Below are positions 1-49,723 of a DNA stretch of 49,723 nucleotides, in pieces. Each line of letters opens with the position of its first letter. The first letter of the stretch is position 1. The notes under the pieces are model-generated. The model saw nothing but the letters and a program-made list of their open reading frames with translations. It did no database searches and was not told where the DNA came from. The translations under genes were made by a program, and so were the position numbers. The stretch covers positions 2,908 through 52,630 of the forward strand of contig CAZZAE010000001.1 in assembly GCA_964652125.1 (NCBI GenBank), read 5' to 3'. This stretch comes from an uncultured Candidatus Saccharibacteria bacterium (GTDB taxonomy: Bacteria; Patescibacteriota; Saccharimonadia; Saccharimonadales; JANWIN01).

Positions 1-18
1 ACTTAAGCTTAGAATGCC

Positions 19-47
19 TTGACGGGAAGTGAATATCGTGCTAATGT
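19..47 (+). promoter_or_regulatory. sigma70-type promoter of DEAD-box helicase gene
   Basis: TTGACG-17 nt-TAATGT with extended TG (TGcTAATGT), about 100 nt upstream of ATG 150. Confidence 0.6.
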
Positions 48-149
48 TATAGGAATTGTTTCGATGAATCCGGGTTTTTTGACTTTAGTACTCGATTTCA
101 TTACTGACAATCGATTACTAACCATTTAACCTGACAGGATTCTTTTTTT

Positions 150-1361
150 ATGTCTCCCTATTATAATAAAAATCGTCGCACTTACCGACCAGGTGCTAGT
201 GCACATCATCAAAGTTTTAATTCTCAACGTAGCTCTCGTCCTAAACGAGGTATGGGTCAATACATTGACCCGGCTAAGTTTGTAAAATCGGCCCGCATGG
301 TAGAAGCTGAAGATTATGTGCCAAGTCATAGTTTCAAAGACTTTGACGTTGATCCGCTTATTAAACGTAACCTAGCCGCTAAGGGATATACCTTACCGAC
401 GCCTATTCAAGATCAAACAATACCACTGGCTCTTGAAGGTAGGGATATAATCGGCGTGGCACATACTGGTACGGGTAAGACTGCCGCTTTTTCAATCCCC
501 GCCCTTAATAGATTAATTACTGATCCTCATAGTCGGATTTTAATTGTGGCCCCAACTCGTGAGTTGGCCCAGCAAATCCAGGTTGAGTGCCGAGCAATTG
601 CTAAAGACTCTGGTTTATACGGAGCACTCTTAATTGGCGGGTTATCAATGGTTCCGCAGCTTAGAGATCTAAGGTCTAATCCTCGAATTGTGATTGGCAC
701 CCCAGGACGTATTAAGGATCATATCGAACGAAAAACGCTTAACTTGTTAAGATTTAATATTGTCGTGCTGGATGAAGTTGATCGAATGCTTGATATGGGC
801 TTCGTCAATGATGTCCGCCATATTCTCGGTCAATTAGCACCAAAGCGGCAATCTTTCTTTTTCTCAGCAACACTTGATACTCGAGTTAACAACTTGATTC
901 AATCCTTTGCCAATGACCCTGTTACAGTTTCACTCAAGACTTCTGAAACCAGTGATAATATCAACCAGGATGTAATAAAATATACCGGCAGCGGCGACAA
1001 ATTAGACAAGCTTCACGATGTACTAATTAAAAGTGACGTTGAGAAAATATTGGTGTTTGATGAAACCCAGCGTAACGTTAAGAGATTAAGCGAAGAACTT
1101 GTTAGCCGCGGCTTTAAAGCCGAATCAATACACGGTGGTAAGTCCCAAGGTCAGCGCCAGCGAGCGCTCAACAAGTTTAGAAACAATGAAATAAATATCT
1201 TAGTTGCAACCAATGTAGCAGCTCGAGGTATTGATGTCGTAGATATAACTCACGTTATTAACTACTCCATTCCGCAATCCTACGACGACTACATTCACCG
1301 AATTGGACGAGCTGGACGAGCTGGGCGCATTGGCCACGCCCTAACCTTTATCCAAGCTTAG
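150..1361 (+). CDS. DEAD/DEAH-box ATP-dependent RNA helicase
   Basis: Q motif PTPIQ, AHTGTGKT, PTRELA, TPGR, DEVD, SAT, ARGID, HRIGRAGRAG. Confidence 0.95.
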   Translation: MSPYYNKNRRTYRPGASAHHQSFNSQRSSRPKRGMGQYIDPAKFVKSARMVEAEDYVPSHSFKDFDVDPLIKRNLAAKGYTLPTPIQDQTIPLALEGRDIIGVAHTGTGKTAAFSIPALNRLITDPHSRILIVAPTRELAQQIQVECRAIAKDSGLYGALLIGGLSMVPQLRDLRSNPRIVIGTPGRIKDHIERKTLNLLRFNIVVLDEVDRMLDMGFVNDVRHILGQLAPKRQSFFFSATLDTRVNNLIQSFANDPVTVSLKTSETSDNINQDVIKYTGSGDKLDKLHDVLIKSDVEKILVFDETQRNVKRLSEELVSRGFKAESIHGGKSQGQRQRALNKFRNNEINILVATNVAARGIDVVDITHVINYSIPQSYDDYIHRIGRAGRAGRIGHALTFIQA

Positions 1362-1369
1362 AGACTGAT

Positions 1370-2677
1370 TTAATGTCCAGCCGCAGCGTGTTGAGTGTCT
1401 TGGTGAAAGACGTGTTTTGATGGTCGGAAAAGTATCCAGAACAAGACACCGCCGGAAATAATAGTTATAGCGCCAACAGTAACTGGCGTACTAATTGCAA
1501 TCTCAGCCAAGTAACCGCTCATAGCAGCTGGTATAGCTTGAGCCAGAGCTTGAACTGAAAAGTTAATACCAAGTACCTCACCTTGAATCTCGGGTCCGAC
1601 AGTTGTACTGACTAGTGACGTGGAGTTGGCGATGGTTTGACCAATAAAGACACCAAACAGCGGTGTGACGAGTAGTAGTTGAGTTGTATCGTGAGCCCAA
1701 AGTAGTAAGAACAAACCGACACCAACAGCAATAATACTGACTCTCAGCACATTGTAGCTCTTTACTCTCTTAGCGACTTGGGGCGTTATGATAGCTTGAG
1801 TAAAGGCAATTATTAATCCAATGTAGGCAAAATAGTCACCGATATTATTTTGAGTAAAATGCAGTTTATTAATTAGTAAAACTTGGAAGAACGTTTGGAA
1901 GAACATGAAGCCTCCCCAGAATAAGAAGACGGTTGGAAAGATTACTCTAAGTCCTGGGTAGGTTGCAGCTTTGACAATGTTACTTACCGACTGAGTAAAT
2001 TTAACTTTGAGCCGGTGCATGTGTTGGTGTGTTTCAGGAAGCAGGAAGACAATGAACATAACATTTATGGCGCTAAGTATGGCAGTAAACCAAAACGGTG
2101 TAGCTGGGTTAAACCAGTGCGGGGTTTTAAATAGTCCAAAGACACTCACCCCAGGGCTGCCCATTTTAGCACCCGCATAGGGACCAAGTACAAACCCCAG
2201 CCCAAAAGCTGCACCAATTAAAGCGAAGTTTTTAGTTCGCTTAGCGGCTGGTGTCACGTCCGCAATAACAGCTTGGGCAACGCTTAAATTACCACCAGTA
2301 ATACCATCAAAGGCTCGGCTAAAGAACAGTAGTGGCAGGTTTCTGGTAATTATACCAATGGCAAAAAGGACATAACCAACTGCTGTACCAGCAATGCTCA
2401 GACCAAGTATTTTCTTTCGTCCAAAGCGGTCAGACAACTGGCCAAGAATTGGTGTCGACAAGAACTGCATAAACGGATAGATGGCAAGTAACCAACCCAG
2501 GAGTATCAATCCACCTTTAAAAGTCCAGCCAGCCGGGAGTAGATAGTAGGCCGAGTGGGGATTGGCAAGAAGTTGAGGGATAATTGGGATTAAAATACCG
2601 ACACCTAAAACGTCCAGAAATATGGTCAGCAAGACTGCTGGTAGGGCTCGGGCTTCGGCATGTTTTACTTGTTTCAT
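1370..2677 (-). CDS. MFS drug:H+ antiporter (TetA/DHA1-like)
   Basis: About 12 hydrophobic segments; motif A GQLSDRFGRK; antiporter motif C GAAFGLGFVLGP. Confidence 0.9.
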   Translation of the reverse strand: MKQVKHAEARALPAVLLTIFLDVLGVGILIPIIPQLLANPHSAYYLLPAGWTFKGGLILLGWLLAIYPFMQFLSTPILGQLSDRFGRKKILGLSIAGTAVGYVLFAIGIITRNLPLLFFSRAFDGITGGNLSVAQAVIADVTPAAKRTKNFALIGAAFGLGFVLGPYAGAKMGSPGVSVFGLFKTPHWFNPATPFWFTAILSAINVMFIVFLLPETHQHMHRLKVKFTQSVSNIVKAATYPGLRVIFPTVFLFWGGFMFFQTFFQVLLINKLHFTQNNIGDYFAYIGLIIAFTQAIITPQVAKRVKSYNVLRVSIIAVGVGLFLLLWAHDTTQLLLVTPLFGVFIGQTIANSTSLVSTTVGPEIQGEVLGINFSVQALAQAIPAAMSGYLAEIAISTPVTVGAITIISGGVLFWILFRPSKHVFHQDTQHAAAGH

Positions 2678-2695
2678 ATGTATATTTGTCCCTCC

Positions 2696-3148
2696 TTATG
2701 GGTGGTGAAAAGCTCCCTGCTTTTCAACGCACACGGCGTCGTGCATTATGTTTAAAATCTCCAGTAAGTTTTCTTGTTGTTTAGGACTTAAGCTAGCAAA
2801 AGTAGGGGCATGGTAATTATTCAAGATTAACATTGCTTGCTCAGTTAGTTTTTCACCTTTTGAAGTCAAGGTTGTGATATGTTCACGCTTATTTTCAGGA
2901 CTAATTCGGGTTCCTAGTAAGCCTTTATCGTGGAGCAATCTAATTTGGCGAGAAATACTAGCTTCAGTTTGGCCTAATTTGTCGGCAATTTGTTTTTGCT
3001 GAACAGACGGCTGCCATTTCAGTACCATCATAATCTTAAATTGGGAAAAGCCAATGCCTAATTGTTCTTGCAAAACTTGATCAGAATGGCGGCTTAGAAC
3101 GAAAGCCAGGTGATTGAGCATGTAACCAATGTTGTTTGACGATCTCAT
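2696..3148 (-). CDS. MarR family transcriptional regulator
   Basis: wHTH QKQIADKLGQTEASISRQIRLL, wing ENKRE..LTSKG; directly upstream of the MFS gene. Confidence 0.9.
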   Translation of the reverse strand: MRSSNNIGYMLNHLAFVLSRHSDQVLQEQLGIGFSQFKIMMVLKWQPSVQQKQIADKLGQTEASISRQIRLLHDKGLLGTRISPENKREHITTLTSKGEKLTEQAMLILNNYHAPTFASLSPKQQENLLEILNIMHDAVCVEKQGAFHHP

Positions 3149-3177
3149 AGGTAAGTCACTACTACTGTATTATATCA

Positions 3178-3197
3178 ATACTTAACAAGTCAAGTGT
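3178..3197. promoter_or_regulatory. putative MarR operator (imperfect inverted repeat) overlapping the marR promoter
   Basis: ATACTTAAC-AA-GTCAAGTGT (7/9 palindromic); contains a minus-strand TTGACT -35-like box upstream of marR. Confidence 0.5.
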
Positions 3198-3258
3198 TTT
3201 AAGAATTACGGCTAGAAATTTGTCACTATACTCAGACAAATGATTGAACTGGGGATTC

Positions 3259-4842
3259 TTAAGTTCCCCAGTTAGTAGCCAGGACTGATAGGTCAAAGAT
3301 GTTTACAGTGCCATCACCCGTTAAGTCACCCGTCGACAAGGTTTGTCCAGATTGACCAAAGTGCGAAGCTAGAATAGACAGGTCAAATATATCTACCGAT
3401 CCATCACTGTTAATATCACCTGGTTTTGCTTTAGTGTTTATGGAGTAAGCGGCGGATTGAGCTGAAGTATTTCCAGCAGCATCATTAGCGGCTACTTTGT
3501 AGAAGTAAGCGGTGTTTTGAGTTAGACCACTATCCGTATAGCTAGGCGTGGTGCTGGTGTTTAATTGAGTATAGGTTCCTGCTATTGTAGCTGACCTATA
3601 AATTTTGTAACCAGTAACTCCTACGTCATCGGTTGGTGCTATCCAGGTTAAATCAACTGAATTAGTAGTTTGATTTGGTGAAGTTAAACCGGTTGGAACA
3701 CCTGGGGCTGTCGTATCCGCCAGAGTACTGGTTGATAGCGCCGCAGATTGAGCTGAGGCATTGCCGGCGGCATCATTAGCTGTAACCTTGTAAAAGTAAG
3801 CAGTGTTAGGAGTTAGGCTGGTGTCAGTATAGGTAACTCCAGAAATTAAGCTGGGGTTAATTTTGGTATATGTGCCAGCTAGAGTTGTAGCTCTAAACAC
3901 ATTATAACCAGTAACCAGAACGTCGTCTGTCGATCCCGTCCAACTTATGGCAATAGAGGTGACGGTTCTTGTTCCTGCTACCGGAGTGCCTGGTACGGTT
4001 GGTGCCGTGGTATCGGGCAAAGTAGACATAGCCAGAGCTGTAGATTGAGCTGAAGTGTTACCAGCGGCATCAACGGCCGCGACAGTATATGAATAGCTTG
4101 TATTGGGTGTCAGACTGGTATTAGTAAAAGTTGTTGTCGTGACATTAGAGTTAATTAGAACTCCGTTACGGAAGATTTTGTAGGCCGTTACTCCAACGTT
4201 GTCTGTGGCAGCAGTCCAAGAGAAAGCTAGTGAGGTCACAGTTTTGGCTCCAGCGGTTAAGCCACCGGGAACTGTTGGTGCAGATGTATCGGCAATCGTA
4301 TAAGAACCTGGAACGGTTACAGCCAGAACGTTAACTGGGGTAGCGGCACCAGTCACAATCGCTGAAGTCGCATCAAAGGTAACAGGTGTCGTGCCAGTAG
4401 CTAGAGCTTTAAAGGTAATAGAAGCTACAATTTGATCACCCGTTAGATTGGTACCACTTTTAGCTCTGGCAATTTTAATACTGCCAGCGCCACCGCTGCC
4501 AGTTGCACTCAAGTCAAAGGCACTAGTAGAAGTATCCAGACTAACAAACTGAAGTTTGGTTTGATCGTAGGTTAAGTCGGCTTCAACAGCATTAATTGCA
4601 TCAGTGCCACTATTTTCATGGACAACAACGGTAAAGTTAGAACCAACGTTTTGAGTAGAAGATGCAGGGACTAGTGATAGAGAGTCACCGGCTGCGAAGC
4701 TATGAAATAACAAACGTGCACCAACACTAGCAAATAAAACTACTAATATTAATACTAATAAAGGTCGGGGTTTTCGTTGATTGTTTAAGAACCATGTTGA
4801 AAACTTTCTGCGCGATTTAATTGGTTTGGTTGATTTAACCAT
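3259..4842 (-). CDS. secreted cohesin + 3x fibronectin type III + C-terminal dockerin protein (adaptor scaffoldin-like)
   Basis: N-terminal hydrophobic signal ending SFAA; cohesin NAVEADLTYDQTKLQF..VASITFKAL; three DTxAPxVP..W..DxVxVTxY..DAAGN repeats; duplicated Ca-loop GDINSDGSVDIFDLS / GDLTGDGTVNIFDLS. Confidence 0.85.
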   Translation of the reverse strand: MVKSTKPIKSRRKFSTWFLNNQRKPRPLLVLILVVLFASVGARLLFHSFAAGDSLSLVPASSTQNVGSNFTVVVHENSGTDAINAVEADLTYDQTKLQFVSLDTSTSAFDLSATGSGGAGSIKIARAKSGTNLTGDQIVASITFKALATGTTPVTFDATSAIVTGAATPVNVLAVTVPGSYTIADTSAPTVPGGLTAGAKTVTSLAFSWTAATDNVGVTAYKIFRNGVLINSNVTTTTFTNTSLTPNTSYSYTVAAVDAAGNTSAQSTALAMSTLPDTTAPTVPGTPVAGTRTVTSIAISWTGSTDDVLVTGYNVFRATTLAGTYTKINPSLISGVTYTDTSLTPNTAYFYKVTANDAAGNASAQSAALSTSTLADTTAPGVPTGLTSPNQTTNSVDLTWIAPTDDVGVTGYKIYRSATIAGTYTQLNTSTTPSYTDSGLTQNTAYFYKVAANDAAGNTSAQSAAYSINTKAKPGDINSDGSVDIFDLSILASHFGQSGQTLSTGDLTGDGTVNIFDLSVLATNWGT

Positions 4843-6152
4843 TACTTGCCCTTCTGCCCATCTAATAGGTTAGAATTATTTGTTATATTATTTGCTTTCA
4901 GATCAGGGTGAATGATCTGTCCACCAGTACCTGCTCCGGCTGATACTGCGCCAGTTGGAGTTTTAGGTGCTTCTTTAACTGGAAGAGGACCAGCTTGGTC
5001 AGCAGGACTAGTTTTGGGAAAGTGACTAGCCAAATCTTTGCTGACGCCGCCTCTACGAATTGAATTGAAGAGACCACTACCACCACCAATGATGATGATA
5101 ATAACCACAACAGCTGCAACACCAATTAGTACTTTAACTAGTGTACTCGTTCCTATGTTCAGCTGAACCTTAAACTCTTGAACCGCTGTCAGCGAACCAT
5201 CAACCACAGTAATAACTTTTGTGGCTTGTTTATCCTTAGCTTTCACTACTACGGTATGTAGTCCAGCTTTTATATCAACATAACTGGCAGTACCAGTTGA
5301 GTCATAAGATAGTGGGGCTTTAGCATCTAGCGTAACTTGAGCATTTTGCACCGGCTTATGGCTGTTGTCTATTACTTTAATAGCAACTAAGTAGCCGTTT
5401 TGGCTTGTCAAACTTGCAACTTGAGTACTAGTTTTTTTAGCAGGGGTTTTAGCTTTAGTGGATGTGCTGGTGCTAGTTTTAGTCGGTGTTGTTGTTTGGG
5501 TGGTTGTTGTAGTTGTACCACCGGTAGTGGTTTTTTTAGTTGTCGTAGGTGTTGTCGTAGTGCCAGTTAGTGTATAAGTACCACCAGTGGTATTACCATC
5601 CCAGACATCTTGAGGAGGAGTAGTTTTAGTAACAATTCTGGAACAACCAGTCGTAGCTTGGCCACTGGAATTTTTAAGACAACGTCCATCAAAAGTAATT
5701 GACGTAGTTCCTGAACCAACTAAGGCAGTAAATTTAACTGAGGCGACTACTTGGCTTCCGGTTAGGCCACTGCTAGAAGTTGTATTGGCTCGGGCAATCT
5801 TTACACTGCCTGACCCACCGCTGCTAACGGCACCAATGTCAAAGGCACTATGACTGGTATCTATACTATTGAACTGGAGTTTAGATTGATCATATATAAG
5901 ATCGGCCTCTACTGCGTTAACTGGGTCGGAACTGGTTTCATAAATCGTAACACTGAAGGAAGCACCTTTTTTAAATGATCCACTAGCTGGACTTAAACTA
6001 AATTTGGCAGTGCCCGCGGCTGAGACTGATTTAGGTGCAGATGGACCAACCGTAAAACTAAGCAGCGTCAAGATACCAAGTACAAGCAGCCCAGTGCCCC
6101 ATGCCCGTGGTCTAGCCCACATGCTATATTTTTTATTATCTTTAATTTTCAA
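4842..6152 (-). CDS. membrane-anchored cohesin protein (anchoring scaffoldin-like): cohesin, Thr/Lys-rich linker, beta-sandwich, C-terminal TM
   Basis: Cohesin NAVEADLIYDQSKLQF; poly-Thr linker; TM VLIGVAAVVVIIIIIG; start revised from 6200 to TTG 6152 (GAGG 6 nt upstream); stop overlaps the next start (TAATG). Confidence 0.8.
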   Translation of the reverse strand: MKIKDNKKYSMWARPRAWGTGLLVLGILTLLSFTVGPSAPKSVSAAGTAKFSLSPASGSFKKGASFSVTIYETSSDPVNAVEADLIYDQSKLQFNSIDTSHSAFDIGAVSSGGSGSVKIARANTTSSSGLTGSQVVASVKFTALVGSGTTSITFDGRCLKNSSGQATTGCSRIVTKTTPPQDVWDGNTTGGTYTLTGTTTTPTTTKKTTTGGTTTTTTQTTTPTKTSTSTSTKAKTPAKKTSTQVASLTSQNGYLVAIKVIDNSHKPVQNAQVTLDAKAPLSYDSTGTASYVDIKAGLHTVVVKAKDKQATKVITVVDGSLTAVQEFKVQLNIGTSTLVKVLIGVAAVVVIIIIIGGGSGLFNSIRRGGVSKDLASHFPKTSPADQAGPLPVKEAPKTPTGAVSAGAGTGGQIIHPDLKANNITNNSNLLDGQKGK

Positions 6153-6409
6153 AGCTGACCTCTGTATTCCCTGATACGATAACATAACCGCTATGTGCAA
6201 TACAATAGATTTTTATTAATAACATTAGAAAGTTACTTCATCAAAGGATTAAATTCGATAATAAATAAAATATTTAGTAACTATCTTTAAGTTGATATTA
6301 TAATCGGTTGGGGTTATGGTTTATATAAAAGTAGACTTAAATAAGTAGCAAAATACAGGGTCGTGAATTTAAAAAAAATGTTAAATCTAGCCAGCCCCAA
6401 AGGCAGTTT

Positions 6410-9400
6410 ATGTTAAAGCAGGTCAAGCCTAGTTTTCGTAATGTCGCCATCTTAGTATTTATCATATTGTTTGCTGTTATTGGTTATTTGGCGCTAAGAA
6501 ATTCTCGGGCTTCTGGCGCTGATATTAATGGAGACGGTAGTGTTGATGTTTTTGATTTGAGTATTTTAGCTGCCAACTATGGACAAAGTGGTAAAACTTA
6601 TGCCCAAGGCGATATTACCGGTGACGGTACGGTTAATATATTGGACTTATCAGTATTGGCATCTGGTTGGGGTAATACTGGTAGTTCTCCTCAACCGACC
6701 TTGCCAATTAAAGCCATGTTCTACTATCCGTGGTTCCCAGACGCTTGGAATCAACAAGGCTTTAATCCTTTCACTAACTACACGCCCACGGCTGGACTTT
6801 ATAGTTCAACTGATAGTACCACTATTAACCGCCATATTGATGACATGATTTATGCTGGTATGAATTCAGCTATTTATTCCTGGTGGGGCCAAGGCAGTAA
6901 AGAAGATACCCGTTTCCAGGCCTTTTTGGATGCGACTGGTACAAAGCCTCTCAAATGGGCACTTTACTATGAATGTGAGGGTAATGGCTCTGGGGGAACT
7001 TGCGGCACAATCGGCGGTCCAGCACCATCATCAACTAACATTGCCAATGATTTGTCATATATAAAGACTCACTATACAAATAACGCTAATTATCTAAAGA
7101 TAAACAATAAGCCTGTCATCTTCGCATACGGTGACGGAACTGATTCCTGTGCTACCGCAACTAATTGGAAAAATGCTAATGCTACTCAGGGTTTCTATGT
7201 TGTCCTAAAAGTTTTTGGTGGCTACGCCACTTGTGCTGATCAGCCAGATAATTGGCATCAGTACGGACCGGCCACTGCTGAAGATGTTCAGGGCACACAT
7301 TCAATGTCTATCTCACCCGGTTATTGGAAGAAAGGCTGTCCTTATGGCGGTGGTCTGTGTTCTCAAGGAGATACTCAACCCTTCCTGGCACGTGATTTAA
7401 CACGCTGGAATACTAACGTCACTGATCTAAAGAATAGCACTGCTAACTTAAAATTAATAACTACCTATAATGAGTGGGGGGAGGGTAGCATAGTCGAATC
7501 TGCCGATGGTACTCTACCCAATGGCTGGCAATCCGCGTCCGGACATGGTCAGTTTATCGATAGTCTTCATCAAATACTTGTATCTGGTACTCCAGTAGAT
7601 AATCCACCATCCGTATCATTATCCTCACCAACCGCCGGCACGGTTAGTGGTAATGTAACCCTGACAGCTAATGCCTCTGATGATCATGGAGTCAGTAAGA
7701 TTGAGTTCTTAGTCGATGGCACGGTTGTAAATACCAGTGGTACCAATCCATCTAGTCCGTATAGTTTTACTTGGAATAGCACATCGATTGCTAACGGAAG
7801 TCATCTAATTACAGCCAGAGCCACTGATACCATTAATCAGCAAACGACTTCATCTAGTGTGACGGTAACTGTCGCCAATGATTCTACGGCTCCAAGTGTA
7901 CCATCCGGTTTGAGTGCTACGGCTACTTCCCCAACTCAAGTCAATTTAAGCTGGACAGCTTCAACAGACACCGGTGGCAGCGGTCTAGCTAAATACGAGA
8001 TTTCAAGGGGAGGAACAATTCTGGCCACAATCAATGCTCCGACTACTACTTATAGCGACACAACTGTTAGTCCAAGCACTACCTATTCATACACTGTAAA
8101 AGCTATTGATGGGGCTGGAAATAAATCAGCAGCATCCATTGCAGCTTCAGTAACAACACCTGCCAACACTGACACTACAGCACCTACTGTTCCAGGTAGT
8201 TTTACTGCTTCTCTACCGATTACGACTGCCAAAACTGTTCATCTTAGTTGGACAGCATCCACTGATACTGGTGGCAGCGGAGTTAATCACTATATACTTT
8301 CACGAAATGGAACAGTCATAGCTAATCCATCAGCGGCGGCAGCGACTAGCTATGACGACACTACTACTATTTACAGCACGGCCTATACGTATACAATTGC
8401 TGCTGTAGATAATGCCGGGAATGTCTCCGGAGCAGCTACAGCCACAATTACAACACCAGCTGCGCCAGCCGATACCCAAGCTCCTAATGTTCCCACCGCC
8501 ACCGCAGCAGTAGTTTCGCCGACTCAGGTGACCATAAGTTGGACTGCAGTGACAGATAATCCAACTGACGGTACCGCCTCCGGAGTAAAGGGATACCGTG
8601 TCTTCCGAGATGGTGTCCAGATTGCCGATATTCTTTCACCTTCTACTTCGACTAATGATGGACCATTTAGCTTCGTATCGGGACAGAGCTATAGCTATAA
8701 GGTCGCAGCTTATGATGTAGCTGGAAACGTTTCTGCCCAATCCGCGGCATCAAGCGTCATTCCAAATCCAGTTGTCGCATCAGGCAATAGATGCAATAAC
8801 ACTGCCACTGGCAATAAAATTGACACTATTGTAGTTATTTCCGAAGAAAATAGAACATGGAGTAATGTCGGAGGTCCTGGCTTCTCAGCATCGACTATGC
8901 CATACACTCATACCTTAGCGGCAGAGTGTGGCTTTTTCCAGAACGATACCGAGATTAACTTAACGGAAAACTCTCTGACTCAGTATATTAGTGTCTGGAC
9001 AGGTCAAAATGATCCCAATGGTATTGGAAATGACTGCGATCCCACCACGACGTGTAGTTACACTGGTAACAATATCTTTAGGGTATTTCGAAATGCCGGC
9101 ATTCCTCACCGAGAATATGTTGAAGGTGCGACCACTACTTGTTCGGCTTCCGGCAATGCCCCCAAACATATACCTGAGCTGTATATGTGGGATCCAACCG
9201 ATAGGGCTGCCTGTAATACCGAGGTACTACCTATAAGCCAATTCAATTTTGCTACTCCACCAACTGGCTATACCTTTATTACACCAACGCTTTGTAATGA
9301 CGGACATGATTGTGGCGATAGCACGGTTGACAGTTGGTTATCCAATACCTCTCGCTTACCGGCTCTATTCAACTCGACCGCTTACAAATCCGGAAAAGTC

Positions 9401-9601
9401 TTAGTTGAAATTTGGTACGATGAAGATCACCCAAAACCAAACTTATTTGCCTGCTGGTCATGTCACCAATTTAATTCATCAGTTGATCCACACTACTCTG
9501 GCGAATCACTGCTGTGGCTAAACTTAATGAATGCAGATAGTAGTAATTTGGGAGGTGTCTCAACTGGAACAGACATCCGCTCAATAGTGGGTACTCCATA
9601 A
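6410..9601 (+). CDS. secreted multidomain enzyme: dockerin + GH99/GH71-like glycoside hydrolase + Ig-like + 3x FN3 + phosphoesterase-family (acid phosphatase) domain
   Basis: Dockerin DINGDGSVDVFDLS/DITGDGTVNILDLS; FYYPW, YSWWG, YLKINNKPVIF, TYNEWGEGS; phosphoesterase motifs VVISEENRT, KHIP, CNDGHD, WYDE. Confidence 0.8.
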   Translation: MLKQVKPSFRNVAILVFIILFAVIGYLALRNSRASGADINGDGSVDVFDLSILAANYGQSGKTYAQGDITGDGTVNILDLSVLASGWGNTGSSPQPTLPIKAMFYYPWFPDAWNQQGFNPFTNYTPTAGLYSSTDSTTINRHIDDMIYAGMNSAIYSWWGQGSKEDTRFQAFLDATGTKPLKWALYYECEGNGSGGTCGTIGGPAPSSTNIANDLSYIKTHYTNNANYLKINNKPVIFAYGDGTDSCATATNWKNANATQGFYVVLKVFGGYATCADQPDNWHQYGPATAEDVQGTHSMSISPGYWKKGCPYGGGLCSQGDTQPFLARDLTRWNTNVTDLKNSTANLKLITTYNEWGEGSIVESADGTLPNGWQSASGHGQFIDSLHQILVSGTPVDNPPSVSLSSPTAGTVSGNVTLTANASDDHGVSKIEFLVDGTVVNTSGTNPSSPYSFTWNSTSIANGSHLITARATDTINQQTTSSSVTVTVANDSTAPSVPSGLSATATSPTQVNLSWTASTDTGGSGLAKYEISRGGTILATINAPTTTYSDTTVSPSTTYSYTVKAIDGAGNKSAASIAASVTTPANTDTTAPTVPGSFTASLPITTAKTVHLSWTASTDTGGSGVNHYILSRNGTVIANPSAAAATSYDDTTTIYSTAYTYTIAAVDNAGNVSGAATATITTPAAPADTQAPNVPTATAAVVSPTQVTISWTAVTDNPTDGTASGVKGYRVFRDGVQIADILSPSTSTNDGPFSFVSGQSYSYKVAAYDVAGNVSAQSAASSVIPNPVVASGNRCNNTATGNKIDTIVVISEENRTWSNVGGPGFSASTMPYTHTLAAECGFFQNDTEINLTENSLTQYISVWTGQNDPNGIGNDCDPTTTCSYTGNNIFRVFRNAGIPHREYVEGATTTCSASGNAPKHIPELYMWDPTDRAACNTEVLPISQFNFATPPTGYTFITPTLCNDGHDCGDSTVDSWLSNTSRLPALFNSTAYKSGKVLVEIWYDEDHPKPNLFACWSCHQFNSSVDPHYSGESLLWLNLMNADSSNLGGVSTGTDIRSIVGTP

Positions 9602-9625
9602 AATGACAAACTATAAAGGAAGCAT

Positions 9626-10114
9626 ATGAACCAGGATAATAAATCACAACCACCCCTTTCGGTACCCACACAACCTGGTCAACAGCGATCGCAGAGATTC
9701 ATGGCCTTGGTTTTGGTTTTTATCTTGATCTTAGCCGGACTAGGACTGAGTTGGCATAATCACAAAAACCCCAGCCCAAGAAAAACATTTACTCAAAAAC
9801 CTGAAAGTGGACTACAAACGGAGAGTGAACTTGGTGATTATAAACACGAAATTACTATTACCATCACTGCCAAAGGGGTATCGCCGCAGACCCTAAATAT
9901 ACCAAGTGACACCCGTATTATTTGGATGAATACAGATAAGGTTAAGCACAAACTAGCTATTACCCCAGGTACGCTGGTTCCTCCTAAGTTTGATAATTTT
10001 CACCAAGTTGATCCAGGTGGCGGCTATCCTTACGTCATCCACCAAGCAGTAACATTTCATTACTATCTAGTGGATAATCCCAAACAGGGTGGAACAGTAA
10101 TAGTAAAGAATTAG
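9626..10114 (+). CDS. membrane-anchored cupredoxin-fold protein lacking copper ligands
   Basis: TM then ITITAKGVSPQTLNI..IIWMNTDKVKH..GGTVIVK pattern; no Cys in the protein. Confidence 0.55.
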   Translation: MNQDNKSQPPLSVPTQPGQQRSQRFMALVLVFILILAGLGLSWHNHKNPSPRKTFTQKPESGLQTESELGDYKHEITITITAKGVSPQTLNIPSDTRIIWMNTDKVKHKLAITPGTLVPPKFDNFHQVDPGGGYPYVIHQAVTFHYYLVDNPKQGGTVIVKN

Positions 10115-10187
10115 TTTGTTAAACTAATAATTGAAAGTGCTAGTGTTAAAATGGTGCCAAACGGGACTGCTATTGTATGATTGAATT

Positions 10188-11576
10188 ATGAAGAAGCTAT
10201 CTCCACCCATAAAGGTAGTGCTTTTATTGGTAGTAATTTTTGCTATTAGTCTAGGTTATGCATTGCTTCATAAATCTGAAGCGGCCAGTGCCGATGTAAA
10301 TAGCGATGGGACTGTAGATATTTTTGATTTAAGCATTCTCGCCAGTAATTGGAACAAAACCGGTCAAACCTTCGCCCAAGGTGATATTAATGGTGACGGC
10401 ATTGTAAACATTTTAGATCTCAGTGTTTTAGCTAGCCAATGGGGAGCCGCAAATACTTGTACAGGTGTAAATATGACCAATGGCCAAACCGATATTAATA
10501 ATAATCCTAGTGGAACAACTTTTTGTTTAAGCGGTACTCATAACTGGACCTTGACGCCGAAATCTGGTGATTCATTTATCGGCCCGGCTATTTTAGACGG
10601 AACTCATACTACCCAATATGCCATATTAGGTAATGGCACTTCTAACGTCACTCTATCTAACCTGGAAGTACGAAATTATTATGCCAATGCCAATTCACTA
10701 GCCGCAATTGCCGGACACGGCACTACTAACTGGAAATTCTTAAACTTACAAGTACACGATAATGGTACCAGCGGACAAGGTGGTACGGGCGCAGAGTTAG
10801 GAGCATTCTCACAAGTCGTTGGTGGGCGTTATTACAATAACCGTCATCTTGGTATCGGTGGTGGAGGCGGTGCTCATGACTGGGTAATTAATGGTGCCGA
10901 GATTGATCATAATAATTTTACTGATGATACTTACACAACTCGAGACACGGATTGTGGCTGGGAAGCCGGGGGAGTAAAGTATGTCGCCTATAACATAACG
11001 ATTGAAAATTCTAAAGTTCACGACAATGCCTGTAAGGGCATTTGGTCAGATATCAACGCCAACAATAATACAATTATTAACAACCAAGTCTACAACAACT
11101 GGGATGAGGGTATCTTTATGGAAATAAGTTCCAATGGGACAATTTCTGGTAATACTGTTTATGGGAATGGACTAAAAGACATTAACGGTTGTACCTGGTT
11201 ATGGAGTGGCGGTATTACCCTTGCCGCGTCAGATCACTTTGATGTCCATGACAATATCGTCTATGGCAACTGCAACCCTATCACAGGTATTCAACAGACT
11301 CGAACTGATGGTAATCCAGGACTGCTCGAATTTGACAGTTTCCACGATAATCAAATCTATGCCACTACGGCAACCCATGGAATCACAGGTGTAGTTTCAG
11401 ACAATGGATCCGATCTATCGACCCGAAATATTACATTTACAAACAATCATTATCACCTGTCGAATTTGACTGGCAATTGGTTTGAATGGAAAAATAGCAC
11501 CATCAATAAAACGACTTGGGTTGGATACGGAAATGATACCACCGGCACTTTTGATACAAACACAACTGTTCCCTAG
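10188..11576 (+). CDS. secreted dockerin + right-handed parallel beta-helix (pectin lyase-like) protein
   Basis: Signal ending SEAA; dockerin DVNSDGTVDIFDLS/DINGDGIVNILDLS; repeated VHDN/IxNNxVYxN..GI beta-helix rungs. Confidence 0.8.
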   Translation: MKKLSPPIKVVLLLVVIFAISLGYALLHKSEAASADVNSDGTVDIFDLSILASNWNKTGQTFAQGDINGDGIVNILDLSVLASQWGAANTCTGVNMTNGQTDINNNPSGTTFCLSGTHNWTLTPKSGDSFIGPAILDGTHTTQYAILGNGTSNVTLSNLEVRNYYANANSLAAIAGHGTTNWKFLNLQVHDNGTSGQGGTGAELGAFSQVVGGRYYNNRHLGIGGGGGAHDWVINGAEIDHNNFTDDTYTTRDTDCGWEAGGVKYVAYNITIENSKVHDNACKGIWSDINANNNTIINNQVYNNWDEGIFMEISSNGTISGNTVYGNGLKDINGCTWLWSGGITLAASDHFDVHDNIVYGNCNPITGIQQTRTDGNPGLLEFDSFHDNQIYATTATHGITGVVSDNGSDLSTRNITFTNNHYHLSNLTGNWFEWKNSTINKTTWVGYGNDTTGTFDTNTTVP

Positions 11577-11605
11577 ATACTTAAGTTCCAAAGCTAGTCT
11601 CGGCT

Positions 11606-12379
11606 TTACTTGCTTTTGTAAACAAGCTTATATAAATTAAACCAGTCTTCGAGACTAAGCGCTTGAGCTCTATTTTGTATCGGTATGCTGGCCTCCTCTA
11701 GTAATTTCTCAATTTCTTTCTTATCTTGTTGCAGACCAGCGCTCAATGAATTTATCAAAGTTTTACGACGATTAGCAAAACCAGCTTTAACTAGCCGGAA
11801 AAATAGTTTGTTGTCGACATCAAAGATTGGACTGGTTCGTCTTTTAAGTATTAGGATCTGGGAGTCGACTTTAGGAGCCGGTTTAAAAAGTTTGGCCGGG
11901 ACAACTTGGCCCAGACTAACTTGGCAATAATACTGGATACTAACGGCAAGAATACTCATGTCTCCCGGAGCGGCATTAACACGCTCGGCAACCTCTTTTT
12001 GAACGAGTAGTGCTGCTCGAGAGAAAGGATTGGCAGACTCGCAGAGAATCCTTAGTAACTTATTAGTTAGATAGTAAGGAATGTTGGCGACCACTTTATA
12101 GTCTTTAGGAAGTTTGGTCAGGTCAAAGCTTAAAATATCACCAGCAATAACTTCCAAATTATTAGCTGTTTTAGAATTTAACAAACTAGCCAGAGATTCA
12201 TCTAGTTCAACGGCAATTACGTGCTTAGCTTTAGCTGTTAAGAGTTTTGTTAGGCTCCCTTGTCCGGGACCAATTTCCAAAACAACATCATCACTACTAA
12301 CCTCTGCAGCTTGGCGGATAGCTTCCAGACTGGCTTGGTCATTTAGCCAGTGCTGACCAAGTGACTTATTGTTTATCAT
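11606..12379 (-). CDS. rsmA: 16S rRNA adenine dimethyltransferase
   Basis: KSLGQHWL, VLEIGPGQG, VANIPYY, QKEVAER, PAPKVDS, RRKTL. Confidence 0.95.
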   Translation of the reverse strand: MINNKSLGQHWLNDQASLEAIRQAAEVSSDDVVLEIGPGQGSLTKLLTAKAKHVIAVELDESLASLLNSKTANNLEVIAGDILSFDLTKLPKDYKVVANIPYYLTNKLLRILCESANPFSRAALLVQKEVAERVNAAPGDMSILAVSIQYYCQVSLGQVVPAKLFKPAPKVDSQILILKRRTSPIFDVDNKLFFRLVKAGFANRRKTLINSLSAGLQQDKKEIEKLLEEASIPIQNRAQALSLEDWFNLYKLVYKSK

Positions 12380-12798
12380 AAATCTAGTAATTTTAGACCG
12401 GTTGGCTCATCTAACTGCCGAGTTAGTCCATTCTCATACCAGCGGTGTATAAGTACTTCACAGGTTCCACCCACTTCCAATTCCTTAACGTGTCCACCCC
12501 AAGCTTGCATATTACTATCTGAGAAGCTGCCGTGAATATGAAGCACGGGCTCGCTTGTGTCCCAACTAATATTGCCTTGTAAACCGGTTATTTCCAGCGG
12601 TTGGTCTAGTTTTTTCCAGGTATATTGTTTGGTTCCTAAATTATAAAATCCCAGTTCGACATTTTCACACGCGCCCAAGCCACTAAGCCAAGCACCACCA
12701 ATTTTTTGGTCTTTTACTAGAGCTGTTAACTGCTCAACAAGCTTTTCACCTTTTTGTAGTCTAACTAGCCAATTATAGCCGTCATATCTATATTTCAT
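12376..12798 (-). CDS. PPC/DUF296 domain protein
   Basis: VRLQKGE, GLGA, EITGLQGNI, HIHGSFSD, GGH; 4-bp overlap with rsmA start. Confidence 0.85.
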   Translation of the reverse strand: MKYRYDGYNWLVRLQKGEKLVEQLTALVKDQKIGGAWLSGLGACENVELGFYNLGTKQYTWKKLDQPLEITGLQGNISWDTSEPVLHIHGSFSDSNMQAWGGHVKELEVGGTCEVLIHRWYENGLTRQLDEPTGLKLLDL

Positions 12799-12817
12799 AT
12801 CTCAATTGTATCAGCCC

Positions 12818-14098
12818 TTACCAATAAGTATGCGCATACCAGAAGTTGTAGGCTCCAGACCAACTACCATAGTGACCATCGGCATAACTAGTGGCCCATT
12901 TTAGTTGAGTGACGGCACTAGTCTGCCAGTCATTACCAAAAGGAGCCATTTTATCGCCCGGCGTTGCTTGACCCAAGCCATAGCCATAGCAACAGGTTGG
13001 AATGCTGGCCGGAGCAAAGCCCGGACAACTACCATACTGACCTTGAAGTTTAGTTGGGCACCAACCTGATTCACGACTAACTATGTAGTTAACATAAGGA
13101 TAGTCGGATGAGGATATGCCAGCGGCACTCATTAGGACTGACTTATCGGCAGGAATGTAGATGGCTTTACCCCGGGCAATTATTTCCGTAACCGGATGGA
13201 CAGCAATGATTTCTTGGATCTTTTTACGTGATATTTCCTTGCCATTTTTTGTTGTAATTGAGTAGGTTACCAGTTTCTTGCCGGCCGCACCCTTCTGACG
13301 AAGAACCGTGGTGCCAAAAGATAAGCTGCTATCTTCAATAGTTTTAGTCGGCGCTGGTATGGCCTCAGTAACACTAATTATCTTGGTGCCTTTTCGCGAA
13401 ACTATGACGGACAAGCCAGGTGTAATATGCGTAGAGAAACTCGGACTGACATTGTCGCTATGACTAAGTTTTACATTTTCCTGTGTGAGTAACTCACGAA
13501 CAGTTTTAGCATGGGACCTGATTGCTACTGGTGTACCGTATAGATTCAAATAAACCAAGGTAGCCGGGTCAATAACAAGTTCTTGGCCAATACTGCCGGT
13601 ATGAAGAATATTATCTGGAATTTTAAGTTCTAGATTGTCTTCGGGATAAACCTGGACACCGGCTTGGGCGGCAATACTGCGTGGTGTTGTGGCGGCACTA
13701 AAGACAAAAGTTCGGTGTATGCCCTCGACGATGGTGATAGGCTGAGCACGGTAAACATTAACCCTAAAGTTGTCTTCAACTATATTAGTAGTAAGATCTG
13801 GTTCGACAACATCTCCCTTGTTAATCTTTATTTTAAGTCGCTTTAGCAGCTCACCTACAGTTGGTGCCCGGGTAGGAACGGTAGTTTGTTTTTTATCGTT
13901 GGTCAGTATGACTACATGGGAATCTCCAGCCCCGACTGTTTGCCCTCCCAGGGCAACAAAAGCTACAGCTGTAATAAACAGTAAAGAAATAAGTGTTGTA
14001 ACCGGAACAATGAAAGGGTGGTTTTTGAATCTTAGCAGTCGCTTGCGTTTTGAAGACACGTATTTTTTAGAGAATTTTCTGAACTTGAATTTACGCAT
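12818..14098 (-). CDS. resuscitation-promoting factor/YabE-like protein (TM, DUF348 repeats, G5, lysozyme-like C-terminus)
   Basis: TRAPTVGELL/AKTVRELL DUF348 repeats; G5 GAAGKKLVTY..PVTEIIARG; catalytic-like SRESGW, YGLGQA, YGSWSGA; ATG 14098 preferred over TTG 14137. Confidence 0.8.
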   Translation of the reverse strand: MRKFKFRKFSKKYVSSKRKRLLRFKNHPFIVPVTTLISLLFITAVAFVALGGQTVGAGDSHVVILTNDKKQTTVPTRAPTVGELLKRLKIKINKGDVVEPDLTTNIVEDNFRVNVYRAQPITIVEGIHRTFVFSAATTPRSIAAQAGVQVYPEDNLELKIPDNILHTGSIGQELVIDPATLVYLNLYGTPVAIRSHAKTVRELLTQENVKLSHSDNVSPSFSTHITPGLSVIVSRKGTKIISVTEAIPAPTKTIEDSSLSFGTTVLRQKGAAGKKLVTYSITTKNGKEISRKKIQEIIAVHPVTEIIARGKAIYIPADKSVLMSAAGISSSDYPYVNYIVSRESGWCPTKLQGQYGSCPGFAPASIPTCCYGYGLGQATPGDKMAPFGNDWQTSAVTQLKWATSYADGHYGSWSGAYNFWYAHTYW

Positions 14099-14175
14099 AT
14101 TGGCGGTTTTGGATGATAATTGTCCACCCAAAGCCAACTAACAGTTTAACAAAGTTAACGATGCTACTAAAGTGG

Positions 14176-16326
14176 CTAGGAAAGTTTTTCTATTGGCGCA
14201 AAGACCGCGTTCAATCTTTTTACGCCTTTGTTTTGAAACTGAATGGTCACTTCATCACCATCTACTGCCATGACAGTGCCATTGCCAAATAATTCATGGT
14301 GCACTCCATCACCCTGTGATAGTTCCGGCACATAGCGTGGTTCATTTGAACTTGATGTTGAAGATGTATTACTAGCAGAAAAACCAAAAACTTGGTCAGG
14401 TGTTTCTACGCTGGCTGCCAGGCCGTCAATATCTGCCAAGAAACGACTGGGCGGATTGTGTTGCAAACCACCATATAACATACGCGAGGAAGCTGAAATT
14501 AAATAAAGTTCCTGTTTGGCCCGAGTCATGCCGACGTAACAGAGACGTCTTTCTTCTTCCATTTCAGATTGATCATACAAGGCGCGGGAATGCGGAAAAA
14601 TTGACTCCTCCATTACAGCCATAAACACAACTGGAAACTCCAATCCCTTAGCGCTGTGCAGGGTCATCAAGGTTACAGAATCACTGCCAAACTCGACACC
14701 GTCTAAATCGCTGACCAGTGAAACTTCCTCTAAAAAGCCAGCCAGACCCAGATCACGATATTCCTCAGCCACACTAATTAGTTCACGAACGTTTTCCTGT
14801 CGAGCTTCACCCTGCGGTGTACCATCATCCAAATAATGCAGGTAATCAATTCGGCGAATCAAACTGTCTATTAACGCTGGTACTGGCGCGTCAGCCATAA
14901 CTCCTCGCAAACTAGCTAGAGTGTCGCTAAGTTCAGCCAAAGCTTGTCGAGCTCTAGGCGTCAGATCTCCACATTGACCAACTGTCTCGAGAGCCTCAAG
15001 CAAAGTTAAGCCTTGGGTAGTTTGCCAACTCATAAAAGTTTGCAAGGATTTAGTACCAACAGCTCGGACGGGTACATTGGCAATACGCTCGAAACTTATT
15101 CGATCTTCTGGTTGGAAAATTAATCTAAGATAAGCCATGACGTCTTTAATCTCTTTACGGTCATAAAAACGTACTCCACCAACAATTCGGTAAGGAATAC
15201 CCCAGCGGACAAAAGTTTCCTCTATTGCACGACTTTGAGCATTGGTTCGATACAAGACTGCAAAATCTTTATAGGCCCTAGCCTTTATATCTACGGACGA
15301 TTGAACCCGACGAACTATGGCTTCCGCTTCGGCTCGTTCACCTTGAACTTGTAGCATTTGGACAGGCAGACCATCGTCGGCCGCCGTCCAGAGTTTTTTA
15401 TCAGAGCGCTGCTGGTTTTTAGTAATAACGTTATGGGCAGCATCTAAAATGTGTTTGGTACTACGATAATTTTGTTCTAGTTTAATAATTGCGGCTTTGG
15501 GATAATCTTTCTCAAAGTTTAGAATGTTTCTAAAGTCAGCACCCCGCCATGAATAGATTGATTGCCAGTCATCACCAACGACTGCAATGTTGTTGTCTTT
15601 TCCGGTTAAGAGTTTTACTAACTTGTACTGAGCAGCATTAGTGTCTTGATACTCATCAATCATGACGTAGCGAAATTGCTGCTGCCATTTACTTCGAATC
15701 TGAGAGTTTTTAGTTAGCAGAGCAACGGTTTTACCGATTAAATCATCAAAATCCAGAGCTGAGTTATTCCTCAATAGTTTTTCATAGAGCGGGAAGACTT
15801 TGGCAGCACTTCGCTCAGCTGGTGAGTTGGCTAGACTGGCATATTGCTGGGGAGTTACTAATTCGTTTTTGGCACTGCTTATTAATCCTCCGATTAAGCG
15901 AGGCGGAAAAGCTTTTTCATCTAGGTTTAATTGTTTACTAACCTGCTTTACTGCAGCTTGTCTATCTTGTTCATCATAAATTATAAAACTACGAGGAATA
16001 CTAATATGTTCACCGTCTTGTCGAAGTAATCGCACACAAATGCTATGAAAAGTACCAAGAAACGGCATAAAGTTACGACTCTTCGCATTTTCACCAAGAA
16101 GATGGGCGGCACGTTCGCGCATTTCTCCAGCCGCTTTATTAGTAAAAGTTACGGCTAAAATATTAAATGGTGAAGCTTTATGGTTGGCTATCAGGTATGC
16201 GATTCGGTGGGTTAAAGTTTTAGTCTTACCACTTCCAGCGCCAGCCAGTATTAGTAGTGGGCCCTCAGTTGTCTCCACAGCCCGTTTTTGCTCGGGGTTT
16301 AAGCCCTCAAATAAGTCATTTGTCAC
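14176..16326 (-). CDS. pcrA: ATP-dependent DNA helicase PcrA/UvrD
   Basis: AGAGSGKT, TFTNKAA, DEYQDTN, VGDDWQSIY, LEQNYRS, TLHSAKGLEF, EERRLCYVGMTRA, C-terminal Tudor-like domain. Confidence 0.95.
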   Translation of the reverse strand: MTNDLFEGLNPEQKRAVETTEGPLLILAGAGSGKTKTLTHRIAYLIANHKASPFNILAVTFTNKAAGEMRERAAHLLGENAKSRNFMPFLGTFHSICVRLLRQDGEHISIPRSFIIYDEQDRQAAVKQVSKQLNLDEKAFPPRLIGGLISSAKNELVTPQQYASLANSPAERSAAKVFPLYEKLLRNNSALDFDDLIGKTVALLTKNSQIRSKWQQQFRYVMIDEYQDTNAAQYKLVKLLTGKDNNIAVVGDDWQSIYSWRGADFRNILNFEKDYPKAAIIKLEQNYRSTKHILDAAHNVITKNQQRSDKKLWTAADDGLPVQMLQVQGERAEAEAIVRRVQSSVDIKARAYKDFAVLYRTNAQSRAIEETFVRWGIPYRIVGGVRFYDRKEIKDVMAYLRLIFQPEDRISFERIANVPVRAVGTKSLQTFMSWQTTQGLTLLEALETVGQCGDLTPRARQALAELSDTLASLRGVMADAPVPALIDSLIRRIDYLHYLDDGTPQGEARQENVRELISVAEEYRDLGLAGFLEEVSLVSDLDGVEFGSDSVTLMTLHSAKGLEFPVVFMAVMEESIFPHSRALYDQSEMEEERRLCYVGMTRAKQELYLISASSRMLYGGLQHNPPSRFLADIDGLAASVETPDQVFGFSASNTSSTSSSNEPRYVPELSQGDGVHHELFGNGTVMAVDGDEVTIQFQNKGVKRLNAVFAPIEKLS

Positions 16327-16356
16327 TAAGTAATTTTAACAGAGAAACAAGAAGTT

Positions 16357-17058
16357 TTACTTAGTCATATTTTTCATAAATATCATGGCGCCAACTATTA
16401 CGGCGGCGGCGATAACAATAAGTATGATTAAATTTAGTGAGCGTTTATTACGAGACTTGCTTATTGGCACAAAGTATTTTTGATCGGCAATAAGCTTATC
16501 CAGGGCCTCTTGTTTAGCTTGACTTTGTTGGGTTTGTTTTTCAGCTTTTTTTTGGGCTTCAGTTTGGCCGGCACTATCAGTGGATATTGTAGTTGTGTCT
16601 GAGTCATCCGATTCGCTTTCGTCATCTTTATCTTCATCCTTTTCATCAGGTTGATTATCTGGTTCGCTTTCGGAAGTTTCAGACTCTACCTCAGCTGTAT
16701 CGGCTTTGGCTGGTTCGTCAGCTTTTGGCTTATCGGATTCTTCTGATTTATCTGTTTGGGCTTCACCCCTGGGTTGGATTTTCACATTTTTGATCGACGG
16801 AGTAGCATCCTCTTTTTCTTGCTCGTCGGCAACGGCAGACGGACTTCCAGAGGGTTTATCTTCTGGCTCAAGTTCTGAGTCCATATTTTTTTTGGTTCCC
16901 TCGGTTAACTCACTGACATCCGTGGCTGTGACCATGGGATCCTTCAGCATATTCTTATGTCCAACAATAACTGGGCGCGCACCTGCTGAGGCCATGGTTT
17001 TACCGGGTTTGGTTATATCAAAGACTTTTTTGGTTTCTTCGTCGTTATTGTCCGCCAT
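16357..17058 (-). CDS. acidic low-complexity protein with C-terminal membrane anchor
   Basis: D/E-rich body, C-terminal LIILIVIAAAVIVGAMIF; ATG 17058 overlaps the tpiA 3' end. Confidence 0.7.
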   Translation of the reverse strand: MADNNDEETKKVFDITKPGKTMASAGARPVIVGHKNMLKDPMVTATDVSELTEGTKKNMDSELEPEDKPSGSPSAVADEQEKEDATPSIKNVKIQPRGEAQTDKSEESDKPKADEPAKADTAEVESETSESEPDNQPDEKDEDKDDESESDDSDTTTISTDSAGQTEAQKKAEKQTQQSQAKQEALDKLIADQKYFVPISKSRNKRSLNLIILIVIAAAVIVGAMIFMKNMTK

Positions 17059-17842
17059 CGTTGGCCTGTCCTTCACTCTGTAATCTGTCAGCAGCTTCAA
17101 CTATGCCGGCAAATTTGTGATAGTTCAAGCTAGCAGCCCCAACCAGGGCACCGTCACAACCTTCAATTTCCAGATAGCCCCTGACAATTTGGTCATCTAC
17201 ACTACCACCATAGAGTAGTCTGACTGCTTTAGAAGCTTTTTCACCGTATAAATGCCTTATCTGCATACGGATAAAATCCATTTCTATTTTAACTTCGTCT
17301 GGTTTGGCTAATATTCCACCGAATGTCGAGATTGCCCAGACTGGCTCATATGCTATGACTACTTGTTTGATCTGCTCGCTAGTTACATTACTAAGAGCGG
17401 TAGTCACCTGATCGTGCAAGACTTGCTGGGTTTCTCCCTGGCGTCGCTCAGTTTGAGTTTCACCAACACATAGTATTGGACTAATGTCGTTTCTAAGGGC
17501 GGCGGCGACTTTATCACGGATCATTGGTAAATCTTCATTAAAATACATCCGCCTCTCAGAGTGTCCAATAATTACGTAGTGGACTAACTCTTGGAGCATA
17601 GTAAACGACACTTCACCGGTAAAGGCACCAGCATCCTTAAAAAAAGCGTTTTGAGCCGCTAGGCGGAATTTGCGTCGGTCAATCTGTAAGCTTAATGGCT
17701 GGAGGGTTAGCAAGCTGGGAGCTAGTACCACCTCTATATCACGGTGAATTTTAATACGCTCCTGCAGGCGATGCACCAGCAGGCTGGCTTGGGCGCTATC
17801 CAGGTTCATTTTCCAATTGCCGACAATTAACAGTCTATTCAT
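17045..17842 (-). CDS. tpiA: triosephosphate isomerase
   Basis: GNWKMN, GAFTGEVS, IGHSERR, AYEPVWAI, YGGSV, GALVGAASL. Confidence 0.97.
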   Translation of the reverse strand: MNRLLIVGNWKMNLDSAQASLLVHRLQERIKIHRDIEVVLAPSLLTLQPLSLQIDRRKFRLAAQNAFFKDAGAFTGEVSFTMLQELVHYVIIGHSERRMYFNEDLPMIRDKVAAALRNDISPILCVGETQTERRQGETQQVLHDQVTTALSNVTSEQIKQVVIAYEPVWAISTFGGILAKPDEVKIEMDFIRMQIRHLYGEKASKAVRLLYGGSVDDQIVRGYLEIEGCDGALVGAASLNYHKFAGIVEAADRLQSEGQANDGGQ

Positions 17843-17894
17843 GGTTGTTTGAGGTTAATGCTTATGGCTATTATTGTACTATAGCTTGCCCGAA

Positions 17895-19067
17895 TTAGCC
17901 CTTGTTTTGCAAAACCTCTACACCTGGCAACTTTTTACCACTCATAAGTTCCAGGCTTGCCCCACCGCCAGTTGAGACAAAACTAAACTTATCGTGCAAT
18001 CCGTCATTATCTATAAAAGAGGCTGTATCACCACCACCAATAATACTGGTGGTATGACTGGCAATGATGCGATTGGCTAAATCCTTAGAGGCGGTAGCAA
18101 ACGCTGGCTTTTCAGTTATCCCGAGTGGTCCATTCCAAATTACAGTACCACCCTGGTCCAAAACGGATTGGACTTGGGCAACCGATTGGGGTCCTAGATC
18201 GGCAATAATATCTGTCTGACCAACGTCGTTGGTACTCACTGTTCGGACATTAGAAGCTTGATCGACACTATCTGTAACAACTACATCTAGTGGTAGGAAT
18301 ATATTGACTTGGTGGTCTTTGGCAGCTTGCTCTACTTTTTGGGCGGTCGGTATTTCAGAAGTCTCAACCAAGCTTTTGCCGGTTGGCAATTTATTGGCAG
18401 CTAAAAAGGTATTAGCCATAGCTCCGCCTATTAACAAATCTTGAGCTCGAGTTAAGAAATTATCTATGAAATCTATCTTGGTTGAAATTTTGGCCCCACC
18501 AATAATAACCAGTAGTGGTCGTTTGGGGTTTTCCATAGCTCGGGTAATCGTGCTGACTTCTTGCTCAATTTGAAATCCTGCTACGGCCGGTAAATATTTT
18601 GGTATGCCGACAATTGAGGCATGTTCGCGGTGAGTTGCTGTAAAATCATCGTCCACATAGACTTCTCCATAAGTGGCTAGTTGACGGGCAAACTCTGGAT
18701 CATTAGCCTCCTCTTCCTTGTGAAAACGCAGGTTCTCAAGCATGACAACTTCACCCGGTTGAAGAGCTTTGATCGCGGTCTGTGCCTCACCCCCAAGACA
18801 ATCGGGGACAAACTTAACTGTACGTGCTAGCAATTTAGATAAGACTGGAGCTACCGGAGCTAAGCTTTGGCCTTCGGTACTATGGTGGCTAATTAGCACC
18901 AGCTTAGCACCTTGCTCAATTAAATATTGCAAGGTTGGCAAAGCAGCCTTGAGCCGCAGTTCGTCCACGACTTGACCGTTTTCAATCGGTACATTCAAAG
19001 AGGTCCTGACAATAACGGTCTTCCCTTTAGTATCGATATCTCTGACAGTTTTTTTATCAAACGCCAT
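17895..19067 (-). CDS. pgk: phosphoglycerate kinase
   Basis: LNVP, LENLRFHKEEE, GGAKISTK, WNGPLG, GGGDT, STGGGASLE. Confidence 0.97.
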   Translation of the reverse strand: MAFDKKTVRDIDTKGKTVIVRTSLNVPIENGQVVDELRLKAALPTLQYLIEQGAKLVLISHHSTEGQSLAPVAPVLSKLLARTVKFVPDCLGGEAQTAIKALQPGEVVMLENLRFHKEEEANDPEFARQLATYGEVYVDDDFTATHREHASIVGIPKYLPAVAGFQIEQEVSTITRAMENPKRPLLVIIGGAKISTKIDFIDNFLTRAQDLLIGGAMANTFLAANKLPTGKSLVETSEIPTAQKVEQAAKDHQVNIFLPLDVVVTDSVDQASNVRTVSTNDVGQTDIIADLGPQSVAQVQSVLDQGGTVIWNGPLGITEKPAFATASKDLANRIIASHTTSIIGGGDTASFIDNDGLHDKFSFVSTGGGASLELMSGKKLPGVEVLQNKG

Positions 19068-19079
19068 GTTATCTATATT

Positions 19080-20513
19080 TTATAGTATTCGGACTTTAAT
19101 CGTATCGGTCGTTCCTACAACGCCTGGATATTGGCCAGAAGCAGTTACCACTATATCACCTGCTTTTAGGACCTTATTGTCTTTGAGCCAGTTGGTCAGC
19201 TTGGTAGCGGCATGGGTATCGGCGGGTCGAACATAGCTCTTAGTACCATAGACAATCGATAACTGCTGGGCGGAACGTTTATCTGAGGTGACGGCAATAA
19301 TGGGAATAGTTGGGCGAAAAGAGGCAACCTGCATAGCGGTGGCCCCGGACTTAGTTTCGGCTACAATGGCCCGTGCCCCAACGTTATTAGCTAGTTCTAT
19401 AACGGCGGATGAGACCGCCGATTGACGACTGTGTTCGTGCGGAGCATTAGGATATTTTACTTCCACTGGGTTATTGGTTTCAGTGTAGCGTATGACCCGT
19501 TTCATAAAATCCACAGATTCAATCGGGTAGCGACCATTAGCTGTTTCATCACTCAGCATTACGCAGTCCGTTCCTAGAATAACTGCAGTTGCCACATCAG
19601 AGACTTCAGCTCTTGTCGGTTCTGGAAATTCAGTCATAGAGCCTAACATTTGGGTAGCCACAATAGTTGGTTTGGCATATTTGAGGCCGAGGCTAATAAT
19701 ATTGCGTTGGGCAATTGGTACCGATTCAGGACTGGTTTCTATCGCCATATCTCCACGGGCAATCATTACGGCGTCACTGGACTTTACAATCGCTTCAATG
19801 TCAGCCACCGCTGCGGGTGTTTCAATCTTGGCAATAATTTTAGCACTGCTGCCGTATCCTTTTAGAAGTGTCCGTAAATGTTCGACGTCGTGAGCTGATT
19901 GAACATAGCTCATAGCCACCCAATCGACATCTTTGCCGGATCCGTAGGCTATATCCTTACGATCTTTAGTAGTAATAATATCGCCTTCAAAACTGGTATC
20001 AGGTAAATTAATACCTTTTCGCTTAATTAAGATACCGTTGTTGTTAGCCTCAGCATAAACCACTCCATCTTTAACACTAGTAACTGTAGTGCGCATTTTG
20101 CCGTCATAAAGATAGAGTCGTTCACCTCTCTTAACATGCAAGCTGAGATCGTGTTGAGTTGGGATAATGCCCGACCGAGCGTAATCGGCTTTGAAGCCAA
20201 AACTAAGATGTTGACCATTCTCGATATTGAGTACACCTTCAAAGTCGCCCAAGCGAAGTTTCGGTCCTTGCAGATCTTGAATAATTGCTACTGGTTTACC
20301 GTATTGCTGGCTAGCTTTTCTAATCCACTTTATTTGCTGATCACGTTCTTCTTCACTACCATGGCTAAAATTTAAGCGCAGTCCATTAGCCCCAGCTTTA
20401 ATCAGAGATTCGATAGCTTCATAGGTATTGGTCACGGGACCGATAGTAGCTATTATTTTGGTGCGCTTGTACTTCGCAAGCGGCACGTTTGGTACGCGGT
20501 TTGTAATTTCCAT
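19080..20513 (-). CDS. pyk: pyruvate kinase
   Basis: RTKIIATIGP, RLNFSHG, DLQGPKLR, IIAKIE, MIARGD, ATQMLGSM, PTRAEVSDV, MLSDETA. Confidence 0.97.
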   Translation of the reverse strand: MEITNRVPNVPLAKYKRTKIIATIGPVTNTYEAIESLIKAGANGLRLNFSHGSEEERDQQIKWIRKASQQYGKPVAIIQDLQGPKLRLGDFEGVLNIENGQHLSFGFKADYARSGIIPTQHDLSLHVKRGERLYLYDGKMRTTVTSVKDGVVYAEANNNGILIKRKGINLPDTSFEGDIITTKDRKDIAYGSGKDVDWVAMSYVQSAHDVEHLRTLLKGYGSSAKIIAKIETPAAVADIEAIVKSSDAVMIARGDMAIETSPESVPIAQRNIISLGLKYAKPTIVATQMLGSMTEFPEPTRAEVSDVATAVILGTDCVMLSDETANGRYPIESVDFMKRVIRYTETNNPVEVKYPNAPHEHSRQSAVSSAVIELANNVGARAIVAETKSGATAMQVASFRPTIPIIAVTSDKRSAQQLSIVYGTKSYVRPADTHAATKLTNWLKDNKVLKAGDIVVTASGQYPGVVGTTDTIKVRIL

Positions 20514-20665
20514 ATCGCTAGTGTTTTATTTTATAGGTTTGCGCCCAATTTTAACAGCTGATATGTATCTTTGGATTAGGTTAAGTTAATTATTAAAAAC
20601 TATTTAATTGTAGATATGTTATAGCCTCTATATACTTATGCTTATAACACTAGTAAGGTAATAAA

Positions 20666-23146
20666 ATGCCTAAGCATGTATTTGGCGGTCATCACGCTAA
20701 ACATAAAACATTTCCAAAAACTGCCAAGACGCATCGTAAAACGTTGAAAATTAAGGCCCACCACGCTAAGCCTTACCGCAAGCGTCACTGGGCCCTGCTG
20801 ATAGTTTCAATTTTTGGTCTCGTATTTCTATCTGGCTTTATTCTTCAATATAACGAGTCGGTTCAAAACGATGTCCGCAGTGCCAGAGACTTTATCACTA
20901 ATCTTTTTCAAACGGACCAAACACCAAATAATCAAGATCAAACTGTTAATTCGACTTACGGCTACTCATTAACATTTAATTCTTTGAAATACTACGGTAG
21001 TGCCATCGACACTGTCACCGGCAACCTTTATGTAGGCAGCGAGTTAAATACTAACCGTGCCTACGAAGTAGTTAAAATATCTACCAACTCCATCCCAACT
21101 AGCTCTAACCCAGCCAGTTTATCTATAAACTATTACAATCGGGCGACTAGAGTAGATCAATCGCTGGCAGATTATAACGGACTTGAAAAGACCTTTGTCA
21201 CAAGTCCACAGAACCAAGACAGCCAACCTTATATTCCTCAGTCGAGCTCATATGTCACTCTGTCAGGTCATAAATTTAAGCGCACACTTTGGGTTAAACA
21301 TCTTCGTAGCAATTTATTGACCAATACTACAGTGTCATTTGTATCTTACGTTGGTATTGTAAATAGTCAGCCATTTGTTATTGAAGTGAATAACGGTATC
21401 ACCAACACGGCCACTGACTCTATAAATAGAGATTTACAAACTATTATTGATTCACTACGTTTTGGCGCACCAACTCAAGCTATCAAACCTGTCAGTCGAA
21501 CCGTGGCGTTAAACACTCAAACCTCACTCAGCTTAATTGACAAGTTCATGATGACTGGGATAGCTAGCGCAGCCTCCAATAATCCAGTAATCAACCCCTC
21601 AGAACGCGATAGCGCAATTTATGGACCGGCAGTTGTTAAAGTCTATAACGTTTATTGCATGGATATTTTCGTGAAAGGAAAAGAATTTATTAAAGATGCC
21701 TGTCAAGGTGTCAGTGGCAGTGCTTTTTTGTTAAGTCAAGACGGCTACTTAGCTACTAATGGTCACGTAGCCAGTGTTAGTCCTAAGGACATAATAATTT
21801 ATGATTCCCTAGTTAATTTGACCCAGAAAGGTGATGAGAGACTTTTTGATATTTTAGCTGCTATAGCCGGAACGGGACCTAGTGACCCCCAGCTTAAAGG
21901 AAAAACTGTCAAACAAATATTGGCGTACGTTGTGGATAAAATGTATAGCATTCCAGACTCCACAATTGAAGCAAAGCATAGTGTCAGCAACCTATTAATT
22001 GACTTAGGCGAAACCCAGCCTAACGTTGACGAACTATTAAAAGATACCAAAGCCCGCCAGACGTACCCCGAGCAAACAAATATTAAACATGCTCTGCTGA
22101 AGGCTGCCGACTATAGACTTATAGATAACATAGATGGTTTTCGAGCTTCAGATGTCGCAATTATGAAACTTTCGGGTTCAAACTTCCCGGTAGTTAAATT
22201 GGGAGATATCAATTCCATTTCCCAAGGAAGCAACCTAAATATACTGGGTTACCCGGCTGACGCCACCAATAATAATATTGTCGATAGTAAACAAAGCAAG
22301 CTGACCTTAACTACTGGTAAGGCATCGGCAATTAAAAATGCCCAAGGTAGTGCCAATAAGCTGATTGAAACTGACACAACCATTGGTCATGGCAACAGTG
22401 GTGGTCCAGTTCTTGATGATAGTGGTTCAGTAGTCGGCATCGCCACCTATACTGTTGACGGTTCGGGATCCGGCAATGGCACCTACAATTACATCCGTGA
22501 TATCAAGGATCTGACAGATCTTGCTTCAAAATCCTCCATCGTTTTTGACACCAATAGTCAAACTCAAGCCAATTGGCAAATTGCCATGAATTTCTTTTAC
22601 AGCTCTCATTATTCCAAAGCTATAAAATATTTTAATAAAGTAAAGCAACTCTACCCCCAGCATCCAACAGTTGATAGCTTAATTGCCGCCTCAGAGCAAA
22701 AGATAAAAGATGGTCAAGATGTCAAAGATTTTCCAGTTATTCCGGTCGCCATAGCTGCTGGCATAGCACTGATAGGTGCTGGTGTGGCAATCTTCATGAT
22801 AATTAGGCATAAGAGAAAACACGAAATCTACAAGTCACAAATGACTGGAGGAAGCGCACCCCAAGCAGTTGTCGGAGGAATGACTCAACCAATTAATAAT
22901 AGTCAACCGGGACAAGCCATAAGCTCGCAGCCTCATCCTGCTTTAGTACCTCAGGTATCAGCTCCTGCGGCGGCTGTCATTGCGCCGACTCTTCCCCAAA
23001 CCAATCAACCAGTTGCCAGCCAACCTGTCACACAACAGGTACCAATCGCTCCCGTCCAATCTCCCGCCGCATCAACATCTACACCTATACCAGTTGTTAA
23101 CGCCGAAGTGCCGCCACCCCAAGACTCAAACATTCAGAATCTTTAA
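20666..23146 (+). CDS. membrane-anchored trypsin-like (S1) serine protease
   Basis: Catalytic triad ATNGHVA / SDVAIMKL / GHGNSGGP; N-terminal TM, TPR-like helix pair, C-terminal TM and Pro/Gln-rich tail. Confidence 0.85.
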   Translation: MPKHVFGGHHAKHKTFPKTAKTHRKTLKIKAHHAKPYRKRHWALLIVSIFGLVFLSGFILQYNESVQNDVRSARDFITNLFQTDQTPNNQDQTVNSTYGYSLTFNSLKYYGSAIDTVTGNLYVGSELNTNRAYEVVKISTNSIPTSSNPASLSINYYNRATRVDQSLADYNGLEKTFVTSPQNQDSQPYIPQSSSYVTLSGHKFKRTLWVKHLRSNLLTNTTVSFVSYVGIVNSQPFVIEVNNGITNTATDSINRDLQTIIDSLRFGAPTQAIKPVSRTVALNTQTSLSLIDKFMMTGIASAASNNPVINPSERDSAIYGPAVVKVYNVYCMDIFVKGKEFIKDACQGVSGSAFLLSQDGYLATNGHVASVSPKDIIIYDSLVNLTQKGDERLFDILAAIAGTGPSDPQLKGKTVKQILAYVVDKMYSIPDSTIEAKHSVSNLLIDLGETQPNVDELLKDTKARQTYPEQTNIKHALLKAADYRLIDNIDGFRASDVAIMKLSGSNFPVVKLGDINSISQGSNLNILGYPADATNNNIVDSKQSKLTLTTGKASAIKNAQGSANKLIETDTTIGHGNSGGPVLDDSGSVVGIATYTVDGSGSGNGTYNYIRDIKDLTDLASKSSIVFDTNSQTQANWQIAMNFFYSSHYSKAIKYFNKVKQLYPQHPTVDSLIAASEQKIKDGQDVKDFPVIPVAIAAGIALIGAGVAIFMIIRHKRKHEIYKSQMTGGSAPQAVVGGMTQPINNSQPGQAISSQPHPALVPQVSAPAAAVIAPTLPQTNQPVASQPVTQQVPIAPVQSPAASTSTPIPVVNAEVPPPQDSNIQNL

Positions 23147-23192
23147 CTAGAATTTCATAAATGATTAGCAACAATTTTCAAATTGGAGCAAG

Positions 23193-23221
23193 TTGACAAG
23201 TTATTAAGCTAGTGCTTTAAT
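23193..23221 (+). promoter_or_regulatory. sigma70-type promoter
   Basis: TTGACA-17 nt-TTTAAT with extended TG, 22 nt upstream of ATG 23244. Confidence 0.65.
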
Positions 23222-23243
23222 TAGTTCAAGTTAAGTTTTTCCA

Positions 23244-25142
23244 ATGGAAACTTCAAAAACTAAGTCTCAACTCTTACTCCAAAAAATAAAAGGCACGCGC
23301 TTCTTTAAACCTTGGGCATTTATTATCTTATTCGCGGTGGTAGGAGCCAGTATCTTATTTTTCGTTCATGCCGCCACCATGCAGGAATTTAAACTCTACG
23401 ATGCCCAGGCCCGCGGTAGCCTAAGCCACCTTGGGCATAACAAAGTAATGGATCGCGGTAATGTCACTGGATATCTATATAATGCTAATGTCCGCGACGT
23501 CAAGGCCTACTTTCATGACAACAGCACTGGGCAATCTACCAATCTGCGGCTAGGCAGCGTTTATAGTAATGCTCCTGATTTTGCTGGCAATCCATTTGAT
23601 TATGTCTGGACATCTAACAACACCATTATCACCATCAGCCAAGATCCCAGCAGTATAACCCTGCGTCGCTACCAGTTAAGCGGATCACCCCTGCCAATCG
23701 CCGCTACCTTGATTGGCAGCTATAGTTTTGGGGATATCAACAGTCGTCCGGACGCTATCATCCAGTTGGCTAGTGGGGCTATTGTCGCCACTTGGCATGA
23801 TACAAGGCTTGGTTCGCTTCGAAATGTCACCGCGGCGTATTGGAAGTTGGGTGGCAGTAGCTGGCAAATTCTGGACGTTCCATTTTCTTCCACCGGTTCC
23901 AGTGATAGCGTTTTGGTTCAGCAACCTGCCGACAAAAGCATCTGGATAGTGTTGGATGCCGATGCCTATGGGCAATTGCAGGCAGCTCATCTGACTGAAT
24001 CAGGTGGCGATTTGCACCTAGACTGGACTAATTATCATTTCATTATCGGTGATGAAAACCATCTCAACGGTCCCGACCCCGAACACGCCGACCTGGCGGC
24101 AGCTGTTGATCCAACTACTGGTGAGATTGTGCTAGCCTATCAAAGCGCTGATCGTCAGATTGTTTTCTATAACGGTGGCAATGATGCCGAAAGCCACCCG
24201 GCTGTGGCCCGCATCAAGGCCGATGGGACCATTACATACATGCCCCGATTACCAGTCTGGGTTGAGCGAACTGCTCAAATGGGCCTGATTGTTAAACCCG
24301 GCGAAGTTTGGTTGGCTTACTACCCACTAGATGAAACCAATGGGAAATTCGGTCAGCTCTATGCTAGCCAGTATGTCAATGGACAGTGGCAACCGCAAAC
24401 TTTCTTAGGTACCAGTGGTACAACCAGCAGTGGCTTCCTACAAGGCATTTCACGAGCTGAGTTCGTTACTACGTTATATGATGCCAATATAGTATCGCAA
24501 GTTAGCACCTTCACCTTTGAAACGGGAACTATTGGGCCCTCCCCGCCCAGCGACACCACGGCGCCAACGGCCAATATAACCACGCCTCTTAATGGCAATA
24601 CAATTAGCGGCACTGTCAATGTCACTGCTACAGCTGGTGATAACGGTGTCCTAGCCGACGTCAAACTTTACCTTGATGGCAACACTTTTCTAGGCAATTT
24701 GTACAATGCCACGAGTCGGACTTTTAACTCTGTGCCCTGGGATACGACAAAAGTAGGTAATGGTACTCATACGCTGGTAGCTAAAGCCTATGACGCAGCC
24801 GGTAATGAGGGTATATCAGCGACTATCTCAGTGACTGTTCAGAATATCGCACCACCGCCACCAACCGATACCAACGCTCCAGTAGTCCAGATCACTACAC
24901 CAGCCAATGGCACTCACCTAAAAGGTACTTCCATTAATATTGTTGCAAGGGCTCAAGACGATGTGGGGGTTACTAAAACTGAACTCTACCTAGACAATAA
25001 TCTGACACTTAGCCTATCTGGCGGCAGCCTTAACTATACTTGGAATATCCAAAAATTAAGCAAAGGCACCCATATTATTGTTGTTAAGGCTTATGATGCC
25101 GCTAACAATGTTGGCAGCGCTCAAGTCAGTGTTATTAAATAG
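23244..25142 (+). CDS. secreted protein with probable beta-propeller and two C-terminal bacterial Ig-like domains
   Basis: Signal ending VHAA; two DTxAP..ITTP.NG..KAYDAA.N Ig-like repeats. Confidence 0.7.
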   Translation: METSKTKSQLLLQKIKGTRFFKPWAFIILFAVVGASILFFVHAATMQEFKLYDAQARGSLSHLGHNKVMDRGNVTGYLYNANVRDVKAYFHDNSTGQSTNLRLGSVYSNAPDFAGNPFDYVWTSNNTIITISQDPSSITLRRYQLSGSPLPIAATLIGSYSFGDINSRPDAIIQLASGAIVATWHDTRLGSLRNVTAAYWKLGGSSWQILDVPFSSTGSSDSVLVQQPADKSIWIVLDADAYGQLQAAHLTESGGDLHLDWTNYHFIIGDENHLNGPDPEHADLAAAVDPTTGEIVLAYQSADRQIVFYNGGNDAESHPAVARIKADGTITYMPRLPVWVERTAQMGLIVKPGEVWLAYYPLDETNGKFGQLYASQYVNGQWQPQTFLGTSGTTSSGFLQGISRAEFVTTLYDANIVSQVSTFTFETGTIGPSPPSDTTAPTANITTPLNGNTISGTVNVTATAGDNGVLADVKLYLDGNTFLGNLYNATSRTFNSVPWDTTKVGNGTHTLVAKAYDAAGNEGISATISVTVQNIAPPPPTDTNAPVVQITTPANGTHLKGTSINIVARAQDDVGVTKTELYLDNNLTLSLSGGSLNYTWNIQKLSKGTHIIVVKAYDAANNVGSAQVSVIK

Positions 25143-25159
25143 AAGATAAAATTTCTTTG

Positions 25160-25236
25160 TGGTGACCCCTGCGGGATTCGAACCCGCGATCTTCTGGATG
25201 AGAACCAGATATCCTGGACCACTAGACGAAGGGGCC
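25160..25236 (-). tRNA. tRNA-Glu (anticodon CTC)
   Basis: Reverse complement GGCCCCTTCGTCTAGTGG..TCTGG-TTCTCAT-CCAGA..GGTTCGAATCC..GGGGTCACCA; encoded CCA. Confidence 0.97.
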
Positions 25237-25272
25237 TCGTTAGATTGCTAAGACTATACCATAACAGGGGTG

Positions 25273-25303
25273 AAATAGAAACCCCGCTGTGGTAGCGGGG
25301 TTC
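25273..25303 (-). terminator. intrinsic terminator downstream of the 25399..26529 gene
   Basis: 9-bp stem AACCCCGCT/AGCGGGGTT, 5-nt loop, followed on the minus strand by TCTATTT. Confidence 0.75.
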
Positions 25304-25398
25304 AGAGAATATTGGTTTTGAGCGGTCAGTCTTTGCTCGTAACTAATGCTTACATTAGCACAGTTTTGCTTTTTTGACCACCCTGTTTTCCACAGATG

Positions 25399-26529
25399 TT
25401 ATTGGCTTCGGCCAAGCATCCAGCGTCGGTGTAAGAAAGCACCAGCTAGGGAAACAACCGTAAAGATACCGAGCATACTGCCTGGGCCTGTGTTAACCAA
25501 CACTTTTGGAGTACTGGTCAAGTTAGCAAATCTAAAGGTTTTTGTACAATCGTTACTAGTTATCCATTTCTTTTGACCGTTAGCAAGTTGAACTTGGAAT
25601 TTAGCGGTTACAGTAAATGGACCATTACCTAAGTAAGTGTGAGAGTCTGAAACTTGATTGCTGTGTTTGCTGTTATCGCCCCAGTTAATGTCATAGCCAA
25701 CAACTTTAACGTTTTGGACTTCAGGAGCAATTGTGACTTTTACAGTTCGGTCTTGTATTTCAAACCGACTAAGTTTACAAACCATAGTAAGTTTTGGAGC
25801 TTCTTGCTTTTGGACTTTTACGGTGTAAACAACGACGACACGGTAGTTCCAACAACCCCAAACTTTTTGGGCAGTCCAGACTGGACTTCCAATTGGTGTA
25901 GTATTGTTAATTGCACTGTCTCCAGCTGGTAAGCTTAGAAATGTAGTACTGTTAACGATATCGTTATTGTAGTGAACTGAGTTAGGTACTAAAGTCAGCT
26001 TTACAGGTTGACCGTTACAGGTAAGTGTAGTGTTGTCATTTACAGCAGCGGCATTTGATGCACTTACGCTGCTACTAAAGGCAAAGCTGTTCATATCTTT
26101 ATTAAGCGGTGCATTAAGAGCCAACTTAACGTTATTAGCAACGGCACTACCAGTACCATTGTTATTAAATTGAGGCTCAGCATCGTTGTGGACATAAGTC
26201 CAAATATCAAACTTATCACCGTCGTTACAAGCTGAGTTTAAGCTATTAACTAGTTTAGGGTTATCAGCACCAAGCGGATTATCGCTGGCGTGAGGGCGAA
26301 TGCGTACAAAGTTAGGTTCATCACCTAGAGGATAGCTACCTTGGTTTGAAGACAAAGTACTAGTTATGCCACAGATGTTATTAAATACTGGTGTTGAAGA
26401 AGTTGGGAAACCATTAGGATTATATTGGTAGCAAGACAAGGCACCGACTTTAATAGCCAGACCTAAAACAGCTGCACTGATGGCAAAAGTTGCTCCTAGT
26501 CCTAATGTTATTTTCTTGAATATATTCAT
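25399..26529 (-). CDS. secreted surface protein with PKD-like domain and LPxTG-like C-terminal sorting signal
   Basis: N-terminal signal peptide; YDINWGD..HTY PKD motif; C-terminus LVNTGP + hydrophobic stretch + HRR. Confidence 0.75.
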   Translation of the reverse strand: MNIFKKITLGLGATFAISAAVLGLAIKVGALSCYQYNPNGFPTSSTPVFNNICGITSTLSSNQGSYPLGDEPNFVRIRPHASDNPLGADNPKLVNSLNSACNDGDKFDIWTYVHNDAEPQFNNNGTGSAVANNVKLALNAPLNKDMNSFAFSSSVSASNAAAVNDNTTLTCNGQPVKLTLVPNSVHYNNDIVNSTTFLSLPAGDSAINNTTPIGSPVWTAQKVWGCWNYRVVVVYTVKVQKQEAPKLTMVCKLSRFEIQDRTVKVTIAPEVQNVKVVGYDINWGDNSKHSNQVSDSHTYLGNGPFTVTAKFQVQLANGQKKWITSNDCTKTFRFANLTSTPKVLVNTGPGSMLGIFTVVSLAGAFLHRRWMLGRSQ

Positions 26530-26569
26530 GATGTTATCTCCTTAATGTGATATCTCATTAATTCCTAAA

Positions 26570-27811
26570 TTACGCTCCACCATTGCCTGGATCACCAGGT
26601 TTTGTTGGGGGTGTGGTTGTTGGAGGCGCAGTAGTAGGTGTGGTACGTGGAACAGTAGTAGGTGTGGTACGTGGAACAGTAGTTGGGGTCGTAGTTTCTG
26701 GAGTTGTAGTTGGAGTAGTGGTTTCTGTGGTTGTGCCTGGAGTTGTAGTACCGGGACCACCTTCACCACCGCCACCGCCTGAGCCACCGCCTGATCCAGT
26801 AGTATTACCGTTACAACCAGCATGGCCAGCTATACAGCTAGGACCATTACCGCCAGGACCATGGCCTTGGCTTTGGCCGTTAGTACCACCGTTACTGCCG
26901 GCACTTGAGGTACCACCGCCAGATCCACCACCTAGAGTGTTACGGGTCCTAGCATTTCCTTGGTTGTGAACATTCTTTTTCTGATTCGCTGATGCAGGAA
27001 CGTGTTGCTCATTTTTATCGAATTTAATTCCACCTGTTGCAAACAACTCGTTTACAACTACAGTACCGTCATCGGTTACCAGAATAAGTGATTGTAGCTT
27101 TTCATCTAGTGCTTTTTGGTCAACTGTCAGATCTTTGTCATCGTGGTTAAAGCCGATCTCAAAGCCAGTTAAGCTTCCAGTGGTTTCAATAACTTGAGTT
27201 TTCATGCCAGTGATTTTGCTATTGCTACCACGGACTGCTTGATACTCGACAGCTTGCCCTTTAGTTACGGCAAATTCACTGGTAGGTACTAAGAATTGGG
27301 GATCCAAGGCTGCAAAAACAACTTGTTCGTCAGCAGCTGCGGCTTTAGCATTATCATGATAAAGCTCAATTCGCTTTTCAATGTCTTTAAGGGTGCCAGC
27401 ATCTGGTAATTGACGGCTTTCTCGAAGATCAAGAAATACTTTCAGAGTAGCTAGTGAGCGACTGTCGCCACAAATTTGAGCGCGTAAACGCTGTGAAGCA
27501 ATACCGGCTGGAACTTGCTTTTTCTTGCCTTCAACTACGTCATAAAGAGGTGGGTATAGTGATTCGCTCTCAGCAAAGTTAACATTAGCTATTTCGTCAT
27601 TAAGACTGGCAGCTGTACAGTTATCTGGACCATTTAAAGTATCGATAGTTGTAGAAGTTGAAGATGAAGCAGATTCATGATTATTTGATCCACTGCTGCC
27701 ACAAGCTGCTAGAGCCAAAGCGCTAGCAAAACCAATAGCTGTAGCGGTACGAGCAATACGCCAACGATCTTGTTCTACATTTACAGGTGCTGCCATTGAT
27801 GATTCAACCAT
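26570..27811 (-). CDS. putative lipoprotein with Gly-rich and Pro/Thr-rich C-terminal tail
   Basis: Lipobox-like ALALAAC-GSS; AAGGAG SD upstream of ATG; low-complexity G and PT repeats. Confidence 0.7.
   Translation of the reverse strand: MVESSMAAPVNVEQDRWRIARTATAIGFASALALAACGSSGSNNHESASSSTSTTIDTLNGPDNCTAASLNDEIANVNFAESESLYPPLYDVVEGKKKQVPAGIASQRLRAQICGDSRSLATLKVFLDLRESRQLPDAGTLKDIEKRIELYHDNAKAAAADEQVVFAALDPQFLVPTSEFAVTKGQAVEYQAVRGSNSKITGMKTQVIETTGSLTGFEIGFNHDDKDLTVDQKALDEKLQSLILVTDDGTVVVNELFATGGIKFDKNEQHVPASANQKKNVHNQGNARTRNTLGGGSGGGTSSAGSNGGTNGQSQGHGPGGNGPSCIAGHAGCNGNTTGSGGGSGGGGGEGGPGTTTPGTTTETTTPTTTPETTTPTTVPRTTPTTVPRTTPTTAPPTTTPPTKPGDPGNGGA
26629..26683. repeat. 24-bp coding tandem repeat (2.3 copies; encodes TTPTTVPR)
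   Basis: CAGTAGTAGGTGTGGTACGTGGAA x2 + CAGTAGT. Confidence 0.85.
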
Positions 27812-27888
27812 GAACGAATCTCCTTATTTTATCTTCACAAAACTCTACTTGCCTGTCTGCCTTGAGGCAAAAGACAATTTATGGACGT

Positions 27889-27917
27889 AGTTTATCATAA
27901 ATAAATGCTTATGTCAA
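27889..27917 (-). promoter_or_regulatory. sigma70-type promoter of lipoprotein gene
   Basis: Minus strand TTGACA-17 nt-TAAACT with extended TG. Confidence 0.65.
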
Positions 27918-27972
27918 TACTTTTTAAACTACTTTTGGCAAGCCTGGTATTATAGTTTGTAATACTTATGCT

Positions 27973-28983
27973 TTAGGCGGCTTCACGCATTTTGGCCAGT
28001 TGTTTTTCTAAGTGGCCAGCCCAGTCTTTAACACCGGTATCTATTGTCAAATGCGAAGCACCAGAGCTCTTAATTGTTTTGGCAATATTAGCTGTTCGCT
28101 CTTTTTCCTGTGTTGCATATAACTCTCTACCACCAGGGACATTATCGATACTGATAATTTGTCCAGAACTTGGATCGCGGAAAAATACTTCGCCCTCAGG
28201 CAGTTCCAGGTCCCATTTGTTAGTTAGCTCAACTGCCATAAGGTGATTATTGCCGGCTAATCTATTAAGTGGTGATGCCCAACCATGTATAGCGTCTTTA
28301 GGATCAAAAACGTCTCTAAAGTCACTGATCACCACCAATACGCTCTCATGTGCGGCAACGTTACCTAGTTTTGTTAATAAATTACACAGATAAAGCGGTT
28401 CAGCGCTATCAGGGGTCTCAATAGATTTTCTCCGTCCTAGAAAACCCCTTTTTCTAGTCTGACTAGATTCGGCATAGGAATCAGCTTCTTTTATAAGTCG
28501 AACGGCTTGTTTGAAACCATTAATCATTGATGCCTCATCAAAGTTTGGCTCATCTAAATAAGTAATTTTGTTGCCATTAGACCAAAGATTGGCGGTTGGC
28601 AATCCATCACGGCGAGCCATTAAAGTAGTCACCATAGCAATACCAAGACCAAGTTCACGTTCATCATGATCTGGGGCATCGTTTTGATACCTATGACCCA
28701 TGACATCAGATGCGACATAAAAGGCTGGAGCATTTTCGGCTAAATGTGTTTCGACTATCAGTTCACTTTCTTCAGAGCGCACCGTAGCTGGCCAGTTAAT
28801 ATCTCGGAAATCGTCTCCGGTCTCATATGGACGCATATCCAATAAATCACTACCTTCTCCAATTTGACGAGTTTGGTAATCTCCGAACAACACTCCTCTA
28901 AGGGGCTTTTGAGCTATAGGAAGACGTTCTAGTCGTGATAGACTAGCGCCTATTTTCTCTAAGTTTATGCTCTCAGCACTCAC
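27973..28983 (-). CDS. DUF58 domain protein (MoxR-associated)
   Basis: GEGSDLLDMRPYETGDDFRDINWPAT, VVISDF. Confidence 0.85.
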   Translation of the reverse strand: MSAESINLEKIGASLSRLERLPIAQKPLRGVLFGDYQTRQIGEGSDLLDMRPYETGDDFRDINWPATVRSEESELIVETHLAENAPAFYVASDVMGHRYQNDAPDHDERELGLGIAMVTTLMARRDGLPTANLWSNGNKITYLDEPNFDEASMINGFKQAVRLIKEADSYAESSQTRKRGFLGRRKSIETPDSAEPLYLCNLLTKLGNVAAHESVLVVISDFRDVFDPKDAIHGWASPLNRLAGNNHLMAVELTNKWDLELPEGEVFFRDPSSGQIISIDNVPGGRELYATQEKERTANIAKTIKSSGASHLTIDTGVKDWAGHLEKQLAKMREAA

Positions 28984-28994
28984 AATGAGGATCC

Positions 28995-29999
28995 TTAGCT
29001 ATTTTTATTAGCCTGTTCAACGGCCATCTCTACAAGATCAACAGCAGATAGACCTTTATCAACAGCAGTATGAGTTGGCTTAATGCGGTGAGCATAGACG
29101 CTCGGTGCAAGATTATCTATATCTAGTGAACTAACATAGACTTTACCACCTTCAAGTAAAACTGCCATCTGAGCTAGTTTGACCAAAGCCCGTCCTGGTC
29201 GCATTGAACTCTCTATCACTTTAGCGCTTCCTCTACTTACTAATGATTCATTATCAGAAGTTAAGTCGAAAAAAGCTTGTTCGATATCAAAAATTCGTTC
29301 TTTTAACTCTTCATCAAAACGTACTTTATTAGCCGTTTTTCTGATTAACTTCAAATCTACACCACAGTCATTTAAGATTTGACCAAATACTGGATGTTCC
29401 TCTTGACGCGTCCAAGCTCGAGCTTTGTTTACTTGGCTGGGAACAGGCATATTGAGTCCATAGCTGAATCTATCCTTTACAGCATCGCCTAATTCGCTAG
29501 TACCATTATTATTAGACCAAGGGTTTTGGGTGGCGATAACCTTTAAGTTTGGTGATAGCTCATGGCTCTGACCAAAGGCGGTAACCTGTCCTTCTTCCAT
29601 AGCTTCCAGTAGGGCTGACTGAGTTTTACTAGGTAATCGGTTAAGCTCATCGGCTAAAACAACGTCATTAAAGATGGGGCCACGAGTTATTTTCCATGAA
29701 CCAGGTACTAGATCAGGCTCACGGTAGAGCGTGATATCGCTAGGACGAACATCTGGTGTACCTTGAATACGGCCAAAAGTTCCGCCAATCATGACAGCTG
29801 CACCTTTTGCTAACACGGTCTTACTGGTACCAGGAGTAGCTTCCATTAATATGTGTCCATCGGCTGCTAAGGTAGCAGTTAGACGATCAATAAATTCACT
29901 TGGACCATAAAAATGGTTACTAATTTCTGTAGCTAACCCCTGTAACTTGGGCTGTGTCGCTTTAATGTCTTCGTTTGTAACGGTATTTGATTCACTCAT
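28995..29999 (-). CDS. moxR: MoxR family AAA+ ATPase
   Basis: HILMEATPGTSKT, RIQGTPDVRPSDI, GPIF, LADELNR, QSALLEAMEE, ATQNP, DRF. Confidence 0.9.
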   Translation of the reverse strand: MSESNTVTNEDIKATQPKLQGLATEISNHFYGPSEFIDRLTATLAADGHILMEATPGTSKTVLAKGAAVMIGGTFGRIQGTPDVRPSDITLYREPDLVPGSWKITRGPIFNDVVLADELNRLPSKTQSALLEAMEEGQVTAFGQSHELSPNLKVIATQNPWSNNNGTSELGDAVKDRFSYGLNMPVPSQVNKARAWTRQEEHPVFGQILNDCGVDLKLIRKTANKVRFDEELKERIFDIEQAFFDLTSDNESLVSRGSAKVIESSMRPGRALVKLAQMAVLLEGGKVYVSSLDIDNLAPSVYAHRIKPTHTAVDKGLSAVDLVEMAVEQANKNS

Positions 30000-30011
30000 A
30001 AAAGTCCTTTC

Positions 30012-31022
30012 TTAATTCTTGGTCTTACTTAAACGGTTAATTGCTAGTCTTTTACCAGCTTGACTCAGTACTGCTCCAGCGAGTGCAACTAAGCTTGCTC
30101 CAGCGAGCCATCCGGCTGGCTGATAGGGCTTTTTCTCTTTGTGCGTGGCGGTATCTTTTAGAGCAGTCTCAAGTTGGGCAGTAATTTTAGCTTGAGAAGT
30201 TTCAACATGTATATTGTTGCTGCCAACCTTATTAAAAACTTCTGGTCCTATATCTGATGGTACGGGCTGGCTATACTTATTTACTTTATAGGTAGAGCCA
30301 CGGCGACCAGGTACGATGACTTTAACATCAATACCATTATGCTTAGCTTCTTTGATCTTGGCATTTAAACCAGTTTGATCATCTATGGTACCGTCGCTAG
30401 CCACGACGATCTCGTTATGAGTATTTTTACCAGGTACAAAATAGGATATGGCTCGGTCCATGGCATCGACAATATCGTTACCATTTTGATCAGTCACAGG
30501 TTTATATAGTTCTGAATCTATAAGATTATGATTATTAGTAGGAGCATAGGCATTAACGTTAGCCCCAAATCCGACTAAACCAATTTTTAGATTGGCAGGA
30601 GTCTTAGCTAGTGATTCATTGACAGCAGCTGTAATGGCATCAAAGCGCGACACCCCACCGTCCATATCAGTCGTTCGAGTCATCGTATAGGAGTGATCTT
30701 CAACTATTATTGCCTGAGCATCAGGATTAGGGACCGTACGTTCAGTGGTAGGTCCAGCGGCCCAAAAAGATAGGGCTCCAATTGACACCATTCCCAGAGC
30801 TGCCAACGATTTGGTTCCCCGACCAGTACGATGTTCTGGAGCTGATTCCTGAAGATGGGCGACACCCGAGATATTAGATAAACGCGGTGCATGAATACGA
30901 GCTTGACCATGTAAGTGTCTTTGAAACTCACCGAAAAGCACAAGAGGACCAAGCGCGGCAGCAGCCAGTGCTTCGGGGTTATCTAAGCCAAAACCTTGTA
31001 AGTGAGTTACTTGTTCAATCAT
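30012..31022 (-). CDS. membrane-anchored von Willebrand factor A domain protein (BatA-like)
   Basis: MIDAS-like DHSYTM, IGLVGF, VVASDG; flanking TMs; ATG 31022 preceded by AGGTGG. Confidence 0.8.
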   Translation of the reverse strand: MIEQVTHLQGFGLDNPEALAAAALGPLVLFGEFQRHLHGQARIHAPRLSNISGVAHLQESAPEHRTGRGTKSLAALGMVSIGALSFWAAGPTTERTVPNPDAQAIIVEDHSYTMTRTTDMDGGVSRFDAITAAVNESLAKTPANLKIGLVGFGANVNAYAPTNNHNLIDSELYKPVTDQNGNDIVDAMDRAISYFVPGKNTHNEIVVASDGTIDDQTGLNAKIKEAKHNGIDVKVIVPGRRGSTYKVNKYSQPVPSDIGPEVFNKVGSNNIHVETSQAKITAQLETALKDTATHKEKKPYQPAGWLAGASLVALAGAVLSQAGKRLAINRLSKTKN

Positions 31023-31055
31023 ATTAATTATCACCACCTAATTTAAAACATATTA

Positions 31056-31084
31056 ACATTAGCATATTATTGACATAAAAGCAA
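31056..31084 (-). promoter_or_regulatory. sigma70-type promoter of vWA-moxR-DUF58 operon
   Basis: Minus strand TTGCTT-17 nt-TAATGT with extended TG. Confidence 0.55.
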
Positions 31085-31130
31085 TAGTAATATAACGAAT
31101 TGTTATTCGATCTGTAATACCTGGATATAT

Positions 31131-33362
31131 CTACTTGAGAGCGCCGGTTATATCTTTGGTTTGAGCTTGATGAGCATTATCTGTCGGTTTAATATGAGCC
31201 GGTACTTTTAACTTGCTTTTAGCAAAGCTGAAGCCAAAAGTACTACCCTTACCTTCTTCGCTCTTAAAGATTATTGCGCCGCCTTGAGCTACAACTACTT
31301 TTTTAGCCATGAACAGTCCTAAGCCGGTACCGTCAGGCCGAGCTTTCTTCGCATTGCCAGCCCGATAAAACTTACTAAACATATGGTGCTGTTCGGCTTT
31401 AGGAACTCCTATACCATCATCTACGACCGTAAATTCAATAGATTCGTGGTTATCCACTAAGTTTACATGAATGTGACCGCCGGCTGGGGTGTAATAAATG
31501 GCATTATCTGCGAAGTTCATAATAACTTGGCGAATTTTGGTTTCATCTAACATGAGCATTGGGAAGTTTTTGGGTTTATCATAGGAAAGGTCAAGATTGC
31601 GGGATTTTGCAGCCTCAACTAATTGCGCGACTTCACCTTCCACTACATCCGACAAATTGGTCGGAGCAGAATCAATTACAAACTTTCCAGTTCGTAAACG
31701 AGATACGTTTAATAGATCCGCAATCAAATAAACCATCCGTTGTGCACTTAAGAATGATTGATTGAGTAGTTTTCGCTGATTTGCGCTTACTTTTCCGGCA
31801 TCACCTTCCAATACCATGCTGACATAGCCCTTAACTGTAGTTAAAGGTGTCCGCAACTGATGTGAAGCCATGCTTATAAATTCGTCCTTAGCTTCATCTA
31901 ATTCCCTAAGTTTCTCGTTGGTCTTGCGCAATTCTTTAGTTGCATTATCAACCTTCTCTTGAAGGGTAACATTAAAACGTTTTATTTCCTCAAATCTAAG
32001 CGCATTCTGAATTGCTAGTGCTACTTCATCTGAAATTATGTCTAGAAGCTTAATATCGTTAGTTCGATAAGCATCACCACTTTGCTTAAAGCTTATTACT
32101 AAATATCCTATTTGTTGTTCGTGAGTAGATAATCGAACGATCGCAGCAATATCCAAACTGTTTAACAAATTGCGTAAATGACTTTGGCCTTGATCAACAA
32201 GCTCATCAGTAACAAATAATTTTGTGTGCGCATTATTGAGTTGTTTAACAAGTTCATCCAGTTCGTGATTGGAGATATTTTTATTGCCATTACCGATTAC
32301 TCTTACGTCGTCCCGCTTTTCATTACCAGTTAATATAAATTTGATAAATGATGCTTTAAGCGTAGTGCTGACTAGTGATGCGGTCTCATCTAAGAGAGTA
32401 TCAATTTCAATTGTCGCTACCAGAACATCATTTAGCTGATCTATGAATTGTTGTGGATCGTATGAATCTTTAAAAAAGATTTGGTTGGTAACGCGGTCGA
32501 AAAATTTCTTAACTCGTTGATAAAGAAGAGCTGTAAGGATAGCAAAAACAATGTAAACTGCTCGTTGAGATGAGCCAAGTTTATCCTGTTGCGTAAACAA
32601 TGTTGAGACAACATAGATGAATCCGCCATATATGACAGCAATAAATCCTAATGACAATAAATAGGCTAAGGCACGAGCAGCTGCAGCTCTGATGTCGAAT
32701 AACTTGTGCCTGACAATTGCATAGGCAAGTGATCCACTAAAGATAAGCGTATAAGCCGGGCCCAGGGGAACCAGTTTTGTATTATGTAAGATTACTACAA
32801 AAAGAAAATCTGTTATTACGATCAAACCAAATGCTCCGGCTAAGCCCATTAAAACAAATCTAATTTGGGTTTTTTGCTTACCCTCAGCATGGCGATACTT
32901 TTTAAGTAGCATAATTACTCCACCAACTAATAGACCAACGACCGTTAATGCAAAAATTGGAATTCCAAAATTTGGTATGGGCTGAGCATTGCCGTTTTGA
33001 ATTTTTAAGTCTTTAAAAACAAGGGGTGTTAAGGTCAAGGGCATAACTATAGTTGCTGCGATAACTGCTACTTTTCTTGCCCACTTTGAGGGAGGGAGTA
33101 TGTAATGTGGAAACACGTTAAAAGTTAGGAATACTGATAGACAAAGAAATGTCGCGCTAAATAAAACTAGTCTAATCCACCAAAGTTGGGACAATATCAC
33201 TGGGTGAATAGAGATATAGTTGATAATTGACCAGGCCGCAAAACTACCTGTAAGCATAAAAAATAGTTTATTTGTAGCACTAGCGGAATTTTTAAGAAAG
33301 ACGACTACACCAAGTAATATATTGATGACTGCAGATATAATTAGTAAAGCGACTTCAAACAT
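31131..33362 (-). CDS. sensor histidine kinase: multi-TM N-terminal sensor, GAF, HisKA, HATPase
   Basis: About 9 hydrophobic segments; GAF end EVALAIQNAL; H-box SHQLRTPLT; N-box NFADNAIYY; DDGIG, FYRA, GTGLGL. Confidence 0.93.
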   Translation of the reverse strand: MFEVALLIISAVINILLGVVVFLKNSASATNKLFFMLTGSFAAWSIINYISIHPVILSQLWWIRLVLFSATFLCLSVFLTFNVFPHYILPPSKWARKVAVIAATIVMPLTLTPLVFKDLKIQNGNAQPIPNFGIPIFALTVVGLLVGGVIMLLKKYRHAEGKQKTQIRFVLMGLAGAFGLIVITDFLFVVILHNTKLVPLGPAYTLIFSGSLAYAIVRHKLFDIRAAAARALAYLLSLGFIAVIYGGFIYVVSTLFTQQDKLGSSQRAVYIVFAILTALLYQRVKKFFDRVTNQIFFKDSYDPQQFIDQLNDVLVATIEIDTLLDETASLVSTTLKASFIKFILTGNEKRDDVRVIGNGNKNISNHELDELVKQLNNAHTKLFVTDELVDQGQSHLRNLLNSLDIAAIVRLSTHEQQIGYLVISFKQSGDAYRTNDIKLLDIISDEVALAIQNALRFEEIKRFNVTLQEKVDNATKELRKTNEKLRELDEAKDEFISMASHQLRTPLTTVKGYVSMVLEGDAGKVSANQRKLLNQSFLSAQRMVYLIADLLNVSRLRTGKFVIDSAPTNLSDVVEGEVAQLVEAAKSRNLDLSYDKPKNFPMLMLDETKIRQVIMNFADNAIYYTPAGGHIHVNLVDNHESIEFTVVDDGIGVPKAEQHHMFSKFYRAGNAKKARPDGTGLGLFMAKKVVVAQGGAIIFKSEEGKGSTFGFSFAKSKLKVPAHIKPTDNAHQAQTKDITGALK

Positions 33363-33382
33363 ATTTTTAGCTTAATTTTAAG

Positions 33383-33400
33383 ATAAAGCTTTAGCTTTAT
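33383..33400. promoter_or_regulatory. perfect inverted repeat upstream of kinase gene (candidate operator)
   Basis: ATAAAGCT-TT-AGCTTTAT, abutting a minus-strand TAGAAT -10-like box. Confidence 0.4.
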
Positions 33401-33415
33401 TCTACAGTGTTACTA

Positions 33416-34840
33416 CTATTTGAGCACCCACTTTTGTTTAACCCCGGGAGCAAAATATTTTTCGTGACCTGCTGGCCAAAATACTAACTTAATTAAGCTG
33501 CTACTCTTTTGACTTTTAGAAATTTCGGCAAATTCAGAGCTTTTTTCAATTAATTTTTGACGAATAACCTTTTTTGATAAGTTTTTAATATGTGGCTGTA
33601 GCTGTACACCTGTTTGTAATTCTAGATTTATTTCTAGATATTGATTTTGGCTTTTTGTAAATTTAGATAGTACGGTGAATTTCTCAGTAAGGTATGAAGT
33701 TAATTCAGGGGTCAGCAGACCCTCTTTGATGAATTCCGGGTAGATATTGATACCATGAATTGTCACGGAGAGATCTGTTCGCTCATACACATATACAAAT
33801 GGATATTGACGTATAGTGTGCTTGATACCAGCTTTTTTTATTTCATTTTCTAAGCTCAATCCATTTTTCTTAAAAATTCTGCTCATTTTAGAAAACTTGA
33901 CAACGCCACCGTGATCACCTATTGCATAACGTATAAGGGGAATGGTCGAATCACCCGTTAATATGATTTCGTTATCGACTTCTTCAAAATCTACAAATCT
34001 TGGATTATATTGAGTGAGAGTGGGTGTTTTTTCAATCTGACCAAAGATATCTTTAAAAAGTAATGGGTTTTTTGTAGCAATCCGCCTAATCAATATACTT
34101 ACCGGTGATTCGTAGGCCATCGCTCCAATATCTGCAGTTCCATATATATTAAGAGTATCTAAAAGTGGATTAGCCTTGGTCTTTTTACAAATATAGTTTC
34201 TATATGTTTCAGTGAAGGCTTCCGCTGCAAACAAAAGTCTTATTCTCAACTTTTGTAAATCTATCTGTTCCATTACAGCATCATCAATAATCTCTTTAAC
34301 GAATGGTGGGTAACCAACTAGTATGGTTTGCTCAAATTGTGGTGCAAGTTGCCTAAGAGCTTTTAATACTTCTGTTTTGTTATATCCCACCGGTAATATA
34401 GATGCCGGGTAATTCATTCTCTGGGTGGCGATCTCAAAAGCTCTAAGTGTAACTACTCCACCTATCCATACGCCCATTCCGAATGCGATTATAACTAACA
34501 CTGGCCCTTTCCCGGGGTTAGAAGCTTGCTGTAAGTAGTCTTGTATCAACCAGGAGTATTGCCAGCTTAATTTTTCGTTTCGAGGAAAGTAAAATGGTGT
34601 GCCAGTTGATCCAGAGGTAGAACAGAATATTAGTGGACTATTTAAATCTCCGTTTCGAACTAAATCCTTTAAATTATATTGTTGCAAGTAATTTTTTTTA
34701 CTTGTAATTGGAATCTTATGAAAATCTTTGCGGTTGATAATTGAATCTTGATTTATTTTTCTTGTCTTTAAAAAATCGCCATAAGCTGGAACTTCTTTTT
34801 TTGCATCTTGGAATAATTTAAAGGCTCTTTGCGAAATCAT
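33416..34840 (-). CDS. phenylacetate--CoA ligase (PaaK)-like adenylate-forming enzyme
   Basis: P-loop STSGSTGTP, VGYPPF, AAEAF, YGTAD, PLIRYAIGD, GINIYP. Confidence 0.85.
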   Translation of the reverse strand: MISQRAFKLFQDAKKEVPAYGDFLKTRKINQDSIINRKDFHKIPITSKKNYLQQYNLKDLVRNGDLNSPLIFCSTSGSTGTPFYFPRNEKLSWQYSWLIQDYLQQASNPGKGPVLVIIAFGMGVWIGGVVTLRAFEIATQRMNYPASILPVGYNKTEVLKALRQLAPQFEQTILVGYPPFVKEIIDDAVMEQIDLQKLRIRLLFAAEAFTETYRNYICKKTKANPLLDTLNIYGTADIGAMAYESPVSILIRRIATKNPLLFKDIFGQIEKTPTLTQYNPRFVDFEEVDNEIILTGDSTIPLIRYAIGDHGGVVKFSKMSRIFKKNGLSLENEIKKAGIKHTIRQYPFVYVYERTDLSVTIHGINIYPEFIKEGLLTPELTSYLTEKFTVLSKFTKSQNQYLEINLELQTGVQLQPHIKNLSKKVIRQKLIEKSSEFAEISKSQKSSSLIKLVFWPAGHEKYFAPGVKQKWVLK

Positions 34841-34843
34841 TAT

Positions 34844-35938
34844 CTAGTCTTTAGGCCCACTGTTAATTCGCTTAAGGGCTATGTCATCGGCAATTCTATA
34901 GGGTGCCCTTCCGCTTTTCTTAGAGGCATCAAATACTTCTTCAAGGGTATTTTGTATTCCCTTTACGCGTTCAAGTACTCGGTCCTTTTTAAAACCATCC
35001 TTTTCAAGCTCATCTGCGACATATATGAGGCCACCGGCATTAGCAATGTAGTCAGGAACAAATAGGATATTTCTACTATGCAAACTGTCTCCAACCCGAT
35101 TATCGAGCAGCTGATTATTTGCACCGCCTGCAATTATTTTAACGTTAAGTTCTTTTACTACACTAGGCCTTAACTCCCCACCGAGTGCACAGGGAGAAAA
35201 AACATCTAACTCTTCCTTATGAATATTTGTGTAATGTATCGCTTTGATGTCGGGATACATTTTAATCATTTTTTGAACTTTCTGATTGTCTATATCGGCA
35301 ATTATTATTTTTGCCCCGTCATCATGCAAGAGTCTAACCAATTCACCACCCAGTTTACCTATGCCTTTTACTCCAATAGTTCTATCTTTAACGGAATCTG
35401 TACCATTAATATGGCCCAATGAGGCTCTTATTGAATAATACACTCCGAGAGCTGCCATTTTAGATGTTGATAAATCACCGCGATCACCGCCACTTACCCC
35501 TAGCATATGCTGAGTACTCTTCGCCATTTTTTTGACATCATTGTCATATATACCTACATCTGTGCCTGTCTTGAAAAGTCCACCAAGTTTTTCAACCATT
35601 TTTGCATAAGATTTGAGTACTTTGTCGCGGTCAGTATCTTCTGAAGCAATTATTACGGCTTTACCGCCACCCCAGGGCAGTCCGGCAAGTGCACATTTGT
35701 AACTCATGGCTTTAGACAAATTTAATGAGTCCTTGAGAGCCGCTTCGTCGGATGCATAAGTTTGAAATCGAGTTCCTCCAAGCGCAGGACCAAGATTTGT
35801 ATTATGAATTGCAATGTAACCCCTTAAACCAGTTTCATTATCTGTAAGGCCTACCAGCATTTCATGATTATCAAACTCTTTAAAAATCCGAAAGCTTTTT
35901 GAGCGTCGTTTTTTAAGTTTATAGGTCGTGTTTAACAT
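34844..35938 (-). CDS. Leu/Phe/Val amino-acid dehydrogenase
   Basis: GPALGGTR, MSYKCA, GGGKAVI, GTDVG, Rossmann GIGKLG, PCALG, GGANNQL, PDYIANAGG. Confidence 0.92.
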   Translation of the reverse strand: MLNTTYKLKKRRSKSFRIFKEFDNHEMLVGLTDNETGLRGYIAIHNTNLGPALGGTRFQTYASDEAALKDSLNLSKAMSYKCALAGLPWGGGKAVIIASEDTDRDKVLKSYAKMVEKLGGLFKTGTDVGIYDNDVKKMAKSTQHMLGVSGGDRGDLSTSKMAALGVYYSIRASLGHINGTDSVKDRTIGVKGIGKLGGELVRLLHDDGAKIIIADIDNQKVQKMIKMYPDIKAIHYTNIHKEELDVFSPCALGGELRPSVVKELNVKIIAGGANNQLLDNRVGDSLHSRNILFVPDYIANAGGLIYVADELEKDGFKKDRVLERVKGIQNTLEEVFDASKKSGRAPYRIADDIALKRINSGPKD

Positions 35939-36083
35939 ATTTTTTGTTTGCTCATGTGTTGTGGGCTATGATAGCCAACAATTTGATTTTCATCTCGAAT
36001 ATATTACAACTAAATCCCATAAATTACAAGTGCAAGATTGGGATAACCCCAAGTTTTTGAACCTTGCTATACTTTATATAAAC

Positions 36084-37046
36084 ATGTCTTTGTCGAACGT
36101 ACTACAAGAAAATCTAAAATCAATCATTGAAATTGCTCGTTTGGCTCCATCAGTTCACAATACTCAACCCTGGCAGATAAGTATTGATAATGATAAATTA
36201 TATATAGACATCGATCCAAGATATCAGCTTTCTGACGGAGATCCGACTGGGCGAGAGACTATTATAAGTTTAGGTATTTTTGCGGAAGCGATCAAAGTCG
36301 CATCGGAACAATTCGGGCTGCAATGTCGAAATATTTCTTTAGATAAATATCGAGCAGTTATTCATTTTACGCTAGACAAAAGTAAAAAGAATAGCCAAGA
36401 GGTTAACGCCTTAAAAACACGAGTAACAGATAGGAGTATATATAGTCAGGTTGATATAAATCAAAAAATAAAAAGTACGATTGTTAATGTTGCGCCGAAT
36501 GATAAAGCAAAAGTTTGGGTTTTAACTGACGCTAAATCAATTAACATAATTGCTTCCCTAACTTCAAAGGGTATTAGTTTAGCGCTGAGCAATCCCAGTT
36601 TTCGTCAGGAACTTAGTCGTTATTTAGTACTACCTTGGTCTTCAAAGAAGCGAGGCATATCAACTTCTAGCCTATATTTACCCAAAGCCTTAGAAATTTG
36701 TGAGCCATTTTTAATGAAATTAGGAATTGGAATAAAATCTGAAGCAAAGCTCGAAAGAAAAAGATGGGAATCAGCTAGTGGGGTTATTTTTATTACTACC
36801 AAAGGAGATATGTCAGAGTACTGGTTTGAAGCTGGAAGAGCTTATTTGAGAGTTGCTCTTGAAATTGAACAACTTGGTTTGAGTCAGGCTACGTCAGCGG
36901 CTACTGTAGAGGCATCGAATTATCATGAAGATGTAGAACAACTTATTGGTACAAACCAAAGATTACAATGTGTTATTCGTGTAGGTAAAGGTGCAAGTAA
37001 ACGAAATCATTCCCCGCGAGTATCAGCCGAGGAAATTATTACATAG
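36084..37046 (+). CDS. Acg-like FMN-binding nitroreductase family protein
   Basis: ARLAPSVHNTQPW, DPTGRETIISLG, RVTDR, AGRAYLR, RVG; start revised from 35928 (overlaps the divergent gene) to ATG 36084, preceded by TGcTATACT. Confidence 0.85.
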   Translation: MSLSNVLQENLKSIIEIARLAPSVHNTQPWQISIDNDKLYIDIDPRYQLSDGDPTGRETIISLGIFAEAIKVASEQFGLQCRNISLDKYRAVIHFTLDKSKKNSQEVNALKTRVTDRSIYSQVDINQKIKSTIVNVAPNDKAKVWVLTDAKSINIIASLTSKGISLALSNPSFRQELSRYLVLPWSSKKRGISTSSLYLPKALEICEPFLMKLGIGIKSEAKLERKRWESASGVIFITTKGDMSEYWFEAGRAYLRVALEIEQLGLSQATSAATVEASNYHEDVEQLIGTNQRLQCVIRVGKGASKRNHSPRVSAEEIIT

Positions 37047-38286
37047 AATTGACTGCAGATATTATTACCTTGGTATGTCTTTTATGTCGTCTTTTGTAGT
37101 TACGTGTATTGTGTTTAGCCAAAAATTGTTTTTCTAGAGAAATTACATATCGTCCAGAATTGAGTGTATTTCCTAAAGCTATATTTTTCACAGCAAACGC
37201 TAAAACTCCACCAGTCATCATAACAGTTGACCCCAGTTGAGGATGAGTAACAATCGTTGTCCCTATCTTAAGTAAAGATTTTTGCATCTTAATTGACATA
37301 TTATGCGGGTCAATAATGCCTACAGCGTGTTTTGTCCATTCGCGGTAATCTTCAATTTTTTTCTCTAGTAGGTCTTCAATGCCGGGAACTTTGCCATGAA
37401 ATAAGTCCCGTGATGGTTCTAAATCGAATCTCTCGACATCTAGAATCACAGTATCTCCTATTTCAGTTGCCATAAGCACTGGTAGCTTGCGTTTTCGCGC
37501 CTCAGCTCGAATTCTAACCTTCATTTCAATATCATCTATTTCATCAATAGCTAATTTAATTGGCCAAGGTTTATTAAATATCTGATCGATGCTTTGTTTG
37601 GATACTTTATCAAATGATAGGACTGAAGTGTAGGGATTCATTTCATAAATTTGTTCAGCTATTACCTGTGCCTTACTTTTACCAATACTTGTTACCCCGG
37701 TGAGTATACGATTTAAATTAGAACCACTTATTACTGCCCCATCTACAAGTTTGATGCGTCGAGAAATACCCGTGATTGCAAGAGCTTGTGCGCTTGCACT
37801 TCCAACACTCATCCCAAAACATGCTACTTCAAAATCAAATAGCTTTTTTTGCTCTTCATTTGTTATTAGATCCCGATTTCGAATCGTTCTAAGTGCTTCA
37901 AAATCGCCTTGCGCAAGAACGTGAACTAGTTGACCTGACCAGGGATAATAAACCCAGCTACCCAGTTCCCAAGGATTTTTCTTGCCGTAATGTTCTTTTA
38001 AAAGTTTTGAAATTGATGCGACTTGCACTTCATGATTAGCTCTGTAAAGATGGGCATTTTTACTAAGTAGTAATTCAGCGTATTGTTCACCGTAATTATC
38101 TATTATTTCTGTTATACGTCTCTTTGAGACTAAATCTTGAAAAGTTTTTAGAGATTGTTTAGAGCTTGCATCAATAACGATAGGGCTAATTTCTGTATTA
38201 GAGGACGATAACTTTTTACTCAAGTTACTAAGAAAATCTGGATAGTCTTTCGTAGGATCAGTTGTAACAAGTTTCTTGTGTCCCAT
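37039..38286 (-). CDS. ThiF family adenylyltransferase (Rv1355c/OxzB N-terminal-like)
   Basis: WVYYPW, RNRDLITNEEQ, GMSVG, SNLNRI, DEIDD, DVERFDLEP, PQLG, SGRY. Confidence 0.85.
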   Translation of the reverse strand: MGHKKLVTTDPTKDYPDFLSNLSKKLSSSNTEISPIVIDASSKQSLKTFQDLVSKRRITEIIDNYGEQYAELLLSKNAHLYRANHEVQVASISKLLKEHYGKKNPWELGSWVYYPWSGQLVHVLAQGDFEALRTIRNRDLITNEEQKKLFDFEVACFGMSVGSASAQALAITGISRRIKLVDGAVISGSNLNRILTGVTSIGKSKAQVIAEQIYEMNPYTSVLSFDKVSKQSIDQIFNKPWPIKLAIDEIDDIEMKVRIRAEARKRKLPVLMATEIGDTVILDVERFDLEPSRDLFHGKVPGIEDLLEKKIEDYREWTKHAVGIIDPHNMSIKMQKSLLKIGTTIVTHPQLGSTVMMTGGVLAFAVKNIALGNTLNSGRYVISLEKQFLAKHNTRNYKRRHKRHTKVIISAVNSM

Positions 38287-38353
38287 TTAATTGTCCCATT
38301 AATTTAATAACTAGCAATTCCTCTATTTTATCTCACAAAAATAACAAAAGATA

Positions 38354-39148
38354 TTAAGTAATTCTAGGTGTAGCTGTTACAACAACAAAATCAGGCATAT
38401 TAAATCCTGGTGGATTGGCTGATTCAGCTTCATCTTTTATGTCATTAAAAATTTTTATTGCTTCATCTATAACTGATCGGTCGTTGTGCTGAACTTCAAG
38501 ACTCTTGAGAGTTATTTCTCTCAAACCAAGGGCCGGGCGATAGTCATATTGCTTGTCCGGACTAACTCTATGTTCACTGATTCGAGCTTTATCACCTAAT
38601 GTTGCCTTAACTTCATCAGTAACTTTGGAACCATATGATGGACTAAAGACATTGAAGTGCTCAAGTGTGAAGTCTCGCCAATGATTGATGAGTGGACTAC
38701 CGTGCATTACTGTCCAATCATATTCAATAATAGTGAGCTCGCCGATTGGTGAGGTTAATAGTTTACTGAAAGCGTCGTTAATAATAGCTTCTCTTTTATC
38801 TTTAGCAAAATGACTGAGCACAAAACGAGCATGAACGCGGTCCATTGATCCATTATTAAATGGAAGTTTTAGAGCATCACCTTGAACTACAGTAGAACCG
38901 GCTTGCTTGTGAGCAAGTAGGGGTTCCTCACGAAAATCAAATGCAATATAGTGCGCTCCCTGATGCCTAACGTATTCTCCAAGCTTGGTGTTTTCTCCAG
39001 CCCCAATATCCAATACATTTTGACCGCTTCGAAGATCATGTATTGAGTCTATTGAAACTTGGTTTGGCATGTCAAAATCGCGCAAGCGTATAGATTCTTG
39101 TTTCATAGAATCTCCTTGCTGGTATGCGTTTCGAGATTCGTCGTTCAT
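38354..39148 (-). CDS. class I SAM-dependent methyltransferase
   Basis: VLDIGAG, AFD, QGDALKLPF, DRVHARFVLSH. Confidence 0.85.
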   Translation of the reverse strand: MNDESRNAYQQGDSMKQESIRLRDFDMPNQVSIDSIHDLRSGQNVLDIGAGENTKLGEYVRHQGAHYIAFDFREEPLLAHKQAGSTVVQGDALKLPFNNGSMDRVHARFVLSHFAKDKREAIINDAFSKLLTSPIGELTIIEYDWTVMHGSPLINHWRDFTLEHFNVFSPSYGSKVTDEVKATLGDKARISEHRVSPDKQYDYRPALGLREITLKSLEVQHNDRSVIDEAIKIFNDIKDEAESANPPGFNMPDFVVVTATPRIT

Positions 39149-39304
39149 GCAATTACTATACTATAGTGTTTGGTTAATATTCGGAGTGCGGCATATTACA
39201 ATGCAACAATTTCTGATTTCGATAAAATCAAATTATAAGGCTTTACATTCCAAGTTTTGTGCATATGTATATAAGGATTATAATAGCAATAAATAGGGGT
39301 TAGT

Positions 39305-39676
39305 ATGCCTAAAATTGCAATAATTGAAGATGATCAAGCCATACGTGATATGTATCGTCTCAAATTTGAGAGCGAAGGCTTTACAGTAATCGTAGCTGCT
39401 GATGGCAAAGAGGGTCTTACTTTAGTTGAAAAAAGTAAACCTGACTTAATATTGCTTGACTTAATGATGCCGGAGATGACAGGAAGTGAAATGCTCAAAC
39501 GTATGCGAGCAACAGCTTGGGGAAAAGATATCAAGGTTATTATTCTTACTAACGTTAGCAAGGACCAGGCCTTCCCGATAGTTAACCCTCTAGGCGTATC
39601 AGGATTTGTAGTCAAAGCACATTACACCCCCCAAGAAGTTGTTGATACCGTAAAAAAAGTTATTGCCGGTACTTAG
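39305..39676 (+). CDS. stand-alone response regulator receiver
   Basis: IIEDD, LLDLMMP, ILTN, VKA. Confidence 0.93.
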   Translation: MPKIAIIEDDQAIRDMYRLKFESEGFTVIVAADGKEGLTLVEKSKPDLILLDLMMPEMTGSEMLKRMRATAWGKDIKVIILTNVSKDQAFPIVNPLGVSGFVVKAHYTPQEVVDTVKKVIAGT

Positions 39677-39711
39677 TTGTAACAAAACTGCTCATCACGT
39701 AACATTAGCTT

Positions 39712-40077
39712 ATGGCAAAAATTGCTATTGTTGAAGACGACCAAGCCATTTCTCAGATGTATCGAATTAAGTTTGAGTCTGAAGGCTATACTGTTGAAAC
39801 TGCGGAAAATGGCAAACTAGGATTGGCACTAGCTCAAAGTATGAAACCCGACATGATCTTGCTGGACCTGATGATGCCAGAGATGCGAGGTGATGAAATG
39901 TTAGCAGCCATGCGAAAGACTGATTGGGGCAAAAACATAAAAGTTATCATTCTAACGAATGTAGGCGAACAAGAAATCCCTGAACCACTTAAAAAGCTGG
40001 GTGTAAGTGCAGTAATATTGAAAGCTGATATGACACCGAAACAAGTTGCTGATCTTGTAAAAACTCAATTAAAATAA
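39712..40077 (+). CDS. stand-alone response regulator receiver (paralog of previous gene)
   Basis: IVEDD, LLDLMMP, ILTN, LKA. Confidence 0.93.
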   Translation: MAKIAIVEDDQAISQMYRIKFESEGYTVETAENGKLGLALAQSMKPDMILLDLMMPEMRGDEMLAAMRKTDWGKNIKVIILTNVGEQEIPEPLKKLGVSAVILKADMTPKQVADLVKTQLK

Positions 40078-40151
40078 CATTAGCTATAGCATTACATACT
40101 GCTAATAATGATCTAAATATTAAAAAACATCTGTAAGGTAGAATAAGTCAT

Positions 40152-41453
40152 ATGAAGATTGCCATTTTAGGATATGGTGAGCAAGGACGTGCAGCCTATG
40201 AGTATTGGAACCGCAATGGTAACAATATAACTGTATGCGATCAAAATGAGTCGGTTGAACTTCCAGCTAATGTAGATAAGCAACTTGGAAAAAATTATTT
40301 ACACGACTTGGAAATATTTGATCTAATAGTTCGCTCCCCAAGCGTCCATCCCAGCGACATCTCAGACGCAAATTCGTCTGCCATTTTAGATAAAGTAACT
40401 ACTGTAACAGACGAGTTTTTCCGTGTCTGCCCTACTAAAAATATTATTGGGGTGACTGGTACTAAAGGCAAAGGCACTACCTCTACCCTAATTGCTCGAA
40501 TGCTTGAAGCTGATGGCAAAACAGTTCATCTAGGTGGCAACATTGGTACACCTCCACTGGATATGCTCAAAGCCGGTATTGAGGACAAGGATTGGGTTGT
40601 TTTAGAATTAGCCAATTTTCAACTTATAGACATAAAACATTCACCCCACATTGCTGTTTGTCTAATGGTAGTGCCTGAACATATGGATTGGCATCCCAGC
40701 GTTCAAGAATACATTGATGCTAAAAAGCAATTGTTTGCTCATCAAATTTCGCAAGATATTGCCATATATTACGCTGATAACTCAGATTCAAAACAAATTG
40801 CATCCACTAGTCCAGGCATAAAAATTCCCTACTATTCTCAGCCCGGAGCAATTATAGAAAATGGTGCAATTACAATCAACGACCAGGTAATATGTAAAAC
40901 CAATGAGCTAAAACTATTAGGTGAACACAATTGGCAAAACGTTTGCGCAGCCATTACAACCGTCTGGCAAGTTACGCAAAACACACAGGCCATGCATATA
41001 GTATTAACTAGCTTTTCAGGTCTGGAACACCGCTTGGAACTAGTCCGCGAAATTGAAGGAGTTAAATTTTACGATGACTCATTTGGTACCACACCGGAAA
41101 CAGCTATAGTCGCCATCAAAGCTTTCACTCAACCCAAAGTCGTAATTTTGGGCGGTTCAGACAAAGGAGCTAGCTTCGATGTTCTTGCCAAGACCATCAT
41201 AGACAACAATGTCAGTAGTGTTGTCCTAATCGGTGATATCGCTTCCAAGATTCATAAGGCCCTAGACAAAGTCGACTTTCATAACGTTATTGAAGGTGGA
41301 GATAAAATGACAGATATTGTTGCCGCTGCCCAGAAACAAGCTAAAAACGGCGATGTAGTTTTACTGTCTACTGGTAGTGCAAGCTTTGGACTTTTCAAAA
41401 ACTATAAAGACCGCGGTGAGCAGTTTAAGTCGGCAGTTTTAGCACTCGCTTAA
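40152..41453 (+). CDS. murD: UDP-N-acetylmuramoyl-L-alanine--D-glutamate ligase
   Basis: VTGTKGKGTT, GGNIG, ELANFQL, HMDWH, LEHRLE, DDSFGT, GGSDKG, ASFGLFKNYKDRGEQF. Confidence 0.95.
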   Translation: MKIAILGYGEQGRAAYEYWNRNGNNITVCDQNESVELPANVDKQLGKNYLHDLEIFDLIVRSPSVHPSDISDANSSAILDKVTTVTDEFFRVCPTKNIIGVTGTKGKGTTSTLIARMLEADGKTVHLGGNIGTPPLDMLKAGIEDKDWVVLELANFQLIDIKHSPHIAVCLMVVPEHMDWHPSVQEYIDAKKQLFAHQISQDIAIYYADNSDSKQIASTSPGIKIPYYSQPGAIIENGAITINDQVICKTNELKLLGEHNWQNVCAAITTVWQVTQNTQAMHIVLTSFSGLEHRLELVREIEGVKFYDDSFGTTPETAIVAIKAFTQPKVVILGGSDKGASFDVLAKTIIDNNVSSVVLIGDIASKIHKALDKVDFHNVIEGGDKMTDIVAAAQKQAKNGDVVLLSTGSASFGLFKNYKDRGEQFKSAVLALA

Positions 41454-42117
41454 GTTGTTCAATAGCTGGTTGTTCGGGTTGTATGACCCGGGCCCGGCCA
41501 TTAACAATTTGTTTTATCAAGTCTTCAATCCAGTGATAATGAGTACATCCTAGAACAATAATATCAGCACCTTCACGGCAAGCCGCATCAATCCGGGCAT
41601 GAATGTGTTGTTGATCAATTTGGTTTGATTCGATCATCTGAGTCCAATCACTACAATCCGGTTCTATAACCTTAACATTCTTGGCATAATTTTCCTTTAG
41701 CCAGTGATAACGATCACTACCAAGAGTAGTCGGGGTGGCGCAAACTGCAATAATACCGGTTTTAGTTAACTCAGCAGCTGGTTTAACCATGGGCTCCATG
41801 CTAATTAAGGGAACGTGTATTTGCTGGCGCAGAGTATCAATTAACGTTGTTGAGACAGTATTGCATGCAACCACAATAACTTGGCAACCCTGACTGGCTA
41901 AATCCTGCAGTATTGGCAAAACATAGCTCAAAATTTCCTGAGGCGGCTTAGTACCATATGGCAAATGAGCCGGATCGTTCATAAATATAACTTGAGCGCT
42001 AGGGATAGCTAGTTGAACGGCGTTGGCTACAGATTGCCCACCAACACCAGAATCAAATACTCCAATTTTAATACCAGCTGGTTTGGGCGGACCCATGGTT
42101 CCTTCACCGTATTTCAT
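41425..42117 (-). CDS. murI: glutamate racemase
   Basis: IGVFDSGVGG, PYGTK, ACNT, LGCTHY. Confidence 0.93.
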   Translation of the reverse strand: MKYGEGTMGPPKPAGIKIGVFDSGVGGQSVANAVQLAIPSAQVIFMNDPAHLPYGTKPPQEILSYVLPILQDLASQGCQVIVVACNTVSTTLIDTLRQQIHVPLISMEPMVKPAAELTKTGIIAVCATPTTLGSDRYHWLKENYAKNVKVIEPDCSDWTQMIESNQIDQQHIHARIDAACREGADIIVLGCTHYHWIEDLIKQIVNGRARVIQPEQPAIEQLKRVLKLPT

Positions 42118-42935
42118 GATTTGTCTTCCACCTTGACCCGCCTCGTTGCCGAGCGAATAACGTTTTCAAACAAGGCGCAGACTGTCAGCGGGCCAACCCC
42201 ACCCCGAGTAGGAGTAATAGTTAGATCATCCCGCTCATAAACGTCAGCGGCTAGATCACCCACAGTTTTACCACTTTCACTCGCCACGCCCGCATCAACG
42301 ACAATGGCACCGTATTTAATCATGTCTGCGTATAAAATTGCTGGACTACCAGTAGCAGTTATAATTACGTCAGCGTTTTTGGTATGAACAGACAAATCTT
42401 TAGCCCCCCGGTCTATTACTTCTACGTCTAAAGCCGCTTGTTTCAGGATTTTCTCTAGTGGTGCTCCGACCAGTTTGCCCCGCCCAATAAGAAGTATATG
42501 TTTGCCGTTAAGCTCAACATTGTAACCACTGAGTAGCCACATAATAGCTAGAGGCGTTGCCGGCTCAAATTCAGCTTTAAGTCCCAAAGCATCGACATCT
42601 TTATCTGGTGCTACCAAATTTACAATCTCATCAGTCTGGCTAGTATCAGTCAGCGGCAACTGAACAATGATGCCGTGGATAGATTTATCGGCATTGAGTT
42701 TTGTCAAAGTGTCTGCAATTTCAAGTTGGGAAATAAAATGAATATCAACATCAACTAAGATATCACTGCCGTAGCGCTTTTTAAGACGAACGTAGGTGTT
42801 TATCACAGGATCATCTTTAACCTGAATTATAGCAAGTTTGGGCTCAATACCGTGAGCTTGACGCAAAGCCCGCACTTGTTTAGCCTGACGCTCTTTTATA
42901 TAGCTAGCCAATTCTGACCCATTTAACGATTTCAT
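42114..42935 (-). CDS. folD: methylenetetrahydrofolate dehydrogenase/cyclohydrolase
   Basis: YVRLK, HGIIVQLPL, KDVD, PATP, GRGKLVGAP, VDAG, GGVGPLTV. Confidence 0.93.
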   Translation of the reverse strand: MKSLNGSELASYIKERQAKQVRALRQAHGIEPKLAIIQVKDDPVINTYVRLKKRYGSDILVDVDIHFISQLEIADTLTKLNADKSIHGIIVQLPLTDTSQTDEIVNLVAPDKDVDALGLKAEFEPATPLAIMWLLSGYNVELNGKHILLIGRGKLVGAPLEKILKQAALDVEVIDRGAKDLSVHTKNADVIITATGSPAILYADMIKYGAIVVDAGVASESGKTVGDLAADVYERDDLTITPTRGGVGPLTVCALFENVIRSATRRVKVEDKS

Positions 42936-43003
42936 ACCAAGCTATTGTACCTTACATCTTGCCAAAACAGAGGTAGTTTGCTAAAGTTGGCAAAGCAAAA
43001 CAA

Positions 43004-43080
43004 GGGCCAGTAGCTCAGCTGGTTAGAGCACCTGCCTCTTAAGCAGGGTGTCGAGGGTTCGAGTCCCTCCTGGCCCTCCA
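43004..43080 (+). tRNA. tRNA-Lys (anticodon CTT)
   Basis: GGGCCAG-TAGCTCAGCTGGTTAGAGC-A-CCTGC-CTCTTAA-GCAGG..GGTTCGAGTCC..CTGGCCC-T-CCA. Confidence 0.97.
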
Positions 43081-43094
43081 AGCATTAGCATTAT

Positions 43095-43118
43095 GGCCTC
43101 CTAAGAGAGGTCTTTGTT
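43095..43118 (+). terminator. weak intrinsic terminator after tRNA-Lys
   Basis: GGCCTC-CTAAGA-GAGGTC followed by TTTGTT. Confidence 0.4.
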
Positions 43119-43129
43119 ATAGTTAAGAT

Positions 43130-43324
43130 ATGAAGAAAAATACAAAGTGGTTAATACTTGGGGTACTGTTACTTATAATTTTATTAATTGCAGGTATGAG
43201 TGAATATCGCTCAACTCATCCTACATTAATTATGCACGGACAAGGTCCTGAAAATTTTAGGCCAGATGGAACATGTATACATCCTCAAACGCTTAATGGC
43301 CATGAGATTTGCCCAGAACCATAA
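43130..43324 (+). CDS. small membrane-anchored/secreted protein (64 aa)
   Basis: MKKNTK + hydrophobic stretch; Cys pair; TGtTATAGT 6 nt before ATG. Confidence 0.65.
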   Translation: MKKNTKWLILGVLLLIILLIAGMSEYRSTHPTLIMHGQGPENFRPDGTCIHPQTLNGHEICPEP

Positions 43325-43399
43325 TCTCTTAATTTAGATGCAATGAGAGTTACTGTGGCCCTCCAATACCACCCGTGCTAATAAGTTTTTGTAAATATA

Positions 43400-43891
43400 T
43401 TAACGGCTTTTGATTCCGGTAACTTCCCATGCTCTGGCTAAAGCACCTGCATACAAAAGTATGATTGCCACAATAAAGTAATTGAACATGCTTTGATTAT
43501 TTGGGTTATGTAGCAACCCTATGCCTGTTGCGAATTGTAAGATATAGGCGGCAACAGCTATTAATCCCAAGATGCTTGGTGTCTTTCGACCAGTTCTTTT
43601 GTGGTCAACGGTTTGCGGCAACAAACGGAACGAAACAAGTATGCCAAGTACTGCCATCACACACCCTACCAATGCAAAATTGTGAGGATCGGGCGACAAA
43701 CCCATTAGTGAAACAAAAAAGATATTAACTAGTTGCGAAAAAGAACTATTAGCAATAATACGTCGCCATGCTTTAGTAGTTTCGTTTACTCTCTCACTAT
43801 CAATAAATGAGAGTGCCACAAACAACAATCCGATAAATGCTGCGGAGGCACCTGTACTTGCGGCAAAAAAACCACGGTAACCATCAATCAT
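43400..43891 (-). CDS. integral membrane protein, unknown function
   Basis: About 5 TM segments; FFAASTGASAAFIGLLFVALS; TGcTAATAT 7 nt before ATG. Confidence 0.75.
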   Translation of the reverse strand: MIDGYRGFFAASTGASAAFIGLLFVALSFIDSERVNETTKAWRRIIANSSFSQLVNIFFVSLMGLSPDPHNFALVGCVMAVLGILVSFRLLPQTVDHKRTGRKTPSILGLIAVAAYILQFATGIGLLHNPNNQSMFNYFIVAIILLYAGALARAWEVTGIKSR

Positions 43892-44036
43892 AGGTCATAT
43901 ATTAGCATTTATAAATTCGGTTATGATAGGGTCTACGATGGCCCTCCAAATTAGCAGCCAGCGTATCTTCATCGCATCTCTATAATTCATTTACTAAATG
44001 CTCCTTTTAATTGAGGGGTTTTGTTATGATCAAAAG

Positions 44037-44996
44037 GTGAAGCCCAAACAACTAGAAAGAAAGCTTACTCTGGCATCCGAATTCGGAGACTTGTTTATTG
44101 CGGCCGTTCCACTAATTTTTCTAACTTCAATTGCCGAGCAAATTGGTGGTGGCATAGCAGTCTTTTTGATAACAGTAGTTATCATGTGGGGTACTATTGG
44201 CTGGTTGGTATATCGTTATGTTGGGTTCGAACACCAACTAGCTAAACACGAACTGGGTTTAACTAATCTGGCTACTGCTAATAAATGGCAACTGCAAACA
44301 AACCAAAACGAGTTTTTGTTGCTTCCGGAGCTAGAAAATGTTTCTCTCATGTTGATTGCTAATCGTGATGCCAAACTTGTCAATTATATGTTGACACCTG
44401 CTTGGAACTATATCGATCTTTCATATTGTATATATAGGAAATCAAAAAACGGTGAGTACAAAGCTGCCTATGTCTACTACTCTGTACTGGTAACTAAATT
44501 GCCAAGAGTATTGCCTAATGTATTTTTTGACTCAAAAAGCCAGGGCGGACGGCAGTATAAGGCTAAATTTACCAAGGATCAGAGACATGGACTAGAAGGA
44601 GATTTTGATACTTATTTTGATACCTACTTTGCCGAGGGATACACCATTGATAGCATGAGTTTTATCACACCTGATGTCATGCAAGCCTTAGAAGCCGCCA
44701 GCAATTATGATATTGAGATAATGGGTGATCGTTTACTGATGTATGGACCGGTCTATGTTGATGCCAGCGAAATTTTAGATGGGGCAACGAAGCTTCAAGC
44801 AATTTTAAAGACTCTACAATTTACTGCTAGCGAGTATGATGATGAACGCTTGCCTGGTGATGTTGGTAGACAAACCGTAACACCTGAGGGTTTTCAACTG
44901 CGACGAAAATCCAGTCGGGCATGGATATCGATTATCTTTATAGCGGCATACATCATACTTCGATTAGGCGGTCTAATTTTCGCTTCCAAGAAATAG
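44037..44996 (+). CDS. membrane protein, unknown function
   Basis: Two N-terminal TMs and one C-terminal TM; LEGDFDTYF..FITPDVM; start revised to GTG 44037 (TGtTATGAT 6 nt upstream). Confidence 0.75.
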   Translation: MKPKQLERKLTLASEFGDLFIAAVPLIFLTSIAEQIGGGIAVFLITVVIMWGTIGWLVYRYVGFEHQLAKHELGLTNLATANKWQLQTNQNEFLLLPELENVSLMLIANRDAKLVNYMLTPAWNYIDLSYCIYRKSKNGEYKAAYVYYSVLVTKLPRVLPNVFFDSKSQGGRQYKAKFTKDQRHGLEGDFDTYFDTYFAEGYTIDSMSFITPDVMQALEAASNYDIEIMGDRLLMYGPVYVDASEILDGATKLQAILKTLQFTASEYDDERLPGDVGRQTVTPEGFQLRRKSSRAWISIIFIAAYIILRLGGLIFASKK

Positions 44997-45041
44997 ACAA
45001 TCCATAGACAGTTTCGACAGCTTCTTGGGTGGCAAGCTCAT

Positions 45042-45069
45042 TTGCTTTATTGACTAGCTGTGGTATAAT
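45042..45069 (+). promoter_or_regulatory. sigma70-type promoter preceding a long leader
   Basis: TTGCTT-16 nt-TATAAT with extended TG (TGgTATAAT). Confidence 0.65.
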
Positions 45070-45074
45070 GTACT

Positions 45075-45248
45075 TACGGAATTAAAAGATTCTGACTGCA
45101 AGTAAGCATCAAGTGACTTTGGCGGTTACCGAAAATAGCATTGCCCAAGACGAAGCGGCCAATTGAAATAGGCGCCTCCGCATAGGGATAAGCAATCGCA
45201 GACTAAGGCGAAACTTAAACCCAAATGCGTCAAGGAGGCGCTTCTAAT
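45075..45248 (+). ncRNA. candidate structured cis-regulatory leader RNA sequestering the Shine-Dalgarno
   Basis: AGGCGCCTCC(45170-79) pairs with GGAGGCGCTT(45234-43); GCAT/ATGC, GGG/CCC and TAAG/CTTA nested inside. Confidence 0.45.
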
Positions 45249-45815
45249 ATGAGTTTAGAAAAATATGGAATAAACCCCGCAGAAGCATTGGGGTTGGTAG
45301 GTACTGGGGCAGTTTTAGGTGGCCTGGCAGTACGAACGTACATGAACAGTTTCCTTCATGATGAAGGACATAGAGTGTTTGCAGCTCCCAATTTTAATGC
45401 CTTGCAAGCAATTGTTAGTGTTTGTGAAGACAATGGACTAAATCCATCGCTTGAAATTTCAGATGAAAAAGTAGTCCAAGCCCTTATGGACGATAATCGC
45501 ACAGCTTTCGTTGTCACCAGACCAGACGTTTGGGAAGAGATGGGTTCCCCTTCTGCAGCACCAACGTTCAGAGTAAAACACCCGGCTGAAGCGGCAGAGA
45601 AAGCCCGAGCTAAGCTAATTGAAAAAGGTTTTAGTGCTGAGACTATAAGCCCGACAGCAGATCAACAAGAAGGTGAAATGGTATTTGTAAAAACTGATGC
45701 GCTGGTAAGTGGATTAATTGGGTTCAGGCAGCATGTCATTAAAATGGGACCAAAACCCCCCAAATGGACGCCAAATAAATTGCTTGGCTTCACCCGCCGC
45801 GCAACTCAGTCTTAA
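45249..45815 (+). CDS. hypothetical protein with N-terminal TM
   Basis: AAGGAGG upstream of ATG 45249; hydrophobic ALGLVGTGAVLGGLAV. Confidence 0.7.
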   Translation: MSLEKYGINPAEALGLVGTGAVLGGLAVRTYMNSFLHDEGHRVFAAPNFNALQAIVSVCEDNGLNPSLEISDEKVVQALMDDNRTAFVVTRPDVWEEMGSPSAAPTFRVKHPAEAAEKARAKLIEKGFSAETISPTADQQEGEMVFVKTDALVSGLIGFRQHVIKMGPKPPKWTPNKLLGFTRRATQS

Positions 45816-45823
45816 AAGAACTC

Positions 45824-45853
45824 TTGGGGCTATCCATATTGCGATAGCCCCAA
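45824..45853. terminator. 11-bp perfect hairpin after 45249..45815 (terminator or RNA-stabilising stem)
   Basis: TTGGGGCTATC-8 nt-GATAGCCCCAA; U-tract not immediately adjacent on either strand. Confidence 0.55.
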
Positions 45854-45899
45854 CCATAAACATTTTTTAGTTACTTTTTAAAATGTTATATTTGATTCC

Positions 45900-46901
45900 A
45901 TGCCTGCACCCAATATAGAAATAGAACATTTTCTGCCGCCAAACCTCGAAGAACACGTTGCATACTTTGAAAATATAACACTTGGTTTAGATCAGCCCGA
46001 AATTGTGTATAAAGGAGCTGTTCGAGAGGTTTCAGACGAACTTCCATATTTTTTGCTTCAAAGCTTAAATGCAAGTAAGTCTGCAAATCGAAACCAGCCC
46101 ATTTCAACTGAGGGTATGATCTCTAGAGAAGCTTTAACCGACGCTTTAGTGAAAAATGCTTTCTTGCACGCCATTGGTGATCGGCAAAGTGAGATTTATA
46201 GACGAATGATTATGATGATAACCGGTTTTGCTCAAGCAAATGGAGATGAATCTGCAACCAACCATGGCTTTGAGCTGGGTAAAAGAATTATCACTGAGAG
46301 GGCTCATCGAGCTGCTTTGGGATTATGCCTAGGTAGTCTAATGTTAGTTGAACCAGCACTTGAGTCTGATCAAGGCTTAACATTAAAAGAAAGAGCTGAC
46401 CGGGTATATAAATCTACTCGATTACAACCTCCAGTAAAAATTCCCCCAGCAGAAGGTAATCGTTTTGATGCTCTATTGGCACGTATGAAAACAGAAGATT
46501 TTGTTGATGTAGTGACACGACAACCTGAAGGACGAGGCCTAATTAAGAAAATGTCTTACAGAATTAAATTAAGTCGCGAAAATTTAAAATGGATTCGTCA
46601 AGCTCGGGATCCAGCCAAAGTGGGTGAAGTAATCGAGGAAGTTTACGATAATCACCTATTCGCACCTGAAATGATAATATCAGATGAGGAAGCTGATTTT
46701 ATCACCATATCGACCGTTAAGATGTGCACTTATCTTGGCCGAGCGGCTACTAAAGATGAAACAATTGCCCATGACCCTAGGACTGCTCATATTAATTACT
46801 TAAGATTCAAACTTAACGATAACAGTGTAGCTGGTGCTCTTGCCCTCTTCCAAAAAGGTGTACACAACGTCGCCAGGAAAGAATTGGCCCTTAAGGATTA
46901 G
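45900..46901 (+). CDS. hypothetical protein
   Basis: 333-aa ORF; TGtTATATT 7 nt before ATG; no family recognised. Confidence 0.7.
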   Translation: MPAPNIEIEHFLPPNLEEHVAYFENITLGLDQPEIVYKGAVREVSDELPYFLLQSLNASKSANRNQPISTEGMISREALTDALVKNAFLHAIGDRQSEIYRRMIMMITGFAQANGDESATNHGFELGKRIITERAHRAALGLCLGSLMLVEPALESDQGLTLKERADRVYKSTRLQPPVKIPPAEGNRFDALLARMKTEDFVDVVTRQPEGRGLIKKMSYRIKLSRENLKWIRQARDPAKVGEVIEEVYDNHLFAPEMIISDEEADFITISTVKMCTYLGRAATKDETIAHDPRTAHINYLRFKLNDNSVAGALALFQKGVHNVARKELALKD

Positions 46902-46972
46902 TTTTTTTCTTAAACTACAACTAAGGACCTTTTTAATATTTATAAAAAATATCTAATTGCTACAATACCCGT

Positions 46973-47311
46973 ATGACTGTGATTGATGACTATCTATCAA
47001 AAATAGAACCAGAGAAGAAATTACAGCTAGAAAGGATACGCTCAATTATTCTGCACACAGCTCCTGATGTTAAGGAAGTAATCAGTTACGGAATGCCGGG
47101 TTTCAAATATCATGGTAAATATCTCGCCGGTTTCGACTCATTTAAAGATCACATGAGCTTCTTTCCTACTGCACACCCAATAGAAGTCCTAAAAGATAAA
47201 TTGCAAGGATATAAGCTGTCAAAAGGAACTATACAATTTGACGTCGAAAACCCACCTGCAGGGTCCTTAATTGTTGAACTAATTAAAGTTCGCATGGCCG
47301 ACATTGATTAA
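46973..47311 (+). CDS. DUF1801 (YdhG-like) protein
   Basis: IDDYL, EVISYGMPGF, HMSFFP, SKGTIQF. Confidence 0.85.
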   Translation: MTVIDDYLSKIEPEKKLQLERIRSIILHTAPDVKEVISYGMPGFKYHGKYLAGFDSFKDHMSFFPTAHPIEVLKDKLQGYKLSKGTIQFDVENPPAGSLIVELIKVRMADID

Positions 47312-47355
47312 ATAATCTAGGCATCAGCATCCGCAGCAGCAAGGTTAGAGAATAT

Positions 47356-48633
47356 TTATTGCCAGACTCGGATATAGTCAATAAGCATATTGGAAGGCAC
47401 AACTATTGGTGGCGATATGACTGATGAGAGTGCATATTGGCCAACCAGGAATTGCGGTGAGGTTGGCACAGCACTACCAGTCACTTGACCTACTTGGATA
47501 CCATCATAGTAAAACGTTACAGCTGCCGGTTGCCAGTTTGCTCCAAAGGTATGCCAACCGCTGATACTTTTAGCCGCACAGCCACCGGCCTGCAGGGGAG
47601 CGACCGAAGTGCCAAAATGGGTATGGTAACAGTACTGACCACCAAGTGACTCCATAACATCAATTTCTCCAGTAGTTGGCCAAGTACCCGTACCGACAGT
47701 CCAAAATGAATTCCAGTTCTGTGGAGTGGTACTGCCTGCTGGTGAAACCCAAACACGAGCTTCCATATAGCCATAAGTAAATGTGTAATGGTTAGCGCTC
47801 TGGACTAATCCCGAAGCGTAATCGTAAGTGTGGGCATAATCTGGTGGGGTACAAATTTTAGATACAGCTTGCAAGTTTAAGTAACCAGTGCCCTTTTCAC
47901 TTACCTGGGCCGGATCATAACACGAGGCTTCATGGGCATCATTAACTGCTTTGCTAATTTGGGAATCGGTACAACCTGCCCAATGGCACCAGTTTGGTCG
48001 CCATTTGGTTAAATCCAAGCTCGTGTCATTAAACTCATCACTAAACTTCATGTTCCATGTTCCAGGCACTCCCAGGGGCAACGGCCCTACAGGAGCGGGT
48101 TGATAGAATCTGGTCATATCTACGCTCAGAGTTGTATAGCAATTACCATGCCGCTGATTTACATAACCCAAGATAATCGAGTGGGAGCCGACAGCCAGTA
48201 GTTTGCTTACTGGACCGTAAGTTGCCCAGGTGTTAGTTCCTACGGTAGTTGTCTGGGAGGGGTTAGCATCTACATAGACAGTTAGTTTTGGCCATAGGCC
48301 GTTACAACTTGTGGCTTTGGCGACAACATCAAATTGATTACTTGCACTTGGCAAGTTAAAGGTGCCTGTTGCACTTCCGGAAGCTCCAACTAACTTAATC
48401 GCTTGGCTCCCGCTGGCACCACTATCAGCGAAAACGCTTGAACCGACCGGTAGACTGAGTTGTTCCGACTCAGCTGTAGTTACAATCACTTCCGGACCAG
48501 CAGCAAAACTACTCCAAAGGAAGTAACTACCAAAAACACCAAAGAGGAGCGACATGGCAAGAGCCTGTTTGCCAGAAAAACCGTGTCGTTTTTTAGTCAA
48601 CCAAGCTGGGGTATTATTCTGAGATTTCGTCAT
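47356..48633 (-). CDS. secreted GH16 glycoside hydrolase with N-terminal carbohydrate-binding-like module
   Basis: Signal ending SFAA; FSDEF, YGYMEAR, WNSFW, catalytic GEIDVME, WHTFG, IDYIRVWQ. Confidence 0.88.
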   Translation of the reverse strand: MTKSQNNTPAWLTKKRHGFSGKQALAMSLLFGVFGSYFLWSSFAAGPEVIVTTAESEQLSLPVGSSVFADSGASGSQAIKLVGASGSATGTFNLPSASNQFDVVAKATSCNGLWPKLTVYVDANPSQTTTVGTNTWATYGPVSKLLAVGSHSIILGYVNQRHGNCYTTLSVDMTRFYQPAPVGPLPLGVPGTWNMKFSDEFNDTSLDLTKWRPNWCHWAGCTDSQISKAVNDAHEASCYDPAQVSEKGTGYLNLQAVSKICTPPDYAHTYDYASGLVQSANHYTFTYGYMEARVWVSPAGSTTPQNWNSFWTVGTGTWPTTGEIDVMESLGGQYCYHTHFGTSVAPLQAGGCAAKSISGWHTFGANWQPAAVTFYYDGIQVGQVTGSAVPTSPQFLVGQYALSSVISPPIVVPSNMLIDYIRVWQ

Positions 48634-48700
48634 ACATTTACAAGCTTTGAATTAAATATAATAACCATATGCCTGACCTTCACTATTATCTATGCCTCTT

Positions 48701-49723
48701 ATGAAGTCAAGAGATTTATTGGGTTTAGTATACAATACTAAACATAAGTTTAATGAGAGAGGTTTTGTCGTTATTTACTATAAGCGTCTGAGTTTACTGG
48801 TTTTTGCATTTTTATCTATCTTCTTGATATCTTCACCATCAGTTATTGCAGCCAGCGGATATACTTGGCACGATGCTGCAAGTTCCCTTGGCACCCAGCA
48901 CTGGTCGGATATTGCCATGTCAGCTTCAGGTAAATACCAAACTGCCACAGTCTATACTGGTGACATATATAACTCCCATGATTATGGAGTTACTTGGACT
49001 AATGTCACCAATGGTCTAAGGCCCCGAAGATGGATCAGTGTAACATCATCATGGTCAGGCAAATATATGGCGGTTGTTAATGCCAATGCCGGAATTTTTA
49101 TCTCCAATGATTACGGCGTGACCTGGGTTAACAAAACAGATAGTTTGCCCATTGGTGATCTATCTTGGTTCTCAATCAGCTCGTCCAAATCGGGTCAGTA
49201 TCTCGCAGCTGCGGCATTTGGTTCCGGAATCTTTACATCCAATGATTACGGCGTGACCTGGGTTAATTCAACGTCTAGCCCACTTACCAGCAAATTATGG
49301 GATGGTGTAGCCATTTCCTCAACTGGACAATATATTATTGCCACTGCTGCTGGAAATGACGTTTATACCTCATCGGACTTCGGATTGACATGGCTTGACG
49401 CAACTAGTGGGCTTGGTCACAAAGGTTGGTTTGGTTCGTCCATATCAGCAGATGGAAAATATTTAGAGGCAGTAGTAAATGGTGGAGATATCTATACCTC
49501 AAGCGACTACGGTACAACTTGGGTAGACAGTAGTAGTAGCCTAGGTTCTAAATCCTGGATAGGTATTTCAAGTTCGGCTAGTGGCCAATACCTTGCGGCT
49601 TCAGCACAAAATAGTGACATCTTTACCTCCAGCGATTTTGGTGCCAACTGGGATGATAATAGCGGACCAGGAAGCCGGGTTTGGAGCGATGTCACCATAA
49701 CACCAAGCGGCCAATATGTTGCT
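48701..49723 (+). CDS. secreted Asp-box/BNR repeat beta-propeller protein (runs off window end)
   Basis: Open frame from ATG 48701 to the window end (absent from the ORF track); hydrophobic signal ending SVIAA; repeats SHDYGVTW, SNDYGVTW x2, SSDFGLTW, SSDYGTTW, SSDFGANW. Confidence 0.85.
   Translation, partial: MKSRDLLGLVYNTKHKFNERGFVVIYYKRLSLLVFAFLSIFLISSPSVIAASGYTWHDAASSLGTQHWSDIAMSASGKYQTATVYTGDIYNSHDYGVTWTNVTNGLRPRRWISVTSSWSGKYMAVVNANAGIFISNDYGVTWVNKTDSLPIGDLSWFSISSSKSGQYLAAAAFGSGIFTSNDYGVTWVNSTSSPLTSKLWDGVAISSTGQYIIATAAGNDVYTSSDFGLTWLDATSGLGHKGWFGSSISADGKYLEAVVNGGDIYTSSDYGTTWVDSSSSLGSKSWIGISSSASGQYLAASAQNSDIFTSSDFGANWDDNSGPGSRVWSDVTITPSGQYVA
49103..49266 (+). repeat. 29-bp exact direct repeat within the BNR gene
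   Basis: TCCAATGATTACGGCGTGACCTGGGTTAA at 49103 and 49238 (135 bp = 45 codons apart). Confidence 0.8.

Follow-up and report, generated by a model that had tools for sequence, protein, structure and literature searches.

What is the use of cohesin and dockerin genes to a bacterium with a 0.94-Mb genome? This question is raised by a locus of a soil Saccharimonadia (Saccharibacteria, CPR) bacterium, positions 3259–11576 of the window, which here means the whole analysed stretch of 49,723 nucleotides. An anchor and an adaptor gene lie on the minus strand, and two dockerin-bearing cargo genes run divergently on the plus strand. The locus likely encodes a small two-tier surface display based on cohesin-dockerin pairing. 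A six-frame profile search of the 936 kb genome gave exactly two cohesin matches. Seven clear dockerin proteins and one marginal were found in the same genome. The term "cellulosome-like" is the proper wording, because the system lacks most of the defining features of a true cellulosome.

Gene organisation of the locus

The original prediction had placed two divergent groups with an anchor, an adaptor and two cargo genes here, and the open reading frames (ORFs) confirmed all of these positions. The features are as follows.

3259..4842, minus strand: adaptor gene; signal peptide, cohesin, three FN3 and C-terminal dockerin, 527 aa (ORF and Pfam)
3262..3426, minus strand: adaptor dockerin, residues 473–527; two Ca-loop/helix repeats, IF/IF at positions 10–11 (PF00404, 34.5 bits)
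3445..4281, minus strand: three FN3 of the adaptor, about residues 188–466 (Pfam fn3; PDB sequence matches to FN3 arrays)
4291..4701, minus strand: adaptor cohesin, residues 48–184 (PF00963)
4842..6200, minus strand: anchor gene; signal peptide, one cohesin, Thr-rich linker, small beta-sandwich, C-terminal membrane helix and tail of about 70 residues (ORF and model)
5052..5144, minus strand: C-terminal transmembrane helix of the anchor (hydropathy 347–382; modelled helix 348–378, 447-aa numbering)
5565..6023, minus strand: anchor cohesin, residues 60–212 of the 452-aa ORF (PF00963 and model)
6201..6409, no strand: divergent AT-rich intergenic region of 209 bp separating the two gene groups (sequence)
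6410..9601, plus strand: cargo 1; signal peptide, N-terminal dockerin (about 6512–6691), GH99-like domain (about 6707–7600), Big_7, FN3-like repeats and C-terminal phosphoesterase-like domain (about 8882–9427) (Pfam)
9626..10114, plus strand: small membrane protein between the cargo genes with a weak cupredoxin-like match, candidate member of the system (Cupredoxin_1)
10188..11576, plus strand: cargo 2; signal peptide, N-terminal dockerin (about 10284–10463) and right-handed beta-helix (about 10704–11534) (Pfam)

The anchor ORF is 452 aa from a TTG, or 447 aa from the next ATG five codons in, the form given in the protein database. The ATG of the adaptor overlaps the TAA stop of the anchor in TAATG, the coupling overlap that had been proposed. 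Promoter patterns in 6201..6409 were found at 22 sites against a shuffle mean of 21.4. Therefore, a promoter was left unassigned in this region, as such sites are no commoner than in shuffled sequence.

Anchor and adaptor proteins

The full-length anchor model (447-aa numbering) contains a helix at 31–43, the cohesin at 60–207 (pLDDT 80–95), disorder at 213–261, a beta-sandwich at 265–341 (pLDDT 77–92), a helix at 348–378 and disorder at 379–447. PF13620 occupies the beta-sandwich position in anchor homologues. Hydropathy showed hydrophobic stretches at residues 33–55 and 347–382, and the second, together with the modelled helix, bears out the membrane anchorage claimed at the outset. This architecture is that of a type I membrane protein whose cohesin is distal to the Thr-rich stalk and the beta-sandwich, with the membrane helix below.

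The anchor cohesin was also modelled as a single domain (pLDDT 95.1, pTM 0.89). At E<=0.001 its matches in the PDB numbered 89, and cohesin modules were seen throughout among the matches listed. The best Foldseek match was 6kgf_C (E 2.2e-9, TM 0.70/0.73), and the top matches were all cohesins, led by the type I cohesins of C. acetobutylicum and C. cellulolyticum. The sequence identity to solved cohesins is 10–18%. The domain models with the fold of type I cohesins.

In the secreted adaptor, three FN3 spacers separate a single cohesin from a single dockerin. The only hydrophobic stretch of this protein by hydropathy is N-terminal (residues 26–50), and fn3 scored 83.1 bits over three stretches. 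In the proposed HMM check, the three dockerins and both cohesins scored above their cut-offs, the cohesins only with the domain taken apart from the rest of the protein. Dockerin_1 scored 34.5 bits in the adaptor, 29.3 in cargo 1 and 39.8 in cargo 2 (cut-off 22.9). PF00963 scored 46.3 bits for the adaptor cohesin (residues 48–184) and 32.5 bits for that of the anchor when the domains were scanned alone, and 45.7 and 31.9 bits in the six-frame genome search (cut-off 24.1). PF00963 was not found in the whole-protein Pfam scan of the adaptor at E<=0.1. The two cohesins had been called closely similar; the quoted motifs are indeed shared, including those of the beta3 and beta6 strands (NAVEADLxY, KIARA), but the domains are just 50–52% identical.

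Every cohesin is immediately preceded by a conserved A-x-A and then (A)G(S/T), and the cargo dockerins are preceded by S-x-A and then (A/S/T). Judged from sequence, these motifs would fit signal peptidase cleavage. The N-terminal hydrophobic stretches are long by hydropathy, about 20–28 residues, and could be uncleaved anchors instead.

Cargo proteins

In cargo 1 (1063 aa), Glyco_hydro_99 stayed under its cut-off of 33 bits with the whole protein (32.1 bits) and scored 37.2 bits when scanned alone. The phosphoesterase PF04185 scored 26.7 bits alone (cut-off 23). The match to GH99 endo-alpha-mannosidases of the PDB (E 1.6e-6) spans only 67 residues. Both assignments are thus best taken as partial and close to the cut-offs. 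An orthologue with 80% identity is present in G181, a genome of the same genus. In cargo 2 (462 aa), Beta_helix scored 40.5 bits with the whole protein and 44 bits alone, and no sequence relative among solved structures was found at E<=0.01. The cargo 2 gene is missing at the corresponding site of G181, and a beta-helix dockerin protein of that genome sits on a different contig. The small membrane protein scored 20.2 bits against Cupredoxin_1, under the cut-off of 27, and has a 66% identical orthologue at the equivalent position in G181.

The suggested scan of the genome for further dockerin cargo gave four more proteins. They carry GH114, a GH5 endoglucanase-like domain, DUF3472 and a glycosidase-like (GH-A-like) domain without a Pfam name. 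The GH5 protein scored 129.2 bits, and its closest solved sequence relatives are endoglucanases (E 2.1e-9). Therefore, the description of the system as non-cellulolytic is not secure. Overall, the predicted cargo domains are of glycan- or phosphoester-active types.

Dockerins and the proposed hierarchy of the assembly

Closely related dockerins are present on seven proteins of the genome, of which one is the adaptor and the others are cargo. The dockerin comes straight after a predicted signal peptide in five of the six cargo proteins. The residues at positions 10–11 of the two repeats are IF/IF in the adaptor, VF/IL in cargo 1 and IF/IL in cargo 2, exactly as originally reported. The three dockerins of the window had also been called near-identical. 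Their pairwise identities are 63, 64 and 69%, and thus they are similar only.

By likeness to type I pairs, every dockerin would bind a cohesin in a Ca-dependent manner. If so, secreted enzymes would be held non-covalently on the cell, competing for just two kinds of socket. The adaptor would dock into the anchor and place the free socket three FN3 lengths further out, and its docking may also alter specificity. The dockerin repeats are nearly symmetric, which would allow either binding orientation.

A system without fixed levels, in which either cohesin takes any dockerin and the adaptor is an extension arm, is a rather unlikely but real possibility. The adaptor might then join adaptors head to tail or reach cohesins of neighbouring cells, giving chains or cell-cell links instead of a fixed three-level hierarchy. 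The shared recognition chemistry (IF, VF, IL) of adaptor and cargo dockerins and the beta3 and beta6 motifs common to both window cohesins favour it. So does the identity of the window adaptor dockerin to its own cargo, which is 56–71% for the five N-terminal dockerins (44% for the divergent C5); the corresponding value at L045 is 94%. In the tree, adaptor and anchor cohesins likewise pair by genome at L044, L045 and L017. In contrast, within the lineage of the window genome, cohesins of the two kinds form separate older clades, kept in the window genome (W), L043, L016 and L027, which suggests different roles. The window adaptor falls in a clade of 10 rows, of which 7 are adaptors (support 88/90), and the window anchor in one of 17 rows with 12 anchors (support 98/92). 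The adaptor dockerins of the window, L043 and L027 are 71–83% identical to one another, slightly closer than to their own cargo. Furthermore, IF in the second repeat of the adaptor dockerin corresponds to IL or VL in each of the five N-terminal cargo dockerins. At L044, L045 and L046 the beta3 and beta6 strands change jointly with unusual dockerin helices, a co-variation confounded by the grouping of these cohesin paralogues within their own genomes.

On the hierarchy of the two-tier display, the cohesin tree and the dockerin similarities disagree. Adaptor and cargo dockerins of one genome are as similar as same-role dockerins across genomes, and the sequence similarities fit a single specificity per genome. 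With one specificity, a one-socket adaptor would give reach and no additional sites.

Possible targets

The docked enzymes would work on extracellular glycans. At a guess, the target may be a host envelope, as the original prediction inferred, or a biofilm matrix; plant or fungal polymers of soil are equally compatible with the data. The last choice leads to the same assembly read as a true minimal cellulosome for nutrition, where the cell, alone or together with its host, binds to polysaccharides of plants or fungi in soil, and the sugars freed by the docked enzymes are fermented by the bacterium. We consider this unlikely. The carbohydrate-binding module families were matched in none of the system proteins scanned, and only one of the six cargo proteins belongs to a cellulase family. 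There would be no enzyme proximity synergy because each scaffold has a single socket. Plant cell wall cellulose is not a known substrate of GH114, GH99-like or phosphoesterase-like domains. On the other hand, the GH5 cargo, the docked beta-helix protein and the GH-A-like domain favour a nutritional role, and the DNA was found in the soil metagenome runs of one study (possibly the source sample). Two published readings are of this kind. One sentence of Starr et al. 2018 (PMC6031116) so interprets the "simple, two-subunit cellulosome" of the rhizosphere Saccharibacterium T. rhizospherense, and a passage of Kantor et al. 2013 (PMC3812714) reads cellulosome-related genes of SR1 and OD1 as complex carbon degradation.

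Distribution among relatives

Among 201 sampled genomes of the order, surveyed at E<=1e-4, 44 had cohesin, 44 dockerin, 31 both and 144 neither; among 301 sampled genomes of the phylum the counts were 72, 76, 37 and 190. The 31 genomes of the order with both clearly exceed the 10 or so expected under independence; all these counts are descriptive only, because related genomes are not independent. Twenty-seven loci were selected by cohesin alone; in 22 of these the DNA available around the locus includes a dockerin gene, mostly immediately upstream and overlapping. Adaptor-type ORFs with both modules occur in 8 of the 27 loci (with a separate anchor alongside in 4) and also in G181, G142, G171 and G010. 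The same parts thus stand side by side in related genomes, and the anchor-adaptor-cargo layout stands. Dockerin-like repeats are widely found without known cohesin partners, and 13 of the 44 cohesin-positive and 13 of the 44 dockerin-positive genomes of the order carry one module without the other at this threshold, but it is highly improbable that the two modules fail to pair, with the dockerins being Ca-binding stabilising or wall-binding elements and the cohesins serving unrelated surface proteins as Ig-like spacers, given this co-occurrence, the adjacency with often overlapping stop and start codons, the fusion of both modules in adaptors, the scores above curated cut-offs and the fold matches to cohesins solved in complex with dockerins.

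Comparison with known systems

Like the window anchor, OlpA and OlpC of C. thermocellum and ScaE of R. flavefaciens hold one cohesin at the surface and take dockerin proteins directly, and the anchor cohesin model matched the OlpA/OlpC cohesin complexes 3ul4 and 4dh2, among others, in structure. These proteins are fixed to the wall through SLH modules or sortase. The window anchor instead has a C-terminal membrane helix under its Thr-rich stalk and PF13620-type beta-sandwich.

The best structural matches (6kgf, 6kge, 2vn5, 2vn6 and 1g1k, E 2e-9 to 1e-7) represent the clostridial type I pairs CaCohA2-Doc0917 of C. acetobutylicum and Coh1-DocCel5A of C. cellulolyticum. The C. cellulolyticum dockerin has a hydrophobic residue pair at positions 10–11. 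The window dockerins share the length of about 55 residues, the two near-symmetric repeats and the hydrophobic positions 10–11 with clostridial type I dockerins. However, the clostridial pairs come from scaffoldins with several cohesins and a CBM, found in bacteria that are cellulolytic or related to such species, whereas single cohesins, no CBM match and mostly N-terminal dockerins were found in this small CPR genome.

Assembly of glycan-cutting enzymes outside cellulose degradation is known from the non-cellulosomal cohesin-dockerin pairs of C. perfringens glycoside hydrolases such as GH84C NagJ, where the modules are borne by the enzymes themselves and link enzyme to enzyme. In contrast, the window cohesins sit on a dedicated non-catalytic anchor and adaptor. 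The adaptor weakly matches the NagJ cohesin-FN3 construct 2w1n in sequence (E 0.0028, residues 64–268), and the structural search with the anchor cohesin also gave 2vo8 and 2jh2.

According to passages of PMC5429695, ScaC of Ruminococcus flavefaciens is a monovalent adaptor scaffoldin with one cohesin and one dockerin, and it switches specificity, taking group 3/6 dockerins in and presenting a group 1 dockerin out. The window adaptor likewise has a single cohesin and a single dockerin and is predicted to plug into another cohesin protein; 5lxv, the ScaC cohesin, was one of the structures matched by the anchor cohesin model. Unlike ScaC, the window adaptor has three FN3 spacers and putatively docks to a membrane anchor and not to a multi-cohesin scaffoldin. 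A similarly reduced system is ClcC/ClcD of Cellulosilyticum lentocellum, where, according to PMC13487519, a complex of one cohesin protein with a neighbouring dockerin enzyme was demonstrated. That genome has a single domain of each kind, carried by cellulose-active proteins, whereas the window genome has two cohesins in two tiers, seven dockerins and mixed cargo.

Within the phylum, T. rhizospherense is also from soil, and its cohesin and dockerin parts, compared by description, were read as attachment and degradation. One sentence of Wang et al. 2023 (PMC10633639) describes SEML1_0315 of Southlakia epibionticum, a dockerin-domain envelope protein essential in co-culture, with host glycans as the speculated target; the likeness, again by description, is the dockerin domain. 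The searchable passages and supplementary tables of PMC6031116 and PMC10633639 do not describe anchor and adaptor tiers, a cargo inventory or the distribution, and "cohesin" occurs zero times in the main text and five supplementary files of the latter. The cohesin-dockerin kit itself is common among relatives, and its kind is already in print for a soil Saccharibacterium (PMC6031116). The novelty is the two-tier layout of anchor and adaptor together with the N-terminal dockerins. With this plug-and-socket kit, made of the components known from cellulosomes, the bacterium probably keeps several enzymes that cut sugars attached to its surface.

Cohesin-dockerin locus

A cohesin-dockerin surface assembly had been predicted at 3259-11576, and the locus was confirmed there by profile searches, fold prediction and ORF analysis, with two corrections. 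Five ORFs make up the locus, in two groups that diverge on either side of a 209-bp AT-rich spacer.

Genes of the locus
4842-6200, minus strand: anchor, a membrane-anchored protein with a single cohesin; precedes the adaptor gene in its group
3259-4842, minus strand: adaptor, a cohesin-FN3x3-dockerin protein; its ATG overlaps the TAA of the anchor gene as TAATG, as originally predicted
6410-9601, plus strand: cargo 1, a 1063-aa protein with an N-terminal dockerin
9626-10114, plus strand: 162-aa membrane protein between cargo 1 and cargo 2
10188-11576, plus strand: cargo 2, a 462-aa protein with an N-terminal dockerin

The best-supported reading of this layout is non-covalent surface display. 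Secreted dockerin-tagged enzymes would dock non-covalently on the membrane-anchored cohesin, either directly or via the adaptor. The modules are predicted to bind on the basis of their families and fold, their co-occurrence, the adjacency and fusion of their genes, and translational coupling.

The product of 9626-10114 carries a membrane segment at its N terminus, and its cupredoxin-like match, at 20.2 bits, stays below the cut-off of 27. Its orthologue in a genome of the same genus (G181) is 66% identical and occupies the same position. The genes flanking the locus are ordinary: a DEAD-box helicase, an MFS transporter and MarR on one side, and KsgA, a PCC-domain protein, a G5/DUF348 protein and UvrD on the opposite side. 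The combination of DUF348 and G5 domains, present in the 439-aa product of 12818-14137 (minus strand) a few genes from the locus, is known from actinobacterial RpfB-type wall-remodelling proteins. Promoter and terminator sites were no commoner in 2600-11800 than in shuffled sequences, and the operon boundaries were therefore left unassigned. The stretch is contained in four soil-metagenome DNA runs, all from one study, and in no RNA run among the sequencing runs listed.

Cohesins of the anchor and the adaptor

When the isolated domains were scanned, both exceeded the gathering cut-off of the Cohesin family PF00963 (24.1 bits), with 46.3 bits for the adaptor and 32.5 bits for the anchor. A six-frame search of the 936-kb genome with the same profile gave exactly two matches, at 45.7 and 31.9 bits for the adaptor and the anchor, respectively. 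The whole-protein Pfam scan at E<=0.1 returned no cohesin match in either protein; this is a filter effect, caused by the Thr/Ser richness of the full-length proteins, and not absence of the domain. Cohesins of such CPR surface proteins are probably undercounted by routine whole-protein Pfam annotation and by the surveys relying on it.

The AlphaFold model of the anchor cohesin, built from an alignment of 48 related domains, is all beta (pLDDT 95.1, pTM 0.89). Foldseek found 89 PDB matches to it at E<=0.001, and all of those listed are cohesin modules, headed by the type I cohesins of C. acetobutylicum and C. cellulolyticum; the best TM values among them are 0.70-0.76. The anchor cohesin is thus modelled with the nine-stranded beta-sandwich fold of solved cohesins. 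Ca-dependent dockerin binding on the 8-3-6-5 sheet is a further mark of the family. In the full-length anchor model, a signal helix precedes the cohesin; a disordered Thr-rich linker then leads to a small beta-sandwich, at the position of PF13620 in homologues, and the chain ends with a membrane helix and a disordered tail. The two cohesins had been described as closely similar. Their motifs NAVEADLxY on strand beta3 and KIARA on strand beta6 are indeed common to both, but the overall identity is 50-52%.

Dockerins and cargo domains

The three dockerins of the locus exceeded the curated cut-off of Dockerin_1, PF00404 (22.9 bits), in the whole-protein scan: 34.5 bits for the adaptor, 29.3 for cargo 1 and 39.8 for cargo 2. 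They are 63-69% identical and not near-identical as first claimed. Dockerins consist of two 22-residue repeats, each with a 12-residue Ca loop (D/N at 1, 3, 5, 9 and 12) followed by a helix. The Ca loops are all canonical apart from one in the adaptor and one in cargo 1, where position 3 of repeat 2 is Thr. The residues quoted at the recognition positions 10-11 (IF/IF, VF/IL and IF/IL) were correct.

In the same scan the adaptor contains three FN3 domains besides its dockerin, and cargo 2 a beta-helix. Cargo 1 contains Big_7, FN3 and a sub-threshold GH99 match. This GH99-like match scores 32.1 bits in the whole protein and 37.2 bits in the region alone (cut-off 33), and it is partial, covering only profile positions 56-177 of 341. 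Sequence matches of cargo 1 to GH99 in the PDB (E 1.6e-6) span 67 residues, and the protein has an NEWGEG stretch that presumably corresponds to the GH99 catalytic motif. Its C-terminal region alone gave a partial Phosphoesterase match of 26.7 bits (cut-off 23). A likeness of this domain to the 'Pizza' propeller was judged a composition artefact; it involved only designed proteins, and no stretch passed alone in the PDB sequence search. In G181, ORF 1399-2517 of the related locus L050 (G181:C7) encodes a 373-aa protein in which a signal peptide and a dockerin are joined to a domain that closely resembles the C-terminal phosphoesterase-like part of cargo 1. Therefore, this part appears to be an independent module that could be docked on its own.

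The original prediction had proposed that the rest of the genome (936 kb, 95% complete) be scanned for additional dockerin cargo, and four such proteins were found, named here after their contigs.

Further dockerin proteins of the genome
C16: dockerin (39.2 bits) and GH114 (177.9 bits)
C50: dockerin (32.8 bits) and GH5 (129.2 bits); nearest solved relatives are endoglucanases
C8: dockerin (29.7 bits) and a domain outside the Pfam families; Atlas feature search gave a 0.95 lead to Asl1-like/GH39/Glyco_hydro_cc (GH-A-type) glycosidases
C5: DUF3472 and a divergent C-terminal dockerin (32.0 bits)

The cargo domain of C8 matched no Pfam family at E<=10 beyond one chance-level match, and its assignment as a glycosidase is a lead only. 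Counting the adaptor and the two cargo proteins of the locus, the clear dockerin proteins of the genome number seven, and there is a marginal case as well. The marginal case, a protein fragment at a contig end (C33, bases 1-765), scores 22.7 bits, just below the Dockerin_1 cut-off. It has two dockerin-like Ca loops with unusually wide spacing and could be a divergent dockerin protein, the eighth of the genome. The dockerin follows directly after the signal peptide in five of the six cargo proteins. With two cohesins and seven dockerin proteins, there would therefore be two sockets for seven plugs.

Distribution among relatives

The same genome samples were searched with both Pfam models at E<=1e-4.

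Co-occurrence of cohesin and dockerin
Order sample, 201 genomes: cohesin 44; dockerin 44; both 31; neither 144
Phylum sample, 301 genomes: cohesin 72; dockerin 76; both 37; neither 190

Under independence, about 10 (order) and 18 (phylum) genomes with both modules would be expected, against the 31 and 37 observed; these counts are given without a probability because related genomes are not independent. The sets of some relatives are far larger than that of the window's genome; one genome of the phylum sample (G363) has 20 dockerin matches.

Related loci were then collected by cohesin match alone, using a query alignment of six closer anchor rows. The resulting 27 loci, from species-representative genomes, nearly all bear the title Saccharibacteria, Saccharimonadia or Saccharimonadales. 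A dockerin gene is also present in 22 of them within the locus DNA examined, and the remaining five (L025, L028, L033, L036 and L038) have a cohesin only. Typically, a cargo gene with its dockerin at the end abuts or overlaps the anchor gene. Of the 27 loci, 8 contain ORFs of the adaptor type, in which cohesin and dockerin are combined; so do G181, G142, G171 and G010, genomes picked for closely spaced cohesin and dockerin. In G010 (L046, G010:C5), there are four consecutive cohesin proteins and 16 dockerin matches. On a contig titled Candidatus Limnocylindrales (Chloroflexota; L031, DATLEQ010000018.1), three dockerin cargo genes are followed by an anchor cohesin of this family, an occurrence that could be due to mis-binning or transfer.

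The gene order KsgA / small protein / cargo 1 / anchor / adaptor / MarR / MFS is kept in G181, where the cargo 1 orthologue is 80% identical. In the window, ksgA has the beta-helix dockerin gene as its neighbour; this gene is missing at the corresponding G181 site (L043), and G181 has a beta-helix dockerin protein on another contig (L049). Therefore, cargo genes seem to move within these small genomes. At E<=0.001, a profile of the 48 cohesins matched 15,345 cluster representatives; a threshold of E<=1e-30 left 701. Up to 12 cohesin stretches occur in one protein.

Role of the adaptor

Two arrangements of the display system were compared. The adaptor may be a true middle tier with a distinct role. 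The adaptor and anchor cohesins of the window fall in separate clades that are kept across several genomes, and at the recognition positions of repeat 2 the adaptor dockerin has IF, against IL or VL in the five N-terminal cargo dockerins. Alternatively, the system may be flat, with one specificity for adaptor and cargo dockerins. Adaptor and cargo dockerins resemble each other about as closely as dockerins from different genomes do, reaching 94% identity in L045; the strand motifs on beta3 and beta6 are shared by both window cohesins; and in the related loci L044, L045 and L017 both cohesins pair within their own genome. Since each protein has one socket, an adaptor of the same specificity would add reach and not capacity, and it could chain.

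Co-variation of beta3 and beta6 with the dockerin helices in L044, L045 and L046 is only a hint, because the cohesin paralogues of these loci cluster within genomes. Between the window and G181, the adaptor and cargo 1 dockerins both change at repeat-1 positions 10, 14 and 18. Co-adaptation as the explanation of these parallel changes was dropped; the two other G181 dockerins do not have them. Complex prediction of the anchor cohesin with the adaptor dockerin scored 0.28 and 0.10, where the mark is 0.32, in a run without controls, and speaks neither for nor against binding.

Comparison with cellulosomes

Judged from its domains, the system does not qualify as a cellulosome in the strict sense: there is no multi-cohesin scaffoldin, CBM match or SLH/sortase anchoring, and only one cargo protein is assigned to a cellulase family by sequence. 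A strict cellulosome has several cohesins per scaffoldin, whereas this genome has two, one per protein. In the anchor and the adaptor, no CBM family was matched in Pfam at E<=0.1 with the whole proteins or at E<=10 with the cohesin regions. The whole-protein scan gave no Pfam match to SLH, and no LPXTG was seen in the sequence; the anchor terminates in a membrane helix and tail. The cargo of a strict cellulosome consists mainly of cellulases and hemicellulases. Here, a GH5 endoglucanase-like domain is predicted in one of the six cargo proteins, and the remaining domains are GH99-like/phosphoesterase-like, beta-helix, GH114, DUF3472 and one unnamed. On the other hand, the adaptor combines cohesin and dockerin in one non-catalytic protein, as do ScaC-type adaptor scaffoldins. 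In that type, the cohesin also differs in specificity from the one to which the protein's own dockerin binds; here, the separate cohesin clades favour such a difference, and the similarity of adaptor and cargo dockerins and the shared strand motifs argue against it. The closest solved structures to the anchor cohesin model, among the matches listed, are type I pairs of mesophilic clostridia. Functionally, the layout would be similar to the single-cohesin anchors OlpA/OlpC and ScaE, combined with a monovalent adaptor like ScaC (PMC5429695).

A cohesin-dockerin system in Saccharibacteria is already hinted at in print. The rhizosphere Saccharibacterium T. rhizospherense was said to have a 'simple, two-subunit cellulosome' (PMC6031116). 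A dockerin-like protein and a 'cellulosome anchoring protein' were mentioned for SR1, and a 'cellulosome-related gene cluster' for OD1 (PMC3812714). In Southlakia, a cultivated relative, a dockerin-domain envelope protein was reported to be essential in co-culture (PMC10633639). The supplementary tables of that article, searched as text, contain neither 'dockerin' nor 'cohesin'; in them, SEML1_0315 is marked as essential and described as a hypothetical protein of 2784 nt with Ig/FN3-type domains. Tiers, cargo sets and distribution are not described in the available text of these three sources, and no dedicated study of such a system was found in the open-access literature and bioRxiv. What is new is the combination of a membrane-helix anchor, a monovalent FN3 adaptor, mostly N-terminal dockerins and mixed glycan-active cargo in a CPR genome.

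Possible targets and significance

The locus had been interpreted as a non-cellulolytic modular display of glycan-active proteins. The modules and the types of cargo agree with modular display; the non-cellulolytic part is not secure. The GH114, GH99-like and phosphoesterase-like domains point to glycans of a microbial envelope or matrix as a possible target. With the predicted GH5 and beta-helix cargo, polymers of plants or fungi would be compatible as well.

Saccharibacteria, like other CPR bacteria, spend their lives attached to host bacteria, and little is known about how they hold on to the host and feed from it. Cohesin-dockerin modules occur in about a quarter of the sampled Patescibacteria genomes. 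It is conceivable, although we consider it unlikely, that cohesin-dockerin display is a main means of host handling in Saccharibacteria and other CPR bacteria and not a leftover of cellulose degradation, with exchangeable glycan- and phosphoester-cutting enzymes held on a membrane anchor and pushed outward by the one-socket FN3 adaptor. In that case, the adaptors may chain head to tail, and the enzymes would open the host envelope or matrix for attachment and feeding. The targets envisaged are mannans, galactosaminoglycan/Pel-type polymers, glucans and phospholipid-linked glycans. As only two sockets would serve seven plugs, the enzyme set on the surface could be re-dealt by expression.

A genome of 0.94 Mb devotes a dockerin tag to seven genes and a cohesin to two. 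If the predicted binding is true, the locus would provide a simple model, open to testing, in which an ultrasmall cell equips its surface with enzymes that can be exchanged, and, considering the 15,345 representatives, cohesin-dockerin biology would extend well beyond plant cell wall degradation.
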